Source of the DNA: a virus
Taxonomy: Duplodnaviria > Caudoviricetes
Strand: one strand, 5' to 3'
Length of the DNA stretch: 53,788 nucleotides
Virus record (IMG/VR): IMGVR_UViG_3300027631_000027
Coordinates: 1-53,788 of that record
Part shown: positions 1 to 53,788 of the stretch, piece by piece
Layout: every line of letters starts with the position of its first letter
Numbering within the stretch: the stretch's first letter is position 1
Translations under genes and position numbers: made by a program
The notes under the pieces: generated by a model
Told to the model about the DNA's origin: nothing
The model's database searches: none
What the model saw: only the letters and a program-made list of their open reading frames with translations

Positions 1-542
1 CCACTAGATCCATTTCCACCAGGATTTCCGAAGTTACCAGCGTACTGGCCAGCGGCACCACCAGTGGTAATCGGAGTTGTTGAAGGTGCATATCCTGCTG
101 CACCATTTCCAGCATATCCCGTGGATTCTCCTCCAAATGAACTAGTACCAATACTAGTACCGCCACCGCCAGCACGGGCACGTAATAGTACTGTGCCTCC
201 ACGGGATATAGATGATTGTTGTCCAGCCAAAATAACAGCAGAGGAGTTGGTTCCTGCACTTCCCGAACCAACTACAACAGTTAACGATTCACCTGGCGTT
301 ACTACAAGGGATCGTAGATAGGACAAACTTCCAGCAAATCCACCTAAGTTACCATATGCGTAATTACCATTACCTTGCCCGGCACCAACTGCTACAGCCG
401 ACACCGTAGTTACTCCGGCGGGTACTATGAATGTATATGTACCAACTGTAGTATATGCAATCTGAGATTCCCCAGCACTACCAATTCCCCGTGCAAATGC
501 TCGTATGCTTCCAGCACTAAATGTTCCTAATAATGGTGTCAT
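1..542 (-). CDS. glycine-rich virion/tail-fibre accessory protein (3' end outside window)
   Basis: Not in ORF track; manual translation from ATG at 542: MTPLLGTFSAGSIRAFARG...YTTVGTYTFIVPAGVTTVSAVAVGAG...VTPGESLTVVVGSG, a typical phage Gly-rich domain; open to window edge. Confidence 0.8.
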   Translation of the reverse strand, partial: MTPLLGTFSAGSIRAFARGIGSAGESQIAYTTVGTYTFIVPAGVTTVSAVAVGAGQGNGNYAYGNLGGFAGSLSYLRSLVVTPGESLTVVVGSGSAGTNSSAVILAGQQSSISRGGTVLLRARAGGGGTSIGTSSFGGESTGYAGNGAAGYAPSTTPITTGGAAGQYAGNFGNPGGNGSS

Positions 543-543
543 A

Positions 544-2598
544 TTATGTATACTTAGTAATTGAACCCAACAACACATACGTAGGAGTTGCTGATGTTTT
601 TATTATAGTAAATGTATGTGCATCTAAACTATTTGAGTTTGCCGAGCCAGATGTTCCGCCCTGCCAACGAGGAGTTATTGACGTTCCATCAATTTGATAT
701 GCCGATGCCGAATAGGCAGTGGTCGTATTTAATACCATTAGTGTCGTTGTTAAACTTTGCCCCGTAGACATTACACTGTTTAACGTTGTGCTTGCGTTGC
801 CACGGAAGTTTAACGTCCAATTTGTCGTGGAACTTGCACTATGAAATAATATTGCTTGATCTAATACATTATAGTTTAGTGTTGCTGGGGCGGCGGATGC
901 GGTGACTGATACTTTTTCAAATATTGATTGTACTGCCAGTGTTCCCGATACTATTTGCATAGAACCAGTATGTACAATTGAACCACTAGAAAAAATATTA
1001 TTTGCAAATACTTTATCCCACGGATTTATTAATGCACCTAAATTATATGCTGCAAAGATTGGAATAAACGCTCCCGCTCCAAACTGATATGTTGGTGTAT
1101 TATTTATAGTCATATTGACTACGTGATTTGTTTCTGCCCCAAACTCTACCGCAGTTGTAGTTGGATTTGCTCTTAGTAATGCGGTAACTGACCCCGATAC
1201 GTGTCTATATCCAATTGTACCATTTGTTAAGAATCCAAGTGAACTTGTATATGAACTTGCCGAAACGTTTCCTGCAACATAAATATTTCGTGGTCTACGT
1301 GTTGTGGGTCTTCCTATGTCATATGAATTGTCTGTAATATATTCTAAATTATTATATAATCCTAGAACTCCAGAAGTATCCAAGAACATTTTATTCGAAA
1401 GAGTTATTGCTGAACCAGAAGCTCCAAAGCCGCCGTGATACCAAATCCATCCCGTGGACGCTATTTGTGAGAACACCGCAGAGCTTGCAGCCTTGGCCCG
1501 AACGCCCGCAGATCCATCGTAAACTACATTTGATGTTATGTCAACGGAGCTACCAGCAAATAATAAGGCGTCACTTCCTCTTTCAAAATCAATGCCTGCA
1601 TAACTGGCAGGGAACCAATTAGCCAAAATTTTACTTCCATAACTTCCATATGTTAATGAAAGAAATCCGTCTTTCAGCATTGTAGTAATACCGTTTGCAC
1701 TACTACTTTCCACTAAAATAGAAGAGGACACATATACATTTCTAGGACGATTTGTTTTATCTGCACCGATATCATGTGCGCCAGCCGGAGCAAATAATAA
1801 ATTACCACGTAATGTAGATATTCCATTAACATCTAATGTGGTAGAGGGAGTTGTTGTTCCAATACCAACATTTCCACCAAATGCTTGAATGGCAAGATTT
1901 TTCCATGCGGTAGCTCTATGAATACTGTGTACAAATCCGTAGTCTCCCGTATTATCATATCCAATGCCCACAAATTTATCAACATTTGATGGATTTGCTA
2001 CTGCAAGACGAGGAGTGACACCACCATCAGTGCCAGGTGTAAGATTTCCAATACCAATATTTCCCGCAGTTTGATATATTGCACTGGAACTTTGTGCAGT
2101 TGCGCTGATCCACAATGGAATGTAGTTTGCGGTACCACCTGTCAAATTACTTGCTGTTGCGGCCCAACTCGCGGTACCAATCAATGTTCCTGTCAATGAA
2201 CCAGAGAATGATCCCGTATTAATTTGTGTAGAACTGGAGACGGTTCCCGCAGGTAATAACACGGTAACTTGTGCAGAACTGCTAACAATACCTACGGGTA
2301 TATTGGATAGTCCGGCGTAGGATACTTGTCCCGAACTAGATACAATACCCGATGGAATGTTGGAGAGTCCTGCATACGATATTTGTCCTGAACTTGATAC
2401 CGTTCCCACAGGTAAGAATGCCGTAACTTGTGCAGAACTAGATACAATGTTTGTGGGTATATTAGAAAGACCTGTGTAGGATACTTGGCCAGAACTACTG
2501 ACTGTTCCAGCCGGTAGTATAGTTGGTGCAAAGGAAGCAGAGGTTGCCAACGTAATCAGACTTTGATTACCTGTGTGTAATTGAATAGTTCTACTCAT
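544..2598 (-). CDS. tail fibre-like protein
   Basis: SSSxQ..YAGLSNIP repeats, GNVGIGTTTP motifs, YDIG..RPRNIY modules, C-terminal WTLNFRG...WQGG...TFTIIKT domain. Confidence 0.75.
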   Translation of the reverse strand: MSRTIQLHTGNQSLITLATSASFAPTILPAGTVSSSGQVSYTGLSNIPTNIVSSSAQVTAFLPVGTVSSSGQISYAGLSNIPSGIVSSSGQVSYAGLSNIPVGIVSSSAQVTVLLPAGTVSSSTQINTGSFSGSLTGTLIGTASWAATASNLTGGTANYIPLWISATAQSSSAIYQTAGNIGIGNLTPGTDGGVTPRLAVANPSNVDKFVGIGYDNTGDYGFVHSIHRATAWKNLAIQAFGGNVGIGTTTPSTTLDVNGISTLRGNLLFAPAGAHDIGADKTNRPRNVYVSSSILVESSSANGITTMLKDGFLSLTYGSYGSKILANWFPASYAGIDFERGSDALLFAGSSVDITSNVVYDGSAGVRAKAASSAVFSQIASTGWIWYHGGFGASGSAITLSNKMFLDTSGVLGLYNNLEYITDNSYDIGRPTTRRPRNIYVAGNVSASSYTSSLGFLTNGTIGYRHVSGSVTALLRANPTTTAVEFGAETNHVVNMTINNTPTYQFGAGAFIPIFAAYNLGALINPWDKVFANNIFSSGSIVHTGSMQIVSGTLAVQSIFEKVSVTASAAPATLNYNVLDQAILFHSASSTTNWTLNFRGNASTTLNSVMSTGQSLTTTLMVLNTTTAYSASAYQIDGTSITPRWQGGTSGSANSNSLDAHTFTIIKTSATPTYVLLGSITKYT

Positions 2599-2599
2599 A

Positions 2600-5500
2600 T
2601 TATAATTTTCTCAAGAGTCGCACCGACCGGTACTCTACTGTTCCCGGTGGTGTTGAATTTTCACTAAATCTAATTCGCATTTGCCACGAACCACTGGCAA
2701 TTGGAACGGTGACCCGTTCGGTTGCTGATAATGCGTTGGTTGTATTTACAAACGATACATTTACGTTTGAACCTGCCCCATCGTAACTTCCCGACCCGAT
2801 TGATCTAAATAATTCGTTATATTGAACGGTAACTACATTTTGTATACCGTCGTATCCGTCGTTAATATAAATATTACCATGAATAATGTTGCGATAATTA
2901 CTACTTCCTGCGGTGTTTGGGTTATATTGCGTAAGTAATTCATATACCGCAGGACCAGTGGGAACTAATGAAGTTACAGTAACTCCCGTGTCATAAAAAT
3001 AATCACCGATTCCAATGGAACTTGATGTTTGTGTTAAGATGTTGCCAAGTACACCTGTTGCTTGAATTGACCCAGTAAATGACCCAGTAAATGAACCCGA
3101 ATATGCTCCCAATCCCGTGATACTTCCGCCCGAAATAACTTCTACCGTATCTGCTAATATTGCCCGACTTGCACTAACTGCATACGATGCCGAGACGACA
3201 AAGGATGATGAAATTGCCACTGACGATGATTGTGCCCAACTGCTGGTACCAAACGTAGACCCGCTGTGCGTTCCGATGAACGAACCAGTAAACGAGCCTG
3301 TGTTAACGGCAAACGTAATTGACGTTGCTGCAGAAGAAGTTGTGGCAAATGAGGATGAAAGTGCGTAGGAAGCAGAAGTAACAATACCACCAACTGCTCC
3401 CGCTGCTACATATGACGCAGTTATTGCAAATGATGCAGTTGACGGAGTAAACGTAATGGACGTTGCTGCAGAAGCCGTTAATGCGTAGGATGAACTCAAC
3501 GACGAAGAAGCGTAAGACGCCGACGTTGCTGCAGAAGCCGTTAATGCGTAGGATGAACTCAACGACGAAGAAGCGTAAGACGCCGACGTTGCAAACGATG
3601 ACGTTAGTGCGTAGGACGCAGTGGGTGGAGTAAACGTAATGGACGTTGCTGCGGAAGCCGTTAGTGCGTAAGATGAACTCAACGACGAAGAAGCGTAGGA
3701 CGCCGACGTAGCAAAGAATGAACGTGAAGCGTAAGACGCAGACGTAGCAAACGATGACGTTAGTGCGTAAGACGCCGTGGGTGGAGTAAACGTAATGGAC
3801 GTTGCTGCGGAAGCCGTTAATGCGTAAGATGCCGATAACACGGTTCCTGCTACGTAAGACGCAGAAGTTGCAAAGAATGATTGAGAAGCGTAGGACGAAC
3901 TTAACGACGAAGAAGCGTAAGACGCAGATGTTGCAAAAAATGATTGTGATGCATAGGATGAACTAACTGCGTTTATTGCATTTGAAGAACTTAGTGCATA
4001 AGACGAACTTAGCGACGAAGAAGCGTAAGACGCTGAGGTTGCAAATGATGCAGTACCATATAAAGATCCGGTGAATGATCCAGAGAATGATCCTGTACTT
4101 AACGATGATGGTAATATTACATTAATAGATGCCGTTGCAAATGAAACTGTTGCCGTTAGATAATTACCAAATTCTATTCTACCTGCGTTTCCTAGGAAAG
4201 TTCCTTCGTCAGTAATATCTACTCCTGCTCCTACTGCACTTAAATTAGTTAATGCCGACCCATCGCCAGTAAATTTTCCGGTAAATGAACCAGAAAATGA
4301 TCCCGTATTAGAAATTGGTGCATATGATGCACTTGTTGCATAACTTGCCGTTGTTGTGAATGATGATGAAATTGAAATAAATGACTGTGACGCATAGGAC
4401 GAACTTAATGCAATTACTCCATAAGAAGAACTTATTGCGTAGGATGAACTCAATGAAGAAGAAGCGTAAGACGCCGACGTTGCAAACGATGACGTTAGTG
4501 CGTAGGACGCAGTTGACGGAGTAAACGTGATGGACGTTGCGGCGGAGGCCGTTAATGCGTAAGACGCCGAAAGTACGTTTCCTACTACGTAAGACGCAGT
4601 AGTAGAAAACGATGACGTTAATGCGTAAGACGCTGTAGGTGGAGTAAACGTAATGGACGTTGCTGCGGAGGCCGTTAATGCGTAAGACGAACTTAACGAC
4701 GAAGAAGCATAAGATGCAGAGGTTGCAAAGAACGATTGTGACGCATAAGATGCTGAAGTTGCAATAGATGCCGTTAGTGCGTAGGATGCTGACAAAATAT
4801 TTCCTGCTACATAGGACGCCGTTGTGGCTATAGATGAGGTTAATGCGTAAGATGCGGTTGGTGGAGTAAACGTAATTGACGTTGCAGCGGAAGCCGTAGT
4901 TGCAAATGACGCAGATGTAACGTTATTGGCCCAACTTGCCGTGGTAGCAAAGGACGAACTTGCAATTGGATTGGAAGAACTAATGTTGGTAGTCCATATG
5001 GTCTTAACACGTTGGCCGGTCAACCCAATATCCATTGTATTACCAAAATTTGGTAATAAACGTTGGCTCGTGTCAATATACCATGCAGTAGTTCCGTTTG
5101 TCATGAAGGAGATTATACCACCGCCAGTATCAGTTCCTAGTCTAAAATCTCCCGTGGAATATCGTAAAAATGCAGTATTACCGACAAAATTTAATTGTGG
5201 GTTGTGATTAATAGTTAGAGTATTAAATAAAGTAGTAGAACCCGAAACTGAGAGTGAACCTGTATTACTCAGACTTCCCGATATAATTGCACTGCCCGTA
5301 AATGGGAATACTGATGCGTTAGTTACATAACTTGACGTAAGTGCATACGAGGCCGAAGTGGCAATTGATGAACTTATCGATACACTTGCGGTTCCAAAAA
5401 TAGATCCAGTAAATGATCCAGTAAATGAACCCGAATATGCTCCCAATCCAGTTATACTTCCACCGGCAACAATTTCTACTGCGTCTGCTACTATTGCATG

Positions 5501-5710
5501 ACTTGCACTTAGTGCATATGAAGCAGAAAGAACATTTCCTGCTACATAGGATGCTGTGGTAGCATATGACGCACTGGTAGTTGAAAATATTAACGAACTA
5601 GTAGATACTGTATTCCACAGTCCCCTAGTTTGGTCATAGATTGGAATGTGATTATTTTGTGGGTCACCTATTTTAATATCTAATGGTAGCCGCGTGGTAT
5701 ATTTTCCCAT
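2600..5710 (-). CDS. Ser/Ala/Thr-rich repeat tail fibre-like protein
   Basis: Many TASYA/SSSYA/SASFA repeats and GSFTGSFTG motifs; inside fibre cluster. Confidence 0.7.
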   Translation of the reverse strand: MGKYTTRLPLDIKIGDPQNNHIPIYDQTRGLWNTVSTSSLIFSTTSASYATTASYVAGNVLSASYALSASHAIVADAVEIVAGGSITGLGAYSGSFTGSFTGSIFGTASVSISSSIATSASYALTSSYVTNASVFPFTGSAIISGSLSNTGSLSVSGSTTLFNTLTINHNPQLNFVGNTAFLRYSTGDFRLGTDTGGGIISFMTNGTTAWYIDTSQRLLPNFGNTMDIGLTGQRVKTIWTTNISSSNPIASSSFATTASWANNVTSASFATTASAATSITFTPPTASYALTSSIATTASYVAGNILSASYALTASIATSASYASQSFFATSASYASSSLSSSYALTASAATSITFTPPTASYALTSSFSTTASYVVGNVLSASYALTASAATSITFTPSTASYALTSSFATSASYASSSLSSSYAISSSYGVIALSSSYASQSFISISSSFTTTASYATSASYAPISNTGSFSGSFTGKFTGDGSALTNLSAVGAGVDITDEGTFLGNAGRIEFGNYLTATVSFATASINVILPSSLSTGSFSGSFTGSLYGTASFATSASYASSSLSSSYALSSSNAINAVSSSYASQSFFATSASYASSSLSSSYASQSFFATSASYVAGTVLSASYALTASAATSITFTPPTASYALTSSFATSASYASRSFFATSASYASSSLSSSYALTASAATSITFTPPTASYALTSSFATSASYASSSLSSSYALTASAATSASYASSSLSSSYALTASAATSITFTPSTASFAITASYVAAGAVGGIVTSASYALSSSFATTSSAATSITFAVNTGSFTGSFIGTHSGSTFGTSSWAQSSSVAISSSFVVSASYAVSASRAILADTVEVISGGSITGLGAYSGSFTGSFTGSIQATGVLGNILTQTSSSIGIGDYFYDTGVTVTSLVPTGPAVYELLTQYNPNTAGSSNYRNIIHGNIYINDGYDGIQNVVTVQYNELFRSIGSGSYDGAGSNVNVSFVNTTNALSATERVTVPIASGSWQMRIRFSENSTPPGTVEYRSVRLLRKL
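3420..4920 (-). repeat. degenerate coding repeat array (ASYALTASAATSITFTP / ASYASSSLSSSY units) with an exact 63-bp tandem duplication at 3459-3584
   Basis: Read directly from DNA and protein; array boundaries approximate. Confidence 0.85.
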
Positions 5711-5718
5711 ATTATATA

Positions 5719-6057
5719 TTAGGTATTTGCGTTTTCAAGAATGGACAGTGCTGCCTGTATTGCTCCTGAATTGGACGCGCTCACCACTAGACTATTACTA
5801 GTTTCTAACACCACTCGACCACTAAATGGATTCAGAGTTTCTTTTGTTGGAACCAATGCTTCCACTAAAATTGATGCCGTAACTGACCCACTAACCAATC
5901 GAACACTTACTCGTTGGTCCGTTGTAGAATAATTGGCAAGATGTAACGATAAAATAATTGTCGATACATTTACCGGAGTTGTATAAATAATATTTTCTCC
6001 ACCATTTAAATCTTTTGGTACGAGTTTAAATGTATTAATTGGTATTTTTGTTGCCAT
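5719..6057 (-). CDS. small virion structural protein
   Basis: 112 aa beta-rich ORF tightly packed between fibre genes. Confidence 0.55.
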   Translation of the reverse strand: MATKIPINTFKLVPKDLNGGENIIYTTPVNVSTIILSLHLANYSTTDQRVSVRLVSGSVTASILVEALVPTKETLNPFSGRVVLETSNSLVVSASNSGAIQAALSILENANT

Positions 6058-6070
6058 GAATATTTCCTAT

Positions 6071-9000
6071 TTAAATGGATTCTAATGCCAATTGCAATGG
6101 AGTAACTTGTGCAGCAATTGATTTACTAAAAGTTCTTCCATCAATCGTTCCGGTGTCTTGTCGAATGATAAAGTCGTTTCCTGCGTAAAAATCTCCAGTT
6201 TCATCACCTGACGTATGATATACTCGTCCGCCGTCTTCTTCGTATACTCGCAGTTCAATATTTGTTACGCCAACACCGGATTGGTTTGCGGGAAGTGCCA
6301 AGAAGTTTACACCAGAACCTGCATAGGAAAAGTCATGTGACGTAGAGGTAACTAATGATCCAAACTCTTGTAACAAGGTGGGTTCTACGTTTATAACAAC
6401 ACTTTGAAGTGTTTTTATTCCCACATCTAATGATTGACTTAGTTTTAACTTAGCGGATGCATTTAATCCCCCAATTGTATATATATAGTCCCGTATATAC
6501 TTATATGACGCAGTAAAGTCATGTGTCATCTTAAGTCCGTCGTTTACACGAAATGCGGCAATAGCACCTTTGTCAAATCCGCTGGCACTGTTGATTGTGT
6601 AAATACTCCCCACGCTTATATCTTGTCCCTGAAATAATCCTTGGACGAAATTTGATGTTCGTGAGGCCGATACTACCAATAAATCTGCGGCAATTGCATC
6701 AATTAATAATCCAGAATCTTTAATAGTTGAAGCAGATACGGCAGTATTTGTGGAATATGACGATGAATAATTCCCACTCACTATCAGATTATTCATCATA
6801 TATGTCTGTATATTTGACTTTTGTGCTACTACCGTTGCATAATCTACTGAACTGGTGTAATTACTTACTGTTGAAATATCGGGAATAACTAGTATTCTCT
6901 TTCCTTTAGATCGTAATCCATAATCACCAAACGTGGTGTTTGAATTCAACAATGACGCATGTCCACCGTCAATTGCAAATATACCTACACGAGAAAAATT
7001 GGTAAAGAAGGATACTTGTTGTGCATATCCACGCCCACGAACACATAATCCAATCCCATTAAATGCTACCTGCGTATAGGCATCCACAATCATAGATTTC
7101 AATGGACTATATCCATCTAGTACAGAGTCATCCACAATCATACCACCCGGCCCGTTTCCGACTAAAATATTTCCGTCATTTGGTGTTAATGGCGTGTAGA
7201 ATTTATCCTGTGGGGCACGGGCAGATGTACAGTTTTGAATGTATGGGGAAGTTGCAATTGACGCACTTGGTGCAAAGGCAAAGAAGAATCCTTTACGGGG
7301 ATCTTCTAAATTATCAATTTCGCAACCTTCCAACCGAAGACCGTATGCATACGTACCGTTATTCATCAAGAATAAATTTTCCCCCTTGGTAGCGTCGGTA
7401 GGGGATACAACGACAGTACGTAAATCGTCACCATAAATAGAAGTATATGGGGGAACCCAAATTGATGCACTTTCGATATAATATCCTGTTTTTACTTTGA
7501 TGGTAATTCGAAGTGGTGGAATGCGTGGATTTGCGGCAATACTTGCACTTGCAGCAACCGCAGCGGCTTTAATGGTTCTGAATGCACTTACCAATGTCTT
7601 TCCATCATTTGCATCTGACCCTTCTTGGGTAACATAATAGGTAGTTTCTAAATATCCGAGTTGACTTGATTGTACTTTTTGTGCAAATGACGCTGTTGTA
7701 GCAAATGACGCCGTTACTAATCCAATTGACGCAGTGGACGATGCTAACGATACCGTAAGATTATCAGTAAAATTTAATATTGCTGCATTACCTAATATTG
7801 TTCCGTGGTCAGAAACAGTTGACCCAGAATTTGCTGAAGTGAGTCCTATCAATCCCGACCCATCTCCAGTAAATATTCCTTTAAAACTCCCGGTAAATGA
7901 CCCCGTGTTTATTCCTGCAGGTAATCCTGAAGGAAGTACATATGACGCTGTTACTGCATATGATGCAGAAGCTGCAATAGTTTGTGGAATGATAGACCCA
8001 GTAAAGTATACTGGTGTGGAAATTGTATACAGTCCCGTAGAGTTATTATTAACGTCTAAATAATCGGCTCTGAAGGTTAAGACGGACGTTTGATAGTTTG
8101 TATTGGGAATAAGTATATCAATTTCATCTGGACTAAAAAATGGTTCTTGTGCAGGTTTTATTGATACGTTTGCAATGTCCCAAAATCCACCATATGCAAC
8201 AAATCGTAATCCAAAATTTCCGGTAGTAATAATTTTTGGAGTAAAATTAAATTCCGTATTTTCAAAATTTTGCCGCTGAAATGTAGCTATTGGTGTCAAC
8301 GTTCCCAGTAATTGTCCACGACTATCAGTTTCTAATAGTTGTGTACCAAACCCACCTTCCCGCACTAAATATATTTCTAATGAATAGTCATCTTGATTTA
8401 ATGTAATCGACGATGACATTTTACTTACTATGGCGTCAAACGTTAATGTATATTCAACCCGTGGAAATATTTGTATTGTATTGGTATTTTTGGTACCAAT
8501 AAAATATGAAATGTTATTAACATAACTATTATTAACTATTTGCGGAGTAGATGAGATTGCATCCATCAATGTAGTGGACGATTGCACAATTGGCAAATAT
8601 GATGACGATAATGATGAAGAAATATAGTACGCAGGCAATATTGGATTACTTGCATTTTTTTGAAGTGACATAGTTTCACTATACCAGTAATCACTAATTT
8701 TTATATCAGCAAACTGTCCCGTTTCTACCATTCTACTACTACTATCAATAGTTAATAATTCAGAAACCGTAGTGTTTACATCACCCAATGCTATAAACTC
8801 CCCAGGTTCAGTAGACGGTTTATATGCAAGTCGTACTTTATGAATCTCACCGGATGTAGTTTTTAAATCAACCAATCGAAGTTTTGCAAACGATACAGAC
8901 GACCCTGTATTAACTGTTAGCAGTTTATTATATTGAATATTAATACTACTACTTACCGTGACTACCCCAAACGGTTGAATGCTAGCAGTATATATTCCAC

Positions 9001-9793
9001 TACTACTTAAAATTGCGTTCGATATTAAATTATTTTTATTAGTATAAATTAAGACACCTTGCGATTCCGCAAGAGTATTATTATAAATTTTGGTAATTGG
9101 TATATTGATACTTGCGGTTTCAGAAATTGTACTATTACTAAAGGCAATCGTTCCTGTGATAAACCCGTCAAGGTAGTCTGAGTTGTATTGTGACGACCCC
9201 TGCGTTTTTAATAAATATCCATTTGGAAATACATTAAAATATTGTTGAGTAAGTTCAACATCCACCGGAACTCTAAGTTGTTGTACGAATACTGACGAAC
9301 TCGGTGCATAATAAAACTTTTCAGTGGCTACTATAGATGGCGTCTTTTCAAACCTAATAGGAGTTTTATTTTCTATTAATGGAGAAATAATAACATCTAC
9401 TATCCAACGCACATTATATTTATTTTTCCACACTGCAGGTATGGGTCTACCGTCCAAATATGTTTCTGCGCATCCCAATAATACTAGTTTTCCGGCCCCA
9501 ATCGGTGTATCGTTATATACTTCAATTTGTATAAGACGGGAACTTCCTTCAACAAATGAACTAACAGGGGCACTGTATACTGTACTACCATCTTTATTTA
9601 ATATTTCTACGAGTATTCTTGAATTAGGTTTTAATACACTCGCACCTGCCACAAGAAACGCGTTACGGCCGCCATAAAAGTTACCATCAAATTGTGATAC
9701 TTTGAAGTAATCTGATCTGGTGGCCTTATCTTCTATAAGGACATCGTATTTATAAAGATTTAACGGTTGTATAGATTTTCTAGTGCGTGCCAT
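6071..9793 (-). CDS. large virion structural protein with C-terminal beta-helix (pectin lyase-like) region
   Basis: YYVTQEGSDANDGKT...AFRTIKAA, IYGDDLRTV, SPYIQNCTS, GGMIVD, FGDYGL motifs as in T4-like cyanophage structural proteins. Confidence 0.65.
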   Translation of the reverse strand: MARTRKSIQPLNLYKYDVLIEDKATRSDYFKVSQFDGNFYGGRNAFLVAGASVLKPNSRILVEILNKDGSTVYSAPVSSFVEGSSRLIQIEVYNDTPIGAGKLVLLGCAETYLDGRPIPAVWKNKYNVRWIVDVIISPLIENKTPIRFEKTPSIVATEKFYYAPSSSVFVQQLRVPVDVELTQQYFNVFPNGYLLKTQGSSQYNSDYLDGFITGTIAFSNSTISETASINIPITKIYNNTLAESQGVLIYTNKNNLISNAILSSSGIYTASIQPFGVVTVSSSINIQYNKLLTVNTGSSVSFAKLRLVDLKTTSGEIHKVRLAYKPSTEPGEFIALGDVNTTVSELLTIDSSSRMVETGQFADIKISDYWYSETMSLQKNASNPILPAYYISSSLSSSYLPIVQSSTTLMDAISSTPQIVNNSYVNNISYFIGTKNTNTIQIFPRVEYTLTFDAIVSKMSSSITLNQDDYSLEIYLVREGGFGTQLLETDSRGQLLGTLTPIATFQRQNFENTEFNFTPKIITTGNFGLRFVAYGGFWDIANVSIKPAQEPFFSPDEIDILIPNTNYQTSVLTFRADYLDVNNNSTGLYTISTPVYFTGSIIPQTIAASASYAVTASYVLPSGLPAGINTGSFTGSFKGIFTGDGSGLIGLTSANSGSTVSDHGTILGNAAILNFTDNLTVSLASSTASIGLVTASFATTASFAQKVQSSQLGYLETTYYVTQEGSDANDGKTLVSAFRTIKAAAVAASASIAANPRIPPLRITIKVKTGYYIESASIWVPPYTSIYGDDLRTVVVSPTDATKGENLFLMNNGTYAYGLRLEGCEIDNLEDPRKGFFFAFAPSASIATSPYIQNCTSARAPQDKFYTPLTPNDGNILVGNGPGGMIVDDSVLDGYSPLKSMIVDAYTQVAFNGIGLCVRGRGYAQQVSFFTNFSRVGIFAIDGGHASLLNSNTTFGDYGLRSKGKRILVIPDISTVSNYTSSVDYATVVAQKSNIQTYMMNNLIVSGNYSSSYSTNTAVSASTIKDSGLLIDAIAADLLVVSASRTSNFVQGLFQGQDISVGSIYTINSASGFDKGAIAAFRVNDGLKMTHDFTASYKYIRDYIYTIGGLNASAKLKLSQSLDVGIKTLQSVVINVEPTLLQEFGSLVTSTSHDFSYAGSGVNFLALPANQSGVGVTNIELRVYEEDGGRVYHTSGDETGDFYAGNDFIIRQDTGTIDGRTFSKSIAAQVTPLQLALESI

Positions 9794-9842
9794 TTACTTC
9801 TCGGTTATATCTACAGGTATGTATAAATAGTTTACCCCGCAC

Positions 9843-12800
9843 TTAAATTGAGATTTGAGAATATCCATCCTCTTTTTTAATTTCTATTAAATTATCTACC
9901 ATATCACGGGCAGTCTCTAAGTGACTTACTATTAATATAAAATCAAAATGCGTTTTAAGTAAATTAAACAGTGTTTGCATAGAATGCATGTGTTCAGCAT
10001 CCAATACCCCAAATCCTTCATCAATTATCATGAAATTTGACTTGGGAAGATTACTTGCGTTCATGAGTGCAATACGAATGGCAAGACTACTGACAAATCG
10101 TTCCATGCCAGAACTGTTCTCCAACGGCCAAATACGATCATAATCATAGGTTAATTTACCATTGATATTTTTCCCATCCACTTCTAATGCCACTGTAAAG
10201 TCTACAATCTGTGAAAGGATTGAGTTAATCTCCGATTCAATATTAGGAATTGCCTTACTCATCAGTTCATATGGAATACCATCTCGACCAATCGCAGTCA
10301 TATACTGATTATATGCTTCGTAGGTAATTTCCAATTCTTCTGCTTCCTTTAATTTATTCATTAATTCTTGCTTCTTTGATTCCAACACACTAATATTACC
10401 ATGTAGTGCCCGAAGTTTTTGTTCAACCGACTGCATCATCTTTTTGTTCGTAGTAATCTTTTCTTGAATTTGTGCAATATCAATATCAATTGCTTGATTG
10501 TGTAGAATATTTTCTTCGTTAGTTTTATAAATAACAATTTCATTCTCAATATTAGGAATAGAAATTTCTATTTTTTCAAGAACTACCTTACAATTTGCTA
10601 ATACAGTTTTTGACTTTTCTACGTCAAACCCACATGATTCAATTTCTTTCTGGGCAACCAATGCTTCCTCATATATTTCCTTATCAGTTTCCAACGGTTT
10701 CATCTTATCAATAATCTGGGTAATGGAATCTTCTTGGATTAACCGTTTTGCGTTTAACTCGTCTAGTTCATTATGTACTGCGTCCAAATCTTCAATAACC
10801 GATGCATTGTTGGTGACACACACATCACAATTTAAGTTATATTTGTAACTTGATAGTTTATTCTTAAATTTTGTTTTTTCATCAATTTTAGTATTCACAA
10901 CACGAAGAGCACTATTTCCCTTTATTAAAATATCATTTAACTTATTCCAGTTAGCTACTGATTCTTTAAGAGCACCCATATCATATTGCTCAAAGTCACT
11001 TAACGCATCAGTTAAATTCATTTCACTATCAGTCAATGCATATTCTGCAATTGCCACATCTTCCTGTGCCTTCTTACGATTTGTTGTTGCATTAGTTAAT
11101 GCCTTAGTTAAATCGACAAGATTGCCGGACGTTGATGGAACAGGTCTTTTTAGTTCTTGTGTAGAAATTAATACATCATCAAGTACTTCCCGACTTTCCT
11201 TGAGTTCCATATGTTCCACTTCGACATGGGAAACTTCTTCTTGTGCTGTAGTCAATTGAGCATGGGTAGATGCAATATTGTCGGTAACTTCTGACTTCTT
11301 AAATCGTTTGAGAACTCCCGTAATTTCCTTTGCTTCATCGTGTGCAGCATCAAACAACTTATCAAAGATATTCAATCCCATAAACTGAATAAGTAAATCT
11401 TTTCGCTCCGAATGGGATTTATCAATGAACAATGCGTTGCTGGTTTGTCCACTCAATGCCGTCATTACAAAGTCTTCATATGACCCAACATAGTTACGAA
11501 TATTTGCATTTGTATCTCGACGGTCTTCTCCATTCAAGGAAACAATACCAGTAGGAGTTACCTTCCAGAATTGTGCATCAACTTTGACATCACCGTTCTT
11601 TTTACGAGCACCATTTCGTTTAATACCATAGACCTCATTATTAATTTCAAAGGTCAATTCACATTCAAACGTATCCTTACGATTATTAATAATATGGTCA
11701 CCCTTAAATGCCCGTGGAGTCTTGTCATATAAACAGAACATCAACGAATCCATAATAGAACTTTTACCACTTGCGTTTGCAGCAAAGATTCCATACAATC
11801 CTTTCATATCACTGAAATTAATTTCGTTGTCTTCTCCATACGAGAACATATTTGAAAACTTAAACTTCAGTGGACGCCAATGAATATTTCTAGATTGGTC
11901 ATCGTGTTGAATTCTTCCGTTGAGGTCAGTATTAATCTTTTGAATTGCTGTTAATACCTCGGCATCCAATGAACTATTGTTTCTGGTCAACCAATCTGTA
12001 ATCAGTGTATGTTGTAATGACACATCTGTCAAATCCATTGCATCATGGGCAACCGTAGTAGACCGATTGATGGTCTTATTGAATCGACTCTTATTGACAC
12101 TGAGTTCAATTATATTATGATTGTTACGAAGCGTGGTAATAATCTTTTTTACTTGGGTATTATCTAAATCACCCGTGAACAGTCGCATGCGAACGTTCTT
12201 CGGCATATGTGACGGATAGGTGATATTTCCATCGGATACTTCTAGTGTTACATATCCGTAATCATTGTGAAGAGGAATAAATTCAAACGTATGTGATTGC
12301 ACATCCCACAAACACCATCCATGATTGTCAAGACTTTCCCCGTGGTTTTGCTGAATGAGGGATGATGCATAGACAATTACTGGATTGCTATCTTGGAGTA
12401 CTTGATGCTTATGAATGTCACCTAACAACACCATATCAAATTCGTCGAATGTGGCTACGTGTACATGTCTATTTGTAATCGTAAATCCCGCATCAGTCGT
12501 TGAACCGTGAACAGGTCCGTGGTATAGTGCAATTCTATGCGAAGAATCACATTCGTCTGCACGTGGCCATTCTGTTGCATCATCAAGAATAGACATCACC
12601 GCAAAGTCGGTGTCTGCAACCGTGACAATAGCAGAGTTCTTAATATAATAAAGATTTGGATGTTGTAAACTATTCACAATTGGAGTAAGACTATCCAATC
12701 TGTTTGTATTGGCAAGATTACAATCGTGATTACCCGCAATTAAAATTGTTGGAGCAATGTCGGCAATACTTGCCAGAAACTTAGAAGTGACTTCGACCAT

Positions 12801-13001
12801 TTCTGGGGACATATCCGTCTTTGCATGCACGATATCTCCTGCCAATACAATGACAAAATTTTTAAGATTCTTTGCACGAATGTCTGTATACAATGTTTCG
12901 AACGCGGTTTCGTATTCTTCATGACGACGAAACAACCGAATGTGAATATCAGCAATGTGAACAATAGATTTTAATTTATTAAATGGAACATTTATTTTCA
13001 T
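9843..13001 (-). CDS. sbcCD: Mre11-Rad50 (SbcD-SbcC, gp47-gp46-like) fusion nuclease/ATPase
   Basis: Phosphoesterase motifs ADIH, GD, GNHD, HG, GDIH; Walker A AANASGKSS; coiled coil with CDVC zinc hook; SSGMERF signature; IIDEGFGVLD Walker B; VSH H-loop. Start moved to ATG 13001 (ATGA overlap with upstream gene). Confidence 0.93.
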   Translation of the reverse strand: MKINVPFNKLKSIVHIADIHIRLFRRHEEYETAFETLYTDIRAKNLKNFVIVLAGDIVHAKTDMSPEMVEVTSKFLASIADIAPTILIAGNHDCNLANTNRLDSLTPIVNSLQHPNLYYIKNSAIVTVADTDFAVMSILDDATEWPRADECDSSHRIALYHGPVHGSTTDAGFTITNRHVHVATFDEFDMVLLGDIHKHQVLQDSNPVIVYASSLIQQNHGESLDNHGWCLWDVQSHTFEFIPLHNDYGYVTLEVSDGNITYPSHMPKNVRMRLFTGDLDNTQVKKIITTLRNNHNIIELSVNKSRFNKTINRSTTVAHDAMDLTDVSLQHTLITDWLTRNNSSLDAEVLTAIQKINTDLNGRIQHDDQSRNIHWRPLKFKFSNMFSYGEDNEINFSDMKGLYGIFAANASGKSSIMDSLMFCLYDKTPRAFKGDHIINNRKDTFECELTFEINNEVYGIKRNGARKKNGDVKVDAQFWKVTPTGIVSLNGEDRRDTNANIRNYVGSYEDFVMTALSGQTSNALFIDKSHSERKDLLIQFMGLNIFDKLFDAAHDEAKEITGVLKRFKKSEVTDNIASTHAQLTTAQEEVSHVEVEHMELKESREVLDDVLISTQELKRPVPSTSGNLVDLTKALTNATTNRKKAQEDVAIAEYALTDSEMNLTDALSDFEQYDMGALKESVANWNKLNDILIKGNSALRVVNTKIDEKTKFKNKLSSYKYNLNCDVCVTNNASVIEDLDAVHNELDELNAKRLIQEDSITQIIDKMKPLETDKEIYEEALVAQKEIESCGFDVEKSKTVLANCKVVLEKIEISIPNIENEIVIYKTNEENILHNQAIDIDIAQIQEKITTNKKMMQSVEQKLRALHGNISVLESKKQELMNKLKEAEELEITYEAYNQYMTAIGRDGIPYELMSKAIPNIESEINSILSQIVDFTVALEVDGKNINGKLTYDYDRIWPLENSSGMERFVSSLAIRIALMNASNLPKSNFMIIDEGFGVLDAEHMHSMQTLFNLLKTHFDFILIVSHLETARDMVDNLIEIKKEDGYSQISI

Positions 13002-13225
13002 AATACCTTCTTTGTAAGTAACCATCCTGCAAACACTCCCATTGAAATACCTTTGGGGTCTAACCAAACTGCATCATAACTTTTACAAAAATCTTTCCAT
13101 GCCATACCAGCCGTTATTGGCGATATCATGTCATTGGGATCTATCAAATCTAACAATTCTTCAATATCAGCAATGTCCACACCAGACCCTTTTGCGATAA
13201 GTTCTATTTCTTCTTTACGTGTCAT
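12998..13225 (-). CDS. hypothetical protein
   Basis: 75 aa, 4-nt overlaps with both neighbours suggest translational coupling. Confidence 0.7.
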   Translation of the reverse strand: MTRKEEIELIAKGSGVDIADIEELLDLIDPNDMISPITAGMAWKDFCKSYDAVWLDPKGISMGVFAGWLLTKKVL

Positions 13226-14127
13226 ATATTTAATAACCTCTGTCCAATAAATTCTTTAAATGTGGTACTGCGAGAATTACTAATTTCTTCCCATGCAGTT
13301 TCAAACCCCATATCTGCTGCGTCTTTTCCTTTTGTTAACACTACACTAACATTCATATCATATTGTTTAAGATGTTGTTCCAATTTCATAGCATCAGATT
13401 GTGCGTCTTCGTCCAAGAAAATTACAACATTTTTTACTTTATTCTGTAGTAACGCTTGCTCCAAATTCTTCGGAATCGTTTTGCCAAGTAGCGGTATAGC
13501 ATTTCTCCTAAGAGATATAGCATCAAACATGCCCTCACATAAAATTATTTGGTCGTTCCAATCTACCATGTTCTCAAAACATACAATGTTTTTTGTTACT
13601 GGAGGATTCTTATATTTCATCCCACCCTCATAAAATGATCGTGCGGTAAAATAATTTAACTGATTATTACTATCATAGGATGGGACAATAATACGTCCCG
13701 CATATGGACCGGTTTCACAATATCCCATACGATATCGCAATATATCATCAGTCCGCACTCCACGATTTTTTAAATAAGAAATAGCATTCAAATACGAATA
13801 ACTTTTTTCAGATTTCCACAACGGCTTATATTCAAGAGGAAGAAATAATTTAATATCGGCAGTTGTTGCTTTATATATCTTAATATCTTCATCACCCAAC
13901 ACTTGTTTAAATTGTTGAATAAGTTCTTTAGAGATATTGAGTTTTTTTAATAACCAAATAATATGACCACCTTTACTACCGCACGTCCAACACTTCCACT
14001 TATTATTTGATATATTAACAGATAATTTCTTTTTTGCATGATGGCAAAACGGGCAGTGAAATAGATATTCATCTGCCTGCTGCGTATATATGCCTAATAT
14101 TTGTTGGAGTAGTGTGAGTATAGTCAT
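13222..14127 (-). CDS. dnaG: DNA primase (DnaG/gp61-like, zinc finger + TOPRIM)
   Basis: CPFC...WKCWTC zinc finger, YLKNRG, RIIVP, KYKNP, EGMFDA and LDED TOPRIM acidic motifs. Confidence 0.85.
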   Translation of the reverse strand: MTILTLLQQILGIYTQQADEYLFHCPFCHHAKKKLSVNISNNKWKCWTCGSKGGHIIWLLKKLNISKELIQQFKQVLGDEDIKIYKATTADIKLFLPLEYKPLWKSEKSYSYLNAISYLKNRGVRTDDILRYRMGYCETGPYAGRIIVPSYDSNNQLNYFTARSFYEGGMKYKNPPVTKNIVCFENMVDWNDQIILCEGMFDAISLRRNAIPLLGKTIPKNLEQALLQNKVKNVVIFLDEDAQSDAMKLEQHLKQYDMNVSVVLTKGKDAADMGFETAWEEISNSRSTTFKEFIGQRLLNI

Positions 14128-14133
14128 ACTCTA

Positions 14134-14162
14134 ATGATAACACAACCACTTGACAAAATCAA
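14134..14162 (-). promoter_or_regulatory. sigma70-type promoter of primase operon
   Basis: TTGATT-17 nt-TATCAT with TGn extension; -10 ends 6 nt before the ATG. Confidence 0.6.
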
Positions 14163-14165
14163 GGG

Positions 14166-14741
14166 TTAAATGACACCTCGTGCTAATCTAACACTAATAT
14201 CTTTTTTTATTTCTTCGGGCACAGTCTCTAACCAATCTAATACTATCTGAAAATTTTCTTCACTTAACGACCCTTTCATGCCATTACTGGTCTTACAAAT
14301 AATTTGAATATTATCTATATTACTCGACCCACCCTTAGAAATCGGAATAATATGATCGAATACTAACGTATTAATATTTAATATCTTGTCACAGTATTTA
14401 CACTTCGTTCCGTACATTTTGTACAGAAGCTCTCGCAATTCTTCCACGGTAATATTACATTCCACACCATGTTTTTTTGAACGAGTTACTAACGCAATTT
14501 TGGTGGAATCAGCACGTTTTAAAATCTTATTCACCACTTTATTTAAATTGCGTTTATGACATAATTTTATTTTTTCCAAGAACTTTTCTTGCCACTCGGT
14601 TCTAATAACTGTTTTTTGAACAGTTTGTGCAGATGGCGTTCGTGGTTTAGGTAAACGCAATTGAGCCACTTCATCGGGGGTTCCATTAAATATTGCATGG
14701 ACATCCGTTGAGTGGCTCAATTTGGTAGTACGTTTTTTCAT
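14166..14741 (-). CDS. HNH endonuclease
   Basis: CKYC...FDHIIPISKGGSSNIDNIQIICKTSNGMKG. Confidence 0.88.
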   Translation of the reverse strand: MKKRTTKLSHSTDVHAIFNGTPDEVAQLRLPKPRTPSAQTVQKTVIRTEWQEKFLEKIKLCHKRNLNKVVNKILKRADSTKIALVTRSKKHGVECNITVEELRELLYKMYGTKCKYCDKILNINTLVFDHIIPISKGGSSNIDNIQIICKTSNGMKGSLSEENFQIVLDWLETVPEEIKKDISVRLARGVI

Positions 14742-14768
14742 ATAACCGTTATAGTAATTTAATAAATT

Positions 14769-15242
14769 TTATGTTGCAACAGTTTTTGCTGCTGCACGTA
14801 CTTTAGCAAACGAGGATAAAGTGGCCGAAATTGCAAACTTTGCTGTGGGCGTCCACCGATGAAAATTGGTTGGATTATCCTTCCATGCATCAAGCGTATC
14901 CGTTCTCATACTCTTATAAGTTTTCCACGCTGAGTCTTTTATAGAACTAGCGGTTGCATTTGGATCGGTAAATGCATAATTTAATGCTCTTCCATACCAA
15001 CGACTCAATCCCTTACGTTCATTTGCAGCAATTACTGTATCTGTACCTTGGACAAACTCAGTGGTCTTAGCTTTTTCTTGCTGAAAATTTGATTGCATTG
15101 TATCAGTTGACCCTATACGTGCACCAGCATCCATAAAATTTACACCAGGGCCTGAACTGTCTTGTACCAAATCCGTATTTGCTTTAGCTCTGCCTGCATT
15201 CGTGTTAGCTGCTGCATTTTTATATCTTTCTTCTAACGTCAT
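14769..15242 (-). CDS. hypothetical protein
   Basis: ATG at 15242 with GGAG SD; no recognised motif. Confidence 0.6.
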   Translation of the reverse strand: MTLEERYKNAAANTNAGRAKANTDLVQDSSGPGVNFMDAGARIGSTDTMQSNFQQEKAKTTEFVQGTDTVIAANERKGLSRWYGRALNYAFTDPNATASSIKDSAWKTYKSMRTDTLDAWKDNPTNFHRWTPTAKFAISATLSSFAKVRAAAKTVAT

Positions 15243-15257
15243 ATAAATCTCCAAGTA

Positions 15258-16187
15258 TTAGGTATCGAACCTAACTATAAATATCTGGTTAACATCAAAA
15301 GTACGTTGAATTGGTTCACTTGTTTTTGCCACTGCTAACAATTCGTACTTGTCATTATATAACCCAATTGTTGTAATATATGGTTTGATAACTCCAGCAC
15401 TCATTAAATTATACAAATTCCACGTTGAACTTCCACTGGACGGTTTAATATTCATTTCATTAAATGACTGTGTAACACTGCCCGTCGTTGCGGTGTATGC
15501 AGATAATATTGACGGATTAAATGGAGAAAAATTAAAATCCATAGGACGTAATTTTACATTCACTTGATGTCTATGAAGTTTTACATCACTATTATAATCC
15601 ACATATACATTCGTGCCACTTACTATTTGTAATCCAGTTGACGATATAGAAGTATTTATCGATGCCGTATCGTGTTTGATGACTGCAATACCTGTATTGT
15701 AAAATATATTACCGAGATATACATTAACCGACGAACTGACGTAGTATAAATTACCTCTACCGTCATCCCGTATTGCCGTATTTGCAATTTCTGTAGTTAT
15801 TTCAAATGACCCCGGTTTTACTCTATCCCCATAAAAATTTTGTCCAATACTAAATACGTAAGAATCATTTGGCAATCCTGCTAAACTAGAAGTGGTCAAT
15901 ACCGACCCACTATAGAAGTTTCCTCTGTTATAAAACAAATGTTTTATGGATGAATATAAAATATATTCATATACACCAGAATCAGAATTAATTTTAGGAA
16001 AATCACTTTCAAAAAAATCAGTTGGGTCATTAGTAGCACGACCTACTGTAATTGCACCATCCAACTCGTCGGGCGATGTAATATGTATACCCGACGACCC
16101 AGATAGTAACTCCCAAGACATGGGAGCAGATACGTACATGTCTTCAACAGTATAATCTTTTGAATCTAACGTACTAAAGACTTTCAT
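15258..16187 (-). CDS. putative baseplate/tail structural protein
   Basis: C-terminal PYITTIGLYNDKYELLAVAK motif; paralogous with upstream gene. Confidence 0.6.
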   Translation of the reverse strand: MKVFSTLDSKDYTVEDMYVSAPMSWELLSGSSGIHITSPDELDGAITVGRATNDPTDFFESDFPKINSDSGVYEYILYSSIKHLFYNRGNFYSGSVLTTSSLAGLPNDSYVFSIGQNFYGDRVKPGSFEITTEIANTAIRDDGRGNLYYVSSSVNVYLGNIFYNTGIAVIKHDTASINTSISSTGLQIVSGTNVYVDYNSDVKLHRHQVNVKLRPMDFNFSPFNPSILSAYTATTGSVTQSFNEMNIKPSSGSSTWNLYNLMSAGVIKPYITTIGLYNDKYELLAVAKTSEPIQRTFDVNQIFIVRFDT

Positions 16188-17386
16188 TAAAAGTCGAGTC
16201 TAACTCTTAATAAAATTTCTTCATCGAAACTTTTACGAACTGGTTTACTCAATTTTGCCACTGCCAACAATTCATTCTTAGAATTATATAATCCAACCGT
16301 TGTAATATAAACTTTTGGATCATTTTTAAAACTCGATTGGATTAATACACCCGTATTTGGATTGGAGAATGTTGGATTATTAGAGTAATTATATTCTTTA
16401 TTACGTAATCTTACAAAGTAATGGGTAGAGGCAATAGTTTCAGCAGAACGTGCTCTAAATCCCTTATTACTTCCAGTAGCAAATGTTGCGTTTCTAATTG
16501 CTACATATAATCCAGCATGATTGTACGCAGATTTATTGGAACCCCACGCAGTTTCACTGAGTGCATGCACAATTGGTGCAAATGGATATTGTGTAGTTTC
16601 ATTATAGTCAGGATAGGTGGCTGAATAGTACAATGTGTCTCTAGACGATGTGGCCTGGCTTCCTGTCAATAGCACTGATGATGCCGATGTAAAGAATCCA
16701 ACCGCAGGACCAATTGCATTTGGGTTTAATACAATGATACCTAAATCTGGATATACTAATCCATATCCAGGTCCACTAGTTCCCCAAGTGGTTGACCCCG
16801 TTGCGGCAGAAATTGAACCAGATGTACTTGACAAGGCACCGGAAATTATGTTAAACACTCTACCTGCTTTACTATTTGCAGTTAGTGCGCCTAATGTTTG
16901 ACCACTATCATCGATAAACGTACTAATTCCATTTGCACCAGACAACGGCAATTCCCAATTTCCCGGATCAAGTTGTTCTCTAATACGAGCTCGTTGAAAA
17001 TTTATGACATATATGTGGTCGGAATCTACCCCTTGAAAAGAAAATTTTGTATCTTCGGGATTTAATAATAAATTTCTATATTGACTGTATATTGCTTTTG
17101 TTGGTAGTTTTGATTGTTCATTTACATCAAGCGTTGGAGAACCACCGCCGTTTATGTGACCATAACTAATGGCAAATTGTACTTCCGCTAGTGGATTACT
17201 AGTAGGATCAATATTAAATGCGTCAAAATAATATTCGCCACTTGTACCAAACTGTTGGCCATCGCCATCATTAATATACAATAAATTTTCAAATGAACCC
17301 GTATCACCCGTGAACAATCCAGTAGTTATGGTTGTGGGGTTTGCGGTCACTATATCATCGTTCTGAAGAGTTGTGTAAATAGTCAT
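16187..17386 (-). CDS. putative baseplate/tail structural protein
   Basis: C-terminal YITTVGLYNSKNELLAVAKLSKP motif. Confidence 0.6.
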   Translation of the reverse strand: MTIYTTLQNDDIVTANPTTITTGLFTGDTGSFENLLYINDGDGQQFGTSGEYYFDAFNIDPTSNPLAEVQFAISYGHINGGGSPTLDVNEQSKLPTKAIYSQYRNLLLNPEDTKFSFQGVDSDHIYVINFQRARIREQLDPGNWELPLSGANGISTFIDDSGQTLGALTANSKAGRVFNIISGALSSTSGSISAATGSTTWGTSGPGYGLVYPDLGIIVLNPNAIGPAVGFFTSASSVLLTGSQATSSRDTLYYSATYPDYNETTQYPFAPIVHALSETAWGSNKSAYNHAGLYVAIRNATFATGSNKGFRARSAETIASTHYFVRLRNKEYNYSNNPTFSNPNTGVLIQSSFKNDPKVYITTVGLYNSKNELLAVAKLSKPVRKSFDEEILLRVRLDF

Positions 17387-17405
17387 ATATATTTCCTAGT
17401 GTTGG

Positions 17406-18053
17406 TTACGCTACTGTAGCTGGAAGGATAGTTACTGGAATTACCTTTGTTGCGCCGGTTTCATTGCCAATAATTACTAGTTGTGTAGATGTTTCCGTAT
17501 TTACATTTCGTGGGGTGAGGGTAAATTGTGTCCCTGTTAATACGATGGCATTCTGTGAATTTACCGAAGAGGTTTCTCCCACAAACAATGGTACCGTTGC
17601 ACTTCCAGCCACACCATTACTTGTTAATGAAGCAGCTTCTCTGTCATACAGAATTGCAGTGTATCCAAGTGTTTGGTCCAGATTAGTTCCGCCGGTAGTA
17701 ATTACCGTTACCTGCTGTCCCAATGCGTTCGTAGAATATCGTAGTTCAATAGAAATTGGTGCAACTTGTAATAATGGAATTGTATTTTGTCCTTGGGCAA
17801 AGGTGACCAGTTTATATCGTAAATTTTGTGTTTCATCTACGGAAGCTTCTACAATGGGCATATTTTCAATCGCCGAACCATAATATTCCGTTCCAAGTGG
17901 GTGAGCGGGATCATATAAAGAATAATCAATCTCATCGTCTGATACCGCAAACTGTGTAATGTTGAATGCAGAACGGCCTTGTGCAAGCAATTCTCGTCCT
18001 TTTTTTGTTAAAATAGCGTCAACCGTAACGCTTGCTTTATTTAAATATCCCAT
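17406..18053 (-). CDS. putative baseplate/tail structural protein
   Basis: N-terminal DAILTKKGRELLAQG..FNITQFAVSDDEIDY resembles tail-collar/baseplate N-termini. Confidence 0.6.
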   Translation of the reverse strand: MGYLNKASVTVDAILTKKGRELLAQGRSAFNITQFAVSDDEIDYSLYDPAHPLGTEYYGSAIENMPIVEASVDETQNLRYKLVTFAQGQNTIPLLQVAPISIELRYSTNALGQQVTVITTGGTNLDQTLGYTAILYDREAASLTSNGVAGSATVPLFVGETSSVNSQNAIVLTGTQFTLTPRNVNTETSTQLVIIGNETGATKVIPVTILPATVA

Positions 18054-18111
18054 AAATAATAACTCCGAATAATAAGAGGTCTGATATACATATATAGTAT
18101 TGTTTGTTTTA

Positions 18112-21100
18112 TTACGTTACGTTTAAGGTTCCACCACCACCCGTAGTTATTTCCGTATTGGTTTGTGTTTTTGCAATCGTAATATCTGTTCCTTCACTTA
18201 AGAATACTTCAACTGGGTCACGCCCATCAATTGTAGTATCTTTTGTGTTTAAGCATCCTACATAATTTCGTCGTTTCGTAGCAGTGGAATTGTCTCTAAA
18301 AAATCTATAATGCTTGCGCAAATATCCAAACGGAATTCGTGGTTCAATTTGTAATGCATAATAATATAATAATAAATTAACATCTTTTATAGTTGTAGTA
18401 GTATTATTTATCGTGTAAAAAAGTTTTCCGGAAGGTGGCATACTATCAGCCACTAATGTAGAAATTGGTCCTATGGTTTCTACGTTGGTAGTGGACATTT
18501 GCATATCTAATAGTACGCCGTGTGAATTTAATGGCATACTTTCAATGGGTCGTGCAATATCTACGTCACGTGCCGTTTGTGTTCTATAAAAACGAATACG
18601 CAATCCAGTAGTTCCTGTTTGTATTCCGAATAACAATGCGATATTTTGTACCACTACCTCACCAGTAATATATGAGTTTCCATTCACCGATGGTAAAGAA
18701 AATAAATCTACATATCTGTCTGGCACATCTATAATTTTATTTATTGATATCGTGGTTGTTTTATAATTATTTAGCGCAGGAGTTGGTATAGTATATGTAT
18801 CATATACAATTCTGCGCGGTTCTAGTTTTTGTATAGGTAAAAATCTTAATAATTCCCAATTGTTTTTATCCAAGGATGGCGGTGTATATGATGGAACTCC
18901 GTCAGTATATGCTGGAGTACCATCCGTGGATTCTTTATATGATGTTCTTGTGGTAAATACATAATATTTTCCATTACCACCCTGTGCGGCTTTTATTGAA
19001 CCATCAATACTCGTATATGTACTATCTATGTTTTGATATACCACATCATAAATGTTGTATTTTTTTCCAACAGTCCATGTAATATCCCCGTCAAATGATT
19101 GACTGACGTTGTTCCATGTGGCATTTAGTGGCCGCGTATATACTGGGGTTTTTACTATTACTGGAAAATAATAAATTCCATATGTATCGTTAAAATATGT
19201 GTATACTCCCACATCTCTAAAATCTGTTGACGGTTGAATATCATATACCGCAGGTACATATATACTAGTATTTCCTCCCAACCGAGGTGTGGCAATTTCC
19301 GTATCAAATAATTTTCTAGTATATAATCTACTGTATGGCTCTGATCCTATACTTCCGTTATTTACATCATTATATGGAATTTTGTTCATGTCAGATAACT
19401 GCATGTCAATATTTGAAGCTCGTGCTGGTCTGGAAGAACTGATGTCCGTCAATTGCCATATTTCATGTCGTTTGTTATAAGTTGTAAACTTTGCCTCTAC
19501 CAGATTCACATCTTCTGCTATCGTGGTTTTTAAGTTTGAATAACTTCCTGTTAATGTGGCAGGTTGCATATCTAACTTTGTGGTCTGGTTAATGACATTT
19601 GCAGAAACGGGTAGTGGCAATGTTACTTGTTCTTGCACTCTATACGTCGGATAATTTCCTTCTACCGTTGTGACCGCAGATTCTATTACATCAGATACAT
19701 TAAATGTGGCTCCATAATCTGGTCGGCTGCTCGATAATGACCCAACTGCCGATAAGGTTTTTTTTGTATCTTTTCCATAAAAACGAATATTTTTTACGGG
19801 TGGTATTTTTACCTGTTCCAAAATATTTGGTTCTATAAGAATGCCTTGGATTGTTGCCGCCTTTGATGGAATAAAATAATCCATTACTTGATTTAATACA
19901 GACCCTACATCTGCGGCAATTCGTATAAATCGATTCGTGTTGACATACACATAATGATATTGTTGGTAATGTCGTTTTAATGTTTCCAACGATTTATCAA
20001 ACTGCGTGTATAATGTTGTCGGTGACCCGAGTACTGCATTAATATTTTCTAATCCTAAATTACGAATGATATTTTGGTTGATGATTTCGGTTGGAGACAT
20101 TGCCAATACAACTTTATTACGACCTCTACGAAGTTTTTTTGTCTGCGCAGAAACAATACTTTGTGTTCTGTATAATCTTGCTCCTTTCGTATCATCAATA
20201 AATACCGGTGGCGCGGCCACCTTTACTTTATTTGTTATATATCCACTTGACCCCGCAAATGGCATTTCTTGTCGAATTGTTCTGTTGTACCTCACAAAAT
20301 CAGACCCAGTGACATTAAATGTTGATAATGTTTCTAATGATGGAGACACAGATATATTTTTATATGGACTTTCGTTTGGTACCGAAGATGACGCTATTAA
20401 TGATCCGGTATCAATTTTATTAAAAGATAATTGCACCAATAAATTATCAGCAGCGGATGAATATGTGTCACCTGCGTTTGAACCGGCATCAAATACCGTG
20501 TTTAGAATTACCTCATCTGATAATGTGTCATTCCACAAACGTATTTCGTCAATTGTGCCTTCAAATCTAGAAATTGTCCGAGAACCCGATGCGCCCATAT
20601 AAACATAATTTGTACTTTGCCACAGTGATGGGAATTTATCTGAATTACTTGATATTGAACTGAATATTAGATCTTCGCCGTCTGTCTGTATTATGTATAC
20701 CGATGATGTTGATGCGTATGTTTGTAATGTTATACTCACCGGTTGGTTGTAAATTTCGTGGTAACTACTTGACAATATTTGTATAGTATTACTACCAGAT
20801 GTTATTATAAATCTACCAAGTGACGTATTACTTGGATGTCTCGCTACGTGTAATGCCCACTTTTCGTCACCAGTTACTAAGGTTGTAATTGGTGTTGTTG
20901 TGTTTTCCGTAACACACGTAAATTGTAGTGTTGTAGGAGTACGTGTTGATGCAGATACCGGCACCTCTATATATGAAGTTTTTGCTTGAGTAAATTGTAA
21001 CCCATTCGTATATTCGTCATATACGTGATACGAACTGGATTCAGGAGTTCCGGTTTCTTTCACGCTGAGTAATTGCGGTCCAATACCAAACGTTTTTAAT

Positions 21101-22854
21101 AACGTATCTAGAGCAGTTTTCGTACCCTTTGCCTTTGCAAAGAACGGTAAGTTATGTAATAATCTTTTATAAAGTTCCGCGGACATATCTCTGCGTGGAA
21201 TTTCGGAATCCGTTCCAATAATATTATCTGCTAAATTGTACACAGAATTTAATGTTGGTAATGTAAATCCGATAGATTCTGCAATTTCATTAATTAAATC
21301 TTTAGAAAGTTCTTCGTTTGGATTTAAATTTCTACTGTATATGTTCGGAAATTGGTCTACGAACGGTTTAATCGTATCAAAGAAATGTCCCATCATAGAT
21401 ACAAATGTAATATATGCACCAGATGCATCATCCTCACGGAGATGTGATGGGATGGTATTAACTAAATTATTTTCGTTAAATTCATCAAATCGTTGTGCAA
21501 TTAAACTTTGCGTTTCATACCAATTTTCAACCGTAGTACTACTTACGGACCATAACGCACTTCCCGACTTTGGCCAATACGCAAGTGAATTATATTCTTG
21601 TCCAGTGTCTGCGTAATAAGCGGATGCAGAATATGGACTATTGGACCCCGACGGCGTGAAATACAAATATTGTTCATATCGGTCAAATCCACGGATAATA
21701 TCTTCTTGTTGTTTTGCAAATGTAGCGGATTGGTCTTGTAGATAAATTAATCCCACGGACGCCGTATTTGATGTATAATTAGCTAAAAATTGTATACGTT
21801 TAGATTCTAATGTTTCTAACTGAGTAACTTTTTGTTTAAATGTTTCAAGTCGCATTGCGGCTGACCCATAAAAAATAAAATTATTATAATCAGTAAAATC
21901 TATATTAAGTTCTGATGATTTGAAGTCGTATGAATACCATTGTCTAAAAATTTCGTCTTCGAAAGTTTTATTTTGATATTGATCAGTTGCCCCCATTGAC
22001 CCTGATTGCAGTGATAATTTCTGTAACGTCATGTTATTTAATGACTTTCCAGTATCAAGATCAGTTTGTACTGCTAAATTTTTTGGACGTAAGTATGGAG
22101 TAGCATCCAATTCAGGCGCAAATCTAACACGGACTTTATCAATTAATGTTTTGGTAACTTCTCGACTTAAAAATACAGAGGAACTAACAGTAATATCATC
22201 TGGTACTGGCTGTAATAGTTTTAATTGTAGCCGTTGCAATCCATTTACATCAACTGGTCCATATCGATACGCCAATGCAACCGATTGTTTATCTTCACCA
22301 TAATTTAATAACGTTTTTAACGTTCGTTCTTCGTCTACATACGTGTTAATTGCTGTTTGTAAAAATTCTAACGCAGACGTAATTATGGGTTCAGAAAGAT
22401 TTACATTAATTACGGTAGGTTTAATTACTATAGAATTACTTCTGGTTAATACTTGTGATGGAGTTATTGCAGGAGTTATAATTACTCGTACAATTGCGGA
22501 AATAGTTGTATTAAACTTGTCACGTTGTTGGGTCACCACTTGTTGCGTTACTGTAGTCGGTGCTGGTGCCACCGTAATTGCTGGATCGGCGGGTGTATCT
22601 ATCGGATGTGTAACTGACTGTGAGTATACTGCTGGGGGTGGTGCCTCTGGCAAAAATCTGACCCATGTACCTGGCGCAGATGCGGCTTCTTCCGGCCCAC
22701 CCGTACGCTCACCGGACTCGTACAACCGAATCGACTCTGGATACGCAGGATTTAGAAAAATAAATCCACCAGACGAGGTACGAACGGTTACGTAGTTGTC
22801 CGGTACGTTATTTCCGATTCTATTTGCTTCAATGTATTCGTCAGTATATGCCAT
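18112..22854 (-). CDS. large baseplate wedge-like protein with LamG/ConA-like domain
   Basis: NLPFFAKAKGTKTALDTLLKTFG (P2 gpI/T4 gp7-like) and FEGTIDEIRLWNDTLS (LamG-like). Confidence 0.65.
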   Translation of the reverse strand: MAYTDEYIEANRIGNNVPDNYVTVRTSSGGFIFLNPAYPESIRLYESGERTGGPEEAASAPGTWVRFLPEAPPPAVYSQSVTHPIDTPADPAITVAPAPTTVTQQVVTQQRDKFNTTISAIVRVIITPAITPSQVLTRSNSIVIKPTVINVNLSEPIITSALEFLQTAINTYVDEERTLKTLLNYGEDKQSVALAYRYGPVDVNGLQRLQLKLLQPVPDDITVSSSVFLSREVTKTLIDKVRVRFAPELDATPYLRPKNLAVQTDLDTGKSLNNMTLQKLSLQSGSMGATDQYQNKTFEDEIFRQWYSYDFKSSELNIDFTDYNNFIFYGSAAMRLETFKQKVTQLETLESKRIQFLANYTSNTASVGLIYLQDQSATFAKQQEDIIRGFDRYEQYLYFTPSGSNSPYSASAYYADTGQEYNSLAYWPKSGSALWSVSSTTVENWYETQSLIAQRFDEFNENNLVNTIPSHLREDDASGAYITFVSMMGHFFDTIKPFVDQFPNIYSRNLNPNEELSKDLINEIAESIGFTLPTLNSVYNLADNIIGTDSEIPRRDMSAELYKRLLHNLPFFAKAKGTKTALDTLLKTFGIGPQLLSVKETGTPESSSYHVYDEYTNGLQFTQAKTSYIEVPVSASTRTPTTLQFTCVTENTTTPITTLVTGDEKWALHVARHPSNTSLGRFIITSGSNTIQILSSSYHEIYNQPVSITLQTYASTSSVYIIQTDGEDLIFSSISSNSDKFPSLWQSTNYVYMGASGSRTISRFEGTIDEIRLWNDTLSDEVILNTVFDAGSNAGDTYSSAADNLLVQLSFNKIDTGSLIASSSVPNESPYKNISVSPSLETLSTFNVTGSDFVRYNRTIRQEMPFAGSSGYITNKVKVAAPPVFIDDTKGARLYRTQSIVSAQTKKLRRGRNKVVLAMSPTEIINQNIIRNLGLENINAVLGSPTTLYTQFDKSLETLKRHYQQYHYVYVNTNRFIRIAADVGSVLNQVMDYFIPSKAATIQGILIEPNILEQVKIPPVKNIRFYGKDTKKTLSAVGSLSSSRPDYGATFNVSDVIESAVTTVEGNYPTYRVQEQVTLPLPVSANVINQTTKLDMQPATLTGSYSNLKTTIAEDVNLVEAKFTTYNKRHEIWQLTDISSSRPARASNIDMQLSDMNKIPYNDVNNGSIGSEPYSRLYTRKLFDTEIATPRLGGNTSIYVPAVYDIQPSTDFRDVGVYTYFNDTYGIYYFPVIVKTPVYTRPLNATWNNVSQSFDGDITWTVGKKYNIYDVVYQNIDSTYTSIDGSIKAAQGGNGKYYVFTTRTSYKESTDGTPAYTDGVPSYTPPSLDKNNWELLRFLPIQKLEPRRIVYDTYTIPTPALNNYKTTTISINKIIDVPDRYVDLFSLPSVNGNSYITGEVVVQNIALLFGIQTGTTGLRIRFYRTQTARDVDIARPIESMPLNSHGVLLDMQMSTTNVETIGPISTLVADSMPPSGKLFYTINNTTTTIKDVNLLLYYYALQIEPRIPFGYLRKHYRFFRDNSTATKRRNYVGCLNTKDTTIDGRDPVEVFLSEGTDITIAKTQTNTEITTGGGGTLNVT

Positions 22855-22872
22855 TAATAGTTACCCATAGTA

Positions 22873-23286
22873 TTATATATTTTTAAGGGCCACTGACCCA
22901 TTCGATAAATTTTTGACTATAAAATTTATTGGTGCCGTTACTGGTGCAATACTTGACCGTGCATCAAAAAATGCAGTTTTTAAGGTAACTGGTAATATAA
23001 CTTGCGCACCAGGTTCCACTATAAATACATATGGACTTGTTGTATTATCTGTACGTATCCCCAACATTTTATCGTTAAACTCTATAGTAGTTTCCAATCT
23101 TACATTTGACGTAATATTTTTAACTGTAATTACATCATTATATTGCTGGGTTGTTCCTATAGCGTAATTAATTTCTGTTGGTGGATTGAAAGTAATTACC
23201 ACCATATCATTTATGGAATTGACTGTACTGGTGCCCGTTGGCGGTACATATGGTGTATAACTAAGTAAAAATGGAATAGTACTCAT
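22873..23286 (-). CDS. Ig-like domain virion protein
   Basis: Beta-rich; similar to C-terminal domain of upstream gene. Confidence 0.5.
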   Translation of the reverse strand: MSTIPFLLSYTPYVPPTGTSTVNSINDMVVITFNPPTEINYAIGTTQQYNDVITVKNITSNVRLETTIEFNDKMLGIRTDNTTSPYVFIVEPGAQVILPVTLKTAFFDARSSIAPVTAPINFIVKNLSNGSVALKNI

Positions 23287-24602
23287 TATAATTCTCTAAT
23301 GCCGACAGACATTCGTAATTTGGACATACCTGTTTCTAATTCATTTAACAATTTAGGTGTTACTTGAACCGTAAATGATACATTACTTCTTGGCGGTATC
23401 ATAAATACGTTGGGCGTAACTGTAATATCTAAATTGGTTGTTATTTGCAATTCATATGATATTGCCGTAGATGAATTGGTTGCCGTTATTATTTTTGCCA
23501 TTGGATATTGTGTAGAGCCTCGTTGGTATTGAAATACCAATTCATCATTTAAACTAGGATTAAATGTAACAATTGTTACAGGTTCCCAACAGGTACCTCC
23601 TCCTGGTCCACTATATCCAACTTCTCGTCTATCACTTGGAATTCCAGCAAATAATTCTCCAGAAATGCAATCTCTCCATTTTACTGTTGGTAGAGGGGTT
23701 GCGGTAGGAGTTGCCGTTGGCGTTCCGTTAGGAGTTGACGTTGGTGTTCCATTAGGAGTTGACGTTGGAGTTGACGTTGGTGTTCCATTAGGAGTTGACG
23801 TTGGAGTTGACGTTGGTGTTGACGTTGGTGTTGACGTTGGTGTTGCCACACAGTTTAGATCATTTGCACGCCGTTCCCATTGATCTGGGGTTTTTTCATT
23901 ACATCCATCGGCATACAAACCCGTTGTTCCATCACATCTTTTGAAATATGGTGGTATTGGGTCGCAAATAACCTCAATGTCGCACAGTGCATTATTTTCT
24001 CTGTAGATACCGCAGACTCCATTTACTCCACCATCCGAAAGTACTGCATTAGTTGCACCTGTAGAATTATATCCATTCTCGCAGTACAAAAGTTCACCGA
24101 GTGGCGGACATTTTGGCGGGTCTACAATTTTAATACATTCACTTCTATCCCAATCACTTGGTACACCTGGATATGATATGCACCCAACCGGCGTGGGACT
24201 TCCATTTACCAACACATTTACTGTGCGGGTAGCTTCTCCCGTCCATTCATTTCCCAATAATGTAGCACACTGGGTATATTCGTTCTTCATATTACAATAT
24301 GGCGCACACGAACTACCCACTTCATCACATTCTGATGTGTCTGGTGGGCATGAATTAGCCAACGTCTGTCTACAGACATAGTTGGTACTGGGTCCACAGC
24401 AACGTTTTTTTGGTGCAAGATTGTCCGCACCGTCATCTGTTGTGTTACCGGTACCACCTGACGTTGGTGTAGGTGTTGGTGTAACCGTTATTCCCCCACC
24501 AAAACTTTCCACACACGTTCCGTTAAAACAAACTAACGCCGTGTCAAAAAAAGTATTTGAATTACAATCGTCACTTGATCTACAATTATCGCCAATAGCC
24601 AT
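23286..24602 (-). CDS. Cys-rich protein with Pro/Thr linker and C-terminal Ig-like domain
   Basis: Numerous Cys in small modules, (TPTS)n/PNGT linker. Confidence 0.65.
   Translation of the reverse strand: MAIGDNCRSSDDCNSNTFFDTALVCFNGTCVESFGGGITVTPTPTPTSGGTGNTTDDGADNLAPKKRCCGPSTNYVCRQTLANSCPPDTSECDEVGSSCAPYCNMKNEYTQCATLLGNEWTGEATRTVNVLVNGSPTPVGCISYPGVPSDWDRSECIKIVDPPKCPPLGELLYCENGYNSTGATNAVLSDGGVNGVCGIYRENNALCDIEVICDPIPPYFKRCDGTTGLYADGCNEKTPDQWERRANDLNCVATPTSTPTSTPTSTPTSTPNGTPTSTPTSTPNGTPTSTPNGTPTATPTATPLPTVKWRDCISGELFAGIPSDRREVGYSGPGGGTCWEPVTIVTFNPSLNDELVFQYQRGSTQYPMAKIITATNSSTAISYELQITTNLDITVTPNVFMIPPRSNVSFTVQVTPKLLNELETGMSKLRMSVGIREL
23690..23847 (-). repeat. 12-bp coding tandem repeat (GGWGTTGACGTT; TPTS/TPNG)
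   Basis: Read directly; boundaries approximate. Confidence 0.9.
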
Positions 24603-24631
24603 CTATATATTCCGTTTAAAGTGATTCGTAA

Positions 24632-25495
24632 TTAACTAACTTGTATTCTACTGTCCATAATTTGTTGCAAATTTCCTATATTGTCCCGCACAACAGATCG
24701 AATAATTTGCTCGTATTCGTCCTGTTGTATTCGGTCATCGCCATTAATAATTATGTCTTCACTTATGAAAGTATATAATTGTAAAAGAAAATCATTAACT
24801 TGTATATTAAACGATTCTCGTAAATTTAACTTGTCAATTCTTGCTATAGTATTTGCGTAGGTTTGATTTATTTCTGGAATTTCTATATTTGCTACTACGT
24901 TATCCACCGTAACTCCTTCCGTTGAATTATTCAATTCTACACCGGATTTAAAAATTTTCTGCGCCACTCCTACCGCATCCGACTTATTAAATGACGGTTC
25001 AACAAATTCTCTAAGTAAATAAGCATCTTCTCTACGTGTTACATCATCAACAACATTATTAAATGTTAATTGAACTTCGGTTCGTAACGGTGATATAGTA
25101 TCAATAGTCAATCGTTTATCAGTATAACTTCCAATTTCATCTGAAAAGAAGTTTAATACCATTCGATAATCACCTGGTACTAGTATTAAATTTTTATCCT
25201 TGAACAGTTTTGTAAAATCTATTCTGATATAATTTTTATATGAATTATCTCCGTAAGACACTATGTGAGATTTAATTATACCATCACTTAATGTAATGGT
25301 TGTACTTAATAATAATTGATTTCCAGGAATTGTATAAAAATGTACTTCCACATTGTCTTGTGCGTCAAATGCAAAACTTGCCGGAACTTCTTCAAATAGA
25401 ATTATTTCATTTGGGTTACTTACAATTCTAGATGCAGTAAATCGAGGTTCTGTCTGAGTTGTTACATCACTTCTAAAATTTGCTTGATTTGGCAT
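24632..25495 (-). CDS. hypothetical structural-module protein
   Basis: 287 aa ORF packed in baseplate operon. Confidence 0.6.
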   Translation of the reverse strand: MPNQANFRSDVTTQTEPRFTASRIVSNPNEIILFEEVPASFAFDAQDNVEVHFYTIPGNQLLLSTTITLSDGIIKSHIVSYGDNSYKNYIRIDFTKLFKDKNLILVPGDYRMVLNFFSDEIGSYTDKRLTIDTISPLRTEVQLTFNNVVDDVTRREDAYLLREFVEPSFNKSDAVGVAQKIFKSGVELNNSTEGVTVDNVVANIEIPEINQTYANTIARIDKLNLRESFNIQVNDFLLQLYTFISEDIIINGDDRIQQDEYEQIIRSVVRDNIGNLQQIMDSRIQVS

Positions 25496-25496
25496 A

Positions 25497-25871
25497 TTAT
25501 ATACTCAACTCAGTAAATTGCGTGTCTATATTTTTAATAACATCAGCGTTATATCGTTCAAAGTAAATAGGTGCATAATATCCCTGTGAGGCGGTTGGTT
25601 CGGTGGTCATACTTGGACCTTGTAATATAGTAGACCCATCAAAATCTAACGGCATTACAATTTTAAAAGGATATACCGTAGAAATTTCCGGTTGTAATTC
25701 TTGTAAAGATTGTGTGGTTTGTATTAAATTAGGAGATAATGTACGTGTATCTAATTCATATATGTCACCCTCTGGGGAGAAATATGAAGAGGATACTATT
25801 ATAATATCTTCGTTATCCTTTTTAAGATTTACCAAAAATTTTGGAATATAAGAATTAAATATATTAATCAT
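25497..25871 (-). CDS. hypothetical protein
   Basis: 124 aa ORF packed in operon. Confidence 0.6.
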   Translation of the reverse strand: MINIFNSYIPKFLVNLKKDNEDIIIVSSSYFSPEGDIYELDTRTLSPNLIQTTQSLQELQPEISTVYPFKIVMPLDFDGSTILQGPSMTTEPTASQGYYAPIYFERYNADVIKNIDTQFTELSI

Positions 25872-26904
25872 CGGAATCTATTTTAAACGTATAATTAAAC
25901 TCTGGGAAGAACACCAATCCACTTGATTTTACTTTCAAATCCAATGTATAATATCGATTTACCTCCAATCCAGACGTATCTAATATAATATAAGAACCTG
26001 ATGCATCGCAATTTATAGCAGAATATTGATCAAACTCATATATTACCGTATCTGCCACTTGGTCACGTATTCTAAAATACGATTCTGATGGTAGGTAGTA
26101 GATGTTTTTATACCGTTGGGTTGCGTTAAATTTTCTGTCTGGATATGGTTCTCTAACTACTAGATATACTTTATCTATTTCTCCTAGAGTATATGCTTCT
26201 TTTATATTCTTGGGAACAATTGTAACATTACTATTTGGAATGGGTTTTAAACTTCCAGTAACGAAGGTTTGATTTACACTAACAATTTCTAATTTTGGAG
26301 CAAATATAGTGTGTGTATTTCCTGAAAAGAACTTAATATTACCCACGTTCGTAGAATCCAGTTCATCGGCGTCTGGAAATTTAATCACCAATCCACGCCA
26401 GGTTGTTGCATTATTTCCAGCAACAACCGGTGCAATTATACTAGTCACATTAATTTTAATATCTTCGATGGGCACGTTTGATATACTGTGTGTAGAGTAT
26501 AGTACCGTCGTATAATCACTTCCTGATGTTGTCCAATTTGTTATGTTAGTAGCTTGTTGCCATGTTACGCCGTCTTCTACATTTTCTACATCTTGATAAA
26601 AATATCCACTACCTTCTACCCAGTTCCGTGATACTGGATACACCAGTAATTGCTGGTATCGGTTAACATTTGTTGCGTTAGCAATTCTAAGATTTAGGTA
26701 ATATACTGAACTAGTGGAGTACTGTTGTGTCGATGGTATATTAAAATCTAATAATATACGAGCTGATCCCGACGCATATTGATTGGGGCCATCTAATGAT
26801 TTTATTATTTTTCCAACTTCAATAATTTCATCAAGACCAGTATTTAGTGTTGGGTATCGTTCATAAATTGTTGCATCTTGTGTTGTTGGTAGGAATGTTC
26901 TCAT
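25864..26904 (-). CDS. DNRLRE-like (carbohydrate-binding-like) virion protein
   Basis: QDATIYERYPTLNTG...RILLDFN...WVEGSG...VTW...GLVIK...PKLEI pattern. Confidence 0.6.
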   Translation of the reverse strand: MRTFLPTTQDATIYERYPTLNTGLDEIIEVGKIIKSLDGPNQYASGSARILLDFNIPSTQQYSTSSVYYLNLRIANATNVNRYQQLLVYPVSRNWVEGSGYFYQDVENVEDGVTWQQATNITNWTTSGSDYTTVLYSTHSISNVPIEDIKINVTSIIAPVVAGNNATTWRGLVIKFPDADELDSTNVGNIKFFSGNTHTIFAPKLEIVSVNQTFVTGSLKPIPNSNVTIVPKNIKEAYTLGEIDKVYLVVREPYPDRKFNATQRYKNIYYLPSESYFRIRDQVADTVIYEFDQYSAINCDASGSYIILDTSGLEVNRYYTLDLKVKSSGLVFFPEFNYTFKIDSDD

Positions 26905-26913
26905 ATATTATCT

Positions 26914-28899
26914 CTATTGACGAGCGAATCCAACAATATCGGTTTCTGGGTGACGTATTTCAAATATACATGGGTCAAGTGATGGATATACAATATCATC
27001 TACAGTTGCTTCTTCGATAGGATATCGATATTCAAAATAATCACGACCATCTTGGAATCTATACTTATTTGTTATAATTACATCGGAAATTGTTTGCACA
27101 CCTTCCACCGACCCAATTGTTAATCGTAAATCATTCATGATAATTGGTTGATTAATTTGCCACTTTGCAATATCAAAGAAATCTTTAATTGCATCAATAC
27201 ACCGTGCAACAACATCATTCATATTATAATTACGGTACACCACAATATGAAATTGAACACCGACATTCACAACAAACGCATCTAAAATATTTACGTCATC
27301 AGTAAGTACTCTATATTGTTCTAAATATTTAGCCAAGTTCTTTTTTACTAATGTATTCAATGTAGCTAAATTTTTATTTTCGTCATACCCCAACACATAT
27401 AAATTAATTGCGTTGGGAGCAACGGGGTCCACTACATATGACCGGTCGTTATATGGATTTTGATCGTTATTTAACGTCAATGAACCAGAATCTTGTCGTG
27501 CAATTGCGTTAATTTGTTCATCACGAACTACAAATACCTTTGATATTTGTCCAAACTGTGCTGGCATGGCCAGACTACGTACTAAATAATCCTTATCGGT
27601 AACAACTCGATTTTGTGCATTAAAAAATGCTAAGGCATTTTGCCGTATTTCCTCTACCGTTTCTGTGCTTCCCCCACCACGTGCAGGTTCTTCATTAAGA
27701 ATAGCTACACTAGATACTACTTGATTATATAATCCTTGTTCTGCGGAGGTATAATTTGCTGGATTGTTTGCAATATTAACATAGTCTACGCTAGTAATTG
27801 TATTTGACGCCACGTTTGATTCTATTCCACCGCCCACCATATATGTAACCGTTAGTGTAGTATTAGCAGGAGCCAAACCAAACGTATCCGTTGATATAAA
27901 ATCCGCAGGATCTAGTGATGAGTTAGTAATAACTTGATTATATTTTGAATTAGCTATTTGTGTGGAGTTCAATGTCAATAATTCATCACTAGTATCGTTT
28001 GTTCCTGACCCAAACCATAATTCTAATTTCATATCAGAGTTAATTCTTGTGGCAAATCTTCTTGGTTTTTTACGAAATATTGCAAGTTTTGCGGGAGACA
28101 ATGACCCAGATTGCATGACGGTGGATGAAAAAAATCCACCGGTGCCACGAGATTCTATATTACGTTCTTCTATGATTAAATCTTGTCCCAAATAATCTAC
28201 TTCATACCAAGGATTTCCATCGGAATCTGTCACATTAGTGATTGAGATAACGTTTGAATCTACAATTTCTATCTTAGAAAATTTTTGTGCCGAACCAAAC
28301 GAAAACGTTGCCGTTTTTATATCTGCCGATACGAGTTTTATTTTCTTAGACACAACATACATGGTTGGTGCATTTGACGCATCACGTGCCAATACGCGAA
28401 TGGTTCTATTTAATCCATCGGCAAAATTTACATCCTCAGTAGAACGAAAATTTTGTGTTGGTAACGTACTTGTAGAAAATTTAGAATTTGCTAATATTTT
28501 TAAGAAAAATTTCTGGTCAGGTTCGTAATTAAACGTAGATCCCAATGCGGGAACCATCTGATATATGTCTGCTTCTACTGTGGCTGCTGCAGTAAGTTTA
28601 GGTTTATAGCCCAATGCCTGTGATATACTTACAACATTATTTCTTTCCTTTGCAAACAACAATAAATTTTCTTTGAACTGGTTATCAATATAAAATGACA
28701 TAACATCACCCACATATGCTGCCATTTCCATGAACATCATACCAGGTGACGCTTCATTAAAATCACTATACGTATCTGGATAATATGATTTAGCAAACTC
28801 AATCAAATTTTGCCGATATTCGGAAAAATTCTTTGACAGATAATTAACATCTTTGAAATTTGGATTGAATTTTTTTGTAATTGATTGGTTCACTGCCAT
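26914..28899 (-). CDS. gp6: baseplate wedge subunit (T4 gp6 / baseplate J-like)
   Basis: YSDFNEASPGMMFMEMAAYVGDVMSFY, LGYKP, GGSTETVEEIR, QNRVVTDKDY. Confidence 0.88.
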   Translation of the reverse strand: MAVNQSITKKFNPNFKDVNYLSKNFSEYRQNLIEFAKSYYPDTYSDFNEASPGMMFMEMAAYVGDVMSFYIDNQFKENLLLFAKERNNVVSISQALGYKPKLTAAATVEADIYQMVPALGSTFNYEPDQKFFLKILANSKFSTSTLPTQNFRSTEDVNFADGLNRTIRVLARDASNAPTMYVVSKKIKLVSADIKTATFSFGSAQKFSKIEIVDSNVISITNVTDSDGNPWYEVDYLGQDLIIEERNIESRGTGGFFSSTVMQSGSLSPAKLAIFRKKPRRFATRINSDMKLELWFGSGTNDTSDELLTLNSTQIANSKYNQVITNSSLDPADFISTDTFGLAPANTTLTVTYMVGGGIESNVASNTITSVDYVNIANNPANYTSAEQGLYNQVVSSVAILNEEPARGGGSTETVEEIRQNALAFFNAQNRVVTDKDYLVRSLAMPAQFGQISKVFVVRDEQINAIARQDSGSLTLNNDQNPYNDRSYVVDPVAPNAINLYVLGYDENKNLATLNTLVKKNLAKYLEQYRVLTDDVNILDAFVVNVGVQFHIVVYRNYNMNDVVARCIDAIKDFFDIAKWQINQPIIMNDLRLTIGSVEGVQTISDVIITNKYRFQDGRDYFEYRYPIEEATVDDIVYPSLDPCIFEIRHPETDIVGFARQ

Positions 28900-28909
28900 T
28901 GATTATCTC

Positions 28910-29290
28910 CTAAAACGTTAGAATAATAGTGTCTCTGATATTTGGATTCTTCTTTAAACGATATCCCACGTATAATCGAAGTCTATTATTATCCAAATCG
29001 TTTGGTTCTGCATTAAGTTCAAACTGCACAAGTTCTAAAAACGGCATCCATCGTTCTACAGCGTTTACAACCGATAATCGAGCGCCTTCAATATTTTCAG
29101 GAGTCAATTGTTCAAAAAGATAATCATGAATACCACACCCAAATTCAGGTTGGTGTACACGTTCACCTTTTCGTGTAAGTATCAAGTTTAAAAAATTTGA
29201 TTTTACTTGAACTAATGTATCAAAGGATTGTTGAAAATATCCCATGTTGCCAATTTGTATTGGTAAAGTAATACCAATTCCTTGTGCCAT
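28910..29290 (-). CDS. gp25: baseplate wedge subunit gp25/GPW-like
   Basis: NLILTRKGERVHQPEFGCGIHDYLFE...VERWMP. Confidence 0.9.
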   Translation of the reverse strand: MAQGIGITLPIQIGNMGYFQQSFDTLVQVKSNFLNLILTRKGERVHQPEFGCGIHDYLFEQLTPENIEGARLSVVNAVERWMPFLELVQFELNAEPNDLDNNRLRLYVGYRLKKNPNIRDTIILTF

Positions 29291-29298
29291 ATCTTATC

Positions 29299-29625
29299 TC
29301 AGGTTAATTTCATTGCCTTCATCATTGCCGAATAATCTTTCGTAATTGCCTTCACTACTTCTGGATCTGCGTCTGTCGGCACATTATCAGGAAGTCGAGA
29401 CGGTAAATTATTAGTTGTTGCTTGTATCGTGTTACCATCGTATGAAACACCCATTAATTCTGAGAGCCTGTTACGGTCAAATTTTGGTGCATTTTTTGTT
29501 GGTGTTACATTTTCTTTTAACTGCTTAACTTGTGACACTGCTTCCGACAGCATTTGCGGTAGAATTCGGGTAACTTCTTCCTCAACAATGGTACGGATAT
29601 ATGCTTTAAGTAATTGTCTATCCAT
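29299..29625 (-). CDS. hypothetical protein
   Basis: LKAYIRTIVEEEV N-terminus, KAITKDYSAMMKAM C-terminus; intact ORF. Confidence 0.65.
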   Translation of the reverse strand: MDRQLLKAYIRTIVEEEVTRILPQMLSEAVSQVKQLKENVTPTKNAPKFDRNRLSELMGVSYDGNTIQATTNNLPSRLPDNVPTDADPEVVKAITKDYSAMMKAMKLT

Positions 29626-29678
29626 AAAACACTCTCTATATAAATGGTGGTAAATTAAACTTTAAGATGATTTTAACA

Positions 29679-30221
29679 CTATAATTTTGGTATTTGTAAC
29701 TTTGGTATTTCCGGTGGCTTAGGTAGTGTTGGCAATTCCTTTGGTTTCATTGGATATTTAAATGCCTCTTTTCCTTTTTTCAAATTTTCTTTACTTACTG
29801 TCCGTCGTAATTCTTGTAGTTCTTTTTTTGTCTTTGTATATGCTTTTTTTGCCAATGCCTTGACATCAATTGCCGGCAATTTTGGTGGAAATGCTAGATA
29901 TATAGTTAACGCTAATGCCAATGTTTCAGTCAATACTGTTAGTTTATCTGTTACTTGTTTTTCTATATCAGTTTTTTGTGCTAACAATTCTTGTTGTTTA
30001 TCTGCTATCAGCGTCATTGCTTTAGCTTCTGCTTCTTTTTTTATAAACTCCGGATCTTTAAACTTTGCTAATTCATCCAATTTTGCTTGTGCGGCATCCG
30101 TCGTGGCATTTACGGTATTGGATGCCAACGAGTTTGCATCAGCAACATTTCTAGGAACCGAAGAATTTGAGGCGGCAGCTTTTGTAGCATCCATTGCATT
30201 TTTTAATGGGTCAAATGACAT
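29679..30221 (-). CDS. hypothetical coiled-coil protein
   Basis: Intact 180 aa ORF directly after the gp5-like gene. Confidence 0.6.
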   Translation of the reverse strand: MSFDPLKNAMDATKAAASNSSVPRNVADANSLASNTVNATTDAAQAKLDELAKFKDPEFIKKEAEAKAMTLIADKQQELLAQKTDIEKQVTDKLTVLTETLALALTIYLAFPPKLPAIDVKALAKKAYTKTKKELQELRRTVSKENLKKGKEAFKYPMKPKELPTLPKPPEIPKLQIPKL

Positions 30222-30223
30222 AA

Positions 30224-31771
30224 TTATAACACCTTGTAATAATCATCGGAAAGTTTCCATTTACTATTTTCAGTTTTTATTTGTTCACCTTTTTTAAACT
30301 CATTTTTTTCAACGAGAACCGATGTGTCTTCATTCCCCATATTCACAAATACATCAGAACTATTAAATGGTGCGCCGGAGTATGGTAATTTTTTAATCGA
30401 ACCGGCATTTGGCGGTATTAACTCGGCATATAATGCAGTTAGTCCCGCTATTACAACGGATGATAATTGTACTGGCATACTTCCCATTAACCCGTGAGTA
30501 ATAGCAGCAGGACCAGGTACTAGTGGGGGAACTACCGTAGTTGGTATTGGTGAACCCGTCAATTGATATGGTAATTGTGGTGGTGTTATTCCAACCCCCA
30601 TCAACGCCTGAATTAATCTAGCCAACCACATTGATAAACTTGTACCACCCACCGTAGGCTCTACATCATTTGCAGAACTTCCCAGATATATTTTTTTAGC
30701 AAGCAGTGACATGGTACCTATTCCAACCATTGATATATCATTACCGGATATAATAGTAACATCGGAATCTGCTTGTACATCTATACGACGACTTGATTTG
30801 AGTTCGATGTCTAAATTTGCCGTGAGTATAATACTACTATCAGTATCTATTGCGGTATTTTTAAAACTATTCAAATAAATTTCTTCATTTGAATACAGTA
30901 ATATATGAGTTTTCTTAGCACCCAATACAATTGAATCAGAATTCATTAGAATTTGAGCACCGCCATATTTTTGTGGCGGAACTTGCATGGACCTATTGAA
31001 TGAGCCGGCATTAATTGTTATGGGTTCGAATGGAATATTTTGGTCAGAAGTCATCCAGATAGAAGATGCGTCTTTATTAACATCTTCTAATATTAATCCA
31101 AACACACTATCTTTAGTTGCGTCCGTTTTTTCAACGTCCTTCCCTTGTCCAGTACGAAGTATTATATTTGGAGCCATGCCTGGACTTGATAACTCCATCT
31201 GACTTGATCCAAATCGAATAGAATTTCCCATACGTCCTTGAATAACCAAGTCACCTTCGAAATGTTTTAACGGACGAACTCGACTATCTGGTTTGAAGTA
31301 TTCACCAAATTTATGTTTATCTACTGTTATTTCTTGTTTCGTTACTGCAATTTTAGATTTGATACGTTCTCCTCTATTATTTAACGCATCATTTAACTTT
31401 AACATGCCGTTTTCTTGTACTCTATGGGCGAGAAAAACTTTTCGTGTATAAAAAAAGTTCCCAAGAATTTTATGAACAATAACTAGTTCACCAATTAATG
31501 GCATTTCTACTATTGCAGATTCAATTGGGTCTGCCCAATCCAATAACTCGTCCTTTCTCCCGTTGTGTACGGAGAATATACGAATTTTAACAGCACCGAC
31601 GTTATACCCATCTTTTTTAGCATACTGTGGGTGGTGGTGATCCAATATTACATCGACAACAATTGCTTCGTAAAATTGATTTGGAACCGTTCGAGCGGAT
31701 TCAGTAGTACCGGAAGTAGCCAATAAACCATCGGGTTTACCATTATATACGTACTTATCTCCCGATGCCAT
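30224..31771 (-). CDS. baseplate hub/spike protein (gp5/VgrG-like)
   Basis: N-terminal OB-fold-like region (WADP..MPLIGELV), GDLVIQGRMGNSIRFG, C-terminal beta-strand repeats; baseplate context. Confidence 0.65.
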   Translation of the reverse strand: MASGDKYVYNGKPDGLLATSGTTESARTVPNQFYEAIVVDVILDHHHPQYAKKDGYNVGAVKIRIFSVHNGRKDELLDWADPIESAIVEMPLIGELVIVHKILGNFFYTRKVFLAHRVQENGMLKLNDALNNRGERIKSKIAVTKQEITVDKHKFGEYFKPDSRVRPLKHFEGDLVIQGRMGNSIRFGSSQMELSSPGMAPNIILRTGQGKDVEKTDATKDSVFGLILEDVNKDASSIWMTSDQNIPFEPITINAGSFNRSMQVPPQKYGGAQILMNSDSIVLGAKKTHILLYSNEEIYLNSFKNTAIDTDSSIILTANLDIELKSSRRIDVQADSDVTIISGNDISMVGIGTMSLLAKKIYLGSSANDVEPTVGGTSLSMWLARLIQALMGVGITPPQLPYQLTGSPIPTTVVPPLVPGPAAITHGLMGSMPVQLSSVVIAGLTALYAELIPPNAGSIKKLPYSGAPFNSSDVFVNMGNEDTSVLVEKNEFKKGEQIKTENSKWKLSDDYYKVL

Positions 31772-31772
31772 A

Positions 31773-32156
31773 TTACTTTTTCATTCCTTCTAAAGTAATG
31801 TCTAAATCGTCTTGTTCTGCTATTACCGACTCAAAATCTGATTTAATATTCTTAAGTAATTGAGATTTTTCTTCCTCAGTAAGCAGGCCAGTGTCGGCGT
31901 TTTTAGAAGAAACACCGACCAACCGTTGAGCAATTTGTACCAATCGTACAATGTGTTCATCATTACGCACGTTTACTTCCAGAAAATCTTTTATAACAGG
32001 GCCCATAACGGCCGCATCTTCTGGGGTACGGATCATTTTTACAAAACTAGCTACGAAACTATTAATCTGTTCGCGCTTTGTATTTGTATTTTTATATACA
32101 TCGGAAAACATATCCGATAATGTTTTTCCTTCAAAAATAACGTCATCAAATGCCAT
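31773..32156 (-). CDS. conserved phage hypothetical protein
   Basis: IFEGKTLSDMFSDVYKN...PVIKDFLEVNVRNDEHIVRL; helical. Confidence 0.65.
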   Translation of the reverse strand: MAFDDVIFEGKTLSDMFSDVYKNTNTKREQINSFVASFVKMIRTPEDAAVMGPVIKDFLEVNVRNDEHIVRLVQIAQRLVGVSSKNADTGLLTEEEKSQLLKNIKSDFESVIAEQDDLDITLEGMKK

Positions 32157-32192
32157 AAGATAGTCTATGAGAAAGGTCTACTACATAAATAG

Positions 32193-32975
32193 TTATTTCT
32201 CTGGGTTATAGACGAAAAGCATAGAGGGATCGACTAAATAACCCGACTTTCTGTACTCTTTCATTTGTTTAAGAACGTGGACCTTCATTTTATTAATAAC
32301 TTTGGTAATATGAACCGTTTTATTATTCGTCATTTCACGAATGAGTACATATAATGCTTTTTTATTGAAATTCTCAATGGAGTTTGCCCGTTTCAATAAC
32401 TCAACAACGGCGTTGGCAATTTCACGGTCACGTTGTTTCTTAAAAATACGGTCTAAATTAAAGTCCCAATACTGAACTAATAACTCCACGAAGTCGCTGG
32501 TATCTCGTTGGGAAGTTTCCGCATCGGGTTTTGTGGTGAGCACTTCTTCCAACATAAACGATTCGTCGCTAGAGGAATCTACCAAATATGAAGACCGTAA
32601 CTCATCACGGTACGAGTTGTTATTGTGTAAGACTAAGTAGTTCTTTGCTACAACAGAAAAATAAGAGAATGCTTTTCCCTTATCTTCAGTAAACTTATGT
32701 AGATTTAATACCAAAAATGACACGACTTGGTTTTTAATGTCTTCAAAATTTCCATTCATATATGGAAACTTAAATCGATTAATGATATTTTCTGCTAACT
32801 TATCTATTGGAGCATGAATTCTTTCTCTAAAGATTGTATTTCTTTCATCTTCATCAGTAGACTTGTTATATTCAACAATTGCCTTTTCTGTTTCTGGGGT
32901 AAAATACATCTTTCCCAGTTTTGCTCGTCGCATTTCTAAATCAGTTTTTTTAGTTTTCGTCATCAGTAGTTCCAT
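32193..32975 (-). CDS. phage sigma factor, T4 gp55-like (late transcription)
   Basis: KLAENIINRFKF...EDIKNQVVSFLVLNLHKF..KGKAFSYFSVVAKN resembles sigma region 2; start may be ATG 32963. Confidence 0.65.
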   Translation of the reverse strand: MELLMTKTKKTDLEMRRAKLGKMYFTPETEKAIVEYNKSTDEDERNTIFRERIHAPIDKLAENIINRFKFPYMNGNFEDIKNQVVSFLVLNLHKFTEDKGKAFSYFSVVAKNYLVLHNNNSYRDELRSSYLVDSSSDESFMLEEVLTTKPDAETSQRDTSDFVELLVQYWDFNLDRIFKKQRDREIANAVVELLKRANSIENFNKKALYVLIREMTNNKTVHITKVINKMKVHVLKQMKEYRKSGYLVDPSMLFVYNPEK

Positions 32976-33219
32976 ATAAAAGTGGACGAAGTGAACCCAC
33001 TATCTCAGTTAATTGCTGAAATAATGTGCCCACTTCGTCGTCGGATTCAAACATTTTTTTCTCATCTAATACACGCATTGTATGTAACACCATACTGGTG
33101 TCTTCGTAAAATTGTTGTATAGATTGTTCGTATAGGGTAATTTTCTTTGATAAATTAAAAATTATATACCCTGTTGCTGTTACATATAGTAGTAATACAC
33201 ATACTATGAATATTGTCAT
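32950..33219 (-). CDS. single-TM membrane protein
   Basis: N-terminal hydrophobic helix then charged helical region. Confidence 0.6.
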   Translation of the reverse strand: MTIFIVCVLLLYVTATGYIIFNLSKKITLYEQSIQQFYEDTSMVLHTMRVLDEKKMFESDDEVGTLFQQLTEIVGSLRPLLYGTTDDEN

Positions 33220-33227
33220 AAGTAATC

Positions 33228-33761
33228 CTATAATGATAGTGGTGGCAATTTGAAATTGCTAAACGACGACATATATTTTCGGATAGATGTGCCGTTACCA
33301 TCAATTATACCATGTTTGTCGTCAGAAGTCAAGTAGGTAACAACACCTCCACTACCAGCAAAATGTGCTCCTGCAAGAATTCCTGCTCGGGTAATCTTGA
33401 TACCGTGTTTAGTTTTGCCGTCGTATCGGTCAATCAGATGTTTCAATTCCCGATAGTTTGCTTTCATATACGCTAACATCACCGTATCTTGGATATCTTC
33501 ATTCTGTAAGAACTGTCGTGGCGTCATTCTAAATCCCAACGCACGTACTGTACTTGGACTGAACTGATACTTTCCCATCATCCCATATCGATTAACTACT
33601 TTATAGTTACCGTCACTTTCAATACGAGCAACCCTATCCATAAACAGTTCTGTTTGTGTAGGCTGTGACTTAGGTACTTTGTTCATTGTGAATGCTGGAA
33701 TTTCGTTTGTTGCGTATATTGCACACATCAAAATTATAAGAGGTAATATTTTTTTAATCAT
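33228..33761 (-). CDS. lysozyme-like / lytic transglycosylase with N-terminal signal-anchor
   Basis: ARIESDGNYKVVN..GMMGKYQF motif with catalytic Glu-Ser; hydrophobic N-terminus. Confidence 0.75.
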   Translation of the reverse strand: MIKKILPLIILMCAIYATNEIPAFTMNKVPKSQPTQTELFMDRVARIESDGNYKVVNRYGMMGKYQFSPSTVRALGFRMTPRQFLQNEDIQDTVMLAYMKANYRELKHLIDRYDGKTKHGIKITRAGILAGAHFAGSGGVVTYLTSDDKHGIIDGNGTSIRKYMSSFSNFKLPPLSL

Positions 33762-33773
33762 AAATTTCTCGGT

Positions 33774-34397
33774 TTATAGTTGGCTATAAAACTCGTTTTG
33801 CAGCCGTTGTCTGTCTATGTCTTTAATATGATACAGTGCCCATTCTTCTTCGTCGGGTAACGGTGCCATATTTTTATATCCTACAATACGTTCGTGAACT
33901 TTTCCTTCCCATTTAATATCTGCGTGATTACGATAGACTCTAGTTTGATAGTCAGGAAACATAACCCATCCTTGTTCGTTTACTCTCCATCCCCACTTTG
34001 CAATATCCTCGTCAGTCAATCCCGTCACTACGTTGACCCGTGGGATAGCAAACAAATCAATCTGTGGGTTGTGTTCGATAAGGTCATGAATATATGTTAG
34101 TAGATTTGTATGTAGTGTTTCATCCGCATCTACTTGAAAAATATAATCTCCCGAACACTGTTGTGTCAGAAAGTTCTTATGTTCCGCAAAGTTATTGTTT
34201 AAGGCATGTTTAATCAACTTAATCTCACCACCAGTTGCATATGCATCCAACAGTGCCACCGTAAATTCATCGGTTGAATAATCATCAACGACTACAATTT
34301 CATCTCCAGTTTGCTCACAAAATGGAACCAACTGACTTAGTAAGTTCTGGATGTATTCGCCTTCATTATGTGTTGTTATTGCAAATGATATCTTCAT
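33774..34397 (-). CDS. glycosyltransferase family 2
   Basis: ISFAITTHNE, EIVVVDDYSTD, YIFQVDADE; start taken at MKISF. Confidence 0.9.
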   Translation of the reverse strand: MKISFAITTHNEGEYIQNLLSQLVPFCEQTGDEIVVVDDYSTDEFTVALLDAYATGGEIKLIKHALNNNFAEHKNFLTQQCSGDYIFQVDADETLHTNLLTYIHDLIEHNPQIDLFAIPRVNVVTGLTDEDIAKWGWRVNEQGWVMFPDYQTRVYRNHADIKWEGKVHERIVGYKNMAPLPDEEEWALYHIKDIDRQRLQNEFYSQL

Positions 34398-34740
34398 GTT
34401 GTTCACTCTTTATTGGTAGATAGTTACGACGAAGTTCGCCAAATGGATAATAGTTGTCATCACGACCAAGTGCCAGTACTTGTATATGTGTTTTACCTGT
34501 ACGCCATTGTTTATAAGGATTCAACATGACCGGGTAAATTAATTTCCCCTTTGTAATAAGTGTTGACAGACGAACCCTATGTCGAGCGCACATCTTCGGC
34601 ATGGGGTCTAGAATAGCATCTCCACTTTCCGTAATACAATTTACACGACCCCAGAACCCATAACCACTCCAATACTGTCCAATGATAACTCCAAATTCTT
34701 CACAATGTGTGTAAATTTGATGATGATTTTTAAACATCAT
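34366..34740 (-). CDS. hypothetical protein
   Basis: ATG at 34740 overlaps uvsE stop (ATGA). Confidence 0.55.
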   Translation of the reverse strand: MMFKNHHQIYTHCEEFGVIIGQYWSGYGFWGRVNCITESGDAILDPMPKMCARHRVRLSTLITKGKLIYPVMLNPYKQWRTGKTHIQVLALGRDDNYYPFGELRRNYLPIKSEQHEDIICNNNT

Positions 34741-35633
34741 AAACTCCAATATTTAAATAGGGCAAGTTCTTTGGCTTTGGCTTCTAGGTCAAAGTCGAGG
34801 GTCATACCAAAGTCGTCAATTTTATTGAACACATAATCTGCATGCGCACGAGGATTACCCGTGACATTCTCATTGAGATTTTTGGATTCACTATAATGAA
34901 ACAATGGAACTATATTTTCTGGCCATGTACCGGCGGCCAATTCAGCAGCATCTTGTGTAGATAGTCCGTCTGGATGAAATTGATGATGAAAGTAGTCAAA
35001 CGTAATAGGAATATTGAGTGTGGCATACAAGTACGTAAACAATTGTATAACCGAAAACGACGATGCCTTGTCATCATTTTCTACTACAAGCCGTGCTTTG
35101 CAATTTGGAGACAACCGATTATAAGCGGCAATCCAACGGGACGCCACTTCTTCGGAGAAATTCATTCCAACGTGAATATTTAACGCATTATACGGAGTTG
35201 CCGCAAGACCCATAAGATCAAATACGGTAGAATGAAGTTCAAGATCTTTGATCGAATTCTCAACAACAGCAGGCTTAGTTGAAGCAAGTTTTACAAAGTG
35301 GTCAGGGTGAGCGGTAATACGTTGTCCATATGTTGCAGCTAACTTACCAGCAGTACTAAGAGTATCTACAATCTTGTCATAATCGGGAAGGTCCGATACA
35401 TTGTATGCAGACCCCCACGGAAAGATACCAGACCCCATGCGAAACACTTTGACGTTGTTAATATGATTCCATTCAATAATCTTAATAAGATCACGTGCAT
35501 TTGCTAAAGCTAATTCAGATGCATATGGCAATCCTTTTTGGTTAAATGTACGTTGAATCATACCACGGCCAGTGGTAATTTTCTTTTTATTTAATTGTGT
35601 ATTAATACAGCAATAACCAATTTGATGGGGCAT
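34737..35633 (-). CDS. uvsE: UV damage endonuclease UvsE/UVDE
   Basis: IGYCC, FRMGS..FPW, RITAHPDHF, NIHVG, LVVENDD, FDYFHH, HYSES, RAHADY, DLEAKAKELAL. Confidence 0.95.
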   Translation of the reverse strand: MPHQIGYCCINTQLNKKKITTGRGMIQRTFNQKGLPYASELALANARDLIKIIEWNHINNVKVFRMGSGIFPWGSAYNVSDLPDYDKIVDTLSTAGKLAATYGQRITAHPDHFVKLASTKPAVVENSIKDLELHSTVFDLMGLAATPYNALNIHVGMNFSEEVASRWIAAYNRLSPNCKARLVVENDDKASSFSVIQLFTYLYATLNIPITFDYFHHQFHPDGLSTQDAAELAAGTWPENIVPLFHYSESKNLNENVTGNPRAHADYVFNKIDDFGMTLDFDLEAKAKELALFKYWSL

Positions 35634-35659
35634 GTAACCTCACTTGATATGAATACCTA

Positions 35660-35688
35660 AATATAACACATTTGGTAAGAAATGTCAA
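35660..35688 (-). promoter_or_regulatory. sigma70-type promoter of uvsE
   Basis: TTGACA-17 nt-TATATT with TGn extension. Confidence 0.75.
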
Positions 35689-35697
35689 GGGATACTA

Positions 35698-36612
35698 TTA
35701 TCCAGAATGCTTACCGTGTTGCCATGCAGGTATCTTGGACACCTCCACAGTGGTCGTAGGAACCTCTGTGGGAGACTCCACATATACTTTGAAGGGTTCG
35801 TCCGTAGTATCTACCGTAGTCGTTTCTAACGGTACTACCGTTGGTTGATTCTTTAATAAAAAATTAATTGCAATTACTAGGGCCACGGCCAACGGGTCAA
35901 ATACTAATACAATTACTAACGTAAACCATTTTACTACAGTGTCCAGTGGTACTCCAAATGTTTTTGCAATGTATACAAACGTACCAATGTCACCATTTGT
36001 TTCAATTTCTACTTGTTTCGATGTAGAAATAGCTGATAAACTATCTTTGGTTGATGATAAAACGGTGATTTCACGTTGTAATTCGACGACATTTTTATCA
36101 GCTTGTGCTAATTGTGCTTGTGTAGATCGAATCGACGAGGTGTTTCCTGTTGTACTTTTTCCGATAAGATTGTCCAATCGAGTTTCTTGTTGTGTGCGCA
36201 ATGAAATTAATTGGTTTAACCGAGTATTTTTTCGGGTAATGTCTTGTTCTACGGAAGAAACCTTTGATGCGGTGGTTGATATGTCTGCGGACAATTGTAG
36301 TGGGGTTGCAGCAACCTTTGCATAGGCAGATGACAGATACCCATAGATGCCGGCAGACGTTATAACCATCAATATACATGATGCAACCGATAAATAATAT
36401 TTTAATGCCTTTGGAATATCCGTCCAGTACTGATATAAGAATGAAATACTAACAATCTTACCCAACTCCAATGCCGATGCCATGATTGCAACACTTAATG
36501 CGGCACCTGCAAATAGTTTGGCAATTCCGGTTACAGAAAACACTGCGGCGCACAGTGCCACAAATGTTGCCGTCAATGACGTAACCGTAATTAATGATGT
36601 GCGTGTATTCAT
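35698..36612 (-). CDS. multi-TM membrane protein with coiled coil
   Basis: Three N-terminal TM helices (ALELGK, TSAGIYGYLS), coiled coil, C-terminal TM VFDPLAVAL. Confidence 0.75.
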   Translation of the reverse strand: MNTRTSLITVTSLTATFVALCAAVFSVTGIAKLFAGAALSVAIMASALELGKIVSISFLYQYWTDIPKALKYYLSVASCILMVITSAGIYGYLSSAYAKVAATPLQLSADISTTASKVSSVEQDITRKNTRLNQLISLRTQQETRLDNLIGKSTTGNTSSIRSTQAQLAQADKNVVELQREITVLSSTKDSLSAISTSKQVEIETNGDIGTFVYIAKTFGVPLDTVVKWFTLVIVLVFDPLAVALVIAINFLLKNQPTVVPLETTTVDTTDEPFKVYVESPTEVPTTTVEVSKIPAWQHGKHSG

Positions 36613-36625
36613 AAGATATTTTGAG

Positions 36626-36664
36626 AAAACGCGATTGAGGATTATATAACCTCAACCGCGTTTC
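36626..36664 (-). terminator. intrinsic terminator downstream of hsp20 and micropeptide
   Basis: GAAACGCGGTTGAGG-loop-CCTCAATCGCGTTTT; G.U pair favours minus strand. Confidence 0.65.
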
Positions 36665-36714
36665 ATTCTCCAATGTAGAGAGTTTTAGATGTAACGTAAC
36701 TGTTAGATCACCTC

Positions 36715-36783
36715 CTAGATGATAGTTACGTTAGTGGGAGTAATAATACAATTGCCAGTACACAATATACAGTTTCCACACAT
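36715..36783 (-). CDS. 22-aa Cys-rich micropeptide MCGNCILCTGNCIITPTNVTII
   Basis: ATG at 36783 with GGAGG SD at 36790-36794; CxxCxxCxxxC spacing. Confidence 0.5.
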   Translation of the reverse strand: MCGNCILCTGNCIITPTNVTII

Positions 36784-36808
36784 ACTAAACCTCCATTTAA
36801 TAATGGTT

Positions 36809-37318
36809 TTATTTGATCGTAACCGTATTAACTTTACTTTGTGAGACTTGTACCTTTCGTGGAATAACCAGTTTGAGTAACCCATCTTTAAAAGTAGCAT
36901 CAATTTTTTCTGTATCCAACTGGTCATCTAATTTAAATGACCGACTAAAAGAACTACGTTTAAGTTCCCGAAGAATATATACTTTGTTTGTTGAATAATC
37001 ATCAACGTCTGACGTTGCTGCTTTTCCTACAATACTAAGAACATTATCCTCCACCTGAACTGAGATATTATCTTTTGCATATCCAGCAATTTCTGCTTCT
37101 AATTCAATCTTATCATTGAATGATGTAACATTGACTTTTGGATATGATGTTTTACTAAATGGATCAATTCCAAATGTCTTATAGATATCGGGAAAATTTC
37201 CTCGGAACGCATCATCAAATAACTTGTCGAACGAAGTCAGCAAATTATCTCTGTTGAATTCCATTTCTTTGGCAATTACTGTTGCCGGCACTGCTTGCAT
37301 AGTCCACTTTCTTGTCAT
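36809..37318 (-). CDS. hsp20: small heat shock protein Hsp20
   Basis: YPKVNV, AEIAGYAKDNISV, RELKRSSFSRSF, IDATFKDGLLKLVIP; AGGAG SD. Confidence 0.95.
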   Translation of the reverse strand: MTRKWTMQAVPATVIAKEMEFNRDNLLTSFDKLFDDAFRGNFPDIYKTFGIDPFSKTSYPKVNVTSFNDKIELEAEIAGYAKDNISVQVEDNVLSIVGKAATSDVDDYSTNKVYILRELKRSSFSRSFKLDDQLDTEKIDATFKDGLLKLVIPRKVQVSQSKVNTVTIK

Positions 37319-37406
37319 AATATTTCTCCTTGTTATGTTTCCATCTCCACTATTGGATGATGGTGTGTAGGAACTCCGAAGACATCCCTACAAAAATAAG
37401 TATAAC

Positions 37407-37447
37407 AAACGGACAAAATACAACGATTTGTTGTACTTTATCCGTTT
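37407..37447 (-). terminator. long hairpin, probable terminator after HD gene
   Basis: 18-bp stem with two G.U pairs on minus strand. Confidence 0.55.
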
Positions 37448-37453
37448 AGATTA

Positions 37454-38092
37454 TTAGAATCTACCTTTGTCACCTTCAACACGACATGCAATATGATCTG
37501 CCCAATGGATAATATATGGGAGACTAGTTTTCATTGGTTGCTTCATGGAGTAATTGACTAGATATCCTTTATTACCATCATCATATATACCATCCGACAA
37601 CTTAATACCTAGCCATTCATTCTGAGTAATTTCAACGCCATATTTCTGTAGCAAGAACAACCCACGTTCAGGTACCTTGAAATATTGAAGGTTCTCGTTG
37701 TGTGTATATAGTTCGCCACGTTTACGATGCCAATCAGAATCTTGATTTACATAATATGGACCTTCGTCCGGATGTCCTAACTTTCCAAGGTCATGATGGA
37801 GTGCAGCAAAAATTAATTCTTGTTTGGTAAATGTAATGTCACCTTCCATACTCTTATAGAGTGCCGCAACCTTCAGTGCAGTTTCCGTGACCCGAAGTAC
37901 ATGATCTAGATATCCCCCAGGAAATGCATTGTGATAATGTGTCCGAGCCGACGCCGGTGCTTGTGCCAACTCATCGGTGAATGGGATATACATTTCCTTA
38001 AGTTTTTCCGCACGTGGGTCTGCCTCAATGTACTCCATAAACTTTGTATAATCCTGCTGAATCTTTTCTTCGGTGTTTGTGATAGTAAACAT
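37454..38092 (-). CDS. HD-domain phosphohydrolase
   Basis: PAS...HNAFPGGYLDHVLRV, ALHHDLGK, IHWADH. Confidence 0.88.
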   Translation of the reverse strand: MFTITNTEEKIQQDYTKFMEYIEADPRAEKLKEMYIPFTDELAQAPASARTHYHNAFPGGYLDHVLRVTETALKVAALYKSMEGDITFTKQELIFAALHHDLGKLGHPDEGPYYVNQDSDWHRKRGELYTHNENLQYFKVPERGLFLLQKYGVEITQNEWLGIKLSDGIYDDGNKGYLVNYSMKQPMKTSLPYIIHWADHIACRVEGDKGRF

Positions 38093-38110
38093 AATAACCT
38101 TTAGTTGATG

Positions 38111-38632
38111 TTAAATTAAGTATTCAATTTTTCGTTGATTGCGTTTCATCCACAATTCAAACAATGTAGGAATTGTAGGTTTTTTCTGTAGTACCAATGT
38201 GGTATCTGCCAAATCATGGTACGCCTTCTTATTATTACACGTTGAACAAGCAGTTACTAAATTATCCCACGTACTTTTACCACCTCGACATTCCGGAACT
38301 ATGTGATCTCTGGTTAGAAACTCATATGATTTAAGTTCTATTTTAGACCGACTACAGTATTGACAAGTATTATTATCACGAAGAAATAAATTACGTTGAC
38401 TTAATGCCGCGGGAGTTTTGTATATTTTTCTACCCCGAACAAACATTTTCAATGCTACCATCACTGGTAATTTAAACGTGACTTTTGGCGATCTTACCAA
38501 TAAATACGGATGTTCTTCAACGACGACGGCCTTTCCCTGTAAGATCATGACCATTGCTCGTTGGGATGTAACAACATCTATTGGTTCATACGTAGAATTT
38601 AGAACAACGCATCTGGTTGTTTCAAACTCCAT
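38111..38632 (-). CDS. HNH endonuclease
   Basis: VLNSTYEP, RNLFLRD..CQYC, LTRDHIVP..GG.STWDNLVTACSTCNNKK. Confidence 0.92.
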   Translation of the reverse strand: MEFETTRCVVLNSTYEPIDVVTSQRAMVMILQGKAVVVEEHPYLLVRSPKVTFKLPVMVALKMFVRGRKIYKTPAALSQRNLFLRDNNTCQYCSRSKIELKSYEFLTRDHIVPECRGGKSTWDNLVTACSTCNNKKAYHDLADTTLVLQKKPTIPTLFELWMKRNQRKIEYLI

Positions 38633-38636
38633 AAAA

Positions 38637-38954
38637 TTATTCCTCTGATTTAGTGGAGTCCTTAATTAATTTATTAATATGATAGGACTTAATGATGTTA
38701 TCAGTTTTTCTAGCATATTCATATTCTTCTGCTTTAATGAAGACTTTCATTGCCTTCTGTAACGTTTTAAGAATTTTATTCTTGGGTACCCATGCATGCA
38801 TGGTATCATCTTCAACCTTAAATAACTCAATGCGGTCTTTTTCTGTATCAATGTTCCGTCTAATTTCACGAACAATATACTTGTATACTAAGACTTCATT
38901 CTCTTTAAGAAAACGTTCCCAGATAGCAGATGTTTTATTTGGTAGTACGAGCAT
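38637..38954 (-). CDS. hypothetical protein with UVR-like C-terminal motif
   Basis: Start moved to MLVLPNK (GAGG SD); AMKVFIKAEEYEYARK. Confidence 0.55.
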   Translation of the reverse strand: MLVLPNKTSAIWERFLKENEVLVYKYIVREIRRNIDTEKDRIELFKVEDDTMHAWVPKNKILKTLQKAMKVFIKAEEYEYARKTDNIIKSYHINKLIKDSTKSEE

Positions 38955-39318
38955 TTTTGGCACCTCGTTTCTTAACTGGCTTTTTTGTTGCGGTGGATTT
39001 AACAGTCGTGGCAATAGACTTTTTAAGTCTTGCAATTTCCTTTTTGTCTGTTACAACTTCACCCTTCGAATATACGATACCATCATGTTCAAAATATACC
39101 TTAAAATGCCAACCACGGGGTTTATCAGATTTTACTGCCTTTTCCTTATAGGCGGGAGGAGCAACCATTTTCTGTACACATCGACCACAAACCACATTTC
39201 CGATATCTGTACCGACCAGTACTTCTTCAGTATTACACTCGGTACATACCAAATAATGTCTACCAGAAACTTTTGATACCGTAGCCTTTGATGCCTTCTT
39301 AATTCGCCGCTTTAACAT
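38935..39318 (-). CDS. zinc-ribbon basic protein
   Basis: CTEC...CGRC, KPRGWHF; Lys-rich tail. Confidence 0.65.
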   Translation of the reverse strand: MLKRRIKKASKATVSKVSGRHYLVCTECNTEEVLVGTDIGNVVCGRCVQKMVAPPAYKEKAVKSDKPRGWHFKVYFEHDGIVYSKGEVVTDKKEIARLKKSIATTVKSTATKKPVKKRGAKNARTTK

Positions 39319-39322
39319 GATT

Positions 39323-39595
39323 TTAATCCCGTAGTTTCCATAGTCTATATTGACGATTCCAACGAGCTTCTAAATATACTGTATAGTTAGCTGCCCAGTG
39401 GGGTGAACCCATTTTCTTAACTGCTTTATCGAACGCACGTATATTCTTTTTGATACTCATTAATTCTGATAGTGTATTAGCAATTGCCATTTCATCCATC
39501 AAAATCTTATACTGTCCTACTACAATTTCTTTTCTTGATGATGTACCTACTAATACCATCAAGGTATTGAGCCAATGTTGAATAAATTTGAACAT
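39323..39595 (-). CDS. hypothetical protein
   Basis: ATG 39595 with GGAG SD. Confidence 0.55.
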   Translation of the reverse strand: MFKFIQHWLNTLMVLVGTSSRKEIVVGQYKILMDEMAIANTLSELMSIKKNIRAFDKAVKKMGSPHWAANYTVYLEARWNRQYRLWKLRD

Positions 39596-39630
39596 AGTAT
39601 CTCCAAACATTATTAACACTAACCCTTCAG

Positions 39631-39975
39631 TGGACCCGGCGGGAGTCGAACCCGCGTCCGAGATTGCTTACTATTAAGTTTTTATGTACGTAGTCATTTT
39701 ATTGTACTACACCGCGTTTAAACAAATGACGAACCCACGCAGCTTTGAGTTGAAGAATTCTTTACCGAATATCAACTCATTCTTCGGTAATATATCATAT
39801 GCGATTACAAATTACCTTATATGAATCAGTAACTTGTCAAGCAGCGGATCTAAAAGATCAGGCTGCTAAGGCTAAGTTTTGGTTGCCGTTTGAAATTGTT
39901 GGTCTGTTTTACCAGTTTTACCAAGCTGGGTACAAAGCTTAATCATCCACACCCCGTCGAAACCAGTGCGGGCCC
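39631..39975 (-). ncRNA. ssrA: tmRNA; tag (A)GNQNLALAA at 39858-39887
   Basis: 5' GGGCCCGCACTGGTTTCGAC; 3' GACGCGGGTTCGACTCCCGCCGGGTCCA; G3.U70 Ala identity pair; 345 nt; tag ends LAA-stop; CCA not encoded. Confidence 0.95.
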
Positions 39976-39983
39976 GAACTACG

Positions 39984-40166
39984 TTAACCTTCGGTTGGTA
40001 TAATTTTAGAATCGTCCGGTGAACCACCGCCAGAACCAGTACCTACAGTGGACGTATCTAATCCCACTTTTGCGGCCGGTGCAGCTGCAGCAACTTTTTT
40101 ATTCTTAGCACGTACTACCACGAAAGCGACCACCACAACTGCTACTAATACGATAATTGTACTCAT
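39984..40166 (-). CDS. small single-TM protein
   Basis: Hydrophobic N-terminus then RAKNKK; GGAG SD. Confidence 0.65.
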   Translation of the reverse strand: MSTIIVLVAVVVVAFVVVRAKNKKVAAAAPAAKVGLDTSTVGTGSGGGSPDDSKIIPTEG

Positions 40167-40198
40167 AATATTCTCCGTTAAACGATGGATGTTTACTT

Positions 40199-40227
40199 AA
40201 TATAAATAGATGGGAACTAAAAGTCAA
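40199..40227 (-). promoter_or_regulatory. sigma70-type promoter overlapping CTATTTATA motif, upstream of small ORF and tmRNA
   Basis: TTGACT-17 nt-TATATT. Confidence 0.6.
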
Positions 40228-40706
40228 GACTCTTTTTGAATATCATGAATGGTTAATAATTCAAGTATTTTATAAGTGGCTTTTCCGTTGGGTAATGATA
40301 CTATAACTTGTTCATTAACAGTCTTATTATATAGTGATTTTCCAATCGGAGAATTACTGGTTATTTCTGTGTAGGCCACTGAGATATTATCTGATATCTC
40401 GGCAAAGACTATTTTAAATACTTTTGTAGTTTCTTGTTCTACGTGATAGACGGTAATTATTGAACCCATTCCTACTTTATCTTTAGGAATAAGATTTATA
40501 TTAATATTTTTATAAGCAGAAAGACGTTGTTGCAACTGTGATAATCGTATACCAGCAAATTGCTGCCTACCAACAATTTCAGTATATTCTGAGTTTTCAC
40601 GTAAATCACCCATTTCCGCCGCGTCTTGCATTTCCTGTGGAATAGTGACAGATAATTCATATTTTAATCTATCAATTTCGTTTTCTAATTGTTTGCGTTC
40701 ATTCAT
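40224..40706 (-). CDS. greA: transcription elongation factor GreA
   Basis: GDLRENSEY acidic tip, VGMGS, ITSNSPIGKSL; start at MNERKQL. Confidence 0.93.
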   Translation of the reverse strand: MNERKQLENEIDRLKYELSVTIPQEMQDAAEMGDLRENSEYTEIVGRQQFAGIRLSQLQQRLSAYKNININLIPKDKVGMGSIITVYHVEQETTKVFKIVFAEISDNISVAYTEITSNSPIGKSLYNKTVNEQVIVSLPNGKATYKILELLTIHDIQKES

Positions 40707-40721
40707 AGTATATTCTCTTGC

Positions 40722-40764
40722 AAAAGACAAAATAGAAATGAAGACCAAAGTCCCCATTTCTATT
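40722..40764 (-). terminator. intrinsic terminator in greA leader
   Basis: AATAGAAATGGGGAC-TTTG-GTCTTCATTTCTATT followed by TTGTCTTTT. Confidence 0.65.
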
Positions 40765-40803
40765 CTGATAAGTATCGTAAGTTTTTTTAAAACTTCAATT
40801 TAC

Positions 40804-41109
40804 TTATGCCGTCCACTCCGTAATTGCCCGTCCCTTTGCTGCCGGTCGAGTAGAGCTCGTCATACCCGATGCTTCAAAGTTTGGTGCCCGAAGAACTGAG
40901 TTAATAAAACTCAATCTAGTACGGACCTGCTGGGGACGTACACCTTCACGATTAAGATACGTGTGTACATCATCTGCGGTTACCGTGCCTGAATTACGAC
41001 GACGGACAAGGCTATAAAGCCATGTACGCATACGACTTACTGTGCGGTCATACTCTTCATCGGAGTATGTCTTAACGGTAAACCGTTCTGTGGGATTGTT
41101 ACGTTTCAT
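40804..41109 (-). CDS. hypothetical basic protein (possible winged-helix DNA binder)
   Basis: ATG 41109 with GAGG SD; VTADDVHTYL. Confidence 0.55.
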   Translation of the reverse strand: MKRNNPTERFTVKTYSDEEYDRTVSRMRTWLYSLVRRRNSGTVTADDVHTYLNREGVRPQQVRTRLSFINSVLRAPNFEASGMTSSTRPAAKGRAITEWTA

Positions 41110-41178
41110 AAAACCTCTTGTGTTTTGTAAGGTACATATATTGAACGTAAATGCCTTACTCACTTACATTCAATTATA

Positions 41179-41207
41179 AATATACTACGCTACTACGTTG
41201 GTGTCAA
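41179..41207 (-). promoter_or_regulatory. sigma70-type promoter
   Basis: TTGACA-17 nt-TATATT. Confidence 0.7.
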
Positions 41208-41500
41208 GTAGTAGGTACGTACTTTGTTGCACTCGTATAATCAAACGTATTACTGTTATTAAACACATATACAGTCTGATTAATGCGCTGACTCAAGTTC
41301 TTAAACTGAATATTGGGATGTACACCGAACATATCAATATCGCCATACCAAATCTTTCCAAACTCACGGGTGGCAAGTGTCACATTGCGCATAACATTCT
41401 TACCGTCCAACATTCTTCCAGACTTACCAAACATTTCATTGGCAATAGTAACAACTGGCTGTACATCATCTTCGTTATAAAACATAACTACCTCACTCAA
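41204..41500 (-). CDS. hypothetical protein
   Basis: 98 aa, FGKIWYGDID. Confidence 0.6.
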   Translation of the reverse strand: MSEVVMFYNEDDVQPVVTIANEMFGKSGRMLDGKNVMRNVTLATREFGKIWYGDIDMFGVHPNIQFKNLSQRINQTVYVFNNSNTFDYTSATKYVPTT

Positions 41501-41506
41501 TAGTGA

Positions 41507-41830
41507 TTATTTATTATTCGTCTCTATGGCATCTACCTCTAGAGCGTAACACTTCCAGCAAAGACACATTTTCTCTGACAGGAATTCATCGCGTCGGATT
41601 CCACGGATACCACATCCCTCACACGTATGTGCCGAATCCCGTTCAATCTTGTACGTTACACAATCTAATACATACTGCACCTGTTTGTCAAGTGCCTCTA
41701 ACTTAATTCGCAACATACCGTAATTACGATTAATACTTACTAATTTGATATCTGGCCAAAACGTGAATAACGTTTGTATACGTTCTTCAAACGTTATTTG
41801 CCATCCTGTTTTAAACTCTTTAAGTATCAT
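41507..41830 (-). CDS. hypothetical zinc-binding protein
   Basis: GW...YGMLRI...SAHTCEGCG...CLCWKC. Confidence 0.65.
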   Translation of the reverse strand: MILKEFKTGWQITFEERIQTLFTFWPDIKLVSINRNYGMLRIKLEALDKQVQYVLDCVTYKIERDSAHTCEGCGIRGIRRDEFLSEKMCLCWKCYALEVDAIETNNK

Positions 41831-41997
41831 TACTTTAACTGTTTTTAAAAGTTATAACGTTTTTTTCTTTTTGGTTCTTTTTCTTTTATAAGAAGTAGAC
41901 ATATAGGTATAGTAATTTACTGTACCGTTTATATGTACATTAATAAAAACTTTAAATTGTATAATCGCGATTGTCTACGTAGGTACTACTATACTGC

Positions 41998-42174
41998 TTA
42001 TTCGGTAAATGAAAGTTTTTTCATTTCCTTAAATATATCCGTAGCATCTTCACCCGCTGCTTCGGTTTCTACTATGGAAGTATCAACATACTTACGTTTC
42101 GTAATGGGTTGATTTCCACATTTCTTCTGAATCTTTTTAATTAAAGATTGAATGTTCTTATCCTTTATAATCAT
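41998..42174 (-). CDS. small hypothetical protein (58 aa)
   Basis: Below ORF-track cutoff; MIIKDKNIQSLIKK...EMKKLSFTE, starts 6 nt after upstream stop. Confidence 0.55.
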   Translation of the reverse strand: MIIKDKNIQSLIKKIQKKCGNQPITKRKYVDTSIVETEAAGEDATDIFKEMKKLSFTE

Positions 42175-42180
42175 AGTATA

Positions 42181-42627
42181 TTACTTCTCATCATCAAGAG
42201 TGTCATCTTCATCGTCATCTTCCCAATCATCGCCAAATAACTCACGTAACTTATCTAGGTCTGAATCTGAGAAATATTCTGATTCTGCATCATCTTCCTT
42301 TATTTTATTCAATAATTCATCAAGTGTTTTTGCGGTATATTTCCCGTCTTTAGTCTTGAAGAGTTGTGCTGAATACCCACCTGCTTGCATCTCCGTTCGA
42401 CTAATCATATCTTCAGTTAATGCAATGACTTCCGTAAATCCTGCTGCCATCTTGGATGTTACTACTTCCAAAGACATAACCTTTCCTAAAATTGTTGCCA
42501 TTCCTACGTGCATTTGATTAATATGTACTTTTGCTGATATTAAACTTGTATACGTTAAAAATGTCAACGCCAACAGTAATATATTTATTACTCCAACTAC
42601 TATCACAACCGTTTCAAACACGCTCAT
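42181..42627 (-). CDS. N-terminal TM protein with acidic tail
   Basis: AGGAG SD, hydrophobic N-terminus, Asp/Glu-rich C-terminus. Confidence 0.7.
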   Translation of the reverse strand: MSVFETVVIVVGVINILLLALTFLTYTSLISAKVHINQMHVGMATILGKVMSLEVVTSKMAAGFTEVIALTEDMISRTEMQAGGYSAQLFKTKDGKYTAKTLDELLNKIKEDDAESEYFSDSDLDKLRELFGDDWEDDDEDDTLDDEK

Positions 42628-42644
42628 GTGAGCTCCTATGATGT

Positions 42645-42673
42645 ATTATACCTTGTAAGGTGTTATGTGTCAA
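42645..42673 (-). promoter_or_regulatory. consensus sigma70 promoter
   Basis: TTGACA-17 nt-TATAAT. Confidence 0.85.
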
Positions 42674-43004
42674 GGGGTGGGTCCAACTTAATTGCAGTCC
42701 ACTCCGTACTTTGTTTGTATTCGCGCAATTCATCACTCAAACTAATTAATTCCAATTTTAATTCATTAGTCAACTGTACTTGGTCGAAATACTTTAATTT
42801 CCAGTTGTCCAGTTCTGTTTGAATAAGTCGTAGTTCTGTCTTCACAGTATCCAATTCTTCACGCAACTCTTTTCTAAGAGCCACATGAGTTTCTAGGTCA
42901 TTGCCGTTAGATTCTACGAATTTATTAAACAGTTTAACTATTCCCGCAACGACCATACCGGACACTGCTGCATACATAGCTGTTTGAAATTCTTGCGGAA
43001 TCAT
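42663..43004 (-). CDS. single-TM coiled-coil protein (holin-like topology)
   Basis: N-terminal TM then LRKELREELDTVK coiled coil. Confidence 0.6.
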   Translation of the reverse strand: MIPQEFQTAMYAAVSGMVVAGIVKLFNKFVESNGNDLETHVALRKELREELDTVKTELRLIQTELDNWKLKYFDQVQLTNELKLELISLSDELREYKQSTEWTAIKLDPPLDT

Positions 43005-43051
43005 AAATTATCTCAATAAGTGTTAATAACACTGTAACCTCATTGAAAAAC

Positions 43052-43249
43052 TTATTTACGAAACCTTCTAAACAGATATGGAACATAGTTTGTTAAAAAA
43101 AACATTCCCGATGCAATAAAAATGACTATAATGTGTTTGTGGTCTAACAACGAATTCATTTCTGTGTGCCCTATTAACGCACCGATTATCGTTCCGAACA
43201 TAAACAATAATGTATTACTTATTGCGGTCAGAGTTTGTTTGTTAAACAT
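43052..43249 (-). CDS. two-TM small membrane protein (holin-like topology)
   Basis: Two hydrophobic helices, basic C-terminus; GAGG SD. Confidence 0.6.
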   Translation of the reverse strand: MFNKQTLTAISNTLLFMFGTIIGALIGHTEMNSLLDHKHIIVIFIASGMFFLTNYVPYLFRRFRK

Positions 43250-43307
43250 GGTAATCCTCTAATATGGTAGGATATCCTTACAACTATAAATAGTATCCCC
43301 TACACGT

Positions 43308-43532
43308 TTACTTTAAATTGGAAAGGACGTAATCGTTACATAACGGTTCAGATTTCATTACGATAAGGGTATCCCGTGCAGACCGTGAGATACTGAACAA
43401 TGCCGGACAGATGGCATCTTTACGTACCACATTATACTCTGTGCGTTTGGTATATCCAACATGCGACAACTTTGCCAACGCAACCAATGTAACTACTACA
43501 TATGCTACACGTACATACTTTTTAATATCCAT
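43308..43532 (-). CDS. small membrane-anchored hypothetical protein
   Basis: Start moved to MDIKKY (43532) to avoid long overlap. Confidence 0.5.
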   Translation of the reverse strand: MDIKKYVRVAYVVVTLVALAKLSHVGYTKRTEYNVVRKDAICPALFSISRSARDTLIVMKSEPLCNDYVLSNLK

Positions 43533-43734
43533 GTTCCGAGTCGTCTCCGGCATCATCGTCCTCCGCAAGTTCAATCGTGTCTTCAAGAAGTTCAATTCCC
43601 ACCACTCCGTCTTGTTCAAGCAAATCAGTGAATGCAATTGCACTAGTTGCATAATCCAACGCATCTTCTGGCGTTTCACCCACTATGGTAAGTTTGACAT
43701 ATACTACATATTCATTTAATTTTACATCGTCCAT
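43522..43734 (-). CDS. small acidic hypothetical protein
   Basis: AGGAG SD; first gene after leftward promoter. Confidence 0.7.
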   Translation of the reverse strand: MDDVKLNEYVVYVKLTIVGETPEDALDYATSAIAFTDLLEQDGVVGIELLEDTIELAEDDDAGDDSEHGY

Positions 43735-43770
43735 AATGTTCTCCTATGTTTAATGGTAAGTGATATTCTA

Positions 43771-43799
43771 ATCTTAATTACTGTAATTCCATTTGTCAA
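43771..43799 (-). promoter_or_regulatory. leftward sigma70 promoter at strand switch
   Basis: TTGACA-17 nt-TAAGAT. Confidence 0.7.
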
Positions 43800-43819
43800 G
43801 AGGCATTTTAAAAAAAGAC

Positions 43820-43848
43820 TTGACATTTCTGGTTCAATGTATTATACT
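43820..43848 (+). promoter_or_regulatory. rightward sigma70 promoter at strand switch
   Basis: TTGACA-17 nt-TATACT preceded by A-tract (UP-like). Confidence 0.8.
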
Positions 43849-43874
43849 TAAATCTCAACCACTAACTTCGTGAT

Positions 43875-44084
43875 ATGTTAAATTATTTAATACTAATTAA
43901 TATTTTATTATTTGTTGTTTGCATTGCCTTCATATTTAAATGGTATACACAACGGGCGTATAATAAACAGTTATTTACTCGGGCATTGGAATTGGAATTG
44001 ACTCTTATGGATATATATGATGAGTCCGCTGAGAAAGTACAGAAAAAAATCATCCATACATTAGATAATATTACTCCATTATAA
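43875..44084 (+). CDS. small single-TM protein
   Basis: Hydrophobic N-terminus; first ORF after promoter. Confidence 0.6.
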   Translation: MLNYLILINILLFVVCIAFIFKWYTQRAYNKQLFTRALELELTLMDIYDESAEKVQKKIIHTLDNITPL

Positions 44085-44112
44085 GTCATACACACATAAC
44101 TACCGGGATTTT

Positions 44113-44589
44113 ATGAAGCCTCCCAAACGCATCACCAAAAAACAATTATTTATTAAGACAATAGAAATTGCACAACCACTTATTGGACTTAGTGAATGGA
44201 AGATTGCAGTTAGATTTCCAGCCAAGATGAAAGGTGCCGCAGATTGTCAGGCATATCCAGAATATAAGCAAGCGGGTATTCGGGCAAACTTAACGGTATT
44301 CAAACGATTGTCAGAGTATGAAATTATCCAAACGGCAATTCATGAAATGGTGCATTGTCTTTTGTGGCCGTTAGTTGATTGGACGGAGGAGTTGTGTAGG
44401 AAAAATCCACAGAAGTTAGAACTAACGAGGAAATTGGAAGAAGCAACGGTGACCGACTTTGAGAAGTTACTGACTAAGTTGTGCATTGAAGCAATACAAA
44501 CAGAACTAGTTGCGTTAGGATATGAACGGGTCACCACATCATTTGCATCAGTACAAGTCGTCAACGAACCTAAAAAACGGACAACATAA
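44113..44589 (+). CDS. HEXXH zinc metallopeptidase-like protein
   Basis: TAIHEMVHCLL plus downstream EE. Confidence 0.65.
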   Translation: MKPPKRITKKQLFIKTIEIAQPLIGLSEWKIAVRFPAKMKGAADCQAYPEYKQAGIRANLTVFKRLSEYEIIQTAIHEMVHCLLWPLVDWTEELCRKNPQKLELTRKLEEATVTDFEKLLTKLCIEAIQTELVALGYERVTTSFASVQVVNEPKKRTT

Positions 44590-44592
44590 ACT

Positions 44593-45138
44593 ATGATACC
44601 ATTAAAAGAAGCAGTAGCAACCAAACATCAAGAGGCAGAACAGCATGTAGTTAATAGACATTTGATGAGCGGACACGTTATGGAACACGAATATCACACA
44701 TATTTGTGGCAGCAATTTCTTGTGTTTGATGCGATTGAAAGAGTTCCACTTCCGCACGCATCATTGAATAGATTGCCAGCAATTCTATTGGACATGCGTG
44801 AATTACCCACGCATGTTCGCCGCACCAGTGGGGAACTTGATGTGCCGATAATGACCAACCATGCCATTGAATATAACGAATATCTTTCAACTCTTACACA
44901 AGAAGAATTGCTGCCGCATATATATCTTAACTATTTGGCACTAATATTTGGTGGTCAAATGATGAAAGATAAAGTTCCTGGTAGCGGTAAGATGTACGAG
45001 TTTGATAATATGAAGGACATAATTATGTCTATTCGGTCTATTCAACAAGACGAATGGGCAGATGAAGTAAATAAAGGATTTACCTATATTATTGGAATAT
45101 TTAATGAACTACAAACTATATTTGGATTACTTAGCTGA
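44593..45138 (+). CDS. hemO: heme oxygenase
   Basis: LKE....HQEAE proximal His, HIYLNYL...GGQ distal helix, VPGSGKMYEF, DEVNKGF. Confidence 0.88.
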   Translation: MIPLKEAVATKHQEAEQHVVNRHLMSGHVMEHEYHTYLWQQFLVFDAIERVPLPHASLNRLPAILLDMRELPTHVRRTSGELDVPIMTNHAIEYNEYLSTLTQEELLPHIYLNYLALIFGGQMMKDKVPGSGKMYEFDNMKDIIMSIRSIQQDEWADEVNKGFTYIIGIFNELQTIFGLLS

Positions 45139-45796
45139 ACGATTTCAAACCATTATTACCGCACAAAATACCACGATAATTGATACAGAAGATTTTGGGT
45201 GGACAAATCATCGGTATAAGGCAGACTCGTTTCGTATGGCACACATTGAACGGTATACTGATGACAAGGTAAACGTATTACACGTTACCACATTTCCAAA
45301 TCAGTGGAGTCCAGAACCCATTTTTGGGTTTGATATAATCACCACACAGAATGCAGTAATTGGTGCCTATATGGATTTTAGTCCTGGATTGAAAACATAT
45401 AACTTTACGAACGGAATTACATTTGTTGACCGTAAACCTATTCCAGAATGGGCAACGGTATTTAGTGATCAATTCTTAACGCTAAAACCAAAAGATGATA
45501 ACGAGTTTATGCGGTTTTGTGATTGGGCAATACAAAAATATGAATGGTATTTGGGTATACTTGCAGAAAAGTATATGGTTGAGTGGGAAGAAGAACATGA
45601 AGTTATAAAAGTGCAAAATAACTATTGCGAAGTTCAAGCATCAAATCCACGTACATATAATGTATTGAAAGCTAAAATCGGGGAGCAACGAGCAAAATAC
45701 TTTATGGAAGAAATTTTGTTCCCGCAAATACCCACTGACCGTGTTGTCATCGACAGGGATGTAACAGAATTATATAAATTATTGGGTATTCTATGA
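45104..45796 (+). CDS. ferredoxin-dependent bilin reductase, PcyA/PcyX-like
   Basis: FRMAHIE, VLH..FP, PIFGFD, DFSP, PEWATVFS, QNNYC..Q..NPRT..VL, FMEEILFP; ATG 45104 overlaps HO. Confidence 0.88.
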   Translation: MNYKLYLDYLAERFQTIITAQNTTIIDTEDFGWTNHRYKADSFRMAHIERYTDDKVNVLHVTTFPNQWSPEPIFGFDIITTQNAVIGAYMDFSPGLKTYNFTNGITFVDRKPIPEWATVFSDQFLTLKPKDDNEFMRFCDWAIQKYEWYLGILAEKYMVEWEEEHEVIKVQNNYCEVQASNPRTYNVLKAKIGEQRAKYFMEEILFPQIPTDRVVIDRDVTELYKLLGIL

Positions 45797-46155
45797 GATT
45801 CTTAACAAGAAAACTGGTTCAACCTGGCGATTTAAATGCCGGTGGTACCTTATTTGGTGGCAGATGCTTGTCGTGGATTGACGAAGAAGCAGCCATTTTC
45901 GTGGGCGTTGAAACGAATCATCGTAGAGTAGTTACAAAAAGTATGTCTGCAATTAATTTCATTGCACCCGCATATCAAGGTGATGTTGTTGAGATTGGCG
46001 TTGCGCTAAAAGGTGTCGGTAAAACATCCGTTTCGGTAGAAGTGGTGGTACGAGACTTGACAACACAGAAGATTATCGTTAACATTGATGAAATGGTATT
46101 TGTGTGCGTTAATGAAGAAGGGCGGCCAGTAAGACATAGTTTATACACCGGATAA
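45793..46155 (+). CDS. acyl-CoA thioesterase (hotdog fold)
   Basis: VQPGDLNAGGTLFGGRCLSWIDEEA, VGKTSVSV, MVFVCVNEEGRP. Confidence 0.9.
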   Translation: MRFLTRKLVQPGDLNAGGTLFGGRCLSWIDEEAAIFVGVETNHRRVVTKSMSAINFIAPAYQGDVVEIGVALKGVGKTSVSVEVVVRDLTTQKIIVNIDEMVFVCVNEEGRPVRHSLYTG

Positions 46156-46201
46156 GATATTTATATAGACACGGTTATATTTCATATTACCGAGAATTTA
46201 C

Positions 46202-46375
46202 ATGTCAGATACAAAAACCGCAATTCTAATGGAAGTTATTAGAGGAATATTCGACTTACTAAAAACATGGTGGGTTGTTCTTGGGTTGGTGGTAATGGTT
46301 GGCATGTACACTGAAGTGTTAACCCAAAAGAATATCATCACCGTGATGAACAAAGTAGTTCAAATAGTTAAATAA
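46202..46375 (+). CDS. small membrane protein (57 aa)
   Basis: Below ORF-track cutoff; MSDTKTAIL...WWVVLGLVVMVGMY... Confidence 0.55.
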   Translation: MSDTKTAILMEVIRGIFDLLKTWWVVLGLVVMVGMYTEVLTQKNIITVMNKVVQIVK

Positions 46376-46399
46376 ATTTTATTTTTATGGAGTATCGTT

Positions 46400-46831
46400 A
46401 TGAAATTCATGTATTTGTTGTTAGCAATTCCGAACATTGCATTTGCACAAGTGGACACACGTATTATAGAAACGGAACAGTCCCGTGGTAATCCACCAAC
46501 GGAAAAAGTGGTACGACCAGAACCGCCGCGGCGAATGGAACCACCAGTACGACCAGAACCACCGAGAAATATTGATCGGCCACTTCCAGTGCCAATGAAT
46601 CAACACTGGATTTCCCAAAGTCCTTCGTGGGGCGATTGTTTAAACATGCCACCACAGTTCCGTTCAGTTTGTATGGATATAGGAATGTCACGTAATCGTT
46701 CTATGAATTATCGTCCAACAAAGCCCACACTCCGCCAACAGATTAAACGGGCTACCCCACAACAACGCCGTGCAATACAACAGGCCCGCAAAGAATTCCG
46801 ACAAAAAGTACAACGTATATTAAAAAAGTAG
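46400..46831 (+). CDS. secreted Pro-rich protein with basic C-terminal helix
   Basis: Signal peptide ending AFA-Q, VRPEPPR twice, GGAG SD. Confidence 0.65.
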   Translation: MKFMYLLLAIPNIAFAQVDTRIIETEQSRGNPPTEKVVRPEPPRRMEPPVRPEPPRNIDRPLPVPMNQHWISQSPSWGDCLNMPPQFRSVCMDIGMSRNRSMNYRPTKPTLRQQIKRATPQQRRAIQQARKEFRQKVQRILKK

Positions 46832-46845
46832 TATAAATAGTTACT

Positions 46846-46928
46846 GGACGAGTGGCTGAGCGGTTGAAGGCACGGGTCTGCAAAACCCTTGGAGAAATCC
46901 CACATCGGTTCAAATCCGATCTCGTCCT
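46846..46928 (+). tRNA. trnC: tRNA-Cys(GCA) with long variable arm
   Basis: GGACGAG/CTCGTCC acceptor, U73, loop CTGCAAA, T arm ATCGG-TTCAAAT-CCGAT. Confidence 0.9.
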
Positions 46929-46945
46929 TATTACAGGAGATAGTT

Positions 46946-47332
46946 ATGAAAAATCAGATATTTGTATTTGGAAGTAATTTAGCAGGGCGGCATGCATGCC
47001 GCGGCGGCATGCATGCCGCCCTTACCGCATATAGAACCCATGGCGCTATTTACGGACAAGGATATGGAATGCAAGGTAACAGTTTTGCTATTCCAACGAA
47101 GGACGAAAATTTAAATACATTACCAGTGAATAAGATTGCAAAATATGTAGATAAATTTATTAATTATGCAGTATTAAACCCAGATTTAATGTTTCAAGTT
47201 ACAAGAATTGGTTGTGGGTTGGCTGGATATGAAGACAGTGATATTGCTCCACTATTTATAAACGCACCCAGTAATTGTATTCTTCCTGTTGGGTGGCGAA
47301 ATTTTAAACCACACTCACTTGAGAAATTATGA
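46946..47332 (+). CDS. conserved phage protein (IFVFGSN...YAIPT family, macro-domain-like)
   Basis: IFVFGSNLAGRH, G.QGNSFAIPTK, F.VTRIGCGLAG; start moved to ATG 46946 (AGGAG SD) clear of tRNA. Confidence 0.8.
   Translation: MKNQIFVFGSNLAGRHACRGGMHAALTAYRTHGAIYGQGYGMQGNSFAIPTKDENLNTLPVNKIAKYVDKFINYAVLNPDLMFQVTRIGCGLAGYEDSDIAPLFINAPSNCILPVGWRNFKPHSLEKL
46985..47021. repeat. 37-bp nested palindrome inside CDS
   Basis: GGGCGGCATGCATGCCGC-G-GCGGCATGCATGCCGCCC. Confidence 0.95.
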
Positions 47333-50037
47333 GATTTTTATTGCTTGCTGTATTGAGTTTGTTACTTCCGATTGAGATACTTCAATCACAGTCTGGACAA
47401 ATTGTTGGTAAGATTGTTGACGGTGCAACTGGACAAGGTATTGTAAACGCAGGAATTCAGGTTGTTGGTACCTCAACGGGAACATTATCGGGAATTGATG
47501 GAAGATACCGTGTCAAGGTACCCGCCGGAACAACTACACTACAAGTTCGCATTATTGGATATAGTCCAAAAACAGTTACGGGTATTATGGTTACCGAAAA
47601 CCAGACTATTGAACAAGACATTAGTATGGTATCGGCAAATATTCAATTGTCAGCAGTAAGTGTAACTGCCACAAAAGAAAAAGGAACTATCAATGATGCC
47701 CTAAATCAACAGAAAAATTCCACAAATGTAGTGAATGCAATTACCGCAGAACAAATTGCACGAAGTCCAGATGGTGATGCAGCACAAGCAGCACAACGAA
47801 TTAGCGGTGTTACCGTCCAAGATGGTAAGTATATCCAAGTTCGTGGATTAAGTGAACGGTATACAACGGCATCGTTGAATGGAGTTCGAATGGCAAGTCC
47901 AGAACCAGAGCGTAAAGTCGTTCCGCTTGACTTATTCCCATCAAGTTTACTACAAGATATCAGCACCAGCAAAACATTTACTCCAGACCAACCAGGAGAT
48001 TTTGCCGGTGCAAATGTAAACATACGAACAAAAGAATTTCCTGCTCGTAGACAAGTAAATTACTCCATGTCGATAGGGTCAAACAGTCGGGTATTCAACA
48101 GAGACTTACCATTTGCTCCCCGTGCGGGAGGAGAATTAGTTGGAGTCGTAAATTCTACTAGAGATATTCCATCGGAATTGAGTAATGTGAGTTTTTTAAG
48201 TAATACCACACAACAACAGTTCAATACTGCAATACGTCAACAACGAAATGTCTGGTATCCAACATATCGAAGTGGTGCGTTAAACGGGTCATTTGGTGCA
48301 TCTACTGGCGGAAATCAAATTTTTGGTAAACGAATTGGATATGTGCTGAGTGGGAATTATGGATATTCCGAAGAAACTCGTGCCGACGAACAATATGCGG
48401 TGGGAAATCAAGGAGCAAACAACACCGTCGTACCGCTCACGACTATCAATGGCGCAACGGGACGGGTTGGAGTTCAATGGGGAGGAATTGCAAATTTCTC
48501 AACCATGATTAAACAAAGTTCTAGGGTATCTTTGAACACCACCATTACTCGGAGTGCCGATAATGAAGCACGAGTGGACGGTGGATATGATGAAAATTTG
48601 GCAGATAGTATTAGTCGTACTACATTGCGGTATGTTGAACGCGGTGTCCTTGCTATTACTGGACAAGGTGAACATCAATTGTCATCTCGTAATAAGTCAT
48701 CGTGGTCGTTAACCTACGGAAATACAACCCGCAACGAACCAGACAGGTCTGATTTGGTATATGTTCGAAATCCGATGGGTCAGTATAATTTACTTGGGTC
48801 GTTGGACGGTGCCCGGCGATTGTATTTTAACTTACATGAAACCAATTATGTTGGTCAATTAGACCATACAATAAATGTAGGAGATATAGCATCACAGAAT
48901 GTAATTAAGACGGGTGTATATCTTAGAAAAACTAATCGATTGACCAATGCTCCTATTTATGCATTTATTAGTCGAGCAAATGAAAGTGTTACTACACAAT
49001 CTGCCGATGTAATTTTTGGTAACTCACAAACCTGTCTAACATGCAATCAAGTAAATATTCAACCGATTGGACAAGCAGGATCATATATCGCATCCGACGA
49101 AAATTATGCGGGATATGTAATGTCTGAGTGGAAGATGTCAGATAAAATTCGTATGATTGTAGGTTCACGGATTGAATCTGCTGATATCAAGGTTAGTACA
49201 TCTACACAAGGTGGGTTTACAGCAGATGCACATTTACAAAATGTAGATGTATTACCATCCTTGTTAGTGAATACTAAGTTGTCTGAAACACAAAATTTAC
49301 GATTTGCATTTTCACAAACCGTATCCCGTCCCGAATACCGAGAACTTGCACCAGTAACATTTAGAGATGTATTGGGTGGAGTAAGTGTAACGGGTAATAG
49401 TAAACTGCAACGTGCCCGTGTGAATAACATTGATGTGCGTTATGAAATTTTTCCTACTTCATATGAAATTTTTAGTATTGGAGTATTTTCTAAAAAATTC
49501 AATCGTCCAATTGAACGAGTAGAATCTGCAACGTCTGGAGCATATCAAGCACTATATCAAAATGCAATGTCGGCAACGAACTATGGTATTGAGCTGGAAG
49601 GTAGAAAACAATTATGGACAAGTCCTATTACTGTATTTAGTAATGTAACCGTCATGAAATCGTCGGTACAATTAGATACCACTCAGGGATTAACGGTTAC
49701 CGACACAAAACGGGCATTGGTTGGACAAGCACCATATGTATTAAATTCCGGAATTACCTATTCGTCATTGGATGGAAGAACGAACGCAACAATATTATAT
49801 AACGTTGTCGGGGACCGCATTTTTGCTGCGGGAGTATTGCCATTACCAAACATCATTGAAAAGTCTCGGAAAATGATTGATGTAACTATCAAAACTCCTA
49901 TTAAGCAGAACACATCAATTCGTGTAGATGTTAGAAATCTATTGGATTCACGATATACCTTTACACAAGGAACATTAGAACGTGAAGGATATAATGTGGG
50001 AAGAATGGTGTCGGCGGGAATTTCAATCAATAAATAA
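47329..50037 (+). CDS. TonB-dependent outer-membrane receptor
   Basis: Signal peptide, carboxypeptidase-regulatory-like N domain, plug (RISGVTV, VRGLSERY, VPLDLFP), barrel motifs SRPEYREL, GNSKL, YGIELE, VRNLLD. Confidence 0.95.
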   Translation: MRFLLLAVLSLLLPIEILQSQSGQIVGKIVDGATGQGIVNAGIQVVGTSTGTLSGIDGRYRVKVPAGTTTLQVRIIGYSPKTVTGIMVTENQTIEQDISMVSANIQLSAVSVTATKEKGTINDALNQQKNSTNVVNAITAEQIARSPDGDAAQAAQRISGVTVQDGKYIQVRGLSERYTTASLNGVRMASPEPERKVVPLDLFPSSLLQDISTSKTFTPDQPGDFAGANVNIRTKEFPARRQVNYSMSIGSNSRVFNRDLPFAPRAGGELVGVVNSTRDIPSELSNVSFLSNTTQQQFNTAIRQQRNVWYPTYRSGALNGSFGASTGGNQIFGKRIGYVLSGNYGYSEETRADEQYAVGNQGANNTVVPLTTINGATGRVGVQWGGIANFSTMIKQSSRVSLNTTITRSADNEARVDGGYDENLADSISRTTLRYVERGVLAITGQGEHQLSSRNKSSWSLTYGNTTRNEPDRSDLVYVRNPMGQYNLLGSLDGARRLYFNLHETNYVGQLDHTINVGDIASQNVIKTGVYLRKTNRLTNAPIYAFISRANESVTTQSADVIFGNSQTCLTCNQVNIQPIGQAGSYIASDENYAGYVMSEWKMSDKIRMIVGSRIESADIKVSTSTQGGFTADAHLQNVDVLPSLLVNTKLSETQNLRFAFSQTVSRPEYRELAPVTFRDVLGGVSVTGNSKLQRARVNNIDVRYEIFPTSYEIFSIGVFSKKFNRPIERVESATSGAYQALYQNAMSATNYGIELEGRKQLWTSPITVFSNVTVMKSSVQLDTTQGLTVTDTKRALVGQAPYVLNSGITYSSLDGRTNATILYNVVGDRIFAAGVLPLPNIIEKSRKMIDVTIKTPIKQNTSIRVDVRNLLDSRYTFTQGTLEREGYNVGRMVSAGISINK

Positions 50038-50084
50038 TATCACCACTATTTATTACTGGTCATCCCATACTCCAGAGAACTTCA

Positions 50085-51152
50085 ATGTCACACTTTAAAA
50101 AACCTCGCGTATTATTTGTTCTTAAACTACGACATCAATCGGGCGGTGAATCTACCGTATTAAAGCATTCGGGGTTATTTAATTCGGCAACGTTTGTAAA
50201 AGATATGTTGTGTGAAAATGGATATGTGGCAGACTTAGTGCAAGTGGTGGACAATAATCAAATTGACGCACAGGTAAAAAAACACAATCCCGACATTGTT
50301 ATTATTGAAGCATTGTGGGTTGTACCGGAAAAATTTGATGTGTTACGGAAGTTATATCCAAAAGTAAAATGGATTGTACGACTACATAGTGAATTACCAT
50401 TTTTAGCCAATGAAGGTATTGCATTAGAATGGATTAATAAATATTTGCATATGAAGAATGTATATATTTCTGCAAATTCTGATTTTGCACAACGTGATTT
50501 GGAAAATTACTTCAGCGCATCCATGTACCCAGACTTATATCGCAAGATTATATTTTTACCGAATTATTATCCAGTAAAACAAGTAAAAATCTCATTACAA
50601 AAGGTTTGGAAAGCCGGTGGTACTATTAATGTAGGATGTTTTGGGGCAATTCGTCCGATGAAAAATCATTTAGTACAAGCCGCAGCGGCAGTAGAATTTG
50701 CAGAACAGCGTGGATTAATATGTAAATTTCACATTAATTCTGGTCGGGTTGAGGGTAAGGGGGATACGGTATTAAAAAACCTTAGAGCGTTTTTTCATGG
50801 ATTGGGTGGCCGCCATGTATTGGTTGAACATGGATGGCTGGATAGAACAGAATTCTTACAACTAGTTCGTCAAATGGATATTGGGTTGCAAGTATCATTG
50901 TCGGAAACCTTTAATATTGTCTCAGCAGATTTTGTAAATGAGGATATTCCTATTGTGACCTCCACTGAAGTAGATTGGATGCCTAAATTCTTCACATCGA
51001 AAGCAACTGATGCACATAAGATTGCTAACGTAATGTCCCGCACATTATTTTATAACCGATATTTTCGTTGGTTGGATTGGCCAAGACAATCATTAAAATC
51101 CTATGTTAATAGAACAGAACGATTGTGGGTTGACAAACTGAATAGACTCTAA
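50085..51152 (+). CDS. glycosyltransferase, GT-B fold (GT4-like)
   Basis: PDIVII, RLHSE, GAIRPMKN, DIGLQVSLSETFNIV...IPIVTS. Confidence 0.75.
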   Translation: MSHFKKPRVLFVLKLRHQSGGESTVLKHSGLFNSATFVKDMLCENGYVADLVQVVDNNQIDAQVKKHNPDIVIIEALWVVPEKFDVLRKLYPKVKWIVRLHSELPFLANEGIALEWINKYLHMKNVYISANSDFAQRDLENYFSASMYPDLYRKIIFLPNYYPVKQVKISLQKVWKAGGTINVGCFGAIRPMKNHLVQAAAAVEFAEQRGLICKFHINSGRVEGKGDTVLKNLRAFFHGLGGRHVLVEHGWLDRTEFLQLVRQMDIGLQVSLSETFNIVSADFVNEDIPIVTSTEVDWMPKFFTSKATDAHKIANVMSRTLFYNRYFRWLDWPRQSLKSYVNRTERLWVDKLNRL

Positions 51153-51158
51153 TATATT
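51130..51158 (+). promoter_or_regulatory. sigma70-type promoter of carbamoyltransferase
   Basis: TTGACA-17 nt-TATATT. Confidence 0.7.
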
Positions 51159-51226
51159 ACTGTATCTACTCTACGCACGGAATTGTATAAATTTAAGTAC
51201 TAAAACATTTTTAATTAAAAGAGGTT

Positions 51227-52756
51227 ATGATGTTACCAAACATATCTGTGTATGGGTCACATAATGCTGGATTTGCGGTGGAACACAACAATAAAATTTT
51301 AGAAGTGGTAGAATTAGAAAGATTTTTAAATATTAAGAATCTTGGATATACTATGTGGGAAGTACCACGGTCGCAAAAATATGTTGTAAAATTAATATTA
51401 GATTATTTTAAACAAAAATATGGATTTGATAGATATGAAAATTGTCTACATCAAGCCGCCCATCCATTTTATCAAGACATACCTGCAAACAATTATATAG
51501 AGTCGAATCACCACGAATCTCATGCGGCAGGCTGTTTTTATCAATCAACATTTACAGAAGCAATTGTCGTTTCGTTTGACGGTGGTGCACCGGACGGGTA
51601 TTTCAATATCTATAAAGTTATACGGGGTCAATCACCGACGCTCATAAAAAAAATTGATTTAGATGTCGGTGGTTCATACATGGCGTTTGGACATTATCTA
51701 GCAGATATTAAGCAAGAACATAAAATGGAATTCATAACATATCCAGGAAAAATTCTCGGATTACAGTCATACGGAATTGCCAATCCCGATTGGTTGCCGC
51801 ATTTTATAAATTATTATTTGGAGGGGAAAAATTATAGTTCATTGCCAGAACTTGGTAGACGCATTGGAGTACCATTTAATCAACGATATACTGGTCAGTT
51901 AGCGTACGACATTGCAGCAACATCGCAGGCAGCATTTGAACAAGTAACCCATCAATTAATTGCCGAAAGTATAGAAGAAAATCCAACTCTTCCAATTTGT
52001 TTAACCGGTGGATGTGCATTAAATATTGTATTTAATACGAAGTTAAAAGAATATTACAATAGACCTGTATTTGTCGGTCCAAGTCCAAGTGACTGTGGAA
52101 TTGTTGTTGGAATGTTAGCTGGGTTAATAAAACCCACCGAACCAATTGATGTTACTTATGCGGGACAAGAAATATTAGACAGTCTTAGACTGCCGGAGTA
52201 CATAGAACAATATAACGCTACATATAAAACTGCGGAAGAATTGTCCACGGAATTGGTGTCTGGAAAAATAGTAGGACTAGTACAAGGAAGAGCAGAACAT
52301 GGACCCAGAGCATTAGGAAATCGTAGTATTATCTGTAATCCATTGATAGCAGATATGAAAGATAAATTGAATCATAAGGTAAAACACCGAGAATGGTATC
52401 GACCGTTTGCCCCAGTAGTACGGTTGGAGGATGTATCTGAATACTTTGAATGGGAAGGAGATTCTAGGTGGATGAGTTTTTGTATAAAAGTAAAGTCTGA
52501 ATATCTGAATGTGATGCCGGCAATTGTACATGTAGACAACACTGCCAGAGTACAGACGGTTACTAGGGAAGAAAATCAATTTTTATATGATTTACTGACC
52601 GAATTCAAAAAAACTACCGGAATCGGTGTTTTATTAAATACATCATTTAACATGGATGGCCGGCCAATTTTATCAACATATGCCGACGCCCTGCATGTAC
52701 TAAATAATACAGAATTAGACGCCGTACATTTAAACGGATTTTATTTTACCAAATAA
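51227..52756 (+). CDS. carbamoyltransferase (NodU/CmcH/TobZ family)
   Basis: HHESHAA, GGCALN, EHGPRALGNRSI, VKHREWYRPFAP, VHVDNTARVQTV, LLNTSFN. Confidence 0.95.
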   Translation: MMLPNISVYGSHNAGFAVEHNNKILEVVELERFLNIKNLGYTMWEVPRSQKYVVKLILDYFKQKYGFDRYENCLHQAAHPFYQDIPANNYIESNHHESHAAGCFYQSTFTEAIVVSFDGGAPDGYFNIYKVIRGQSPTLIKKIDLDVGGSYMAFGHYLADIKQEHKMEFITYPGKILGLQSYGIANPDWLPHFINYYLEGKNYSSLPELGRRIGVPFNQRYTGQLAYDIAATSQAAFEQVTHQLIAESIEENPTLPICLTGGCALNIVFNTKLKEYYNRPVFVGPSPSDCGIVVGMLAGLIKPTEPIDVTYAGQEILDSLRLPEYIEQYNATYKTAEELSTELVSGKIVGLVQGRAEHGPRALGNRSIICNPLIADMKDKLNHKVKHREWYRPFAPVVRLEDVSEYFEWEGDSRWMSFCIKVKSEYLNVMPAIVHVDNTARVQTVTREENQFLYDLLTEFKKTTGIGVLLNTSFNMDGRPILSTYADALHVLNNTELDAVHLNGFYFTK

Positions 52757-52781
52757 ACAAATATATTAATAAGAGGTTATT

Positions 52782-53042
52782 ATGTTACCAACTATGAATG
52801 CAAATGACAAACTGAAACTGATGGGTGCAATTAAGGATATGAGTACGTCCCTTACTCGTATGGACGCAGAACGTGACCTTCAAAAGAATATTAAAAACGA
52901 TATTTGTAAGGAATTGGACTTGAATAAGAAGGTATTCACGAAACTTGCCAAGACCTATCACAAGCAGAATTTTAGTGAAGAAGTGGCATTGCACGAAGAA
53001 TATGAGACTTTATACGAAAATGTCACGAAATCGTCGGTGTAA
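52782..53042 (+). CDS. dsbA: T4-like double-stranded DNA binding protein DsbA
   Basis: AIKDMSTSLTRMDAERDL...KLAKTYHKQNFSEE...ETLYE. Confidence 0.75.
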   Translation: MLPTMNANDKLKLMGAIKDMSTSLTRMDAERDLQKNIKNDICKELDLNKKVFTKLAKTYHKQNFSEEVALHEEYETLYENVTKSSV

Positions 53043-53083
53043 TTGAATAAGTATTCATAATTAATGAATGTTTAATTCCCCAC

Positions 53084-53112
53084 TTGACAAGTATCAGGTG
53101 GGGAATTATAAT
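53084..53112 (+). promoter_or_regulatory. consensus sigma70 promoter of tRNA cluster, inside an inverted repeat
   Basis: TTGACA-17 nt-TATAAT. Confidence 0.85.
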
Positions 53113-53120
53113 TAAGGTAA

Positions 53121-53193
53121 GTCTTCATGGTGAAATTGGCTATCACACCGAACTCCAAATCCGGTTTTCTAGGTTCAAATCCTAGTGGAGGCG
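53121..53193 (+). tRNA. trnW: tRNA-Trp(CCA)
   Basis: GTCTTCA/TGGAGGC acceptor, loop CTCCAAA, G73. Confidence 0.85.
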
Positions 53194-53208
53194 TAAAAAT
53201 TGTTGTAC

Positions 53209-53295
53209 GGGAGTGCTGCTCTGATGGCGGAAGGGCATTGGACTGTAAATCCAACACTTAAAGAAACGCAGAAAGTTCGAATCTTTCCACTCCCA
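53209..53295 (+). tRNA. trnY: tRNA-Tyr(GTA)
   Basis: GGGAGTG/CACTCCC acceptor, TTGGA-CTGTAAA-TCCAA, long variable region, A73. Confidence 0.88.
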
Positions 53296-53298
53296 TAT

Positions 53299-53372
53299 CC
53301 GCGTTAGGTGTAAGTGGTGTGCATGTCTGTCTGATAAACAGAAGGTACCAGGTTCAACTCCTGGAACGCGGA
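53299..53372 (+). tRNA. trnI: tRNA-Ile(GAT)
   Basis: CCGCGTT/AACGCGG acceptor, TCTGT-CTGATAA-ACAGA, CCAGG-TTCAACT-CCTGG. Confidence 0.88.
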
Positions 53373-53378
53373 CTTATT

Positions 53379-53450
53379 GCCTTGATGGTGTAATGGATAG
53401 CACAATAGTCTTCGGAACTATTTGTGGGGGTTCGAATCCCTCTCGGGGCA
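53379..53450 (+). tRNA. trnR: tRNA-Arg(TCG)
   Basis: GCCTTGA/TCGGGGC acceptor, ATAGT-CTTCGGA-ACTAT, A20 in D loop. Confidence 0.88.
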
Positions 53451-53481
53451 TGTTTAATTAGTTGTTTGGTTATATTTATAT

Positions 53482-53525
53482 AAAAGGTTCTGTGTACTCG
53501 TAAAAGAGTATATAGAACCTTTTTT
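53482..53525 (+). terminator. intrinsic terminator after tRNA cluster
   Basis: AAAAGGTTCTGTGTACTC-GTAAAA-GAGTATATAGAACCTTTTTT. Confidence 0.8.
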
Positions 53526-53555
53526 GTTTTGTATATCATTTACTGAGATTTCATT

Positions 53556-53788
53556 ATGTCAGATGAAGAATCTACAAAAACCAAAAGTGATTTAATTGAA
53601 AAACTTACGTTTGCCGCATTACCAATTTTACTATCGTGTGTAACATATCTCTGGTCCGCGTTTGCAGATATGACACAAAAAATTACGATACTAGAAAGTA
53701 AAGTATCCGTGGTGGTAACCCCAGAAAACAAACCAATTCCATCAGAAGGTACAACGGTGGCAATGGAACAAATTCGGGCAGAAGCAGC
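53556..53788 (+). CDS. membrane-anchored hypothetical protein (3' end outside window)
   Basis: Manual translation MSDEESTKTKSDLIEKLTFAALPILLSCVTYLWSAF...; open to edge. Confidence 0.65.
   Translation, partial: MSDEESTKTKSDLIEKLTFAALPILLSCVTYLWSAFADMTQKITILESKVSVVVTPENKPIPSEGTTVAMEQIRAEA

What the first reader, a model, noticed from the sequence alone, without database searches (positions are those of the whole stretch)
36692..36733. Hairpin carrying an 11-nt match to the 16S rRNA 3' end with no start codon to serve
Seen: plus strand TAACGTAACTGTTA-GATCACCTCCTAGA-TGATAGTTACGTTA is a 14-bp stem (two G.U) with GATCACCTCCT (36706-36716) in the loop. The minus strand reads AGGAGGTGATC, an extended SD overlapping the micropeptide TAG, with no ATG/GTG/TTG at usable spacing. 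Known: GAUCACCUCCU is the conserved anti-SD tail. Inference: either an antisense sRNA presenting anti-SD to block SD-led mRNAs (a type I toxin-antitoxin-like pair with the peptide, whose SD is GGAGG), or a 30S-trapping element exposed when ribosomes reach the peptide stop. Together with the peptide and terminator this is a compact candidate regulatory system.
Basis: partly seen in the sequence, partly recalled or inferred. Interest (0 to 1): 0.7.

Follow-up and report, generated by a model that had tools for sequence, protein, structure and literature searches.

The report
Start-less ribosome-binding hairpin in a phage
A large phage, probably of Bacteroidota, carries a conserved small RNA module: a cysteine-rich mini-gene followed at once by a hairpin holding a very long match to the ribosome's mRNA-docking tail, with no gene to start.

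Summary
The functional strand is the minus strand, not the plus strand.

The window is a fragment of a large virus record whose genes mostly lack Shine-Dalgarno (SD) sequences. Downstream of hsp20 lies a compact module:
- a strong SD;
- a 22-codon cysteine-rich ORF;
- a hairpin whose apical part holds a 10-12 nt complement of the 16S rRNA 3' tail ("SD2"), beginning -1 to +4 nt after the stop codon;
- a GGAG box;
- an intrinsic-terminator-like hairpin;
- a 304-aa membrane-protein gene.

I found 17 distinct versions in public viral contigs. In them:
- The ORF is kept in 15 of 15 ORF-bearing versions.
- The hairpin stem shows compensatory changes.
- SD2 is invariant except for an A/G change that keeps pairing as G.U.
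- No usable start codon follows SD2.

SD2 is single-copy in three related phage records. It resembles the exceptionally long SDs of Bacteroidota rpsU (bS21) genes. Some relatives encode bS21.

Best reading: a start-less extended SD that works by pairing with the 16S tail and tethers ribosomes. What that achieves is inferred, not shown. The antisense anti-SD sRNA / type I toxin reading is not supported. No Rfam family or paper found describes it.

The parts
37391..37398 (-). Promoter-like -7 box upstream of hsp20. It lies just after the terminator-like hairpin of the preceding HD-domain gene (37406-37448).
   Evidence: Pattern match, terminator-like site, sequence read. The same stretch lies directly upstream of the module in L005-L007, where hsp20 is absent. 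That this motif is the Bacteroidota sigma-A -7 consensus is recalled, not tested. The motif is not enriched in the window: 76 matches against 69 expected.
36809..37318 (-). hsp20 gene, the usual upstream neighbour of the module.
   Evidence: Pfam HSP20 E 5e-18; PHROG Hsp20.
36790..36794 (-). SD1: GGAGG, 6 nt before the ATG of the micro-ORF.
   Evidence: Read. It is the only GGAGG among the 51 ORF starts of the window examined. An SD-like purine word precedes the ATG in all 15 ORF-bearing versions.
36715..36783 (-). Cysteine-rich micro-ORF, 22 codons with 4 Cys. Its last codons form the 5' arm of the hairpin.
   Evidence: Kept open in 15 of 15 distinct ORF-bearing versions. These are 15-22 codons long with 4-6 Cys each. 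Cys codons vary synonymously (TGT 54, TGC 18). All three stop codons are used, and length differences are whole codons.
36692..36733 (-). Hairpin 1. The conserved stem pairs 36724-36731 with 36694-36701.
   Evidence: In 15 distinct sequences, p3-p10 are paired in 120 of 120 cells. Two-sided changes: p5 is G-C 10, A-U 4, G.U 1; p10 is U-A 12, C-G 3; p11 is G-C 9, U-A 1. For p3-p11, 130 of 135 cells pair, against 25-44 of 135 when the partner is slid by 1-2. RNAalifold finds the same helix.
36706..36716 (-). SD2: a start-less extended SD, complementary to the 16S rRNA 3' tail. It begins inside the TAG stop codon.
   Evidence: The 10-nt core is invariant in 17 distinct versions apart from A/G at its third base. 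Predicted duplex with a 16S tail is -20.1 to -25.3 kcal/mol and 12-14 bp in 14 of 14 versions tested. It occurs once per record in three related virus records of 74-167 kb. No usable start codon follows.
36665..36672 (-). GGAG box, a few nt before the terminator stem.
   Evidence: A GGAG is present at this place in all 17 versions. It is not a repeated motif in the window: the 8-mer occurs 3 times on both strands. No conserved frame starts at it (read).
36623..36664 (-). Intrinsic-terminator-like hairpin: 15-bp stem, 9-nt loop, then a T-run. It ends about 12 nt before the next ATG.
   Evidence: RNAfold. RNAalifold finds 9 terminator pairs, 8 of which show two-sided changes in the 15 sequences.
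35698..36612 (-). 304-aa predicted membrane protein, the usual downstream gene.
   Evidence: No Pfam or PHROG family. Relatives are viral hypothetical proteins. The module lies upstream of it in 25 of 36 related loci that had upstream sequence.

Best explanation
This is a conserved phage RNA module read on the minus strand. It is transcribed with hsp20, or directly from the same promoter region where hsp20 is missing.

A well-initiated, cysteine-rich micro-ORF runs into a hairpin. The stop codon is followed at once by SD2, a start-less, unusually long SD. SD2 most likely works by base-pairing with the single-stranded 3' tail of 16S rRNA (about nt 1529/30-1540). In that way it tethers a small subunit or a just-terminated ribosome on the RNA without starting a protein.

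The phage's genes, and probably its Bacteroidota host, largely do without SDs. So only ribosomes whose tail is free could be caught: those that have just terminated on the micro-ORF, or those short of bS21. This is as described for host rpsU.

The parked ribosome would keep hairpin 1 open. It would thereby set the fate of the RNA just upstream of a leaky terminator and the membrane-protein gene: its stability, or read-through.

Shown: the anatomy, its conservation, the stem covariation, the complementarity to the 16S tail, and the lack of a start codon.

Inferred: binding of the 16S tail, which ribosomes bind, and every downstream consequence.
For: 1. The 10-nt core is invariant in 17 distinct versions, while the loop flanks, the ORF and the terminator stems diverge.
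2. Its only variation, A or G at one base, keeps pairing with the tail as G.U. All 14 versions tested give 12-14 bp and -20 to -25 kcal/mol.
3. The core and its complement occur only once in the window and once in each of three related records. So there is no other perfect partner in the phage DNA held.
4. The stop codon lies -1 to +4 nt before the core in 15 of 15 versions.
5. No ATG, GTG, TTG, CTG or ATH lies 3-15 nt after the core in 11 of 17 versions. The other six have only ATA or ATC at 6-10 nt, or an ATG at 15 nt, with unconserved frames of 3-16 codons.
6. The background is SD-poor. Of 51 ORF starts in the window, only the micro-ORF has GGAGG.
7. Of 30 Bacteroidota rpsU leaders, 14 carry the same GG(A/G)GGUG word, six of them in the GGGGG form. 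In 24 of 30 the predicted pairing is -14 kcal/mol or stronger. McNutt 2023 (PMC9976891; abstract, section 32 and passages read) reports 9-13 bp SDs as the mark of rpsU, translated by ribosomes lacking bS21.
8. A bS21 gene is present in 4 of 5 related phage records, two of which carry the module.
9. The minus-strand fold is more stable than shuffles (z -5.1) and more so than the plus strand (z -3.2).
Against: - No binding or expression experiment exists.
- SD2 is predicted to be partly or almost wholly paired within the hairpin. Mean unpaired probability is 0.02-0.70, and 0.32 in the window.
- If the host is a Bacteroidota, its ribosomes normally hide the tail (Jha 2021, PMC7797042; passages read), so capture might be rare.
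- The host is not established. The nearest cultured relatives infect Microcystis and Flavobacterium at 30-37% protein identity. The TonB-receptor search gave only weak hits.
- Two versions (L026/27, L028) keep SD2, the GGAG box and the terminator. They have only a 3-codon frame without an SD, so coupling to termination is not universal.
- In L066/L071 the module is followed by a convergent gene, so it does not always precede the membrane-protein gene.
- The link to bS21 is loose. bS21 was found in 2 of 9 module-bearing records searched, and not in the 89%-complete one.
- Within the window alone the match is not statistically rare.
Confidence: 0.45

Rival explanations
1. Trans-acting decoy. The RNA, or a processed piece running from hairpin 1 to the terminator, mimics the extended SD of host rpsU. 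It soaks up 30S subunits that lack bS21, or pulls the 16S tail out of its pocket. This would damp the host's bS21 feedback and favour the phage's own bS21.
For: - SD2 resembles host rpsU SDs, including the GGGGG form.
- Pairing is as strong as or stronger than the rpsU range reported in PMC9976891.
- Relatives encode bS21.
- The variant without a real ORF keeps SD2, the GGAG box and the terminator, which is an sRNA-like architecture.
- In L071 the module ends a transcription unit with no gene after it.
- McNutt 2023's discussion (passage read) speculates that phages may act on bS21 exchange.
Against: - A free decoy has no need for the tight stop-to-SD2 spacing kept in 15 of 15 versions.
- SD2 pairs with the hinge side of the tail (GGAUC) and not with the 3'-terminal U-rich end used by rpsU leaders.
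- bS21 was not found in the 89%-complete module-bearing record.
- There is one copy per genome and no evidence of abundance. The RNA-library contig shows presence only.
- The host is unproven.
Confidence: 0.18
2. Cysteine-sensing leader-peptide attenuator. Ribosome progress over the Cys-rich ORF decides whether hairpin 1 and then the terminator form, and so controls read-through into the membrane-protein gene. SD2 only helps to hold or pause the ribosome.
For: - A short SD-led ORF with 20-33% Cys codons sits directly upstream of a terminator hairpin and a gene with no room for its own promoter.
- The T-runs are short, suggesting leaky termination.
- A phage tRNA-Cys is encoded in the window.
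Against: - RNAalifold finds two independent hairpins and no conserved alternative (antiterminator) pairing.
- The terminator arms differ completely between lineages while the hairpin-1 arms are nearly constant, which makes a conserved competing helix unlikely.
- The module exists without a downstream gene and without the ORF (L026-L028).
- This reading does not explain 10 invariant bases complementary to 16S.
Confidence: 0.12
3. A hairpin recognised by something other than the ribosome, such as a phage or host RNA-binding protein, an RNase processing or stability site, or a DNA-level site. On this reading the likeness to an SD is incidental.
For: - The stem core is conserved in sequence beyond what pairing needs.
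- SD2 is partly buried in lineage-specific apical helices.
- It is a single-copy site per genome.
Against: - The only variable base of the core changes in the one way that preserves pairing to the 16S tail.
- The complementarity runs 12-14 bp in every version.
- A second SD (SD1) and a GGAG box accompany it in an SD-poor genome.
- No RegB-type GGAG nuclease was found in 5 related records. That search had no positive control.
Confidence: 0.15
4. One reading: a plus-strand antisense sRNA that displays an anti-SD mimic and blocks SD-led mRNAs, forming a type I toxin-antitoxin pair with the peptide.
For: - In this window the plus-strand stem is longer (14 pairs) and leaves the 16S-like word in an open loop.
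- The plus-strand fold is also more stable than shuffles (z -3.2).
Against: - The extra plus-strand pairs are not conserved: p12 and p13 pair in 6 and 8 of 15 sequences.
- The G.U pairs of the minus-strand stem become mismatches on the plus strand.
- The GGGGG variants (7 of 17 versions) would put a mismatch into an anti-SD mimic.
- No T-run follows the terminator hairpin on the plus strand in the other loci (read).
- The peptides are not hydrophobic.
- Few phage mRNAs have an SD to block.
Confidence: 0.05

Closest known systems
STAB-SD of Bacillus thuringiensis cry3A mRNA (Agaisse and Lereclus 1996, as described in PMC4113751, section 3.2, passage read)
   Same: An SD-like sequence that does not direct initiation. 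It can pair with the 3' end of 16S rRNA and is thought to act by parking a 30S subunit on the RNA.
   Different: STAB-SD lies near the 5' end of a 5' UTR in a Gram-positive host. It protects against the 5'-3' exonuclease RNase J1. The phage element lies directly after the stop codon of a translated micro-ORF, inside a hairpin, and upstream of a terminator. It is in an SD-poor phage, and its complementarity is much longer (12-14 bp). A stabilising effect has not been tested.
Extended SD of rpsU (bS21) in Bacteroidota, with autoregulation through ribosomes lacking bS21 (PMC9976891, PMC7797042)
   Same: Exceptionally long complementarity to the 16S tail in an otherwise SD-poor setting. The core word is the same, including the G.U-tolerant GGGGG form. 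The predicted energy range is similar.
   Different: rpsU SDs are followed by a start codon and the bS21 ORF, and they extend towards the 3'-terminal U-rich end of the tail. SD2 has no start codon and extends towards the hinge (GGAUC) side. It is phage-borne, and it follows an ORF rather than preceding one.
Leader-peptide transcription attenuators (trp, his, thr type; recalled from textbook knowledge)
   Same: A short SD-led ORF enriched in one amino acid, followed by hairpins and a terminator in front of a gene.
   Different: No conserved alternative antiterminator pairing was found. The module occurs without a downstream gene. Classical leaders carry no start-less SD after the stop codon.
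Termination-reinitiation (translational coupling) sites in polycistronic mRNAs (recalled)
   Same: An SD placed at the end of one ORF so that the terminating ribosome is retained.
   Different: There is no start codon to reinitiate on in any lineage.

Membership tests
Ordinary ribosome-binding site (SD plus start codon) | Complementarity to the anti-SD of 16S rRNA | tested here: met
   12-14 bp and -20 to -25 kcal/mol in 14 of 14 versions. It is the strongest such site in the window.
Ordinary ribosome-binding site (SD plus start codon) | A start codon about 4-12 nt downstream that opens a conserved frame | tested here: not met
   None in 11 of 17 versions. The other six have only ATA, ATC or a distant ATG, with unconserved frames of 3-16 codons.
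STAB-SD type mRNA stabiliser | An SD-like word that pairs with 16S and does not direct initiation | tested here: met
STAB-SD type mRNA stabiliser | Position near the 5' end of an untranslated leader | tested here: not met
   It lies immediately 3' of a conserved translated micro-ORF, and in most loci behind hsp20.
STAB-SD type mRNA stabiliser | Stabilises the RNA against a 5'-3' exonuclease | not testable with these tools
   Needs RNA half-life measurements. Whether the host has RNase J was not examined.
Bacteroidota rpsU-type extended SD | 9 or more consecutive pairs with the 16S tail, far stronger than other sites of the genome | tested here: met
   The threshold is taken from PMC9976891, section 32. 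My energies come from ViennaRNA duplexfold, not from their program.
Bacteroidota rpsU-type extended SD | Precedes the bS21 coding sequence | tested here: not met
   No bS21 in the window. In relatives the bS21 gene is elsewhere and has a shorter SD-like leader. The core occurs only in the module.
Leader-peptide attenuator | Short translated ORF rich in a sensed amino acid, upstream of a terminator | tested here: met
   15-22 codons with 4-6 Cys, and a terminator hairpin with covariation.
Leader-peptide attenuator | Conserved mutually exclusive antiterminator and terminator pairing | tested here: inconclusive
   RNAalifold returns only two separate hairpins. Alternative structures were not searched exhaustively.
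Type I toxin-antitoxin | Small hydrophobic membrane-active toxin peptide | tested here: not met
   The peptides are Cys-, Asn-, Thr- and Gly-rich with no hydrophobic span.
Type I toxin-antitoxin | Conserved antisense RNA gene on the opposite strand | tested here: not met
   The stem wobble pairs and the terminator T-run favour the ORF strand. No antisense promoter or terminator is conserved. Transcription itself could not be tested.
Any Rfam family | Match at or near the gathering score | tested here: not met
   The gathering scan of the window finds only tmRNA and tRNAs. The permissive scan of 36560-36860 gives only chance miRNA and snoRNA hits with E above 1.

The most novel reading that the evidence does not exclude
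The module is a phage-made mimic of the host rpsU translation-initiation signal, with the start codon left out. It is made early from a host-type promoter. It captures 30S subunits whose 16S tail is free (those lacking bS21), or pries the tail out of the bS21/bS18/bS6 pocket. This would blunt the host's bS21 feedback loop and open ribosomes to the phage's own bS21. The SD-led Cys-rich micro-ORF would serve as the entry lane that delivers such ribosomes to the trap. It would be the first RNA known to target the anti-SD tail in order to reprogram ribosome composition.
Probability: 0.15. Interest if true: 0.9.

Novelty: new variant of a known kind. Interest (0 to 1): 0.62.

Why it matters
Bacteroidota ribosomes hide their anti-SD tail. 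The only well-studied use of long SDs there is bS21 autoregulation. Many aquatic phages of these hosts carry their own bS21, and how it takes over ribosomes is an open question.

A conserved, start-less, very long SD in such a phage lineage, welded to the stop codon of a well-initiated mini-gene, gives a concrete and cheap test object. With existing Flavobacterium johnsoniae tools one can ask:
- Does it bind 30S subunits?
- Which 30S subunits does it bind?
- What does binding do to rpsU translation, or to the neighbouring genes?

Even if it proves to be only a cis-acting ribosome anchor, it would extend the STAB-SD idea to phages and to an SD-poor phylum.

Tried and rejected
- Megablast of 35600-38200 against cultured phage records: no match.
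- Rfam at gathering and at permissive thresholds: nothing relevant.
- Host inference from the TonB-dependent-receptor-like gene: only two weak hits, an Ignavibacteriales MAG at 34% and an Alphaproteobacteria MAG at 31%. Not decisive.
- Distant homologues of the 304-aa gene in cultured phages (Microcystis Mel-JY01, Flavobacterium immuto, an uncultured 484-kb phage) have short upstream spacers. I did not look further for the module there.
- A scan for a version of the module whose core would match the other Bacteroidota 16S tail (GGAAC type): 6 stretches, none a module. So there is no co-variation test between core and host tail.
- Public RNA runs: two runs with small shares. One RNA-library contig of 380 nt, with no differences, covers 36670-37049, which is the 3' part of hsp20, the micro-ORF and hairpin 1. 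Contigs give no strand, ends or level, and DNA carry-over cannot be excluded. Parts without cover say nothing.
- The -7 box motif is not enriched in the window: 76 against 69 expected.
- The GGAG-box 8-mer is not a repeated signal.
- RegB-type nuclease: not found in 5 related records, and the search had no positive control.
- ESM Atlas on the 304-aa protein: only viral hypothetical clusters.
- MAFFT split the 5' arm in alignment A3, so I did not use the count of structure pairs. I tallied pairs from end-anchored arms instead.
- Considered and dropped by reading the sequences: T4 gene-60-type bypassing (no matching take-off and landing codons with a continuing frame); a frameshift at the stop (all frames close within a few codons); a split RBS for the 304-aa gene (about 95 nt away, and that gene is absent in L071).
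- Literature: three full-text searches found no description of a start-less extended SD in a phage or of this module. The search terms were bS21/SD/Bacteroidota/phage, anti-SD/small RNA/sequester/30S/phage, and STAB-SD. Supplements were not available, including the SD tables of PMC9976891 and the gene tables of PMC9723584, and they might bear on this.

Full report
WHAT THE WINDOW IS

The window is a 53.8-kb linear virus record, estimated 28% complete. It carries:
- tail-fibre-like and SbcCD-like genes;
- a tmRNA gene and five tRNA genes;
- hsp20, UvdE, an HD-domain protein and an HNH endonuclease;
- a TonB-dependent-receptor-like gene.

Nearly all genes from 544 to 43679 lie on the minus strand. 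Megablast finds no close cultured relative. At the protein level the nearest named phages infect Microcystis and Flavobacterium, at 30-37% identity.

THE OBSERVATION

The inverted repeat at 36692-36733 and the 11-nt identity to the 16S 3' end at 36706-36716 are as described.

Read on the gene strand, the region has the following order:
1. hsp20 (36809-37318).
2. A GGAGG at 36790-36794.
3. A 22-codon ORF with four Cys (36715-36783).
4. Its TAG stop, overlapping the SD-like word SD2 (36706-36716).
5. The 3' arm of the hairpin.
6. A GGAG box (36665-36672).
7. A 15-bp hairpin followed by a T-run (36623-36664).
8. Twelve nt later, the ATG of a 304-aa predicted membrane protein (35698-36612).

Within this one window the match to 16S is not statistically striking. 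It is the best tail complement in the window, but by a small margin.

CONSERVATION

A search with the 304-aa protein returned 37 related viral loci. One had no upstream sequence. Of the other 36:
- 22 carry the full module upstream;
- 3 carry a variant;
- 11 carry nothing of the kind. These comprise L019/L020 (69% identical, whose contigs carry the module elsewhere, behind hsp20), L029 (87% identical over a partial match), and the eight more distant homologues at 37-42% identity.

Two pattern scans of the viral collection added further versions.
- The first returned 39 stretches. Sixteen were unrelated in-gene matches. The rest were modules, including new ones in L066/L071 and L084.
- The second left the stem free. 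It returned 33 stretches. Nine were unrelated. New modules were found in L104, L108 and L110.

In all I have 15 distinct ORF-bearing versions and 2 distinct variant versions.

Between the versions the ORF sequence, the loop flanks and the terminator arms have changed thoroughly. The shared parts are therefore under selection.

THE MICRO-ORF

- It is open in 15 of 15 versions and is 15-22 codons long.
- It always begins Met-Cys and has 4-6 Cys.
- Cys codons flip synonymously (TGT 54, TGC 18).
- All three stop codons occur, and length differences are whole codons.
- An SD-like word sits at normal spacing before the ATG.

In the window this is the only GGAGG among 51 ORF starts. Most starts have no SD at all. 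I take the ORF to be translated. Its product is a Cys-rich peptide of unknown role.

HAIRPIN 1

With the arms anchored at the ends, positions p3-p10 pair in 120 of 120 cells across the 15 sequences. Two-sided compensatory changes are seen at three positions:
- p5: G-C 10, A-U 4, and a G.U intermediate 1.
- p10: U-A 12, C-G 3.
- p11: G-C 9, U-A 1.

For p3-p11, 130 of 135 cells pair. Sliding the partner by 1-2 positions drops this to 25-44 of 135. RNAalifold recovers this helix and the terminator and nothing else. Ten of its 20 pairs show two-sided changes.

Several single changes are G.U on the minus strand and would be A.C on the plus strand.

SD2

- The 10-nt core is the same in all 17 versions, apart from A or G at its third base. 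The G form occurs in 7 of the 17.
- The A-to-G change keeps pairing with the 16S tail as G.U. Every one of the 14 versions tested gives 12-14 consecutive pairs and -20.1 to -25.3 kcal/mol with a GGAUCACC-type tail.
- That tail type is real in the candidate host phylum. Of 301 Bacteroidota-phylum genomes sampled, 110 gave a readable 16S end. Of those listed, 27 genomes have the GGAAC form and the rest, about three quarters, have the GGAUC form.
- The core and its complement occur once in the window. They occur once in each of three related records of 74, 146 and 167 kb, and not at all in two more distant records without the module. The phage DNA held therefore offers no other perfect pairing partner.
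- The stop codon ends -1 to +4 nt before the core in 15 of 15 versions.
- No start codon, even a near-cognate one, lies 3-15 nt downstream in 11 of 17 versions. The other six offer only ATA or ATC, or an ATG at 15 nt, with unconserved short frames.

The core is not freely exposed. Its predicted mean unpaired probability is 0.02-0.70. The pairing partners differ by lineage: in the window clade they are the last ORF codons, elsewhere a downstream pyrimidine run, and in the variant a downstream stretch.

CONTEXT OF THE MODULE

The module is portable.
- In L005-L007 and L021 the upstream gene is the HD-domain gene rather than hsp20. In L005-L007 the module follows the same promoter-like stretch that precedes hsp20 in the window.
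- In L066/L071 it follows hsp20 but is faced by a convergent gene, so its terminator ends the unit there.
- In L026-L028 only a 3-codon frame without an SD remains, yet SD2, the GGAG box and the terminator are kept.

LINK TO bS21 BIOLOGY

The published background, with what I read of each paper:
- Jha 2021 (PMC7797042; passages read): Bacteroidota largely lack SDs because bS21, bS18 and bS6 sequester the 16S tail.
- McNutt 2023 (PMC9976891; abstract, section 32 and passages read): rpsU is the exception, with 9-13 bp SDs read by ribosomes lacking bS21.
- Chen 2022 (PMC9723584; abstract and passages read): freshwater myophages of up to 331 kb encode bS21 and are predicted to infect Bacteroidetes.

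What I found here:
- A Ribosomal_S21 gene is present in 4 of 5 related virus records. Two of them carry the module.
- It was not found in the window, nor in five further module-bearing fragments that are 24-32% complete, nor in the 89%-complete record G001. That makes 2 of 9 module-bearing records, most of them too incomplete to count.
- Three of the four phage bS21 genes have their own shorter SD-like leaders.
- I took 30 rpsU loci from 41 Bacteroidota-phylum genomes. Fourteen leaders carry the same GG(A/G)GGUG word as SD2, six of them in the GGGGG form. In 24 of 30 the predicted pairing with the tail is -14 kcal/mol or stronger. The tail used was that of one genome, L099, not each genome's own, and my start-codon picks there were rough.

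SD2 thus looks like an rpsU-type SD, with two differences. It has no start codon. It extends towards the hinge side of the tail rather than towards the U-rich 3' end.

INTERPRETATION

The best-supported statement is that SD2 is kept because it pairs with the 16S tail. The evidence is the invariance of the core, the G.U-compatible variation, the absence of any other partner, and the likeness to rpsU SDs. I put about 0.6 on this in total, across the cis and trans versions.

The welded stop codon argues that, in most lineages, the ribosome concerned is the one leaving the micro-ORF. That makes a cis-acting post-termination tether my first choice (0.45). Its likely effect is on the RNA's stability, or on read-through of the leaky terminator into the membrane-protein gene.

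A trans-acting rpsU-mimic decoy is the bolder alternative (0.15-0.18).

The other readings each explain fewer of the conserved features:
- a pure Cys-sensing attenuator;
- a non-ribosomal ligand for the hairpin;
- the plus-strand anti-SD sRNA.

EXPRESSION

One metatranscriptome-library contig, identical over 380 nt, spans 36670-37049. This is the 3' part of hsp20 through hairpin 1. It shows presence in an RNA library only. It gives no strand, ends or abundance.

KNOWN RELATIVES AND NOVELTY

Rfam has nothing. Three full-text searches found no description. Supplements could not be read.

The nearest concepts are:
- STAB-SD (PMC4113751, passage read);
- the rpsU extended SD;
- leader-peptide attenuators;
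- termination-reinitiation sites.

The module fails at least one defining feature of each. I rate it a new variant of a known kind: a start-less SD that binds ribosomes. It is conserved and testable, but its function is unproven.

Noticed in passing
window 39628-39975 (-): A phage-borne tmRNA gene (Rfam 123.6 bits). ARAGORN predicts an unusual tag peptide that does not end in the usual Ala-Ala.
   Followed up: no
window 46846-46928 and 53121-53451 (+): Five tRNA genes: Cys, Trp, Tyr, Ile and Arg. The tRNA-Cys is notable beside a micro-ORF that is 18-33% Cys codons.
   Followed up: no
window 47329-50037 (+): A 902-aa phage gene with CarboxypepD_reg and TonB-dependent-receptor Plug domains. This is a SusC-like outer-membrane receptor architecture that is unusual in a phage. 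The closest genome hits are weak: Ignavibacteriales 34%, Alphaproteobacteria 31%.
   Followed up: partly
window 36715-36783 (-) and homologues in L002-L110: The peptide itself, 15-22 aa with 4-6 Cys in C-x-C and C-x-x-C spacing, looks like a minimal metal-binding or thiol-rich peptide. No family search is possible at this length.
   Followed up: partly
L095, L097, L098 (bS21 genes of related phage records): Three of the four phage bS21 genes have SD-like purine leaders in otherwise SD-poor genomes. This echoes host rpsU autoregulation.
   Followed up: partly
window gene starts, e.g. 25864-26904, 28910-29290, 42663-43004, 36809-37318 (-): Many genes have a weak GAGA(A/T)A word 8-12 nt before the ATG instead of a canonical SD. 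The GGAG box of the module resembles it.
   Followed up: no
window 9843-13067 (-): A single 1074-aa frame that matches both the SbcD-like and the SbcC-like PHROGs, so it appears to be a fused nuclease. The best relatives are an uncultured 484-kb phage and Microcystis phage Mel-JY01, at about 36-37% identity over 97% of the length.
   Followed up: partly
window 37406-37448 (-) and L005-L007 upstream region: The terminator-like hairpin of the HD-domain gene and the promoter-like stretch after it are conserved. In L005-L007 they abut the module directly, as if hsp20 had been deleted there or inserted elsewhere.
   Followed up: partly
loop flanks of hairpin 1 in L008-L084: Short UAAC or CUAAC words recur on both sides of SD2 inside the loop, and the GUAAC/GUUAC stem core is conserved in sequence beyond what pairing needs. 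This is unexplained.
   Followed up: no
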